From an uncultured Micavibrio sp. (lineage in GTDB: Bacteria > Pseudomonadota > Alphaproteobacteria > Micavibrionales > Micavibrionaceae): a DNA stretch of 33,029 bases. The notes below the pieces were generated by a model. That model was not told the DNA's origin and ran no database searches. It saw nothing but the letters and a program-made list of their open reading frames with translations. Of this stretch, positions 1 through 33,029 are shown piece after piece (the first letter of the stretch is position 1; every line of letters begins with the position of its first letter). The stretch spans positions 1 through 33,029 of the forward strand of contig CAZVSN010000002.1 of assembly GCA_964629455.1 (NCBI GenBank). Reading direction: 5' to 3'. The translations under genes and the position numbers were made by a program.

Positions 1-129
1 GAATGCATCTTTCAATCCATTCAGGGACAATAAACGTTCATCAAGGTAAGCAATATGCATTAGGTTAGCCACTCTATTTTACAAAAGAGGGGGATATTAG
101 CAGGGGCGGATATGATTGTCCAAATGAAT

Positions 130-150
130 AAAGCCAGAAAATCTGGCTTT
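130..150 (-). terminator. putative intrinsic terminator hairpin downstream of the 180..1037 gene
   Basis: 8-bp inverted repeat AAAGCCAG (130-137) / CTGGCTTT (143-150) with a 5-nt loop and T-rich flanks on both strands. It lies about 30 nt past the stop of the minus-strand ORF. Confidence 0.45.
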
Positions 151-179
151 ATTTGGGTAATTATCCTGTTGAATGCGAT

Positions 180-1037
180 TTAAGAAAAAATCATATCTGT
201 CATTTTCAGGAATTGTTTCAATGCAAATGTTTTTGGGCGAGTTGTTTCTTCCAATTCTTCTGTGGGGATCCATTCTGTATCGCGATTTAGATGTTCTGGG
301 TCAAAAACTCTCAGTTCTTTTTTGTTTTTCAAATCAATCTTAATGGTATTAATTAAATTGATGGTGTGTGTTGATGGATTATCAATCGCAATCAAATTCA
401 TTGACCCATTATAAATCCCTGAAAAATTTATCTTTGTTCCAGAATTGTTATAGGTCGGTGTTGATGGAACTTTCAGAAACGGTTGGGAATTTGTTTCAAA
501 AATATTTTTCAGTATTTCATTTCGTGATTTACATGACAATTTATATGATTTGATAACATCATCCATATGGCTCTCTGATGTTGGATTCACAATAACAATC
601 TGTCCGTCTGCTATAATTCCCAATTCTTCGTTTGTTTCTCTCCACAGGGCGGTTTGTGGGGATTCGCTCAACAATCCTGATGGGTAGGTTAAGCATCCGC
701 TCTCAATAATATTTCCATTTCTGACTAGCAGGGGAGTTATATCTCCATAATTTGTTTGCACGGTGATAAACGTTCCAATAGTCACAAGACGATGATTGTC
801 TGGAATGCTTTTGTTATTCTCTGCCTGAAACTCTGCGCGCGTTAGCAATACGGGGAGAGATTCTGCATATGATGATAAATAATTATTTCTTATTTGGTCA
901 TTGCAAATAACGAGTTGGGCATCAGGCGAAAAATGTAATGCTATTCCGTCATTTTCTTTTTTAATTTGGGCGACTGGATAAAATTCGGAATGCGCATGGG
1001 CATTGCATTTTTTAAATTCTTGGCTTGTTGTAATCAT
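180..1037 (-). CDS. hypothetical protein with a degenerate Nudix-box core (possible Nudix-family hydrolase) plus large N- and C-terminal extensions
   Basis: 285-aa ORF. The segment PSGLLSESPQTALWRETNEELGI fits E-x7-R-E-U-x-E-E-x-G-U of the Nudix box GX5EX7REUXEEXGU, but the leading G-x5 part is shortened (P at the G position). The gene is very AT-rich (18/60 GC on line 181) and a terminator hairpin lies downstream. Confidence 0.6.
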   Translation of the reverse strand: MITTSQEFKKCNAHAHSEFYPVAQIKKENDGIALHFSPDAQLVICNDQIRNNYLSSYAESLPVLLTRAEFQAENNKSIPDNHRLVTIGTFITVQTNYGDITPLLVRNGNIIESGCLTYPSGLLSESPQTALWRETNEELGIIADGQIVIVNPTSESHMDDVIKSYKLSCKSRNEILKNIFETNSQPFLKVPSTPTYNNSGTKINFSGIYNGSMNLIAIDNPSTHTINLINTIKIDLKNKKELRVFDPEHLNRDTEWIPTEELEETTRPKTFALKQFLKMTDMIFS

Positions 1038-1207
1038 AATATTTAAAAACCCTCGTTTTGAAATTTATCCCTAAATATGCCTCTGTTTTCCAATGCGCAA
1101 GAATTTTTTCATATATTTACCATCATTTTGGGTAATTTTATTACAAAATGGCTCTTTATAGACGGGAAGGTGGACGGGACGGGTTGGATTTGCTACCCCT
1201 CCACCCC

Positions 1208-3031
1208 ATGGCTGGACGTGTATTACTTAGTGTGCAAGAGGCTCTGGTCAGTTTTGGCGGAGCACCGTTGTTTGAAGATTTAACCTTTCATATTCTGGAA
1301 GGCGATAAAACTTGCCTTGTGGGGAAAAATGGCGCGGGCAAATCCACGTTAATGAACATTATTCGTGGATTGAAAGACATCGACAATGGCGAGAGATGGA
1401 TTCTGGCGGGGACAACTATCGGATATTTACAACAGGATGTCCCTGTAAAGGTCGGGCAGACGGTTCGTGATTTTATTCTGGAAGATTTAAGCGAAGAGAA
1501 TAAAGAAGAAGCGCAATCATACCGTATGGAGATGGTTGCCGAACCTTTGCAAATCAGTCTTGATGACAAGATGGATGAATTATCTGGCGGACAAAAACGC
1601 CGCGCAGCTTTAGCGAGAGCGTTGGTCGAAGAGCCAGATATTTTGTTGTTGGATGAACCAACCAACCACCTCGATCTGGATGTTATTTTATGGCTTGAAA
1701 ATTATCTGAAAAATTATCGCGGTGCGATTATGTGCATCAGCCATGATAGAAAATTTTTAGAGAATATATCGGACAAAGTTTTCTGGTTGGATAGGGGGCG
1801 TTTGCGCGTCTGTCCCACGGGATATAGGGGGTTCGAGGATTGGTCGACCAATTTATTGGAACAAGAAGAGCGTGAATTAAAAAACCGCGAAAAGATGTTA
1901 GAGGTCGAAGTGGCGTGGGCATCGCGCGGTGTCAAAGCACGTCGCAAAAGAAACGTCCGTCGTTTGGCTTTAATGAAAGAAGAGCGGGATAAATTAAAAG
2001 CCGATAAATCTGCATTCCTTCGTATGATGGCGAAGGTGGAAATGGAATCGTCTGATGTGACGGGGACATCGAAAATCGTTGCCGAATTTATCAAGGTTGA
2101 TAAACATTTTGGCGATAAAACCATCATGGATAAGTTTTCGCTGCGAATTTTGCGCGGTGACCGCATTGGTATTTTGGGTAAAAACGGGTCGGGTAAATCT
2201 ACCTTCCTCAAACTTTTGATTAATGAATTGGAAGCGGATGCGGGAAAAGTCAAACGTAACAAGGAAATTGAATTTTCTTATTTTGATCAAACGCGCAGTA
2301 ATCTCAACCTTACGGATTCTTTATGGACAACGCTGATTCCATCGGGTGGTGATTATATTGATGTCATGGGTAAACCGCGCCATGTGTGCGGGTATTTACA
2401 GGATTTCTTGTTTGACCCTGCCTGTGCGCGGAACCCTGTGTCAACCTTATCAGGTGGGCAGAAAAACCGTTTGTTACTGGCTAAGGTTTTGGCAAATCCA
2501 AAATCATTCCTTATTCTTGATGAACCAACCAACGATTTGGATATGGATACGCTGGATGTTCTGGAAGAAATTTTGAGCAATTATAAAGGGACAATGCTTA
2601 TCGTAAGCCATGATCGCGATTTTCTTGATCAAACCGTTTCTAAAATTCTGGCTTTTGAAGGTGATGGAGATATTCAAGGTTATATCGGTGGATATAGCGA
2701 TTATTTGGCAACCAAGAAAGAAGAAGAAAAAATCCAGATTGAAAAATCAAAACGGGTTGAGGCGGCACAGAAAAAAGAAACTGCACCAAAACAATCGGTC
2801 AAACTGTCTTATAAACTTCAATATGAACTGGATAATTTGCCAGCAAAAATTGATGAATTGGAAAAAGAAATCGAAGAATTGGCGCTGTCCTTGGATGAGG
2901 CAGATTTATACGCGCGGGATGCGGCTTTGTTCCATAAATATTCGGAACGCATGGCACAGGCAGAACATGAAAAAGATACGGCAGAATTACGGTGGTTGGA
3001 ACTCACCGAAATGTCAGAGATTGCGGGCTAA
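1208..3031 (+). CDS. uup: ABC-F family ATPase (two ABC cassettes plus C-terminal coiled coil), Uup-like
   Basis: Two Walker A motifs (GKNGAGKST, GKNGSGKST), two ABC signatures (LSGGQKRR, LSGGQKNR) and no transmembrane domain. The C-terminus is a charged coiled coil (KKEEEKIQIEKSK...DELEKEIEEL). The ORF track starts at 1148, but the ATG at 1208 (MAGRVLLSVQEALVSFGG...) gives the canonical ABC-F N-terminus. Confidence 0.93.
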   Translation: MAGRVLLSVQEALVSFGGAPLFEDLTFHILEGDKTCLVGKNGAGKSTLMNIIRGLKDIDNGERWILAGTTIGYLQQDVPVKVGQTVRDFILEDLSEENKEEAQSYRMEMVAEPLQISLDDKMDELSGGQKRRAALARALVEEPDILLLDEPTNHLDLDVILWLENYLKNYRGAIMCISHDRKFLENISDKVFWLDRGRLRVCPTGYRGFEDWSTNLLEQEERELKNREKMLEVEVAWASRGVKARRKRNVRRLALMKEERDKLKADKSAFLRMMAKVEMESSDVTGTSKIVAEFIKVDKHFGDKTIMDKFSLRILRGDRIGILGKNGSGKSTFLKLLINELEADAGKVKRNKEIEFSYFDQTRSNLNLTDSLWTTLIPSGGDYIDVMGKPRHVCGYLQDFLFDPACARNPVSTLSGGQKNRLLLAKVLANPKSFLILDEPTNDLDMDTLDVLEEILSNYKGTMLIVSHDRDFLDQTVSKILAFEGDGDIQGYIGGYSDYLATKKEEEKIQIEKSKRVEAAQKKETAPKQSVKLSYKLQYELDNLPAKIDELEKEIEELALSLDEADLYARDAALFHKYSERMAQAEHEKDTAELRWLELTEMSEIAG

Positions 3032-4153
3032 GTAAACGGCCATACTAAAACTGGCCTGTAATAAATACCCGCCTGTTGGTGCTTCCCAATCAATCATTTC
3101 GCCAATGGCGTAGGTGTTTGGTATTTTTTTCAGCATAAAATTGTCGGTCAGTTCGTCCCGCGCGATACCACCTGCGCTGGATATGGCGCGATCAATCGGT
3201 GCAATGCTATTTAGAACGAGTGGGTATGATTTAATATGTGTCGCAAGGTTCTGATGCGAAAGAGATTGAATGTTTCTATCTTCTTGTAATAACCCGATAA
3301 CAACTGGAGAGAGTGATAGAGTTTTTCGCAAGTGGTTTGAAAAACTATCGCGCCCGCGTGGTTTGTTTAAAAGCTTTGTCAGTTTATCAATGGATGTATC
3401 TGGTTTTAAATCAAGATTGATGGTTGTTTGATTTTTTTTGTCTATTGAATCGCGGATAAAGCGGGATAGGGCATAGATTCCGCCACCTTCAACACCGTTC
3501 TGTGTGACCATTATTTCCCCCTGAACGCTTTGGTTTTCATGGGTTATAATAACGGGTTTAATTGGGGTTCCTGCGTATTTTTCTTTGAAAACATTTGACC
3601 AATTTGTTGTAAATCCACAATTGGTTGGGCGAAATGGATTTATTTGAATGCCCTGTTCAGTCAATATTTTTGTCCATGCCGCATCAGACCCTAACCGCGG
3701 CCATGATGCACCACCCATGGCGAGGATGGTCATATCTGTTCCCATATCCTGACCTGTCCATTCATAATTATAATGAAACTTTACGCCCAAACTATCCAAT
3801 CGTTTTAACCATGCGCGCAGCAGGGGGGATGCTTTAAAACTTTTTGGGAATACGCGACCTGATGACCCGATAAAAGTTTCTTCCCCTAATTCGCTACACC
3901 AATCGCGTAAATTTTGGGGGGTGAAATTTTCGAGTGCGGGGCGAAGAAAGCTCGCCGCATCCCCATATCGCGCCATAAAATCTTCTAACGGTTCGGAATG
4001 GGTGATGTTCAACCCGCCGCGTCCCGCCATCAGAAATTTTCGTGCAGGTGATGGGCGATGGTCATAGACGGATACGGATAACCCTCGCTCAGCAAGCTTT
4101 TCAGCCGCCATTAACCCTGCGGGGCCTGCGCCGATGATAGAGATTGTTTTCAA
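3014..4153 (-). CDS. HI0933/BaiN-like FAD flavoprotein (NAD(FAD)-utilizing dehydrogenase family)
   Basis: N-terminal Rossmann motif [19 protein letters not shown] followed by [16 protein letters not shown], typical of the HI0933-like family. The TTG start overlaps the etfA TGA stop (TTGA at 4150-4153). The 3' end overlaps the convergent uup by 18 nt. Confidence 0.85.
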
Positions 4154-5088
4154 AGTTTCTCAGTCAGTTGGGGCACAACTTCAAACAAATCTGCAACCAA
4201 CCCATAATCTGCCACTTGGAAAATAGGCGCGTCAGGGTCTTTGTTGATGGCCACAATAATTTTGGATTCTTTCATGCCTGCCAAATGTTGAATGGCTCCT
4301 GAAATACCGACAGCCATATAAAGGCTAGGCGCAACAATTTTACCTGTTTGTCCCACTTGGTAATCATTCGGGGCGTATCCTGCGTCAACGGCGGCGCGTG
4401 ACGCTCCAACGGCCGCACCAATTTTATCGGCCAGTTTTTCAATGATTGCAAAATTTTCAGCTGAGCCGAGGGCACGGCCACCTGATACCACAATTTTTGC
4501 GGCGGTCAGTTCGGGGCGTGCAGATTGGGTTAGTTCTGCTTTGATAAATTTTGATTGTGTTGATGGTGACGCTCCAGACACATCCATATTTTCAATTGAG
4601 GCCGATCCGCCAGATGTTGCGGCGGGGTCAAACGCTGTTGTCCGTATGCTCAGCAATTTAATAGAGTCGGATGATTGAAATGTAGCAATGGCATTGCCTG
4701 CATAGACAGGGCGTTTGAATGTATCTCTGGATACAATCTCGGTTACGTCTGATAACATTTGTGTGTCCAATAATGCCGCCAGTCGTGGCAAAAGGTTTTT
4801 ACCAAAGGCCGTTGCGGGTATCAGGATATGCGTAAATGTTTTTGCGAATTGCGCAATGAAGTTTGCCGTGTTTTCAGGTAGATGATGTTCAAAAACGGGG
4901 CTGTCGGCAACCAATACTTTGGATACACCTGCGCATTTTGCCAATCCGTCAACCACGCTTGAAACTTCGTGCCCGACAACCAATACAGAAAGGTCTTGGG
5001 TCACTAATTTTTGCGCGGCAGAAATTGTGTTCAGGGTTGATGAACGAAGTGTTGTATTTGAATGTTCGGCAATAACCAGAATGGACAT
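4150..5088 (-). CDS. etfA: electron transfer flavoprotein subunit alpha
   Basis: 312 aa with the C-terminal FAD-binding signature [37 protein letters not shown]. An AAGGAGA SD lies 7 nt upstream of the ATG, and the gene directly follows etfB. Confidence 0.96.
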
Positions 5089-5106
5089 GATGTGTTCTCC
5101 TTATGC

Positions 5107-5871
5107 CTATAATACTTTGGCTTCGTTTTTCAATTTATCAATTAACGCATCGACGGATTCAACTTTAATCCCTGCGGTGCGTTTGGCGGGTTCGGTTAAC
5201 CCGATCATTTTCAGACGCGGCGTTGTATCAATGTCAAACGTTGTGGAATCTATGGTTTCCAAAGGTTTTTGTTTGGCTTTCATAATATTGGGGAGTGATG
5301 CATAACGTGGTTCGTTCAACCGTAAATCGGTTGTGATAATTGCTGGTGTTTGAACTTCGATTGTCTCTAACCCGCCATCAACTTCGCGTGTAACCTGAAT
5401 GGCTGTTCCGTTTACTTCAACTTTTGATGCAAAGGTGGCCTGACCCCATCCCATTAAAGCCGATAACATTTGCCCTGTTTGGTTGCTGTCATCATCAATG
5501 GATTGTTTTCCCATGATGACAAGGTTCGGTGTTTCTTTATCAATGATTTTTTTCAACAGTTTGGCGACCGCCAAAGGTTCTAGTCCGCCTAAATCTGTGG
5601 CGAGCGGAGTTGTCACCAGAATTCCACGGTCTGCACCAATCGCCATGGCTGTTCTTAATACATCTTGGGCAATGGCAGGGCCGATGGTTACAACCACAAT
5701 TTCTTTGGCTAATCCTTTTTCTTTCATACGGACAGCCTCTTCAACGGCGATTTCGTCGAAGGGGTTCATCGACATCTTGACGTTGGCGAGCTCGATGCCA
5801 GATTGATCAGGCTTAATACGGATTTTGACGTTATAATCAACCGCGCGTTTAACGGGCACCAGAATTTTCAT
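5107..5871 (-). CDS. etfB: electron transfer flavoprotein subunit beta
   Basis: 254 aa with N-terminus [20 protein letters not shown] and the motif [17 protein letters not shown], both characteristic of EtfB. Confidence 0.96.
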
Positions 5872-5907
5872 GAAAACCTACCTTAGTGAAAGACTACTTG
5901 TTCTATT

Positions 5908-6639
5908 TTACCCTTTACGGGACGGAGATGCCACCAGAAAATAATTTAAATCAAGGTCGTGGGGGTGAATGGCAAATTCGTTTTTCAAGGGATTGAAAAC
6001 CATTCCTTTTGCATTGCGCAAAAATAGATCTGATTGCTCTGCCATTTTTGCAAGTTCTGATGGCTTTATGAATTTTTTCCAATCATGTGTTCCTGCGGGA
6101 ACCCATTGCAGGATACGTTCTGCAGCGATAATGCCAAGCGCATAAGATTTCCAAGTGCGGTTGAGTGTCGAGAAAATAACAATCCCGTTTGGTTTGACCA
6201 AATCGGCGCAAAGCTGAACGAACAAAGTTGGATTATCAACGTGTTCGATAATTTCAAGAGCCATGACAACATCGTATTTCTTACGCGCAGCGACCAAATC
6301 TTCTGCGGCCCCGTTGATAAACTCGATATCCAGTTTTTCGGCCTTGGCATGATTTCTGGCAACGGTGATGGCTTGTTTGTCGGCATCAATACCTGTGACT
6401 TTTCCGCCTAATCTTGACAGGGGAACCGAAATTAATCCGCCGCCGCAACCAATGTCGAGGATGGTTTTGTTTTTGACCTCACCAATGGCATCCTTGATAA
6501 AGCGCATACGGGCGGGGGTCATGCGGTGGAGGGGGGCAAATGCGCCTTCTGTATTCCACCAATCGGCAGAATCTTGTGCGAAATGGGCGATTTCGGCGGC
6601 GTTAATGGTCGATTGTGATGTTTTGCGAGCGTTTTTCAT
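5908..6639 (-). CDS. ubiG: ubiquinone biosynthesis O-methyltransferase (3-demethylubiquinol 3-O-methyltransferase)
   Basis: 243 aa. It has the N-terminal WWNTEGAFAPLHRMTPARMRFI motif and the SAM-binding ILDIGCGGGLIS motif, in the typical UbiG layout. Confidence 0.92.
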   Translation of the reverse strand: MKNARKTSQSTINAAEIAHFAQDSADWWNTEGAFAPLHRMTPARMRFIKDAIGEVKNKTILDIGCGGGLISVPLSRLGGKVTGIDADKQAITVARNHAKAEKLDIEFINGAAEDLVAARKKYDVVMALEIIEHVDNPTLFVQLCADLVKPNGIVIFSTLNRTWKSYALGIIAAERILQWVPAGTHDWKKFIKPSELAKMAEQSDLFLRNAKGMVFNPLKNEFAIHPHDLDLNYFLVASPSRKG

Positions 6640-6715
6640 GGTGGATGCAGAATAAACAGTTTTTTTGTGAAAGTAAAATTGCTATTCTGACCCAAATTTC
6701 GAGGATAATCACTCC

Positions 6716-7954
6716 ATGGCTCGCATTATTGTTAAATTCGGTGGCACATCGGTTGCTGACCCTGCGCGTATTGAAAACGCTGCCGACAAAGTTATGGCAG
6801 AGGTCAAACGCGGGAATCAGGTGGGTGTGGTTGTTTCTGCCATGGCTGGCGTAACCAATCAGTTGGTTGATTATTGTTCCCAGATAATGCCCAACCATGA
6901 TTTTTCGGAATACGATGCTGTTGTTGCATCTGGGGAACAAATTACCTCTGGGTTGATGGCATTGGCGTTACAAAAACGCGGGCTGATGTCTAAATCCTTT
7001 ATGGGGTGGCAGGTTCCAATTATTTCCAACACCCAACATGGGCGCGCACGGATTGATGATATTCCGTCTGCTCATTTGTTGAATGAAATGAATGCGGGGA
7101 TTGTCCCCGTGGTCGCGGGATTTCAGGGGGTAACCAAAGACGGGCGCATCACGACATTGGGGCGTGGTGGGTCGGATACAACGGCGGTTGCACTGGCTGC
7201 GGCACTCAAAGCTGACAGATGTGATATTTATACGGATGTTGATGGTGTTTATACGACCGACCCGCGTATCGTGCCACAGGCGCAGAAATTATCGCGAATT
7301 TCTTATGAGGAAATGTTGGAAATGGCCGCGCTCGGGGCTAAGGTTTTACACCCACGCTCGGTTGAATTGGCAATGGCATGGGATGTTCCGTTGCAGGTTT
7401 TATCCAGTTTTGAAGAGTTTATCGGAAGTGATTTATCAGGGACACAAGTTATCAGAGAGGACGACATCGTGGAAAAACAGATTGTCAATGGCGTGACTTA
7501 TGCGCGTAACGAAGCAAAAGTAACCTTGTTATCCGTTGCCGATAAACCGGGGATTGCCGCTTCTATTTTTGCTCCGTTGGGTGATGCGGGCGTAAATGTC
7601 GATATGATTATTCAAAACATTTCGGCTGATGGAAAAACAACGGATGTGACGTTTACAATTCCGCGTGGTGATGCGGCACGGGCGCAATCTGTTTTGGAAA
7701 CTTTGCCAGATTTAAAAGGTGTCGAAATTCGTATTGCAACCGATATTACAAAAATATCTGTCATCGGTATTGGGATGAGTTCGCATACAGGTGTTGCAAA
7801 GACGATGTTTACAACTCTTGCCGAGCGCGGCATTAACATTCACGCCATCACAACGTCTGAAATTAAAATTAGTGTTCTGATTTCCGAAGAATATACAGAA
7901 CTGGCGGTTCGTGCGTTGCACACTGCTTTTGGTTTGGATGCTCATGTCGCTTAA
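6716..7954 (+). CDS. lysC: aspartate kinase
   Basis: 412 aa with the N-terminal IVKFGGTSVAD motif, LGRGGSDTTAVALAAAL, and C-terminal tandem ACT-like regulatory domains. Confidence 0.95.
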   Translation: MARIIVKFGGTSVADPARIENAADKVMAEVKRGNQVGVVVSAMAGVTNQLVDYCSQIMPNHDFSEYDAVVASGEQITSGLMALALQKRGLMSKSFMGWQVPIISNTQHGRARIDDIPSAHLLNEMNAGIVPVVAGFQGVTKDGRITTLGRGGSDTTAVALAAALKADRCDIYTDVDGVYTTDPRIVPQAQKLSRISYEEMLEMAALGAKVLHPRSVELAMAWDVPLQVLSSFEEFIGSDLSGTQVIREDDIVEKQIVNGVTYARNEAKVTLLSVADKPGIAASIFAPLGDAGVNVDMIIQNISADGKTTDVTFTIPRGDAARAQSVLETLPDLKGVEIRIATDITKISVIGIGMSSHTGVAKTMFTTLAERGINIHAITTSEIKISVLISEEYTELAVRALHTAFGLDAHVA

Positions 7955-8801
7955 TAATGACGATCCAATCAAAAATTTTCATACCAATCTCAGCGTGGGG
8001 GATATTCTCCGCCGTGCGCGATTGAAAAAGGGATTGGCGATTGAAGATTTGGAAATTGCCATCCGTGTCAGTGCTGCTCATTTGGTTGCTATAGAAGAAG
8101 GGCGTTTGGAGGTTTTGCCAGGGCGCGTGTATGCGCTTGGGTTTATTCGCTCTTATGCTGAATATGTCGGGTTGGACGGCGATAAGATTATCGGGTTGTT
8201 GAAACGACAGGCTGGCGAAAAAATTGCCCCAAAAGATATCATGCCGATGCAAGCCTCTATGCTCGAAGATTATTCTTTGCCCACGGGTAAAATGTTTGGG
8301 TTGATTTTTGCTTTGCTGGTGTGTGTGTTGGGTGCACGGGCGATGTACTCCGAACATCATTATGCATCAAATGAAACCATTCCATCAGTTCCTGATGATT
8401 TGAAAGGACAGATGACGGCGTTACCAAAGGCAAAACCAGCAGAAGAAAGTGCTGTGGCCACAAACCCATCATCTGCGGATGAAGTGGCAACAAAAGAAGT
8501 TGCAAACCAGATTGTGTTGCGTGCCATTGAAAATGTGTGGCTGGAAATTCGCGGGGCAAATCGTAAAACCTTGTTTTCTCGCGTTTTGGCTGTTGGCGAA
8601 GAATATTGGATTCCGCCTGACCAAGTGGGATTGACCATGACCCTTGGTAATGCTGGTGGGTTGCAGATTCTGGTGGATGGTCAGGCCTTACCGTTTTTAG
8701 GGAAAACGGGGCAAGTTGTTCGGAACGTGGTTTTGGACCATGATAAATTGCGCGATAGATTGAAAGAAAACTTGAAAAATTCTCCTAAACCCGCCATGTA
8801 A
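7944..8801 (+). CDS. rodZ: RodZ-like cytoskeleton protein (HTH + TM + DUF4115)
   Basis: XRE-type HTH ([36 protein letters not shown]), one TM segment ([15 protein letters not shown]), and a C-terminal DUF4115-like region. The gene sits directly upstream of ispG, as in E. coli rodZ-ispG. The start is uncertain: GTG 7911, ATG 7938 and ATG 7944 are all in frame. Confidence 0.75.
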
Positions 8802-8809
8802 TATCCATT

Positions 8810-9943
8810 ATGACAGCAGATCACACCCTTCATCGCCCTTGGCGACATATTCAACGTCGGAAAACCCGAAAAATATGGGTTGGAAATGTTCCGGTGGGTG
8901 GCGATTCCCCTATTACCGTGCAATCGATGACCAATACGCCGACAGCGGATGTTGCGGCAACCATCGCGCAAATTCAGGCAATGGAACGGGCGGGGGTTGA
9001 TATTGCGCGTGTATCTTGCCCTGATGAAGACTCGTCTGCGGCGTTAAAGCATATTGTGAAGGAAGTTTCTGTTCCCATTGTTGCAGATATACATTTTCAT
9101 TATAAGCGCGGGATTGAAGCCGCTCAAAACGGGGCGGCGTGCCTGCGCATTAATCCGGGCAATATCGGGTCGGATGACCGCGTCCGCGAAGTCATTAAAG
9201 CCGCGAAAGATTATAATTGTTCCATTCGCATTGGTGTGAATGCAGGGTCATTGGAACGCGACTTGCTGGAAAAATACGGCGAACCGTGCCCCGATGCCAT
9301 GGTTGAATCTGCGCAACGCCATATCCAAATTCTCGAAGACCATGATTTCTTTAATTTCAAAATTTCCTGCAAAGCGTCCGACCCGTTCTTGGCGGTTGCT
9401 GCCTATATGCAACTCGCGGGCGTGTGCGATTATCCGTTACATGTCGGCGTGACTGAGGCGGGCGGGTTACGCGCAGGTACAGTCAAATCATCCATCGGTA
9501 TGGGCAATTTGTTATGGGCGGGGATAGGGGACACCATCCGCGTATCTCTGTCTGCCGACCCTGTCGAAGAAGTGAAGGTCGGGTTTGATATTCTAAAATC
9601 TTTGGGACTGCGCCATCGCGGTGTGAACGTCATTGCGTGCCCGTCTTGCGCCCGTCAGAATTTTGATGTCATTAAAACTGTCGAAGAACTGGAAAAACGG
9701 CTGGAACATATCACAACCCCGATGACCTTATCGGTGATTGGGTGTGTGGTTAATGGCCCGGGTGAAGCATTGATGACCGATATCGGCTTTACGGGCGGTG
9801 GCAAAGGTACGCATCAGGTCTATGTCGGCGGAAAAACCGCCCATCGCCTGATGGAAGGTGACGGCAGTATTGTTGATCATCTGGTCAAAATGGTAGAAGA
9901 CAAAGCCAGCGAAATCGCTTCAAAAAAGCCTGATGCGGCTTAA
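8810..9943 (+). CDS. ispG: 4-hydroxy-3-methylbut-2-en-1-yl diphosphate synthase
   Basis: 377 aa. It carries [20 protein letters not shown] and the C-terminal Fe-S cysteines (ACPSCARQ ... [10 protein letters not shown]). Confidence 0.96.
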
Positions 9944-9994
9944 AAGACCTTACTATTTGCCAATCCTTTAAAATGACGCTATAACCCTGCCACC

Positions 9995-11059
9995 ATGGAT
10001 TTATTAAGAAAATTGGCGCCGATTGAGGCGCGTTACGAAGAATTATCATCTCTGTTGGCCGAAGGAACGGCAACAGGGGAAAAAATCATCAAAATGTCGA
10101 AGGAATACTCCGACCTGACTCCTGTTGTGACCACTATCCGTACTTATAAAAAGGCAATTGCCGATAAAGCGGATTTGGAAGTGATGGTTGATGATCCTGA
10201 AATGGGTGACATCGCCAAGCAAGAATTATATGACCTGAACGGGCGCATTCCTGAACTTGAGCATCAAATCAAACTCTGTTTGATTCCAAAAGATACGGAT
10301 GACGACAAAAACGCTATTCTTGAAATTCGCGCGGGAACGGGTGGTGATGAAGCCGCATTATTCGCCGCTGATTTGTTTGCAATGTATAAAGGTTATGCCG
10401 CCCTTCGCGGATGGCGGTTTGAAGTTGCCGAAATGGCTGAAAATGATATTGGCGGGTTAAAAGAGGTGATTGTTGAAATTACCGGCAATGATGTGTTCTC
10501 TCGCCTCAAATATGAATCAGGAGTACACCGTGTACAGCGTGTTCCAACCACCGAAGCTTCAGGGCGTGTTCACACCTCTGCCGCAACGGTTGCAGTCTTG
10601 CCAGAGGCCGAAGACGTTGACATGACTATCCGTGATGAAGACCTGCGTATTGATGTGTATCGCTCACGCGGGGCTGGTGGTCAGTCGGTTAACACAACGG
10701 ACTCTGCGGTGCGGATTACCCATATGCCGACTGGTGTTGTGGTTGCCATGCAGGACGAGAGGTCACAGATTAAAAACCGTGCCAAAGCGATGAAGATTTT
10801 GAAATCACGCCTTTATGATTTGCAACGCCAAAAACTAGACAGTGAACGTGCGGCTGACCGTAAATCTCAGGTCGGAAGCGGCGACAGGTCAGAACGTATT
10901 CGTACCTATAATTTCCCACAGGGACGTGTGACCGATCACCGTGTGAACATTACCCTCTATAAAATTTCAGATGTCATGAATGGTGCGGCACTGGATGAAA
11001 TTATTGATGGGTTGATTACCGAAGAACAAACCGAAAAATTATCATCCTTGGGGATGTGA
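9995..11059 (+). CDS. prfA: peptide chain release factor 1
   Basis: 354 aa with the GGQ motif ([19 protein letters not shown]) and an RF1-type PxT-context region ([16 protein letters not shown]). Confidence 0.96.
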
Positions 11060-11066
11060 TTTTTAC

Positions 11067-11945
11067 TTAAGTGATTTTTGCCTGAAGCATATCAAGGTAA
11101 TATGAACTTTTCTCTTGTTGAAAGCTCATATGTGCTGTTTGGGCTGCGATAGCCAAATCCAGACAATGAAGTGTCATTAGTTTTTTTAGGTCGGGTTGAT
11201 ATCCTGTGGCTGCTTTATAAGATCTCATCATGGATCTTGTGTTTTGTATGTCTTCGGATACGAGGGCGGTCATGTCTTGCTCTGGGAGGGATTTTCCAAC
11301 ATTAGCTAAGTCAAAAACGCCATATTTTTCACCGTCAAACAAAACGTTCCCCATGTGAAAATCGCCGTGAACAAATTGGTGGTATCCTGTTTCTAATGCC
11401 AATACTGAAACTTCCCGCATTAGTTTTTTTCTTAATTTCACACTCAGAATAGAATCTTTGATATCCAGATCTTTTAGGATGTTATATCTGCGTTCAATGA
11501 TGTTGGACTCAAGTGGGGCCAACTTATTGCTCTGTTCTTTCATATGCATATGAAGCTCTGCCAAAGATTGGCCAATATCTGCGTATTGGAACTTATTATT
11601 TGGCTTTGGTCTGACGCCTGTTAATTTGCTTTGTTCCAGCATGGCGCTGTACAATTTTCCATCCATTTCAAGGGGGGTATCAAATTCCTTGTATTTTCCG
11701 ATGTCCGGAGTCTTTATGTGGGGGCCTGAATATCCCCCTAAGGCTTGCAATGCAATAAACTCTCTTAAATGGGGGGAGATTTTTTGTGGTGTTGACGAAG
11801 ATCTAAATATTTTAAAAATGCTATTCTTGTCACCGATAACAAGAGCTTGTTGTCCGCCGCCCTCAAATGTATAAGACGAAGGGTCGCCAAAATTGAATTT
11901 GGCGTGGGCGGCCTTGATAAATTCGTCCTGTAAGCTTAACAACAC
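11067..11945 (-). CDS. APH-family / protein-kinase-like phosphotransferase (substrate unknown)
   Basis: 292 aa. It has a catalytic-loop motif HGDFHMGNVLF (HGDxxxxN) followed by a VFDLANVG metal-binding Asp, as in the aminoglycoside/choline/homoserine kinase-like fold. The start is GTG with no ATG near it. The gene is AT-rich (18/60 and 22/60 GC on lines 11401 and 11161) and antisense to its neighbours prfA and prmC. Confidence 0.75.
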   Translation of the reverse strand: MLLSLQDEFIKAAHAKFNFGDPSSYTFEGGGQQALVIGDKNSIFKIFRSSSTPQKISPHLREFIALQALGGYSGPHIKTPDIGKYKEFDTPLEMDGKLYSAMLEQSKLTGVRPKPNNKFQYADIGQSLAELHMHMKEQSNKLAPLESNIIERRYNILKDLDIKDSILSVKLRKKLMREVSVLALETGYHQFVHGDFHMGNVLFDGEKYGVFDLANVGKSLPEQDMTALVSEDIQNTRSMMRSYKAATGYQPDLKKLMTLHCLDLAIAAQTAHMSFQQEKSSYYLDMLQAKIT

Positions 11946-12064
11946 ATTCTCTCTATTATTATTTTCTTAATTGTAATCATTATGATAAATGTTAACCATT
12001 AATGATTCCTTAATATACAATAAACCCTTTCCATTTTATAGCATCTCCTTGTACATCTCAGCCT

Positions 12065-12913
12065 ATGAATTATCACGATATCAAATCACAATTGTCTGCC
12101 GCAGGAATAGACACCGCCGAATTAGAAGCGCGGATATTGCTTGAGGATGTGGCGGGCATTCCGAAATCGGAATTCCTGTTCCAAAAAAACAAAGACCTGT
12201 CCCCCGACATCACCCAAAAGATTCAAATCATCATTGACCGTCGCGTGGGTGGGGAATCGCTTGGGCGTGTTTTGGGGTATCGTGATTTTTGGAATTCTCG
12301 GTTTTATTTATCGGCTGACACGCTGGAACCACGCCCCGATACCGAAACATTAATCGAAGCGGCATTGGAATGTGAATCGCCGCCCAAACGAATTCTCGAC
12401 CTCGGGACGGGGACGGGATGCATTCTGCTCTCACTTCTTCAGGAATACCCCGATGCCATCGGGGTGGGTGTTGATATTGCAGGCGGGGCCTGTGTTACAG
12501 CGCGTGAGAACGCCCAACGACTGGGGCTTCAAAATCGTGTGACCTTTTTAAACGGATCTTGGTTTGAACCGTTGGCAAACGAATCTCAATTCGACCTGAT
12601 TGTGTCGAATCCTCCCTATATTCCATCTGTAGAGATTCGGAATTTGCAAAATGAAGTGAAGAATCATGACCCGATTCTGGCATTGGATGGGGGCGAAGAC
12701 GGATTATTGCCCTATAAATTTCTGTTGCCGAAGTTCAAAAACTATTTGGAGCAGGGTGGAACTGTGTTGTTAGAGTTCGGAGCAGGGCAGGTGGATGACA
12801 TCGTCCGAATCGTGGAAGACGCTGGAGCGACTCTGATTCGCACAATCCATGACCTTGGGGGGCATCCAAGGGTGGTCAAAATTGCGTTTGGGGATAACTC
12901 AAAAAAGGGTTGA
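12065..12913 (+). CDS. prmC: release factor glutamine N5-methyltransferase
   Basis: 282 aa with the SAM motif ILDLGTGTGCILLSL and the catalytic NPPY (VSNPPYIPS). Confidence 0.94.
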   Translation: MNYHDIKSQLSAAGIDTAELEARILLEDVAGIPKSEFLFQKNKDLSPDITQKIQIIIDRRVGGESLGRVLGYRDFWNSRFYLSADTLEPRPDTETLIEAALECESPPKRILDLGTGTGCILLSLLQEYPDAIGVGVDIAGGACVTARENAQRLGLQNRVTFLNGSWFEPLANESQFDLIVSNPPYIPSVEIRNLQNEVKNHDPILALDGGEDGLLPYKFLLPKFKNYLEQGGTVLLEFGAGQVDDIVRIVEDAGATLIRTIHDLGGHPRVVKIAFGDNSKKG

Positions 12914-13036
12914 CGACCACCTTGAATAAACAAATCGAAGCGGGCACTCTCGCCTTGTTCACACAAATCGCCCAATCGTGGAGATTAACAACACAAGATG
13001 TTGGGGTGTGGATTGGTTCAGAAAACTACATGAAGT

Positions 13037-13058
13037 AGTCCTTGACTCTAAAAGGACT
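13037..13058 (+). terminator. weak candidate terminator after prmC
   Basis: 7-bp stem AGTCCTT (13037-13043) / AAGGACT (13052-13058) followed by TTTC. Both the stem and the T-run are short. Confidence 0.3.
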
Positions 13059-13132
13059 TTTCAACTTATCCACAATCGGGTAAGCTGAGAGTGAGTTTTA
13101 CCGAATCAGGGGAAAACAAGTTAGGAGAGCAC

Positions 13133-13651
13133 ATGCGATACGGATCAACCGCACGGAGAATGCGTAATAACAACAACGGGAGCAATAACAGCAATCGTGG
13201 TTCTGGAAATAACGGTGGCGGAAATCAACGCCGCAGCTTTCAGAATAAAAACAAGGTTTTTGACAGCAACGGGCCAGATGTACGCATACGCGGTACAGCT
13301 TACCAAATTATCGAAAAATACCTCGGTTTGGCAAAGGACTCTGCTTCTGCGGGTGACCGCGTTCTGGCGGAAAGCTATTTGCAATATGCAGAACACTATC
13401 AACGCATTATCAGCTCATGGGAAGATGAATACGCACCTGATCCATTCGACCCACGTTACGAAGAAACATCGGCTGCCTATGTTCAATATCTGGCGATGAA
13501 AGCCAATAACCCTGATCCGGTTGTTGAGGATGATATCTCGGATGACCAACCATCCATGCAGGATGATGATTTGGGATTACCAGGTAGCATTGTTGCCGCA
13601 CCTCGTCAGGTTCAGATTGTTCAGAAATCTGCCGAACTCGCCGACGCGTAA
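13133..13651 (+). CDS. DUF4167 domain-containing protein (conserved alphaproteobacterial protein)
   Basis: An Asn/Gly-rich basic N-terminus is followed by VRIRGTAYQIIEKYLGLAKDSASAGDRVLAESYLQYAEHYQRII, which I recognise as the DUF4167 core. The ATG at 13133 is preceded by AGGAGA (13121-13126). The ORF-track start at 13091 is a GTG upstream extension. Confidence 0.85.
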   Translation: MRYGSTARRMRNNNNGSNNSNRGSGNNGGGNQRRSFQNKNKVFDSNGPDVRIRGTAYQIIEKYLGLAKDSASAGDRVLAESYLQYAEHYQRIISSWEDEYAPDPFDPRYEETSAAYVQYLAMKANNPDPVVEDDISDDQPSMQDDDLGLPGSIVAAPRQVQIVQKSAELADA

Positions 13652-13673
13652 TTTAAAAGATATATCGAATTTC

Positions 13674-13701
13674 AAAAGCGGGCTGTTTAGTCCGCTTTTT
13701 T
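13674..13701. terminator. bidirectional intrinsic terminator shared by the DUF4167 gene and the convergent EamA gene
   Basis: Stem AAAAGCGG (13674-13681) / CCGCTTTT (13692-13699) with a 10-nt loop and T-runs on both strands. The EamA stop codon (13687-13689) lies inside the loop. Confidence 0.7.
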
Positions 13702-14589
13702 GTTTATGCGTTGTTCTTTGATAACAATAAACAAATTGCTGCCGATAATTAGGGCGGCCCCAACCCATCCGTTTAACCCCAGAATATCTCCCCAAATAAA
13801 ATAGCCGAGTAAGGATGTCCAAACGAGGTTGAGGTAATTGAATGACGCAAGGGAGGATGGTTTGGCTTTTTGATAGGCGCGGGAGATAAAATATTGCCCC
13901 GATGCTCCTGCTAGACCCAGAATAATCAACGACGGGATATCCGCCATTGATGCTGTGATATCAACAAAGGGAAGGGCGGCGGCGCAGATGAATGTGCTGC
14001 CCCCCAGAAAGAGCAAAGAAACAGTAATCGGGTTTTCGGTATGCCCCAATTTGCGCAGGGTAATGGCGACTGATGCGTGAATAATGGCTGTAATCACTGC
14101 AACAATAATACCTAATAAATTTCCCTGTTCATTCGGGTCGAGCATGACCAGAATTCCACAAAACCCAATGATAATTGCAATGATTTGTAACCGTGTTGTT
14201 TGTTCATTCAGGACAAGGCGAGAGAGTAAAATTGTCCAGAAAGATGATGTAAACAGAATGGTTGTGGCCACGGGCAGGGGCAGAAGTTTGTAAGAATAAA
14301 ACGTCATGACCAATCCTAATGTCCCGATAATGCATCTGATTATCATTAATTTGGGTTGTTGGACGCGGAAAAGATTCTGTTGTTTTTGGTGCAGCCCCAG
14401 AAACAACATCGGCAGAAAGGCCAATAATGATCTGTAGAAAGATATTTCAACGATACTCATATGGGGGGAGAGCCATTTGCTTGCCCCGTACATTATTGAA
14501 AAAGATAAAACCGCAAGATTCATGGATATGATGGCGGTGCGAGATTCTGGGGACATAAAGGGAACTTTCTTGAAATAACACGCGGACAA
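13687..14589 (-). CDS. EamA/DMT-family transporter
   Basis: About 10 hydrophobic segments arranged as two EamA-like halves, with a basic C-terminal tail. The start is uncertain: the ORF track uses TTG at 14589, and ATG at 14556 (MSPESRT...) is an alternative. Confidence 0.85.
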   Translation of the reverse strand: MSACYFKKVPFMSPESRTAIISMNLAVLSFSIMYGASKWLSPHMSIVEISFYRSLLAFLPMLFLGLHQKQQNLFRVQQPKLMIIRCIIGTLGLVMTFYSYKLLPLPVATTILFTSSFWTILLSRLVLNEQTTRLQIIAIIIGFCGILVMLDPNEQGNLLGIIVAVITAIIHASVAITLRKLGHTENPITVSLLFLGGSTFICAAALPFVDITASMADIPSLIILGLAGASGQYFISRAYQKAKPSSLASFNYLNLVWTSLLGYFIWGDILGLNGWVGAALIIGSNLFIVIKEQRINKKAD

Positions 14590-14629
14590 TATGCCGACTG
14601 CGACATTTTATCAATATCTGTTCCCGCGA

Positions 14630-14657
14630 CTTGAACCATAGAATAAAATTCCTAAAT
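14630..14657 (+). promoter_or_regulatory. candidate RpoH (sigma-32)-type heat-shock promoter for clpB
   Basis: CTTGAA (14630-14635), a 15-nt spacer, then CCTAAAT (14651-14657). This resembles the CTTGAA / CCCCATnT-like sigma-32 pattern and lies about 45 nt upstream of the clpB ATG. It is a pattern match only. Confidence 0.3.
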
Positions 14658-14698
14658 CAGCTATAAAGAACAATCAGATTCTTAAGGTAGGTTTATTT

Positions 14699-17272
14699 AT
14701 GGATTTCGACCGTTTCAGTGAAAAATTTCGCTCCCTGTTGCAAAAGGCACAGACGCTTGCCATGCGTTCCAATCATCAATCGTTGGAACCCGAACATATT
14801 CTGAAAGTGATGATGGAAGATGAAGAGGGGCAAGTCCTTCGTCTGATTAAGGCCGCAGGTGGTGATGCGGCGCGTCTGAAAAAAAATATTGAAACATCGC
14901 TTGCGAAATTGCCTGTGGTGCAGGGGTCGGGTGCGGGCGGATTGCGTCTGTCGAATGATTTGGCAAAAATCATGGATAGTGCCGAACAATTGGCCGAGAA
15001 AGCTGGCGATAAATTCCTGACATCTGAACGCGTGTTACAGGCAATGACCCTTGCCAAAGCGAGTGAAGTCACAGGGCATTTGGAAGAGTCTGGCGTGACT
15101 GCGGCGCATATGAATACGTCCATCAATGAATTGCGTAAAGGCCGTACCGCAGACAGCGCTGGCGCAGAAGATACATTTGATAGTTTGAACAGATATGCCA
15201 AAGATATGACCGCGTTGGCGCGCGAAGGAAAGCTTGACCCTGTCATCGGGCGTGATGAAGAAATTCGCCGCACGATTCAGGTTTTATCCCGTCGTACCAA
15301 AAACAACCCTGTTCTCATCGGGGAACCGGGTGTTGGTAAAACAGCCATTATCGAAGGTCTGGCGCAACGGATTGTGAACGGCGACGTTCCGGAATCTCTC
15401 CGCGATAAAAAATTAATGTCACTGGATTTGGGCTCGCTGATTGCGGGTGCGAAATTCCGTGGTGAATTCGAAGAACGGTTAAAAGCTGTTTTGGATGAAA
15501 TCAAAAACGCATCGGGTGAAATTATTTTGTTCCTCGATGAATTGCATACATTGGTCGGTGCGGGTAAAGCCGATGGCGCGATGGATGCGGGTCAAATGTT
15601 AAAACCTGCGCTGGCGCGTGGCGAATTGCATATGGTTGGTGCAACCACTCTTGATGAATATAGGAAACATATTGAAAAAGATGCGGCGCTGGCTCGCCGT
15701 TTCCAACCTGTGTTCGTGTCTGAACCGAATGTTGCCGACACCATTTCTATTTTGCGCGGGTTAAAAGAAAAATACGAAGCCCACCACGGGGTGCGCATTA
15801 CCGACGGTGCTATTGTTGCGGCTGCCAATATGTCGAACCGATATATCACCGACCGTTTCTTGCCTGATAAAGCGATTGATTTGATTGACGAAGCTTCATC
15901 CCGTCTGCGGATGGAGGTGGACAGCAAACCCGAAGAAATCGACGAATTGGACAGACGTATCATTCAATTGAAAATTGAACGCGAAGCCCTGAAAAAAGAA
16001 ACCGATGCAGCGTCCAAAGACCGTCTGGGTAAATTGGACGAAGAATTAAAAGATATCGAAGGTAAATCGGCAAATCTGACGGCTCAATGGCAGGCAGAAA
16101 AAGATAAAGTTACCAAAGGTCAGAAATTGACCGAAGAACTGGACAAAGCGCGGATTGAGCTGGAACAAGCGGAACGTGACGGCAAATGGGAAAAGGCCAG
16201 TGAATTGAAATATGGTCGCATTCCGCAATTAGAGGCAGATTTGAAAAATGCGGCGGAAACCTCTGCTAAAAACATGATTAACGAAGAAGTCACTCCTGAT
16301 GATATTGCGGGTGTTGTATCCCGTTGGACGGGAATTCCTGTCGATAAAATGTTGCAGGGTGAAAATGCCAAATTGCTTGAGATGGAAGATAAACTCGAAG
16401 CGCGGGTGGTCGGGCAGTCTGAGGCGGTAAAGGCGGTTGCGGCGGCTGTTCGTCGTGCGCGGGCAGGGTTGCAAGACCCGCACCGCCCGATTGGGTCATT
16501 CTTGTTCCTCGGCCCAACGGGTGTTGGTAAAACAGAACTTACCAAAGCCCTTGCCGAATTTTTATTTGATGATGACACGGCAATGGTGCGCATTGATATG
16601 TCGGAATATATGGAGAAACATTCGGTTGCCCGTTTAATCGGCGCGCCCCCGGGCTATGTCGGATATGAAGAAGGCGGAGCATTAACCGAGTCTGTGCGTC
16701 GTCGTCCTTATCAAGTTATTCTGTTCGATGAAATTGAAAAAGCTCACGCAGATGTGTTTAACATCTTGCTTCAGGTTCTGGATGACGGACGTTTGACGGA
16801 CGGACAAGGTCGTACCGTTGATTTTTCAAACACGGTTCTGATTATGACGTCGAATTTGGGTGCCGAGCATCTGGCTAATCAGGATGAAGGCGATGATGTC
16901 GAAAAAGTTCGTGGCAAAGTCATGGAAGCTGTCCGCAAATTCTTCCGTCCTGAATTTCTCAATCGTCTGGATGAAATTTTGTTGTTCCGTCGCTTGGGTC
17001 GGGCGCAGATGGCGGGGATTGTCGATATTCAATTGGGTAATTTGCGGAAACTTCTGGAATCGCGGCGCATCGAACTCGATATCGATGACAAAGCAAAATT
17101 GTGGCTGGCGGATAAGGGGTATGACCCTGCCTATGGCGCACGACCATTAAAACGCGCGATACAGACCAATCTGCAAAACCACATGGCAGAAATGATTTTG
17201 CGCGGGCAAATCCCCGACGGGTCAAAAGTCACCGTGACAACCGACAAATCTGGGTTGGTGTTTAAGGTTTGA
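14699..17272 (+). CDS. clpB: ATP-dependent chaperone ClpB
   Basis: 857 aa with a Clp N-domain and two AAA+ modules (Walker [11 protein letters not shown] and [10 protein letters not shown]). A long coiled-coil middle domain sits between them, as in ClpB rather than ClpA. Confidence 0.98.
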
Positions 17273-17301
17273 TCTTTTATGAATTTTATCCTATAATTGA
17301 G

Positions 17302-17334
17302 AAATCGCCCGACACAATCTGGGCGATTTTTTTT
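17302..17334 (+). terminator. intrinsic terminator of clpB
   Basis: 9-bp stem AAATCGCCC (17302-17310) / GGGCGATTT (17321-17329) with a 10-nt loop, followed by an 8-T run. Confidence 0.85.
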
Positions 17335-17508
17335 ATTCTTGTTTTCGAGGAACAAACTGAGTTGGTGGGTTAACCCATTGTTTTTATTGATAAATAAAAT
17401 CGTATTTTATCATGCTTAAAACATATATTACCATTGCATTTTACGCATGGCTTTGTTAGCATTTGCAGCATAATTAAAATACCAAACACCAAAAACAAGG
17501 AGAATATC

Positions 17509-18738
17509 ATGGTTGCTGCTGATGTAGCATGGATGCTGGTTGCAACGGCATTGGTGCTTTTAATGACCCCGGGGGTTGCTTTCTTTTACGGGGGGATGGT
17601 TCCTCTACGCAGTGTGGTGTCCACAAAATTACAAAGCTTTGCCGCGATGGGGTTTGTTACCCTTATTTGGGCAATCTGCGGATATTCCTTGGTGTTCTCA
17701 TCTGATATCGGCGGCGGCTTAATCGGTGGGTTGGATTATTTCATGTTATCTGGTGTTGGGATGGAACCTAATCCATCTTTCGGCGCAACGATTCCCCATG
17801 TGTTGTTTATGTTGTTTCAGGCAACCTTTGCCATTATCACACCGGCCCTGATTACGGGTGCGGTTGCTGAACGTGTTCGGTTCAAAGCATGGTTGGTCAT
17901 TATGTGTTTGTGGTCGTTGCTTGTTTACGTTCCCGTGGCGCACTGGGTCTGGGGGCCTGATGGATGGATTTTGAAAATGGGCGGCATTGACTTTGCGGGC
18001 GGGATGGTTGTGCACATGACATCCGGTTATGCGGCATTGGTTGCGGCTGTTATGCTCGGAAACCGTAAGAATTTCAAACCCGAAGAACAAAACAGTTTTT
18101 CTGCACTGATGGTCTTGCTTGGCGGCACGTTGCTGTGGTTCGGGTGGATTGGCTTTAATGCGGGGTCGGCGTTGGCGGCTAATGGTTTGGCGGCACATGC
18201 GGCGGCAACAACCATTCTCGCGGCTGCTGCGGCCATGTCGACATGGATGATTTGTGATTGGTCGGTTCATGGTCGTCCGACTGCCATTGGGGCGGCGGTT
18301 GGTGCTGTTGCAGGGTTGGTTGCGATTACCCCTGCGGCAGGATTTGTGTCGTTACAATCTGCCATGTTGATTGGTGTGATAACGGCAATTGCCTGTAATT
18401 ATGCCAGCCGTCTGGTCAAACAAAAACTGAAAACAGATGACACGGTTGATGTGTTTGCCTGCCATGGAATAGGGGGCACAATCGGTGCAATTCTGACAGC
18501 CGTTTTTGCATCGTCAGAGGTCAATTCGGCAATTCCAAACGGGTTGATTTACGGGGACACAAAACTTCTTTTTGCCAATATGATTGGTGCGGCTGCTGTG
18601 ATTGTCTACACCATGGTCATGACCTATATCGTATTTAAAGTGGTTGGGTTCTTTATGGCGGTTCGCGTGACCGAAGCCGAAGAAAAATCGGGTCTGGACG
18701 CAAGCCAGCACGGTGAAAAAGCCTTCGCACTCCGATAA
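17509..18738 (+). CDS. amt: ammonium transporter (Amt family)
   Basis: It has AWMLVATALVLLMTPGVAFFYGGMV, the conserved DFAGGMVVH motif and about 11 TM segments. The ATG at 17509 is preceded by AAGGAGA (17498-17504). The ORF-track start at 17434 is a TTG extension. Confidence 0.95.
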   Translation: MVAADVAWMLVATALVLLMTPGVAFFYGGMVPLRSVVSTKLQSFAAMGFVTLIWAICGYSLVFSSDIGGGLIGGLDYFMLSGVGMEPNPSFGATIPHVLFMLFQATFAIITPALITGAVAERVRFKAWLVIMCLWSLLVYVPVAHWVWGPDGWILKMGGIDFAGGMVVHMTSGYAALVAAVMLGNRKNFKPEEQNSFSALMVLLGGTLLWFGWIGFNAGSALAANGLAAHAAATTILAAAAAMSTWMICDWSVHGRPTAIGAAVGAVAGLVAITPAAGFVSLQSAMLIGVITAIACNYASRLVKQKLKTDDTVDVFACHGIGGTIGAILTAVFASSEVNSAIPNGLIYGDTKLLFANMIGAAAVIVYTMVMTYIVFKVVGFFMAVRVTEAEEKSGLDASQHGEKAFALR

Positions 18739-18766
18739 TCCTTTCTATTCCCTCCAAAATAGAGTG

Positions 18767-18792
18767 AAAAAGCCCCGTATAGGGGCTTTTTT
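18767..18792 (+). terminator. intrinsic terminator of amt
   Basis: 10-bp stem AAAAAGCCCC (18767-18776) / GGGGCTTTTT (18782-18791) with loop GTATA and a T-run. Confidence 0.85.
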
Positions 18793-18845
18793 ATTGGGGC
18801 GGACTGCTCTATCATGCAACAGATTTACTTCTTTCCGATGGATTC

Positions 18846-19685
18846 GTGATGATGAAAAAAACTGCTGTTCTTCCCCTGATTTTTATCCTGCCACTGCTGG
18901 CGTCTTGTGCAACAGCAATGGAGGGAGCCACCCAACAAGTGTCCTTTAAAACTGTGGGGGCTGATGATGCGTTTTGTACCATCCAGATAGGGTCGAATGA
19001 TTATCGCTATGATGTGCGCCCTCCGCAAAGCCTGTGGATTCAAAAATCGCGGAAGCCATTGTTTGTTTCCTGTACCGCCCCAGGGAACCGTGTCCAGAAC
19101 GCGACGGTTGAATCTGAAATTGCAGGGACAACATTCCTGAATACATTAAATGCTGGATTGGGAGCAGGGTGGGATGCCGAGTCTGGTGCGATGTATAAAT
19201 ACCCCGAAGAAGTTGTGATTGATTTCTCGGCTGTTCCAGCCAGAGAGCAAGCGCTTCCCGCCTATATGAATAACGGGGCACTCGATACAAAAGCCCAAGG
19301 GATTGAATCTTTTGGCCCTGATGTTCCGACATTGAATGAAGACAAAATCATCGCAGAGAGATACAAAGCCGCCTATGCCGAAGATGCGCGGATGCGCGTC
19401 GAGAAAGAGGCATTTGATGCGGAACGTGATCGCCGCATTGGTGCTGTTGAAGGCGGATTTTATGGCGATAAAGGTGCAACAAATGCCCCTGATACAATAA
19501 ATGCGCCGCCAGTTGTGCCAAAAGTCACTGGAAAATATACTCCGCCCAAAACAAATCCGACAGAACTGAAGGATACATTACCTTCTGGCGTTGGTGGAGA
19601 ATCTCCTGCTGCTGCGGCTCCTGTTTTGGTTCCTCAACAACCAAAACTTGGGAAACCTTTATTCCCATCAACAACCTCTTTCTAG
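18846..19685 (+). CDS. predicted lipoprotein with a Pro/Ala-rich C-terminal tail
   Basis: Signal peptide MMMKKTAVLPLIFILPLLASC with the lipobox L-A-S-C. The C-terminal third is proline-rich low complexity (PPVVPKVTGKYTPPKTNP...AAAAPVLVPQQP). GTG 18846, ATG 18849 and ATG 18852 are all possible starts. Confidence 0.8.
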   Translation: MMMKKTAVLPLIFILPLLASCATAMEGATQQVSFKTVGADDAFCTIQIGSNDYRYDVRPPQSLWIQKSRKPLFVSCTAPGNRVQNATVESEIAGTTFLNTLNAGLGAGWDAESGAMYKYPEEVVIDFSAVPAREQALPAYMNNGALDTKAQGIESFGPDVPTLNEDKIIAERYKAAYAEDARMRVEKEAFDAERDRRIGAVEGGFYGDKGATNAPDTINAPPVVPKVTGKYTPPKTNPTELKDTLPSGVGGESPAAAAPVLVPQQPKLGKPLFPSTTSF

Positions 19686-19697
19686 ATTAGGGGAGGT

Positions 19698-21080
19698 TTG
19701 ATTTTGCCATCTTATTTCTTTTGTGGCATCGGGGGGAGCGGAATGCTCCCTCTTGCTTTAATATGTAACGGGCAGGGGATGCGTATTGTCGGCTCCGACC
19801 GCGGGCATGATCAGGGACGCACGCCTGAGAAGTTTTCCTATCTGGAACGGCAGGGGATTCGTGTTGTCCCTCAAGATGGCCTGGGATTGACCACAGATTT
19901 TGATGCGCTGGTTATATCCAGTGCGGTAGAAGACACAATCCCAGAGGTAAAACGTGCCAAGGAATTGGGCGTGCCCATTTTGAAACGTGCGGAATTACTC
20001 GCCAGTCTTTTTGATGCGGCCACTATCCGCGTTGGAATAGGTGGAACAAGTGGTAAGTCCACCACGACAGGGATGCTGGCGTGGATATTAGAAGATTGCG
20101 GCAAGCGCCCAACAGTGATGAACGGGGCAAATTTTCTGAATTTTGTATCGGCTGATACCCCCTTTGCCTCGGCATTGGTAGGGGGAAAAGACCTGTTTGT
20201 GACCGAATGCGATGAAAGTGACGGGTCAATTGTCCTCTATCACCCGACCATTGCTGTCCTGAATAACATCGCGCTTGACCATAAACCAGTGGCGGAATTG
20301 ATCCCCGTTTTTGACCAATTTTTGGCGCAGTCGGATACACAGGTTTTAAACATCGATAATGACGCAGTCGCGAGTATGGCGGCGGGCTATGCCGCTACCG
20401 CAATGACGGTTGGCATCACCCATAAAAATGCGCGGCTACAGGCCTCCTCCCTGATACCCTCCCCCGATGGAATATCCGCAGAAATCTGCGATACACAGAC
20501 TGGTGAGAGGGGGGTAATTTCGCTCAAAGTGATTGGTCGTCACAACGTTGAAAATGCCCTCTGTGCCATTGGTGCCGCTCTGCTTTCGGGGGTCAGTTTG
20601 GCAGATTCTTGTCGCGCATTATCGGGATTTTTGGGGGTTGGCCGTAGGTTGCAGACTGTTAAAAATACAAATAATATCAGTGTGATAGATGATTTTGCTC
20701 ATAATCCAGATAAAATACGCGCCTCACTTCATTCATTAAACGAGTTTTCTGGGCGTTTGCTGGTTATGTTTCAAATGCACGGATATGGGCCATTCCGCCT
20801 GATGAAGGATGAATTGATGGCGGCCTTTGTGGACGGGATGAAGGCAGGGGATATCCTCTATATGCCAGACGTGCTTTATATGGGTGGTACAGTCGATAAA
20901 TCTTATAATTCTCAAATGTTTATCGATGAATGCTCAAGTAAAGGTTTAAAGGCAATTTATATCCCGAACCGTGCCGATATCGCCCCCGCCTTACGGGCAG
21001 AGGCCAAGGCGGGCGACCGCATCGTCATCATGGGTGCGCGCGACGACACGTTGACCGAATTTGCCAAGTCGATTTTATAA
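19698..21080 (+). CDS. Mur ligase family protein (MurC/Mpl-like paralog outside a dcw cluster)
   Basis: N-terminal GIGGSGM Rossmann motif, Mur-ligase P-loop GIGGTSGKSTTTGMLAWIL, and DDFAHNP in the C-domain. No in-frame ATG lies upstream of the first motif. TTG 19698 and TTG 19704 are both candidate starts, and the SD AGGGGAGG (19689-19696) favours 19704. Confidence 0.85.
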   Translation: MILPSYFFCGIGGSGMLPLALICNGQGMRIVGSDRGHDQGRTPEKFSYLERQGIRVVPQDGLGLTTDFDALVISSAVEDTIPEVKRAKELGVPILKRAELLASLFDAATIRVGIGGTSGKSTTTGMLAWILEDCGKRPTVMNGANFLNFVSADTPFASALVGGKDLFVTECDESDGSIVLYHPTIAVLNNIALDHKPVAELIPVFDQFLAQSDTQVLNIDNDAVASMAAGYAATAMTVGITHKNARLQASSLIPSPDGISAEICDTQTGERGVISLKVIGRHNVENALCAIGAALLSGVSLADSCRALSGFLGVGRRLQTVKNTNNISVIDDFAHNPDKIRASLHSLNEFSGRLLVMFQMHGYGPFRLMKDELMAAFVDGMKAGDILYMPDVLYMGGTVDKSYNSQMFIDECSSKGLKAIYIPNRADIAPALRAEAKAGDRIVIMGARDDTLTEFAKSIL

Positions 21081-21127
21081 GTGATTTTCATATTATATTG
21101 AAATAATCACATATTTTATGCTATCAT

Positions 21128-21151
21128 CCTCTATAATAAAGATTATAGAGG
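21128..21151 (+). promoter_or_regulatory. perfect 9-bp inverted repeat overlapping a TATAAT box and the SD of the 21162 gene
   Basis: CCTCTATAA (21128-21136) / TTATAGAGG (21143-21151) with a 6-nt loop. The left arm contains TATAAT (21132-21137). The right arm contains the only SD-like element (GAGGG) about 10 nt before the ATG at 21162. Confidence 0.4.
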
Positions 21152-21161
21152 GATAACAACA

Positions 21162-21593
21162 ATGATTAATTTAGAAGAAAGCTTTACAAGCCAATCCGCC
21201 GAATGGCCATCTGATAGAAAAGCGGCTCATATTTTGGCTGCATGGGGATTGGGCCTTATTGATAATAACAAGAACCTTAAAACCCCACATATTATTTTTG
21301 CAACCATGCTTTCCGATCCATATAACCTTAAGCCTGCCAGTGAATTGGATACAAAAACCTATGCCGCAATGCCCGCACCAGAAAAACTGAATGCACTCGC
21401 TCTTGAGGATATTTTAAGAACAAAAAAAATTGGTATAGAGCTATGTTTAGAATTAAATCACTATGCAGAGTTTGGGGATGTGCTGGAAAATGGCCCAATG
21501 GCTTCTAAGGTTTTAAATTCAGGATATTCAAAGACTTCTGATGAATCTTTGTTGAATAAAACAAAAGGACTTTTGCACGCTGTATTTAGATGA
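21162..21593 (+). CDS. hypothetical protein (orphan, no recognised motif)
   Basis: 143-aa ORF with an SD-like GAGGG upstream and a GC-rich terminator downstream. I recognise no family signature. Confidence 0.6.
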   Translation: MINLEESFTSQSAEWPSDRKAAHILAAWGLGLIDNNKNLKTPHIIFATMLSDPYNLKPASELDTKTYAAMPAPEKLNALALEDILRTKKIGIELCLELNHYAEFGDVLENGPMASKVLNSGYSKTSDESLLNKTKGLLHAVFR

Positions 21594-21632
21594 GAGTATC
21601 CATTATATTTCACTAATTGATAGGGTTTAAAC

Positions 21633-21667
21633 AGGGCGCAGGGCATATCCTCGCGCCCTTTGTATTT
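21633..21667 (+). terminator. intrinsic terminator after the 21162..21593 gene
   Basis: Stem AGGGCGC (21633-21639) / GCGCCCT (21653-21659), extended by AGG/CCT with one bulge, followed by TTGTATTT. Confidence 0.7.
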
Positions 21668-21736
21668 ACATATAATTAATAAATATGACATAAAATAATA
21701 ATAATTTTAAACAAATAAGGATAGATTGGTGCTGTT

Positions 21737-22120
21737 ATGGTGAATGAATATAAACTGCAAGCAGATGAATATTTAAAGAAAAATGGGATCGAAAAAACAC
21801 AGGAACTGGATAGCAATGCAACAGCAAATGTAGACAACGAATCTATACGATTAGGGTTACAAACACTTGACGTACGACTAGAACCTACACCAAAAGGCTG
21901 CGAAATTTTAAAAGAAAATATGGCTAGCTATAATACAGCCTTAGCCATGAAGGCAGGAACCATGGAAACCTTGCATGAAAATAAAGCAAGTTTTGGGTGG
22001 ATGTCATCTGAGAGTGTTAATGTGAAAAATGAATTAGCTGAATCGGCCAATGAAGTCGCCAAAGAAAAATGCGGTTCTAACTATGGGGCAGCTTTAATTA
22101 AACAGGATTTCAAATTCTAA
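21737..22120 (+). CDS. hypothetical protein (orphan)
   Basis: 127-aa ORF with only a weak SD (GGTG 5 nt upstream). Its stop overlaps the stop of the convergent 22117..22374 gene (CTAA). No recognised motif. Confidence 0.5.
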   Translation: MVNEYKLQADEYLKKNGIEKTQELDSNATANVDNESIRLGLQTLDVRLEPTPKGCEILKENMASYNTALAMKAGTMETLHENKASFGWMSSESVNVKNELAESANEVAKEKCGSNYGAALIKQDFKF

Positions 22121-22374
22121 ATATCCGTCAGATCGACAAGGGAACCAAGATTACGATTGGCAGGGCGCAGGACAACAGTACTGCGCTCTTGCTTTTCAGC
22201 ATCTTTCAAGAAATTGGCAAAAGATTTGCGGTTTTCGTTGTCGGTGCCCTGGGCCGCAGAGGTTGCCTTAATTGCACGGAAATTGGATGAATAGATCCAT
22301 TTATCGAATTCACCGTTTTTTGATGAATCGATTGAGTTGATGCGTGTATTGGAATACCCGATGATGGGTGCCAT
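22117..22374 (-). CDS. small hypothetical protein (85 aa)
   Basis: A strong SD GAGGA lies 7 nt upstream of the ATG. The base composition resembles the core genes. The gene is co-directional with mazG, which ends 73 nt upstream. No recognised motif. Confidence 0.65.
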   Translation of the reverse strand: MAPIIGYSNTRINSIDSSKNGEFDKWIYSSNFRAIKATSAAQGTDNENRKSFANFLKDAEKQERSTVVLRPANRNLGSLVDLTDI

Positions 22375-22447
22375 AACGATGTCCTCATAATTTTAATGTA
22401 TGAGAACTATATAGACCCCTGTGGATAAGTTGTCAAGGAATTGTTAA

Positions 22448-23245
22448 CTATTTGTTAATTTTTGTCTTCTGCATCTGCCACAACTCATCCCATTCCGCAT
22501 AGGTGAGGGTGTTTATATCTTTATTTTTTAGTTTAATTTCATGTTCCATGCCACTGAAACGATTGTAAAATTTGTTATTTGCCTTACGGAGGGTTTCCTC
22601 AGAATCTAGGTCAAGCCAGCGCGCCAATTGGACAACAGTAAAGAACACATCGCCCAGTTCTTCTTCCTGTTTTTTGATGTCGCCTGCATTGACCTCGACA
22701 CGAAATTCTTCCAATTCCTCGATAATTTTGTCGATAACCTCGTTGATATTCCCCCATTCAAAACCGACTTTGGCGGCGCGTTTGGCGATTTTTTGGGCGC
22801 GGATAAGGGCAGGGAACGCAACAGGAACATCATCCAGAATGGATGTTTTCGGGCGCGATGCTTTTTCTTCGGTATCCTTGACCGACTGCCAGATGTTCAT
22901 GACATCTGCCGCGTTTTTTGCGTCAGCATCGCCAAAGACATGCGGGTGGCGTGATACCAATTTATGGGTGAGTGTTGCAACAACATCGTCAAAGGTGAAT
23001 AGGTTTTGCTCAGATGCCATTTGCGAATGAAATACGACCTGTAACAACAAATCGCCAAGTTCTTCTTTTAAATCGCCCATATGATTGCGGTCAATGGCAT
23101 CCACAACTTCATAGGCTTCTTCGATGGCGCATTTGGCGATGGATTGGAAATCTTGTTCGATATCCCACGGACAACCCGTTTCTTTATCACGCAGCCGCGC
23201 CATAATAGAAAGGAGTTGGTGAATAGGGGCATTAGATTGAGTCAT
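22448..23245 (-). CDS. mazG: nucleoside triphosphate pyrophosphohydrolase MazG (two-domain type)
   Basis: 265 aa with RLRDKETGCPWDIEQDF near the N-terminus and two MazG repeats carrying EExxE/ELGD motifs (EEAYEVVDAI...ELGDLLLQV and EELEEF...ELGDVFFTV). Confidence 0.95.
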   Translation of the reverse strand: MTQSNAPIHQLLSIMARLRDKETGCPWDIEQDFQSIAKCAIEEAYEVVDAIDRNHMGDLKEELGDLLLQVVFHSQMASEQNLFTFDDVVATLTHKLVSRHPHVFGDADAKNAADVMNIWQSVKDTEEKASRPKTSILDDVPVAFPALIRAQKIAKRAAKVGFEWGNINEVIDKIIEELEEFRVEVNAGDIKKQEEELGDVFFTVVQLARWLDLDSEETLRKANNKFYNRFSGMEHEIKLKNKDINTLTYAEWDELWQMQKTKINK

Positions 23246-23726
23246 TGATATAGTCCATTGCGTCTGTCAAATCGCCTTTTACCAGCTTATGCAGACCATG
23301 AATAAGCATCAGATTCAAGGGTAAAGAAAAGTCCTCAATCATAAAGCCGTTCTTATCCACGAATTGATGGTGTGTACCCGTTATTTTCTCTACGATGGGG
23401 GCATGGTTATCACAGTAACCAATGACAATTTTTTGAAGTCCAGCAGCAAAGCCGATTTCCCAGACAGTGCCTGAATCTGGTTCAAATCCTCTGAATTCAT
23501 TCAGATTGGCCAGTACAATATCTGCTTGGCGGATCATGTCCACATTGGCCTGAAAAATGGCATGAGATAGATTTTCTTGGTTCTTTGGAAATGCATTGTC
23601 CAATGGAAATAAAGGAATATGTCCGTATGAACTGACAATCGTTGATAAATTTTTTCCGTGTGTAACAGCATCAGGCATAAATACGTCAGGGCCAGCCAGA
23701 TAGATTTTATAGGTTTTTTTGATCAT
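23232..23726 (-). CDS. nucleoside 2-deoxyribosyltransferase family protein
   Basis: 164 aa with the N-terminal IYLAGPDVF motif and the DSGTVWEIGFA motif containing the family's catalytic Glu. Its stop overlaps the mazG start by 14 nt. Confidence 0.85.
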   Translation of the reverse strand: MIKKTYKIYLAGPDVFMPDAVTHGKNLSTIVSSYGHIPLFPLDNAFPKNQENLSHAIFQANVDMIRQADIVLANLNEFRGFEPDSGTVWEIGFAAGLQKIVIGYCDNHAPIVEKITGTHHQFVDKNGFMIEDFSLPLNLMLIHGLHKLVKGDLTDAMDYINDSI

Positions 23727-23792
23727 CAGGGGGCCTTAAATAATGGCTGATAATAATGTGATAATGTATATTATGGTAAATAAAAGCTTATT

Positions 23793-24155
23793 TTAGAAAG
23801 AGGGGGTGTGTTTGGGGTTTGGGCTCATATGGTTGTCGTTTTTAAAGGATAGCACCAAATTGGGCTTTTTCAGATCCGTGCGCACAATCAGCAGGTTGAG
23901 ATTTTCACCAGAGGCTTTGATGTTGTTGTAAATAGATCTGATTTCCTTAGTTAATGTGCGTTCATGATATCTTTGAAAACTCCAAGATTCTGGATGCGCC
24001 GATGAATTATAAATGGTTGCAATTGTGTGATTGTTTTCGGTGATTTTAAGGTGAACGCCTGCGCCGACACTATCCAGAGGTCCGGTTATCCCTCTGCAAA
24101 ACTCGTTGAAAGTCAGGCTGGTTTTTATTGGTGATACTTGTTTTGAGGCTTTCAT
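23793..24155 (-). CDS. small Phd/YefM-like protein, paralog C of a tandem triplet
   Basis: The N-terminus LTFNEFCRGITGPLDSVGAGVHLKITENNHTIATIYN aligns with paralogs A and B and with the Phd/YefM N-domain pattern. The ATG at 24155 follows a GGGGGGA run. The ORF-track GTG at 24167 is an alternative start. Confidence 0.65.
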   Translation of the reverse strand: MKASKQVSPIKTSLTFNEFCRGITGPLDSVGAGVHLKITENNHTIATIYNSSAHPESWSFQRYHERTLTKEIRSIYNNIKASGENLNLLIVRTDLKKPNLVLSFKNDNHMSPNPKHTPSF

Positions 24156-24171
24156 AAATCCCCCCACAGGT

Positions 24172-24474
24172 TTAATTCAGCTGTGATGATATCACAATCG
24201 GTGGTTTTTCAAACCTGTTGATTTGAATTGGAGATGATTCAGGTTTTTCAATTTTTTGGAAAACTTCAAAAAAATTCCGGCGCAAATAAACCTCATCATA
24301 TTGTGCTTTAATCTGAACATCAGACTCTGCTGCGATTTTAAACAGATACGCAATCGGATGGCGTTTTTCAGTGACTTCAATCACTTTTCCTTTATCGATC
24401 AAGCTCAAAACCCAATCAAAGTTCTTTCTTAATTCAGAGAATGATGTTGTTGATGTAACTATCTTTTTTGACAT
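24172..24474 (-). CDS. small Phd/YefM-like protein, paralog B of a tandem triplet
   Basis: TSFSELRKNFDWVLSLIDKGKVIEVTEKRHPIAYLFK is the closest of the three to the classical antitoxin pattern (s-F-sE-h-R-x-N-h...G-x-h-h-h-T-x-x-x-x-P-h-A-h-h). It lies 10 nt after paralog A and 16 nt before paralog C. Confidence 0.65.
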   Translation of the reverse strand: MSKKIVTSTTSFSELRKNFDWVLSLIDKGKVIEVTEKRHPIAYLFKIAAESDVQIKAQYDEVYLRRNFFEVFQKIEKPESSPIQINRFEKPPIVISSQLN

Positions 24475-24484
24475 TTTTTACCAA

Positions 24485-24817
24485 TTATTTTGTAGGGACA
24501 AATGATAAAGTGAAAGAGTCTTTTGGGTTTTTTCTTAGGTGAACCCGCAGATCTTTTTCCTGCCCAGATTGTTGGAATTGGCGACGCATTGCCATCAAAT
24601 TTTGAGCCGTAGTAACTTCTGAATAAGATGTTTGATTGGCTGATGGATAGCTACCTTGATGTGGATTATATTTCAAAACTGCAATCGTGGCATCATTATA
24701 GGTCACCTCTAACGTGATGCCATTCTTAACTTGCCCTAATAAATCTCTTATTCCTGAACTAAACTTGTTAAAAGGAACTTTGAGAATTTGTTCTTGATTT
24801 GAATTTTTGTTTGCCAT
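24485..24817 (-). CDS. small Phd/YefM-like protein, paralog A of a tandem triplet
   Basis: VPFNKFSSGIRDLLGQVKNGITLEVTYNDATIAVLKYN. AGGTG lies 7 nt upstream of the ATG, and a TTGACA hexamer (minus strand, 24879-24884) sits in the 79-nt upstream spacer. Confidence 0.65.
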   Translation of the reverse strand: MANKNSNQEQILKVPFNKFSSGIRDLLGQVKNGITLEVTYNDATIAVLKYNPHQGSYPSANQTSYSEVTTAQNLMAMRRQFQQSGQEKDLRVHLRKNPKDSFTLSFVPTK

Positions 24818-24896
24818 TGGAAAACACCTATCTTTGCCGCCATTATCTTAAGCAGCTTATTTCATGATGGTATTCTTATGTCAACAAATAATAGGG

Positions 24897-26465
24897 CTAT
24901 TCCGTTGATTTTCTGGTCATGGATACTTTGCCGATCCGTTTACCGTCCATTTGCAGGATTTTAATGCTCCAATTATTCCATTCCAATTCTTCATTCAGGG
25001 TTGGAATGCGGGCAAATTCATGCAGGATAAAGCCAGCCATAGTCGCAAAGTTACCGTCAGGTTCATAATCCAGCCCCGTTTGATTTTGAACGTCGTAAAT
25101 CGATGCCATGCCGTCCACGATAAATGACCCATCCGGTTGTTCAGATATTTCCAAATCAACTTTTTCATCATCGCTTTCGGGGAATTCCCCTGCCATGGCT
25201 TCCAATAAATCGTGGTGAGTTACAATCCCCTGAACGCCACCGAATTCATCAATAATCACTGCCATATCTGCACGGTGGTTTTTAAAGATTTCCAAAGCTT
25301 TGAGAACTGAGATGTTTTCATGAATGAACAAAGGCTCTTTCATGATTTTAGAAATAACAGGCATCCGGTTTTCATTGACCAAAGATGGAAGAAAATCTTC
25401 ACGATGAACAATACCCATAGCAGAATCGATATCGTCTTTTCCTACCAACAACTGCGACCGCGATGTTTCGACAATCTGATTTTTGATGCCTTCGTCGTTT
25501 TCGCCGATATCCAACCATTCAATGTCGGTGCGGGGGGTCATAATGGTATTGATGGGACGTTGAGAAAGATTGAGAACACCACGCAACAGGTTTTTCTCTG
25601 TCGGGCTCAATAAATCTTCTTGAGAAGCTTGATGGAGCAAGACCCCTATTTCCTGACTATTCTGGTGTTCATCCGAGTCACGCGCGCCCAAAACACGAAG
25701 CACCATATCTGCTGTACGTTCCCGCAAATCAGATGGTTCAGAGAACCTTTTTTTCAATTTTGCTTGTGCAAATTGGTTAAAGAATTCAATCAAGACAGAG
25801 AACCCGATAGCGGCATACAAATATCCTTTTGGAATATGTGCGCCAAATCCTTCTGCAACCAATGAGAAACCAACCATCAGCAAGAAACCAAGGCACAGCA
25901 TAACAACTGTGGGGTGTTCATTGACAAATTTAGTTAAAGGGGTACTGATAGATATCATAAGAAGGATGGAAATTGTTACGGCCAACATCATGACTTCAAG
26001 ATGATCGGACATTCCAACAGCCGTGATAACTGCATCAAGCGAGAAAACAGCATCAAGAACAATAATTTGTGTAACGACAACCCAGAACCCAGCTCTGTAC
26101 GCTGATTTCTTACCGCCATGACCACGACCTTCTAATCGTCCATGGATTTCACTCGTTGCTTTATACAGGAGGAATAAGCCCCCTATCAGCATAATCAGGT
26201 CGCGCCCCGAGAATGTTTTTCCCAATACATCAATCAAGGGCTCAGTAAGTGTTGCAAGCCATGAAATAGATGCGAGCAAAATAAAACGCATCCCCAAAGC
26301 AAGAAACAATCCTATTTTACAGGCCAAGCTTCTCTGATGAGCAGGAAGCTTTTGCGCAAGGATAGCAATAAAAACGAGATTATCTATGCCAAGAACAAGC
26401 TCTAGTAAGACCAGTGTAAAAAGCCCAGCAAGAATTGTCGGGTCTAAGAATATTGTCAAATCCAT
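24897..26465 (-). CDS. TerC-family membrane protein fused to a CBS pair and a CorC/HlyC transporter-associated domain
   Basis: 522 aa. The N-terminal TerC signature is [22 protein letters not shown], with about 7 TM segments. These are followed by CBS-type and CorC_HlyC-type C-terminal domains. Confidence 0.9.
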
Positions 26466-26509
26466 TTTAAGTTCAGAATCCTTTATTTATTCCTGTTCTT
26501 TATAGCGGA

Positions 26510-27544
26510 TTAGGAGCGGAACAACAAACTGGAATCCCCATAGGAATAGAACCTATACCCATGATTTATGGCATATTGATAAGCGGATTTCATATTTTCC
26601 ACCCCCGCAAAGGCACAAACCAACATGAATAATGTGGATTTCGGCAGGTGGAAATTGGTCATTAAAATATCCACACATCGGAATTTGTATCCAGGGGTAA
26701 TAAAAATAGCCGTGTCCCCTGAAAACGGGTGGGTTATCCCCTGCTCGTCCGTTGCGGATTCCAATAAACGTAAAACCGTGGTTCCAACCGCAATCACGCG
26801 TTTGCCATTTTGATGGGTTTGATTAATCAGGTCGGACACATCTTTGGAAACTTCCCCCCATTCGGCGTGCATCACATGATCGTCTGTATCATCAACCTTC
26901 ATCGGTAAAAAAGTCCCCGCCCCGACATGAAGGGTTAAGCGCGCGGCATTTACACCTTTTGCATTTAATTTTTCGATAAGGTCATCGGTAAAATGAAGTG
27001 ATGCGGTTGGTGCAGCAACTGCGCCATCTTTTATTGCAAACATCGTTTGATAATCGTCTTTATCTTTATCATCTACGGCGCGTTTGGATGCAATATAGGG
27101 CGGCAAAGGCATCAGCCCGATTTCTGCCAACAAAGATTCCAATTGCCCTGCCGCGCAATCAAATGTCAGTAAAACTTCGCCACCGTCATGCTTTTCGGTG
27201 ATCGTTGCGTGTAACCGCCCTTCCCCGAATTCCAATCTGTCGCCAAGTTTCAATCGTTTTGATTTTTTGATAAAGGCTAGCCATTCAATGGGGGATACAC
27301 GTTTATGCAGATTGCATTCGGTTATCATTTCACCGCGTTTGGCAAATAAATATGACGGAATAACTTTTGTATCATTAAAGACTATCAAATCCCCTGCGTT
27401 TAGGTGAACCGCAAGATTTTCAACAACATTATCAGCAAGAGTGTTCCCCCTGACAATCAGTTGTTTGGCAGAATGGCGCGGAACTGCGGGGCGCAGCGCG
27501 ATGTTTTCGTCTGGCAATTCAAAATCAAATTCATCCACGCGCAT
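26510..27544 (-). CDS. queA: S-adenosylmethionine:tRNA ribosyltransferase-isomerase
   Basis: 344 aa with N-terminus MRVDEFDFELPDENIALRP and the motifs LHVGAGTF and GTTVLRLLES. Confidence 0.96.
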   Translation of the reverse strand: MRVDEFDFELPDENIALRPAVPRHSAKQLIVRGNTLADNVVENLAVHLNAGDLIVFNDTKVIPSYLFAKRGEMITECNLHKRVSPIEWLAFIKKSKRLKLGDRLEFGEGRLHATITEKHDGGEVLLTFDCAAGQLESLLAEIGLMPLPPYIASKRAVDDKDKDDYQTMFAIKDGAVAAPTASLHFTDDLIEKLNAKGVNAARLTLHVGAGTFLPMKVDDTDDHVMHAEWGEVSKDVSDLINQTHQNGKRVIAVGTTVLRLLESATDEQGITHPFSGDTAIFITPGYKFRCVDILMTNFHLPKSTLFMLVCAFAGVENMKSAYQYAINHGYRFYSYGDSSLLFRS

Positions 27545-28331
27545 TTATAATCAAACCATCATGCGCCAAACAATATCCGTCCGGCAATTCGGCACAGACT
27601 TTATTATAATCGTAAAACATTTTCAGGTGAGTCAGATAAACCTGTTCTGCGCCAATGACAGCATTGAATTTTTGAACATTCGGGAATGTACAATGCAATG
27701 TTCCATGACCATGTGAATAATCAGCGCAGTCGGCAATCCATGTTTTTATACCTTTTAAAATACTAAGAGCGGTGTCATCTAAATGCATCATATCAGTTGA
27801 ATATCCAAAATCACCGAAACGGAATCCTAAGGATCTGTTTCCTTGTCCGTGGTCTTGGATAAAAGGAATAAAATCAATGTCGCCTATGGTATAGGTTTTT
27901 CCAAACCCGTCTTCGGATAAAATATTTTCGTCAACAACCGCAGGATAAAAACTCGACACCTGTTCAAACAGGTAATTAAACCTTTTCTTTAGTTCCATAA
28001 ATGTTTGGTTATCCGCGTATATTGGAATTTTTTTGTTTATGCGCGCTTGCAAAATACGCAATTCATCCATTCCCGCAACATGGTCGCTGTGGGCATGTGT
28101 ATATAAAACACCATCAATTGTTTTGATATTCTCACGGGTGAGTTGAACCGAAAAATCTGGCCCTGTGTCCACAACTAATGTCGTCGCATCTGATTGCACC
28201 ATAATACTGGGGCGCGTACGGCGATTGCGCGGGTTGGACGGATCGCAATCCCCCCACTCGTTCCCGATGCGAGGAACCCCAGCAGAGTCCCCGCATCCCA
28301 ATACAGTTATTTTTAAAGGTTTAGAAGCCAT
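27531..28331 (-). CDS. MBL-fold metallo-hydrolase (PhnP-like)
   Basis: 266 aa with the HxHxDH motif (YTHAHSDHVAG) and N-terminal ITVLGCGDSAGVP. It overlaps queA by 14 nt and the upstream nitroreductase gene by 11 nt. Confidence 0.9.
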   Translation of the reverse strand: MASKPLKITVLGCGDSAGVPRIGNEWGDCDPSNPRNRRTRPSIMVQSDATTLVVDTGPDFSVQLTRENIKTIDGVLYTHAHSDHVAGMDELRILQARINKKIPIYADNQTFMELKKRFNYLFEQVSSFYPAVVDENILSEDGFGKTYTIGDIDFIPFIQDHGQGNRSLGFRFGDFGYSTDMMHLDDTALSILKGIKTWIADCADYSHGHGTLHCTFPNVQKFNAVIGAEQVYLTHLKMFYDYNKVCAELPDGYCLAHDGLIINARG

Positions 28332-28923
28332 TTGTTATGATTACATTTCCCAATGATAATTTGCCAGCGCGTGGACGTGCATCCTCTGCTTTTTTACCAA
28401 CGGTCACAATCATTCCAATTACATGGTCAGATGGAAGGTTGATAATTTTTGCGACAGCATCTTGGTCAAATCCAATCATCGGGCATGAATCATATCCCAT
28501 ATCTTGGGCGGCTAACATCAATGTTTGGGCAGCAATACCGACTGAACGCATGGCTTCATCACGTTGAATCCATTCGCGGCCTTTATAAAAATCAATGGTC
28601 ATTCCTGCTAACATTTTTTGAACATCCTCCGGAGCACCAGCCGAGTAACGCGCAGGTTCTTTTTCCCATGCTTTAAGGTCAGCACATAAAATCAACAATT
28701 CAGATGCATCGGTGATTTGTGATTGGTTCCATGCGGCAGCTTTAATTGCTTCACGCTTTGCGGCATCGGTGACGCGAACAAAACGCCAGTTCTGAATATT
28801 GAATGATGTTGGGGACAAAGCAACCAATCCCATTAATTCTTGGAACTGGGATTCGGTCATTTTTTGGCTGGCATCAAAAGATTTGACGGCACGGCGCGAT
28901 TGAATAGCTTCACTGACTTTCAT
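28321..28923 (-). CDS. nitroreductase family protein
   Basis: 200 aa with the N-terminal AIQSRRAVKSFD motif and SPTSFNIQNWRFV, both typical of FMN nitroreductases. Confidence 0.88.
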   Translation of the reverse strand: MKVSEAIQSRRAVKSFDASQKMTESQFQELMGLVALSPTSFNIQNWRFVRVTDAAKREAIKAAAWNQSQITDASELLILCADLKAWEKEPARYSAGAPEDVQKMLAGMTIDFYKGREWIQRDEAMRSVGIAAQTLMLAAQDMGYDSCPMIGFDQDAVAKIINLPSDHVIGMIVTVGKKAEDARPRAGKLSLGNVIITNGF

Positions 28924-29723
28924 TATAAATTTCCTTTTTCGAGTTTAAATAGATTGTAAAAATTTGTGGTCGTTATATTTGCCATTTCTGATTTAGAAAT
29001 ATCTTTCAAATTGGCAAGGGTTGCTCCTGTTAAAGGCACATACGCAGGAACATTCATTTGTCCGCGATGGGGTTCGGGTGCCAAATACGGGCTGTCGGTT
29101 TCAACCAATAACCTGTCCATCGGCACATCTTTGGCAAATGCGCGTAATTCTTCTGATTTTTTGAATGTCAGAATACCCGAAAAGGAAATATGCAGCCCTA
29201 AATCAAGTGCCTCATGCCCCATTTTGGTGGAACTGGAAAAGCAATGCATAATGCCGCGCATCCCCTGCCCGTTTGTTTCCTCACGAATGATACGAATAAC
29301 ATCATCATCGGCATCACGGGCATGAATAATAATCGGTTTATCAATCGTCAGACAGGCACGAATATGTTTGCGAAAGCATTCTTGTTGGTCGGGGATATCG
29401 GAATGTTTATAAAAATAATCCAACCCGCATTCACCAATGCCAATCACTTTTGGATGGGACTGTGCCAGCGCAATCAATTCGTCAACGGATACAGATTTTT
29501 CATCTGCGCGGCTTGCTTCATGTGGATGCGTTCCGACAGTACACCACACATTTTCCAACGGTTTGACCAATTCAAGGAGTGGCGCAAATTCTTCGCGGAT
29601 TTGACAATTAATCGACATCATGCCCTGAACGCCCTGCGCCCGCGCATCGGCAAGAACGCCACTTACACCATTTTCAGGCGTAAATTTCACATGGTTTAAA
29701 TGGCAATGACTGTCAATCCACAT
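28923..29723 (-). CDS. tatD: TatD-family metal-dependent hydrolase/DNase
   Basis: 266 aa with WIDSHCHL at the N-terminus, GECGLDY, and the ETDSPYLAP motif. Confidence 0.94.
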   Translation of the reverse strand: MWIDSHCHLNHVKFTPENGVSGVLADARAQGVQGMMSINCQIREEFAPLLELVKPLENVWCTVGTHPHEASRADEKSVSVDELIALAQSHPKVIGIGECGLDYFYKHSDIPDQQECFRKHIRACLTIDKPIIIHARDADDDVIRIIREETNGQGMRGIMHCFSSSTKMGHEALDLGLHISFSGILTFKKSEELRAFAKDVPMDRLLVETDSPYLAPEPHRGQMNVPAYVPLTGATLANLKDISKSEMANITTTNFYNLFKLEKGNL

Positions 29724-29726
29724 GGG

Positions 29727-31271
29727 TTATGCTACTTTTTCTTCAACCAATCTCGGGAATACGCCCTGCGGTTGATCGATGGTGGTGAGGGGTTTTAAGG
29801 CGTGGGTGGATGATAGATAATCAAATGATCTCTCCCCTGCTCCGATTGCCAATTGGTCGAGCATTTTTGCGGCTGATACAGGCATCACGGGTTGAATGAT
29901 TAACCCCAGACACCGAATGACCTCACACAAAACATAAAGAACAGTGCCCATGCGTACTGTATCCGTTTTCTTGAGTGACCATGGCGCTTCAACATCGATA
30001 TACACATTCGCGGCATTCACCACATCCCAGATTGCATCCAATGCTTTGTGAAAGCGTTGATTATCCAGTTCATTGCGGACGTTAGCCAACATATCCACCT
30101 GCGCCTGTTTTAACAGGGCTTTGTCATTTTCGGTGAGTTCCGCAGGTGCAGGAATTTTGCCTTCACAATTTTTATAAATAAATGACAAAGTGCGTTGCGC
30201 CAAATTCCCCAACCCATTCGCCAAATCGTTATTGATGCGGTTCAGGGCATTGGCGTGAGAAAAATCACCATCATTTCCGAATGGAACTTCACGAAGCAAA
30301 ACAAAACGTGATGCATCAACACCATATTTTTCAATCAATACCGATGGCGGAATAGCGTTGTTCAAAGATTTGGACATTTTCTCGCCTTCAATCGTCCACC
30401 ATCCATGTGCAAAAACGCGTTTCGGTGGTTGCAGACCAGCCGCCATTAAGAATGCAGGCCAATACACAGCATGGAAACGCAAAATATCTTTACCTACCAT
30501 GTGCAAATCGGCTGGCCAGAATTCGGACACATCATTCGGATATCCTGCAACGGTCAAATAATTGGTGAGTGCGTCAATCCACACATACATAACGTGTTTG
30601 TCGTTACCAGGGACAGGGACACCCCAATCAAATGTTGTGCGCGATACCGATAAATCTTTTAACCCGCCACGAACAAAGCTTTTCACTTCGTTGAATCGTG
30701 TGTCAGGCATACAGAAACTCGGGTTAGCCGCATAAAAATCAAGCAGTTTGTCTTGCCATGCAGACAGGCGGAAGAAATAACTTTCTTCTTCCATCCATTC
30801 TACCTCTGCACCTGACGGTGCAATTTTTTTACCTGCGGCATTGGTGGTCAGTTCATCTTCGGCGTAATATGCTTCATCACGCACGGCGTACCATCCCGCA
30901 TATTTATCCAGATAGATTTCACCCTTTTCAACCAACACATTCCACAAATGTTGGCATGCCTTAATGTGGCGTTCTTCGGTCGTGCGAATAAAATCATCAT
31001 TGGAAAAATTCATGAGGCCGCAGAGGTCACGGAAATTTTGTGACACGGTGTCTGTAAATTCTTGCGGAGATACCCCCGCTTTTTCGGCAGATTGTTTCAC
31101 CTTTAATCCGTGTTCATCTGTCCCCGTCATAAAGCGGACATTGTATCCGTCGAGCCGTTTAAACCGCGCTAATACATCACATGCAATGGTCGTATAGGTA
31201 TGCCCCAGATGAGGTTTGTCGTTCACATAGTAAATGGGGGTCGTGATGTAATAGGATTTTTTCGCGGTCAT
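29727..31271 (-). CDS. metG: methionine--tRNA ligase (short form without a C-terminal dimerisation domain)
   Basis: 514 aa with the HIGH-type motif (PHLGHTYTT) and KMSKS (GEKMSKSL). Confidence 0.97.
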   Translation of the reverse strand: MTAKKSYYITTPIYYVNDKPHLGHTYTTIACDVLARFKRLDGYNVRFMTGTDEHGLKVKQSAEKAGVSPQEFTDTVSQNFRDLCGLMNFSNDDFIRTTEERHIKACQHLWNVLVEKGEIYLDKYAGWYAVRDEAYYAEDELTTNAAGKKIAPSGAEVEWMEEESYFFRLSAWQDKLLDFYAANPSFCMPDTRFNEVKSFVRGGLKDLSVSRTTFDWGVPVPGNDKHVMYVWIDALTNYLTVAGYPNDVSEFWPADLHMVGKDILRFHAVYWPAFLMAAGLQPPKRVFAHGWWTIEGEKMSKSLNNAIPPSVLIEKYGVDASRFVLLREVPFGNDGDFSHANALNRINNDLANGLGNLAQRTLSFIYKNCEGKIPAPAELTENDKALLKQAQVDMLANVRNELDNQRFHKALDAIWDVVNAANVYIDVEAPWSLKKTDTVRMGTVLYVLCEVIRCLGLIIQPVMPVSAAKMLDQLAIGAGERSFDYLSSTHALKPLTTIDQPQGVFPRLVEEKVA

Positions 31272-31342
31272 AGTGGAAATTCTTTCTGTTTCAGTCTGTT
31301 ATAGTCATTTTTGAATGTTTTTCCAGTATTTTGGCAATTTTG

Positions 31343-31372
31343 TTGACATAATTTATATGTGTATTCTATAAA
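31343..31372 (+). promoter_or_regulatory. candidate sigma-70 promoter for the 31394 gene
   Basis: TTGACA (31343-31348), an 18-nt spacer, then TATAAA (31367-31372), lying 22 nt upstream of the ATG. It is a pattern match in AT-rich DNA. Confidence 0.45.
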
Positions 31373-31393
31373 CCTCACTATTAAAGGTACAGA

Positions 31394-31987
31394 ATGGCAA
31401 AACAGATACAAAAAGACCGCTATTTAGAATTGGACGGAACTCCAGTAGAGGCCAAAGGACTATGGCGTCATGTGTCCCCGCTTTGTTTGGCCGCTACATT
31501 TGCAACGGCGGCCTTATGTTCAAATTACTACGATGCCTTTCCCCACAAAAATAAAAATCAACACCCGATTACCCCGATGGTCGAAGCATCACTGGGTCTA
31601 CTGTTTGCTAGAGGTTTGAAAGAGTTTCAAAAATATTCCTATGGACGCATTCCATTTAACCGCACCGCCTATGATAAATATATCATTGACACAAAAAAGA
31701 CCACACAGGCAGAAACAATCAACCCCGCGGATAACACTGTCATAAAAAAATCCATATGGGGAAATGGCTATGCCCAAGGGGGATGTCAAAGTTTCATGAT
31801 TGCAACATATGGAATAGCAGATGCAATAAGCTCAGTTCCTCTCCTGTATGATTGCATCACCCATGTTCATCGTCTTCATAAATTAAACAAAGGCGATTGG
31901 ATTATTATTGACCGCAATGACATGAAGAAGGTTGAGGAAGAACAAAAGCAAGAAAACCACTCCCACACCCTCGCCCCTGCCGTCTAA
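31394..31987 (+). CDS. hypothetical protein, paralog 1 of a tandem pair with conserved termini
   Basis: 197 aa. The N-terminus (M-KQIQKDRYLELDGTPV) and C-terminus (KLNKGDW...DMKKVEEEQKQENHSHTLAPAV) are shared with the next gene. It has two or three hydrophobic stretches and no recognised family. Confidence 0.7.
   Translation: MAKQIQKDRYLELDGTPVEAKGLWRHVSPLCLAATFATAALCSNYYDAFPHKNKNQHPITPMVEASLGLLFARGLKEFQKYSYGRIPFNRTAYDKYIIDTKKTTQAETINPADNTVIKKSIWGNGYAQGGCQSFMIATYGIADAISSVPLLYDCITHVHRLHKLNKGDWIIIDRNDMKKVEEEQKQENHSHTLAPAV
31398..31431 (+). repeat. 34-nt direct repeat (5' coding module), identical to 32017..32050
   Basis: CAAAACAGATACAAAAAGACCGCTATTTAGAATT is identical in both genes, starting at codon 2. 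Confidence 0.95.
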
Positions 31988-31991
31988 TTTT
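31928..31991 (+). repeat. 64-nt direct repeat (3' coding module plus stop plus 4 nt), identical to 32562..32625
   Basis: AAGGTTGAGGAAGAACAAAAGCAAGAAAACCACTCCCACACCCTCGCCCCTGCCGTCTAATTTT is identical in both copies by direct comparison. Confidence 0.95.
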
Positions 31992-32012
31992 TCTTAGATT
32001 TATGGATATACG

Positions 32013-32621
32013 ATGACAAAACAGATACAAAAAGACCGCTATTTAGAATTAGATGGTACGCCTGTTGGGGCTGGTTTTTTACGCCGTCTTGTGTCCCCAT
32101 ATTGCTTGGCAGCTACTTTTTGTTGTTCGTCTTATGGGCTTGCTCACCTTGATGAATATTTCAATAAATCAAACACAAAAGAACATCCCGCTTCAGTTCC
32201 GTTTGTTTTAGCTGGTGTAGGACTTATCACAGAAATTGTGAGCAGAGAAAAAATAAAATATATGCTCGGTCTTAAGGTGGGTAAGTTTGATAAGTCTCTT
32301 TACAAAAAATATGTAATTGATGTTAGAGGCGATTTAGAAAATGGAGCTAAGTCCGATCCAAAAGAGGTAGATTCAATAAAAAATATATTGGGATACTATT
32401 CGCTTGCGTATTCTAGCCTTGCGGTTACTGCAACGGCAAATGTTGGTTTCTTGATGTCTCCTTTTCTTTCTCCAATTTTTTATAATTCCATTGTTAACGG
32501 AAAAAGTTATTACAAACTAAATAAAGGCGATTGGGTACTCATTCCTCGTGATGACATGAAAAAGGTTGAGGAAGAACAAAAGCAAGAAAACCACTCCCAC
32601 ACCCTCGCCCCTGCCGTCTAA
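32013..32621 (+). CDS. hypothetical protein, paralog 2 of a tandem pair with conserved termini
   Basis: 202 aa with the same end modules as 31394..31987 and a diverged middle. It lies 25 nt downstream of paralog 1 and is very AT-rich inside (16/60 GC on line 32281). Confidence 0.7.
   Translation: MTKQIQKDRYLELDGTPVGAGFLRRLVSPYCLAATFCCSSYGLAHLDEYFNKSNTKEHPASVPFVLAGVGLITEIVSREKIKYMLGLKVGKFDKSLYKKYVIDVRGDLENGAKSDPKEVDSIKNILGYYSLAYSSLAVTATANVGFLMSPFLSPIFYNSIVNGKSYYKLNKGDWVLIPRDDMKKVEEEQKQENHSHTLAPAV
32017..32050 (+). repeat. 34-nt direct repeat, second copy of 31398..31431
   Basis: Identical by direct comparison. Confidence 0.95.
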
Positions 32622-32625
32622 TTTT
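32562..32625 (+). repeat. 64-nt direct repeat, second copy of 31928..31991
   Basis: Identical by direct comparison. Confidence 0.95.
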
Positions 32626-32715
32626 GCACCGCACCAATATTCATAATATTATTTTCTTGCAACAAAGATGCTGGAAACATAAAGTTTGTGAAATATTACA
32701 CACGGGGAGAGCATT

Positions 32716-33029
32716 ATGGCTGAACATTTTATTCTGACGACCCATTACAACGGTAAAAGCTTGGTCGTGACAGAGCAAGCCCTAGACGGGAATCCAAATT
32801 CCCCTTTATTTCCCTTTCTAAGCACATATAACCCCGATCACACTGAAAGGCTTTGTGTCTTTACAAATTGGGGAGAAGCTTTTTTATACAAATCGTTTCT
32901 AGCTGTTTGCGCCCAAACTAACGCTCGCCATGAATTGATTGATCTTGCTCTTAAAACAAAGGTGCCTTACGAGGATTTAAAAATTACGCCTTTGCCAAAA
33001 ATGGATAGCATTAAGACTTCCTCTCCCCT
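32716..33029 (+). CDS. hypothetical protein, 5' fragment running off the window
   Basis: The ATG at 32716 is preceded by GGGGAGA (32704-32710). The frame stays open for 104 codons to the window end (MAEHFILTTHYNGKSLVVTEQALDG...). It is absent from the ORF track, presumably because no stop is reached. No recognised motif. Confidence 0.55.
   Translation, partial: MAEHFILTTHYNGKSLVVTEQALDGNPNSPLFPFLSTYNPDHTERLCVFTNWGEAFLYKSFLAVCAQTNARHELIDLALKTKVPYEDLKITPLPKMDSIKTSSP

Follow-up and report, generated by a model that had tools for sequence, protein, structure and literature searches.

Three consecutive minus-strand genes, designated A, B and C, were analysed in a 33,029-nt stretch of DNA from an uncultured Micavibrio sp. 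(the whole stretch is hereafter called the window). With moderate confidence, we read them as an operon of antitoxin-derived, toxin-independent, basic DNA-binding regulators whose proteins carry a doubled Phd/YefM N-domain, a reading that is drawn from sequence comparisons and structure models. Of the options raised in the preliminary description of this DNA, the closest fit is the third, a small family of autoregulatory DNA-binding proteins, while "antitoxin-only array" is less apt because the proteins seem to be missing the defining part of an antitoxin, its toxin-neutralising C-terminal segment.

Organisation of the array

The array was first described as three minus-strand ORFs, 10 and 16 nt apart, in an AT-rich stretch. 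The ORF coordinates (Table 1) bear this out, with spacers of 10 nt between A and B and 16 nt between B and C, and so does the GC content, which is 37.8% against 44.3% for the window and within the lowest 5% of 1025-nt windows. Since these spacers are so short, there is no space for a hidden gene or a toxin remnant. The motif AGGTG is located 7 nt upstream of the ATG of gene A. An alternative GTG start would extend gene C to 23793-24167 (124 aa); the ATG start is preferred because the orthologs begin with MK(A/T/P)..KQ and because a GGGGGGA Shine-Dalgarno sequence is present. Rfam and tRNA scans of the whole window were empty. In the best explanation, judged from this layout, A, B and C are a predicted operon.

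Table 1. Coordinates of the array genes, the modules of protein B and the adjoining putative regulatory regions in the window.
Feature	Position	Strand	Description	Basis
Promoter-like element	24856..24884	minus	putative, upstream of array	read from sequence
Gene A	24485-24817	minus	110 aa, basic (pI 9.8), Phd/YefM-like N-half	ORF
Gene B	24172-24474	minus	100 aa, basic (pI 9.2), most Phd-like paralog	ORF
B module 1	24337..24456	minus	residues 7-46, beta1-alpha1-alpha2-beta2-beta3, predicted Phd/YefM N-domain	DSSP of model, Pfam, hhalign
B module 2	24187..24306	minus	residues 57-96, probable second beta-alpha-alpha-beta-beta, degenerate repeat	DSSP, PF02604, hhalign
Gene C	23793-24155	minus	120 aa from ATG, basic (pI 9.7), most conserved paralog	ORF
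C-to-deoxyribosyltransferase spacer	23727..23792	minus	AT-rich, ATAAT/ATTAT repeats	

The putative promoter combines the -35 hexamer TTGACA (24884-24879) with the -10 hexamer AATAAG (24861-24856), and the 17 nt that separate them end in TGn. Both hexamer blocks are invariant across four loci and the intervening spacer is variable. The element was missed by a consensus promoter scanner, because the sixth position of the -10 hexamer is not T. A search for operators upstream of the array gave no well-conserved palindrome; an imperfect inverted repeat overlies the putative promoter and is not kept in the related loci L003 and L011. An apparent direct repeat, TGAnATAAG, was rejected, as it is more simply the -35 plus the extended -10. 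The spacer downstream of gene C is about 85% conserved in loci L002 and L011, and terminator prediction on it returned none.

N-terminal Phd/YefM domain

The first ~40 aa of each protein had been assigned to the Phd/YefM type, and profile and structure searches alike lead to that family; judged by these comparisons, the N-terminal halves are Phd/YefM domains. Protein B of the window matched PF02604 at 23.6 bits (E=4.5e-5), which falls short of the Pfam cut-off of 29.8 bits, and its residues 9-45 align to profile positions 3-40. The ortholog L002-B scored 37.6 bits and passes this cut-off. PF02604 was matched by 7 of the 14 family members, and PHROG 375 ("Phd-like antitoxin") by five of them (best E=5e-8), while A and C qualify as PF02604 relatives via the family profile only. 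Against the PDB, the family profile matched P1 Phd (E=1.1e-5) and VapB46 (E=4e-4). The N-halves were aligned by hhalign to residues 2-39 of P1 Phd (93%, P=3e-7), using a narrow Phd profile that was built from close Phd relatives only, taken from a P1 Phd protein search. NCBIfam yielded no matches for A, B or C.

Foldseek searches with the predicted structure of B matched the N-domain of VapB46 (TMt 0.88, rmsd 1.3 A) as well as Phd and YefM, and one B module superposes on these three N-domains with rmsd values of 1.2-1.9 A; the output carries no statement of which half of the B model was aligned. Because the domain is short, none of these matches reaches a significant E-value. A word-indexed search started from the N-half profile was uninformative, as it gave zero matches and missed even the family members.

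A probable second module in the C-terminal half

The C-terminal half had been regarded as a novel conserved alpha-beta-beta extension. AF2 modelling, PF02604 matches and hhalign point to a better description, in which it is, most likely, not a new domain but a degenerate repeat of the Phd/YefM N-domain. In the AF2 model of B (pLDDT 84.7, pTM 0.75), beta-alpha-alpha-beta-beta occurs twice, with DSSP elements E7-11, H12-17, H19-27, E31-36 and E39-46 followed by E57-60, H61-66, H68-76, E83-87 and E90-96. The two-module model is confident for B alone: the AF2 model of C, based on 8 sequences, has low confidence (pLDDT 58), with an element order as in B. Foldseek matches of the C model to S-layer proteins and the Rubisco small subunit were discarded for their low TM-scores.

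Profile comparisons point in the same direction with varying strength. PF02604 matches three B orthologs in two separate stretches, and the isolated C-halves of these orthologs match it with E-values of 6e-4 to 1.5e-3 over profile positions 4-39 (8-39 in one case); the C-half of B from the window itself gave no reportable match to Pfam. In hhalign comparisons with the narrow Phd profile described above, the C-halves of B fell in register with residues 5-40 of Phd (P=3.6e-4), and the pool of all C-halves aligned to Phd in that same register (P=0.018). Direct similarity of N-halves to C-halves is weak, with P=0.0034 for those of B and P=0.07 for the pooled halves. Single-sequence shuffle tests of N-half against C-half gave p values of 0.01-0.02 for two B proteins only, and HMMER searches of the PDB with C-half profiles found no Phd/YefM chain.

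Type II antitoxins are described as combining a DNA-binding domain with a linear toxin-neutralising element (PMC10440598). In B, the stretch that follows module 1 is predicted to be folded and aligns with residues 5-40 of Phd rather than with Phd-C, and the protein terminates 4 residues past the last strand; one HMMER alignment of the family profile to the PDB does reach across the Phd C-terminal helix. According to the model and the alignments, the toxin-neutralising C-terminal segment, which in Phd/YefM antitoxins is usually disordered or helical, appears to be absent, with a second copy of the domain in its place. We infer that the two Phd/YefM modules pack as a pseudo-dimer.

Paralogy, distribution and evolution

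The three genes had been called mutually paralogous. BLASTP supports this for A and C (E=5e-9, 30% identity over 92 aa) and for B and C (E=4e-6, 22% identity over 94 aa), but yields no alignment between A and B, so that the A-B relation rests only on C and the family profile. Judged from these similarities, the paralogy is real, though pairwise not fully mutual. Every member of the A, B and C groups has a basic pI (8.7-10.3), and an extra paralog D, found in L003, is acidic (pI 5.4).

The family is tiny. An exhaustive protein search of 1.84 billion representatives gave eight real matches, and P0013, a 1947-aa repetitive protein from the same search, was judged spurious. The hosts are a few uncultured alphaproteobacterial MAGs. 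Six loci carry the array at the same site in 2, 3 or 4 copies, and gene order and spacing are conserved among several assemblies. Gene A has orthologs in L001, L003, L011 and L012, and its copy in L002 is frameshifted; the orthologs of gene C are P0001, P0004, P0006 and P0008. Gene C is found in all five loci whose contig includes the downstream end of the array, whereas A and B can be lost: L011 keeps C with only one partner, and L002 keeps it with an inactivated A, together with a remnant of D. A contig scan based on the neighbouring TerC gene indicated that the array is absent (at E<=0.01) from TerC relatives at 74-87% identity; L004 and L005, the TerC loci that were read in detail, have unrelated genes downstream of TerC. 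Scans for C-type patterns found nothing in genome contigs or in metagenome contigs, and tblastn of B proteins gave no match in plasmid and phage collections.

All three genes are under purifying selection. The dN/dS values are 0.08-0.43 for most ortholog pairs (0.27-0.29 for A, 0.08-0.21 for C) and 0.80 for one B pair, which indicates that A, B and C are real genes; the values for the array exceed those of the flanking genes. Between the window and L001, amino-acid identity is 98% for A, 61% for B and 90% for C, so that B alleles are 39% different between genomes whose flanking genes are just 2-3% different. L012 combines a different A allele with an L001-type B. When B is divided into six regions, pN/pS stays under 1 in every one of them for most pairs; the exceptions are three small regions of 8-11 codons with values of 1.1-1.3. 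Because synonymous divergence is also elevated in the central segment of B, the pattern points to recombination, not to demonstrable positive selection.

Gene neighbourhood and search for a toxin

The array lies between a TerC/CBS gene, whose orthologs bear TerC, CBS and CorC_HlyC Pfam matches, and a deoxyribosyltransferase-MazG pair with strong Pfam matches to Nuc_deoxyrib_tr and MazG. The downstream side differs in L002, where a transposase-like gene is found instead of the pair; mobile-element hallmarks are otherwise absent from the site. That no toxin can be recognised in the triplet or its neighbours, as first noted, holds after Pfam and PADLOC searches and across six loci: none resembling Doc, YoeB/RelE/ParE, VapC or similar was recognisable in the window, L001, L002, L003, L011 or L012. 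In the Pfam and PADLOC scans, the triplet, the NDT and MazG genes that lie downstream of it and the nearby ORFs showed no toxin or defence-family match, and the nearby unknown ORFs matched neither collection; the only PADLOC match was a methyltransferase model at chance level (E=0.033). In no related locus is a homolog present as a single copy beside a known toxin, so the outcome that the preliminary description named as the sign of a decayed locus did not arise.

Proposed function and alternative explanations

The favoured reading would have each chain composed of two tandem beta-alpha-alpha-beta-beta DNA-binding/dimerisation domains without a neutralising peptide, so that a single chain may supply what normally needs a homodimer. 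Sequence-specific nucleic-acid binding, and hence transcriptional regulation, would be the most likely activity; it would probably be directed at the conserved putative promoter of the array itself and perhaps also at the neighbouring deoxyribosyltransferase-MazG genes. The helices would vary from paralog to paralog, and binding specificity with them. The array would evolve as its genes are duplicated and lost and as diverged alleles recombine, always at a single fixed site of the chromosome and within a narrow clade of uncultured alphaproteobacteria. DNA binding and a regulatory role of A, B and C are presumed, and some features point the other way: alleles turn over rapidly, GC is low and copy number varies, a combination more characteristic of conflict or immunity loci than of housekeeping regulators.

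These features suit an alternative that is possible, though we consider it rather improbable, namely an orphan antitoxin or immunity array acting in trans against toxins that are encoded at other sites of the genome or arrive with phages, plasmids or competitors, with module 2 as the toxin-binding surface. It would accommodate the copy number of 2-4, the pseudogenised A and D remnant in L002, the reassortment of alleles (window versus L001, and L012), the low GC and the dN/dS above that of the flanking genes. Orphan antitoxins acting in trans have been documented (PMC11825919), which counts in its favour. Under the modular design of antitoxins (PMC10440598), however, a linear neutralising tail like Phd-C would be expected and is not apparent. 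The proteins are basic, not acidic; the family is missing from plasmid and phage collections and has no credible PADLOC match; it occupies one fixed chromosomal site with mobile hallmarks absent save the transposase-like gene in L002; and no candidate toxin was identified in the loci compared.

A cryptic toxin-antitoxin-like module is unlikely. Toxicity would come from the downstream deoxyribosyltransferase or from one of the paralogs, which might for example block transcription or replication via DNA binding while the others neutralise it by heteromerisation. The tight operon would agree with this, as would the presence of C in every locus with the downstream end on the contig while A and B are dispensable. 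The acidic D of L003 beside basic A, B and C echoes the antitoxin/toxin charge pattern, but D is confined to one locus. MazG lies downstream of the array, and the E. coli mazEFG operon likewise has mazG downstream; the deoxyribosyltransferase-MazG pair nevertheless looks like ordinary nucleotide metabolism and is replaced in L002. Moreover, C persists with one partner in L011 or an inactivated A in L002. Still more doubtful is a self-contained conflict module of the antitoxin fold only, in which single-chain Phd/YefM pseudo-dimers would act on one another; one paralog might be harmful via DNA binding and its neighbours might neutralise it by heteromerisation. The paralogs might instead serve as a polymorphic set for recognition or immunity. 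Either version would be a toxin-antitoxin-like system lacking any classical toxin fold and would explain the allele reassortment and copy-number changes.

It is very improbable, and already largely refuted, that the locus is an ordinary Phd/YefM toxin-antitoxin module in decay or that the ORFs are spurious and resemble Phd by chance: the window proteins do fall below the Pfam cut-off, NCBIfam gives no match and the family is very small, but purifying selection acts on all three genes, order and spacing are kept in several assemblies, a toxin remnant would not fit into the spacers, Phd/YefM is indicated by several independent profile tests, and the AF2 model of B is confident.

Relation to known systems

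The N-terminal beta-alpha-alpha-beta-beta domain is common to the array proteins and the Phd/YefM antitoxins (PF02604), such as P1 Phd, E. coli YefM and M. tuberculosis VapB46. Canonical antitoxins are typically acidic. By comparison, the array proteins are basic, apparently have a second N-domain instead of the neutralising segment, and are encoded by 2-4 paralogs with no adjacent toxin. Orphan or solitary antitoxins likewise show an antitoxin-type fold without a cognate toxin and a variable, fast-evolving locus. Those described retain a neutralising module or enzymatic activity (PMC11825919), unlike the array proteins, in which the neutralising part is apparently absent; the array genes are also tandem paralogs at one conserved chromosomal site.

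Single-chain duplications are known from MraZ, which has two AbrB/MazE-like repeats, and from F-plasmid TraY, which has two ribbon-helix-helix repeats. The logic would be the same in the regulators proposed here, where a normally dimerising DNA-binding domain is duplicated in one chain to give a toxin-free transcription factor; the folds differ, being swapped-hairpin in MraZ and ribbon-helix-helix in TraY, against Phd/YefM in the array. A full-text literature search turned up no account of tandem Phd/YefM proteins or of arrays like this one. If confirmed, the family would provide a natural single-chain Phd/YefM pseudo-dimer, parallel to MraZ (AbrB/MazE) and TraY (ribbon-helix-helix), and partnerless Phd/YefM matches would not necessarily be orphan antitoxins or decayed modules. 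The array would represent a different route from the type II design, with the domain duplicated in-chain, freed from its toxin and amplified into a small array that is rapidly reshuffled. Its practical reach is limited, as the family occurs in a handful of uncultured alphaproteobacterial genomes and its function is predicted only.

Finally, the phage protein A0A7S5UXR8 (139 aa), a predicted structure in BFVD, is the only match that spans the whole two-module B model (E=4.9e-4, probability 1.00, TMq 0.72, 95 columns). This candidate homolog is uncharacterised and unnamed, is 39 residues longer than B and shares 12% sequence identity with it.

Array genes and their paralogy

Three adjacent minus-strand genes, A, B and C (Table), are present in the window as first described, with spacers of 10 and 16 nt between them. 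For gene C, ATG is a better start than GTG, because the orthologs begin MK(A/T/P)..KQ and a GGGGGGA Shine-Dalgarno sequence lies upstream of the ATG. The GC content of the array is 37.8% (44.3% for the whole window), with GC3 of ~0.30 in A and B, and the A, B and C proteins are all basic (pI 8.7-10.3). The hexamers of a promoter-like element are invariant across four loci, while the spacer between them is variable. Significant paralogy was obtained with BLASTP for A-C (E=5e-9) and B-C (E=4e-6), whereas A-B similarity was undetectable by this tool. The proposed three-way paralogy therefore stands directly for two of the pairs, and A and B are linked through C; judged by sequence similarity, the three genes are a single family joined in this way.

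Table. Features in and around the array. TerC is the TerC/CBS/CorC membrane-protein gene; L001 and L003 are loci of other assemblies with array relatives.
Feature	Position	Strand	Description
Gene A	24485-24817	minus	ORF, 110 aa
Gene B	24172-24474	minus	ORF, 100 aa
Gene C	23793-24155	minus	ORF, 120 aa counted from ATG; 124 aa if GTG at 24167
Promoter-like element	24884-24879 (-35 TTGACA); 24861-24856 (AATAAG)	minus	17 nt, TGn; directly past TerC stop codon
Deoxyribosyltransferase	23232-23726		overlaps MazG by 14 nt
MazG	22448-23245		overlaps deoxyribosyltransferase by 14 nt
Small conserved uncharacterised ORF	22117-22374	minus	85 aa (82 aa in L001, L003); adjoins MazG
ORF	21737-22120	plus	127 aa; in low-GC segment; no Pfam or PADLOC match
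ORF	21162-21593	plus	143 aa; in low-GC segment; no Pfam or PADLOC match

Phd/YefM assignment of the N-terminal half and probable assignment of the C-terminal half

The assignment of the N-terminal half to Phd/YefM, as already proposed, is well supported by sequence profiles, with Pfam, PHROG 375, the PDB profile search and hhalign in agreement. The Pfam Phd/YefM antitoxin family PF02604 is matched by 7/14 family members; B of the window falls under Pfam's cut-off (E=4.5e-5) and one ortholog exceeds it (37.6 bits vs 29.8). PHROG 375 ('Phd-like antitoxin') is matched by 5/14 members. The family profile recovered P1 Phd (E=1.1e-5), VapB46 (E=4e-4) and 3dbo from the PDB; for comparison, the same tool run with Phd as query recovers YefM at no better than E=1.4. 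The N-terminal halves align to a Phd-family profile by hhalign at 93% probability (P=3e-7).

The C-terminal half had been regarded as a novel alpha-beta-beta extension; instead, it appears to be related to the same family. Three B orthologs show two PF02604 stretches, the second spanning the C-terminal half (profile positions 4-39), and PF02604 was the sole match of the C-terminal halves as lone queries (E=6e-4 to 1.5e-3). According to hhalign, B-type C-terminal halves are in register with Phd residues 5-40 (P=3.6e-4), pooled C-terminal halves keep this register (P=0.018), and the two halves of B match each other (P=0.0034). The pooled N- versus C-terminal comparison was not significant (P=0.07), single-sequence shuffle tests of the two halves were marginal, and HMMER searches of the PDB with C-terminal profiles recovered no Phd/YefM chain. 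The AlphaFold2 model of B (pLDDT 84.7, pTM 0.75; 4/5 models >81) contains beta-alpha-alpha-beta-beta at residues 7-46 and again at residues 57-96. In the PDB, each high-probability, low-rmsd match to this model is a single Phd/YefM N-domain: that of VapB46 (TMt 0.88, rmsd 1.3 A), Phd, YefM or RelB2. Across the PDB and the viral structure library (BFVD), only one entry matches the whole two-module model, the uncharacterised 139-aa viral protein A0A7S5UXR8 (E=4.9e-4, TMq 0.72). The C model is poor (pLDDT 58), yet its element order agrees with this layout. An internal duplication of the Phd/YefM domain is likely.

Distribution and locus variation

The array family is extremely small. A word-indexed family-profile search of 5.8 billion proteins returned 7 proteins. 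When 1.84 billion cluster representatives were searched exhaustively with HMMER, there were 9 matches, one of which, a repetitive protein, was rejected as spurious. The family was unmatched in plasmid and phage collections, and scanning JGI metagenome contigs with C-type patterns gave zero matches. At all loci found, the array occupies the same chromosomal site downstream of TerC; on contigs long enough to show it (window, L001, L003), the overlapping nucleoside 2-deoxyribosyltransferase-MazG pair follows downstream of the array. Relatives with a TerC protein of only 74-87% identity are MAGs that bear the name Alphaproteobacteria bacterium or uncultured Micavibrio sp.; in these the array was unmatched at E<=0.01, and in the two examined closely unrelated genes follow TerC.

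Copy number differs among loci: the window and L001 carry A, B and C; L011 carries A-like and C-like genes; L003 carries A, B, C and a fourth paralog, D (3285-3584; 99 aa as called), which is acidic (pI 5.4) in contrast to the basic A, B and C, and is intact in this assembly only. A further locus, L002 (GCA_021733405.1), retains a frameshifted A, B, C and a D remnant, flanked by an inserted TPR gene (4763-5260; 165 aa) between TerC and the array and by a transposase-like gene (6673-7491; HTH_29/HTH_28) after it. The array site is thus shown to be prone to insertions.

Selection and recombination

Among orthologs, dN/dS is 0.27-0.29 for A, 0.08-0.21 for C and 0.26-0.43 for B save one pair at 0.80, compared with 0.02-0.20 for flanking genes; the array genes are therefore functional but faster-evolving than their neighbours. 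Positive selection on them was not demonstrable from these comparisons. Divergence across the array is mosaic: amino-acid identity between the window and L001 is 98% for A, 61% for B, 90% for C and 97% for flanking genes. In B, the differences (synonymous ones included) cluster in the linker and in the helices of each half, with almost identical termini and hairpins. Another locus (L012) pairs a distinct A allele (80% identical to window A) with an L001-type B allele. This mosaic divergence is recombination between diverged alleles.

Putative function

In canonical Phd/YefM antitoxins, a linear toxin-neutralising element comes after the DNA-binding/dimerisation domain (PMC10440598). This element appears to be missing from the array proteins, and B ends four residues past its last strand. 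No toxin family is recognisable within or around the array at any locus, which for the window agrees with the preliminary description, and the intergenic spacers are too short for a toxin remnant. The N-domain places the family in the Phd/YefM superfamily. The family appears to lack both defining features of an antitoxin or a type II module, the neutralising tail and the adjacent toxin.

The array proteins are probably toxin-independent nucleic-acid-binding proteins acting as transcriptional regulators, which would be the most economical mechanism; we only infer DNA binding, targets and oligomeric state. A single chain would supply both domains usually furnished by a homodimer. MraZ (AbrB/MazE fold) and TraY (ribbon-helix-helix fold) have two domains in one chain, and the array proteins may follow an analogous design with the Phd/YefM fold. 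Allele turnover, low GC and copy-number variation would also fit a conflict or immunity locus of orphan antitoxins working in trans, although we consider this unlikely. It is more doubtful still that the array is a cryptic module whose toxic component is one of the paralogs or the downstream enzyme. That the locus is a decayed toxin-antitoxin module, or that the similarity arose by chance, is highly improbable given the purifying selection, the conserved gene order and the multiple independent profile tests.

Tandem Phd/YefM-domain proteins, or toxin-less arrays of them, were undescribed in the full-text literature searched, an absence that is weak evidence. The family is structurally neat, and a toxin-antitoxin specialist would find it moderately surprising. 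Its known range is a few uncultured genomes, and its function is putative.

Flanking region

The array is located at the boundary between a diverged TerC side and a conserved deoxyribosyltransferase-MazG side, which suggests that the right flank was recently exchanged by recombination. Nucleotide identity between the window and L003 is 93% in deoxyribosyltransferase-MazG, compared with 77% towards TerC and 87% farther downstream; the deoxyribosyltransferase gene has a dS of 0.08 and TerC one of 1.69. Across lineages, the pair (22448-23726) is much more alike than the sequence around it.

The ~1.08-kb low-GC segment at 21077-22153 (35-38% GC), which lies ~1.6 kb away from the array, is another variable hot spot. 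It is missing from L001, which is elsewhere collinear with the window, and a different 190-aa uncharacterised gene (5254-5826) occupies this spot in L003. At the edge of this insertion, the last ~10 residues of the small ORF adjoining MazG differ in the window.

Follow-up and report, generated by a model that had tools for sequence, protein, structure and literature searches.

Identical ends in a divergent tandem gene pair of an uncultured Micavibrio sp.: probable short-tract gene conversion and deletion between paralogues at the metG-hppA locus

Close to the 3' end of the window (the whole stretch of 33,029 nt that was analysed), the metG-hppA locus harbors two paralogous genes, A and B, which are arranged in tandem. 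The features of this region are as follows:

31343-31372, forward strand: promoter-like site 5' of gene A, read by eye
31394-31987, forward strand: gene A, open reading frame call, 197 aa, paralogue of B
31398-31431, forward strand: putative 5' conversion tract on A, 34 nt, exactly equal to 32017-32050; also the junction of the deletion of A in other strains
31928-31991, forward strand: putative 3' conversion tract on A, 64 nt, exactly equal to 32562-32625
31988-32012, forward strand: spacer between A and B, 25 nt, without promoter-like site
32013-32621, forward strand: gene B, open reading frame call, 202 aa, paralogue of A
32017-32050, forward strand: putative 5' conversion tract on B, the probable donor copy, its sequence exact in all three B alleles
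32562-32625, forward strand: putative 3' conversion tract on B, 64 nt
32716-33029, forward strand: downstream orphan ORF, truncated at the contig end; its complete form in the metagenomic contig L005 has 120 aa

The gene coordinates, the 25-nt spacer and the exact 34-nt and 64-nt blocks agree with a preliminary description of this DNA, as does the dissimilarity, within the window, of the non-coding DNA upstream of A and upstream of B. The 64-nt tract on A comprises the final 19 sense codons together with the stop, and runs on for 4 nt. The promoter-like site of A consists of TTGACA (31343-31348) and TATAAA (31367-31372), with 18 nt between them, and is the probable source of a single transcript covering both genes; since no promoter-like site is found in the spacer between the genes, B is most likely co-transcribed with A. 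In a consensus scan, promoter and terminator sites were no more numerous than in shuffled sequence, and the hexamers of A were missed because the scan accepts a -10 hexamer only if it ends in T. RNA runs were searched for the stretch of the locus, and none contained it. The downstream 120-aa ORF is a conserved neighbour situated outside the hypervariable segment, with 96.5% identity between strains (dS 0.12-0.135, dN 0.01). The small downstream ORFs gave no Pfam, PADLOC or PHROG match, and the similarity of the 120-aa and 108-aa ORFs to a 112-aa ORF by the family member P0011 is not significant (blastp E 0.03-1).

The identity of the gene ends is sharply delimited. Neither exact block can be extended by even one base on either side, and inside both blocks not a single synonymous difference between A and B is observed; the pS values of 0.16 and 0.08 obtained for the block regions are each due to one included boundary codon. 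Across the interior, protein identity amounts to 45% and synonymous divergence is saturated (pS 0.77), which bears out the earlier proposal of an old duplication. The change occurs within a few codons: as had been described, the six LDGTPV codons adjoining the 5' block differ at the third position in six out of six cases, and the codons of the motif KLNKGDW..R.DMK adjoining the 3' block display synonymous differences between A and B. Conserved residues are encoded by the identical codon at 29 of 31 positions in the blocks versus 25 of 55 in the interior (Fisher p = 5e-6), and at the interior rate the probability of zero synonymous differences in the blocks would be about 1e-11. The longest uninterrupted matches between the aligned coding sequences of A and B measure 57 and 34 nt, compared with a maximum of 26 nt (mean 9.8) for the longest run in 20,000 column permutations. 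By this GENECONV-type test, the tracts are sharply bounded and significantly longer than expected by chance. The codon alignment and conversion test called for in the preliminary description hence place the contrast between ends and interior far beyond chance.

Two explanations had been offered for this contrast, recent homogenisation by gene conversion and constraint at the nucleotide or RNA level, and comparison with other strains discriminates between them. The comparison set comprised the metagenomic contigs L005, L006, L007 and L008, which represent three other strain haplotypes. Orthologues of B are found on L005 and L006 (P0002, 83% amino acid identity) and, as a frameshifted copy, on L007 and L008. 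An orthologue of A is present only in L007, with 72% nucleotide identity across the body, and with three haplotypes and this single A orthologue the counts for the short tracts (4 informative sites; 6 differences) are small. In the 3' block, all four informative quartet sites pair the paralogues within a genome (A with B in the window, A with B in L007) and none pairs orthologues, versus 146 sites grouping orthologues and 5 grouping paralogues in the gene body (Fisher p = 5e-6). Here the A and B copies of the window show no difference from each other, but 7 (A) and 5 (B) differences from their orthologues. At the 5' end (31394-31431), A of the window is identical to the B genes of L007 and L005 and deviates from its own orthologue in L007 at 6 of 38 positions, whereas the three B alleles are identical in the 5' block region except for codon 2. 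This distribution of variants indicates concerted evolution of the 3' block and the presence of a B-type 5' block on A, as expected for recent homogenisation of the ends by gene conversion. L007 possesses a distinct 5' tract of its own shared by A and B, extending over the RBS and the initial 15 nt of the coding sequence, which suggests that conversion is recurrent, with end-points differing among lineages.

According to the second explanation, the blocks represent functional nucleotide or RNA elements under purifying selection. The 5' block might serve as a translation-initiation region, and the 3' block as a C-rich element acting in Rho utilisation, in stability or as an sRNA target. An A-rich 5' block starting at codon 2, in a region in which weakly structured mRNA is usually favoured, would be in line with such a role, as would the near-identity of the three B alleles in this region. 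Moreover, a C-rich stretch of 16 nt at the very end of the coding region (CCCTCGCCCCTGCCGT) is unchanged in 5/5 sequences, and since this invariance is maintained despite GC-rich four-fold codons, a weak extra constraint on these positions is possible. However, the 3' block shows 5-7 differences per 64 nt between orthologues, the majority of them synonymous (pS 0.33-0.42; 0.42 against B of L005), and A of L007 carries the 6/38 differences in the 5' block mentioned above. With 5/64 differences from B of L005 and likewise 5/64 from B of L007, the 3' tract of B in the window is not frozen at the nucleotide level. Sharing of variants by paralogues within a genome is not predicted by constraint, and the tract boundaries are abrupt and situated inside conserved peptide motifs. 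In addition, the blocks gave no Rfam match at E <= 1, and their RNA fold z-scores range from -0.8 to +0.8, with energies the same as those of shuffled sequences. An RNA element in the blocks is largely refuted by the between-strain synonymous variation, and constraint as the cause of the identical ends appears highly improbable.

The 34-nt block is also the site at which gene A is lost. A is not present in L005 and L006, nor in the contigs of the sequencing runs X2, X3, X5 and X6, and its promoter is fused directly to the body of B in contigs of 4 out of 8 runs (from three studies) and in two public contigs. In X2, X3, X5 and X6 the joint connects 31397 to 32017 with 34 ambiguous bases, and L005 and L006 display the order promoter of A, block, body of B. 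L005 and L006 share unchanged with the window the stretch just 5' of the start of A, -10 element included, and have it directly in front of the body of B. Evidence for the deletion comes from assembled contigs, and as the Logan contigs were built with k = 31, a 34-nt repeat is barely resolvable in them. For X2 and X3, the joint could in principle be an artefact of graph simplification with low-depth A contigs coexisting; this concern does not apply to X5, X6, L005 and L006, from which A is absent, and sequencing depth over the body of A is zero in X5 and X6. The A-less haplotype is common in natural populations. A fixed, identical pair across strains, the scenario that would have deprived the pattern of wider meaning, is not what was observed: A occurs in some strains and is missing in others, with a junction that falls within the 34-nt block, and the alleles have diverged strongly.

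The tandem arrangement itself could be thought to result from assembly, by concatenation or collapse of two strain alleles, given that the genome is a MAG of 193 contigs derived from a wastewater community holding several strains of the species. Against this, the junction of A, spacer and B was recovered without a single difference (31962-32046) in an independent Logan contig of run X1, and the same junction is found in L007 and L008, JGI and ENA assemblies from other samples. Furthermore, assemblers do not homogenise sequences, and repeats of 64 and 34 nt do not reach the usual length of final k-mers or of reads, which makes an artefact extremely improbable.

A different history of presence and absence was considered as well, in which the A-less state is ancestral in the clade of the window and A was regained by homologous import. 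Most of the sampled haplotypes near the window lack A, and the ancestry upstream of A is mosaic: the 122-nt intergenic region 5' of A is 96.7% identical to L005 and only 77% identical to L007, unlike the flanks, which group L005 with L007. This mosaic ancestry shows that recombination between strains occurs at the locus. Yet the flanking sequences of the A-less contigs match the window completely or almost so (0/263 nt differences in X5, 2/1058 nt in X2), which leaves only a nearly indistinguishable strain as a donor of A. The junction falls precisely within the repeat, as a deletion predicts, and the position of A is unchanged in L007, a more distant strain. Regain of A is regarded as unlikely.

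Between strains, the metG-hppA locus is hypervariable and occurs in three structural haplotypes. Gene A diverges with dS 1.02 and dN 0.19 and gene B with dS 0.39-0.42 and dN 0.07-0.09, compared with dS 0.19-0.23 and dN 0.008 for the flanking metG. The amino acid sequences of A and B evolve 10-25 times faster than those of housekeeping neighbours.

Constant ends framing a variable core had been taken as the layout of a polymorphic or recombination-shuffled gene family. The polymorphism is borne out by the strain comparison; the shuffled cassettes are not, there being only two copies, no silent modules and no recombinant middles among the contigs seen. A blastn-short search with both modules revealed no further copies or silent modules in the genome of origin, a fragmented MAG of 193 contigs that is 98% complete, and a family HMM run against all six-frame ORFs of this genome retrieved A and B only. 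Chimeric middles were absent from the contigs of 8 runs, although contigs drop rare variants. In Neisseria pilE/pilS, Borrelia vlsE and Anaplasma msp2, many promoterless silent donors supply frequent unidirectional conversion into one expression site. The pair shares with these systems the constant ends, the variable core and recombination through the constant parts, and a programmed shuffling of cores between an expression site and donor cassettes would also agree with a strain-polymorphic, fast-diverging locus at which recombination in the blocks is demonstrably active. Unlike these systems, however, the locus consists of two complete genes, both full-length with start codons and forming one operon-like unit, and lacks silent copies. 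The rearrangement observed is an irreversible deletion instead of a reversible switch, and family members of other species are nearly all single copy. In combination with the absence of chimeric middles from the contigs and the lack of further modules or family copies in the genome of origin, these features render programmed variation very highly improbable.

Ordinary gene conversion between duplicated genes provides a closer parallel. In tufA/tufB and the rRNA operons, RecA-dependent gene conversion leads to concerted evolution over most of the gene, and the copies are functionally identical. As in these genes, paralogues in the A/B pair are closer to each other than orthologues inside sharply bounded tracts, and in both cases direct repeats of this homology can also give rise to deletions or duplications. 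In contrast to tuf and rRNA genes, conversion of A and B is confined to the ends of otherwise saturated paralogues, because only the ends retain enough similarity. The babA, babB and babC genes of Helicobacter pylori combine N-terminal homology, a variable middle and C-terminal homologous regions, and intragenomic conversion at their 5' and 3' homologous regions gives rise to chimeric or replaced genes and to differences in gene content between strains (PMC4552749). Similar ends, a divergent middle and conversion at both ends are common to the bab genes and the A/B pair. However, the bab genes are dispersed loci of about 2 kb which encode known outer-membrane adhesins and undergo CT-repeat phase variation, whereas A and B are adjacent and about 600 nt long, their tracts measure no more than 34 and 64 nt, recombination is seen to yield a deletion and not a swap between loci, and no relationship to the bab genes in sequence or fold is detectable.

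With respect to the encoded proteins, A and B belong to an unnamed family of about 190-200 aa that is new, fast-evolving and lineage-restricted. The family is patchily distributed within the Micavibrio-like order of alphaproteobacteria, a poorly studied group whose members are probably predatory or epibiotic. A single-protein search in 60 relatives gave no match, and distant members are reached by profiles only; in other species nearly all are single copy, and the syntenic homologue of the same genus shares roughly 15% identity. Distant homologues retain the motifs RYLxLxG, VIDTxP and GxWxI, and a loosely conserved C-terminal ending (hydrophobic-x-hydrophobic-A/S-P) recurs among them. The resolution of the family tree is too poor to place A and B as sister groups or otherwise. 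Gene contexts of distant members differ (rpsO, CreA/PhaC, metG), and the family accordingly has no constant neighbour gene. In agreement with the first reading of the sequence, which recognised no family, Pfam and NCBIfam scans of 14 members, as well as PADLOC and PHROGs scans of A, B and P0011, returned nothing at the curated cut-off or at E < 0.03, and a sequence-profile search of the PDB yielded 0 matches at E <= 10. The C-terminal tail had been put forward as a possible targeting or secretion signal; with regard to type IV secretion substrates that carry a C-terminal signal of the E-block type, a VirB4/CagE/TrbE-family T4SS ATPase was sought in the genome of origin with PF03135, and no match was obtained.

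An AlphaFold model, which had been proposed as a check, was calculated with AF2 from a 19-sequence alignment and displays four long helices and a small sheet of three short strands (pLDDT 83, pTM 0.76); with a 4-sequence alignment the model was unusable (pLDDT 49). Despite this confidently predicted fold, no structural neighbour emerged: the best Foldseek matches reached E = 0.3 (PDB) and 0.16 (BFVD), with query-normalised TM-scores (TMq) of about 0.3 or less throughout, and consisted of generic helical bundles only. Lysine and arginine are distributed asymmetrically, with about 12 on the side of the N-terminus, central loop and C-terminus versus about 1.3 on the opposite side. The model suggests a four-helix inner-membrane protein with N-in/C-in topology, in which the N-terminus, the central loop and the C-terminal segment are each predicted to contribute one strand to a cytoplasmic three-stranded sheet, followed by a charged and putatively disordered tail. 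Membrane insertion is not certain, since the helices, with Kyte-Doolittle values of 1.2-1.8 across 19 residues, are marginally hydrophobic.

Pore-forming colicin immunity proteins and holins are likewise small (about 110-200 aa), contain several moderately hydrophobic helices and diverge rapidly between strains. A and B resemble them in size, helix hydrophobicity and rapid divergence; however, significant matches in sequence or structure are lacking (a PHROG holin match with E = 0.055 is non-significant), no toxin, lysis or phage genes are located nearby, and these families lack the conserved three-stranded sheet to which the N-terminus, central loop and C-terminus contribute.

In conclusion, gene conversion and deletion between paralogues probably explain the locus. 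A and B would stem from a gene, fast-evolving and lineage-restricted, that was duplicated in tandem long ago, and their identical ends would represent two short and recent intrachromosomal gene-conversion tracts, formed by homologous recombination between the paralogues. Such tracts may persist where protein-level conservation left residual similarity sufficient to seed pairing, and at the 5' end B was most likely the donor and A the recipient. Unequal recombination would make use of the same in-frame blocks of homology: a crossover inside the 34-nt block would lead to loss of the body of A and the spacer and place an intact B under the promoter of A. The two proteins may be functionally redundant.

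The mechanism is textbook, short-tract gene conversion combined with direct-repeat deletion, and explains away the odd-looking pattern. The locus provides a clean natural case in which a tract of just 34 nt is both conversion product and deletion substrate, the deletion segregating in wild populations sampled by several studies. Whereas the recombination mechanism is ordinary, the protein family is new, an unnamed family with a confidently predicted fold without structural neighbour. As a working guess of low confidence, its members could act as small envelope or inner-membrane proteins whose variable helices face a partner that changes, such as phage, prey or a competitor's toxin. In a further and rather doubtful reading, the locus encodes an envelope protein of these Micavibrio-like bacteria that is hypervariable because selection on it is diversifying or frequency-dependent, and the end blocks, more than passive remnants, act as recombination handles for swapping, stacking or dropping divergent allelic cores. 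Strains may then carry A only, B only or both, while promoter, start, cytoplasmic sheet and C-terminal docking tail are kept, and the protein may be a target of phage or competitor toxins or a component of prey contact. Compatible with this reading, but no proof of it, are the dS values (1.0 for A, 0.2 for its flanks), the mosaic ancestry upstream of A, the existence of three structural haplotypes and the syntenic homologue with its identity of about 15%. Since their amino acid sequences evolve so much faster than those of housekeeping neighbours (10-25 times), A and B represent a family that is a reasonable arms-race candidate.

Genes A and B are tandem paralogues near the 3' end of the window, separated by 25 nt. 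The local order, combined from the window and the contigs L005 and L007 (the same locus in related metagenomic strains), is metG (minus strand), A, B, a 120-aa ORF, a 108-aa ORF and H+-PPase (minus strand). The two genes share two blocks of sequence, and in either block the match breaks off abruptly at each edge:

31343-31372, + strand: good sigma-70-like site upstream of A (TTGACA, 18 nt, TATAAA), read by eye
31394-31987, + strand: gene A, ORF, 197 aa
32013-32621, + strand: gene B, ORF, 202 aa
31398-31431 = 32017-32050, + strand: 5' block, 34 nt, exact identity
31928-31991 = 32562-32625, + strand: 3' block, 64 nt, exact identity

Since a promoter scan of the 25-nt spacer revealed no promoter-like sequence, A and B probably share a single transcript. 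The window is one entire contig of a 1.88 Mb genome (193 contigs, 98% complete), and runs containing its sequence are metagenomes from wastewater, manure and lake. The nearest MetG matches (68-71%) are those of MAGs carrying the label Pseudobdellovibrionaceae, Bdellovibrionales or Micavibrio, indicating that the host is a Micavibrio-like alphaproteobacterium.

At the protein level A and B are 45% identical. Their interior, the part between the blocks, is saturated (pS 0.77, pN 0.47; Nei-Gojobori), whereas the blocks contain no synonymous difference. Directly adjoining the 5' block, the codons of the conserved LDGTPV differ at all six third positions, and conserved residues use the same codon at 29/31 positions in the blocks versus 25/55 in the interior (Fisher p = 5e-6). 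The two longest identical stretches, 57 and 34 nt, exceed the maximum of 26 among 20,000 column permutations. Coordinates, codon comparison and this GENECONV-type check thus confirm the end/interior contrast of the preliminary description, and the pattern of identical ends is real and non-random.

Two explanations had been offered for the identical ends, namely recent gene conversion and constraint at the nucleotide or RNA level. A search of 5.8 billion proteins yielded only three other haplotypes of the locus: L005 and L006 (Logan) carry one gene of B-type, and L007 (JGI) and L008 (ENA) carry A together with a B bearing a 1-nt frameshift. Flanking genes are 95-97% identical among three strains, which are therefore strains of a single species. 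A multiple alignment with difference matrices decides between the two explanations. Within the window the 3' blocks of A and B are equal, but they differ by 7 nt from that of L007_A and by 5 nt each from those of L007_B and L005_B, the gene copies of these contigs. These between-strain changes are mostly synonymous (GAA/GAG, AAG/AAA, CAA/CAG, CAC/CAT), and orthologue pS within the block is 0.33-0.42. All four quartet-informative sites of the 3' block pair same-genome paralogues and none pairs orthologues, whereas in the gene body 146 sites pair orthologues and 5 pair paralogues (Fisher p = 5e-6). A 3' block which varies between strains yet matches within the genome is a signature of gene conversion and not of nucleotide-level selection. 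Moreover, no Rfam family matched the blocks, and folding of each block with its flanks was no better than that of shuffles (z -0.8 to +0.8); with the synonymous change between strains, this leaves nucleotide or RNA constraint unsupported. Recent homogenisation of the ends by gene conversion is well supported. On contigs of two sequencing runs (X3 and X4), position 32616 carries G>A (Val202Ile in B) within the 3' block of A-less or co-occurring strains, so this block is polymorphic in the population.

The 5' block of window A equals that of all three B alleles and differs from its own orthologue L007_A at 6/38 positions (IEKDRYIHL versus IQKDRYLEL), which points to B-to-A conversion in the window lineage. 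In L007, A and B share another 5' tract, GGAGACACACATGGCAAAACAGATA, which takes in the ribosome-binding site; conversion has thus occurred repeatedly, with varying endpoints. The tracts fall on the conserved N-terminal strand and on the C-terminal tail of the proteins, where protein constraint had kept the nucleotide sequences similar enough to initiate recombination.

The proposal of a recombination-shuffled cassette family with constant ends and variable cores fails on copy number, A and B being the sole copies in the 98%-complete source genome. The 34-nt block is, however, also a recombination and deletion junction in natural populations. In L005 and L006 the promoter region of A and ATGGCA lead into the shared block, behind which the body of B begins. 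Alignment of Logan contigs from eight runs to the window revealed, in four of the runs, a joint 31397->32017 that skips 619 nt and has 34 bases compatible with both sides: X2 and X3 (from the study of X1, the probable source run), X5 (manure, another study) and X6 (wastewater, a third study). Several joint contigs have flanks 99.6-100% identical to the window and hence represent a nearly identical strain without A. Depth across the A body is zero in X5 and X6, so that the joint there is no de Bruijn-graph shortcut. Runs X2 and X3 also contain contigs of the A body, at lower depth (2.6 and 3.6 versus 4.8 and 11.7), a sign of probably mixed populations. Contigs of the eight runs, in which rare forms would be hidden, contained neither 3'-block deletions nor chimeric cores. 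Structural haplotypes thus number at least three: A plus B, B alone behind the A promoter (in two allelic versions of B), and A next to a broken B. The broken B (L007:2367-2974, L008:65-676; orthologue of window 32013-32621) lacks one nt (AAA instead of AAAA at about window 32338) and is thereby divided into ORFs of 121 and 84 aa in an A-keeping strain; the JGI and ENA assemblies with this identical frameshift may stem from one sample. Broken B and the A-less strains hint that one functional copy suffices.

Between strains, the genes diverge as follows.

Between-strain divergence of A, B and flanking genes
metG: dS 0.19-0.23, dN 0.008
A: dS 1.02, dN 0.19
B: dS 0.39-0.42, dN 0.07-0.09
Downstream 120-aa ORF: dS 0.12-0.135, dN 0.01

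The intergenic and promoter region 5' of A (31272-31393) is 96.7% identical between window and L005 and 77% between window and L007; judged from these identities, the hypervariable segment starts within the promoter region. In flanking metG and the 120-aa ORF, L005 groups with L007, and this disagreement implies a mosaic, recombinant ancestry of the variable segment. High dS together with high dN (omega ~0.2) would be expected if old allelic lineages had been exchanged by recombination, if constraint were relaxed, or if both applied, and is alone no proof of positive selection. Presence or absence of A, the joint in the 34-nt block and the dS of A bear out the earlier view of a polymorphic, recombinationally active locus. 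In another species of the genus (L099, G018:C41:3328-3882), the metG-adjacent member is ~15% identical to A or B, with MetG at 84%; this may reflect extreme divergence of the syntenic gene or non-orthologous replacement within the family.

In contrast to A and B, the small orphan ORFs downstream (120 and 108 aa; window 32716-33029, L005:2936-3298 and 3356-3682) have changed little between strains (dN 0.01). A 112-aa orphan (L095:7654-7992) precedes the distant family member P0011, which likewise lies between metG and hppA. The three orphans start similarly (FILTxxYNG, FILTQKFND, HVLTKQFNG) but do not resemble one another significantly in pairwise comparison (E 0.03-1); they are candidates for a second small family linked to that of A and B.

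Neither Pfam, NCBIfam, PHROGs, PADLOC nor PDB sequences matched A or B. Profile searches recovered ten distant members of 178-204 aa among 1.84 billion representatives and, among relatives, single copies in 15/165 good genomes of the order (11/70 genera); distant members sit in varied housekeeping contexts. Three motifs are conserved: K(N/D)RYLxLDGxP close to the N-terminus, (V/I)IDTxP centrally and KxxxGxWxII close to the C-terminus. Beyond the last of them comes a charged tail, often finishing hydrophobic-x-hydrophobic-A/S-P. Endings after the charged linker in many distant members (e.g. P0008, L100-L104) include TLAPAV, LQLAPNL.., IKLAPQAA, ITLAPAPIKS, LLPAPVPA and IALTPI, and the final 16 coding nt, CCCTCGCCCCTGCCGT, are invariant in 5/5 close sequences; the ending (window 31968-31984 and 32602-32618) may be a conserved C-terminal docking peptide or degron. 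A confident AlphaFold2 model from 19 sequences (pLDDT 83, pTM 0.76) predicts four helices (29-49, 62-84, 116-144, 146-171) as well as three short strands, which fall exactly on the three motifs. Foldseek found no genuine structural neighbour in PDB or BFVD. Lys and Arg are concentrated on the side of the N-terminus, central loop and C-terminus (~12 versus ~1.3 opposite), a distribution that fits an N-in/C-in four-helix membrane topology, although the helices are of marginal hydrophobicity.

Gene conversion as such is a familiar mechanism; it also takes place between the bab paralogues of H. pylori (PMC4552749), which offer the closest parallel to A and B. What is new is the A/B protein family, together with a tidy natural case of a 34-nt conversion tract that also acts as a deletion substrate.
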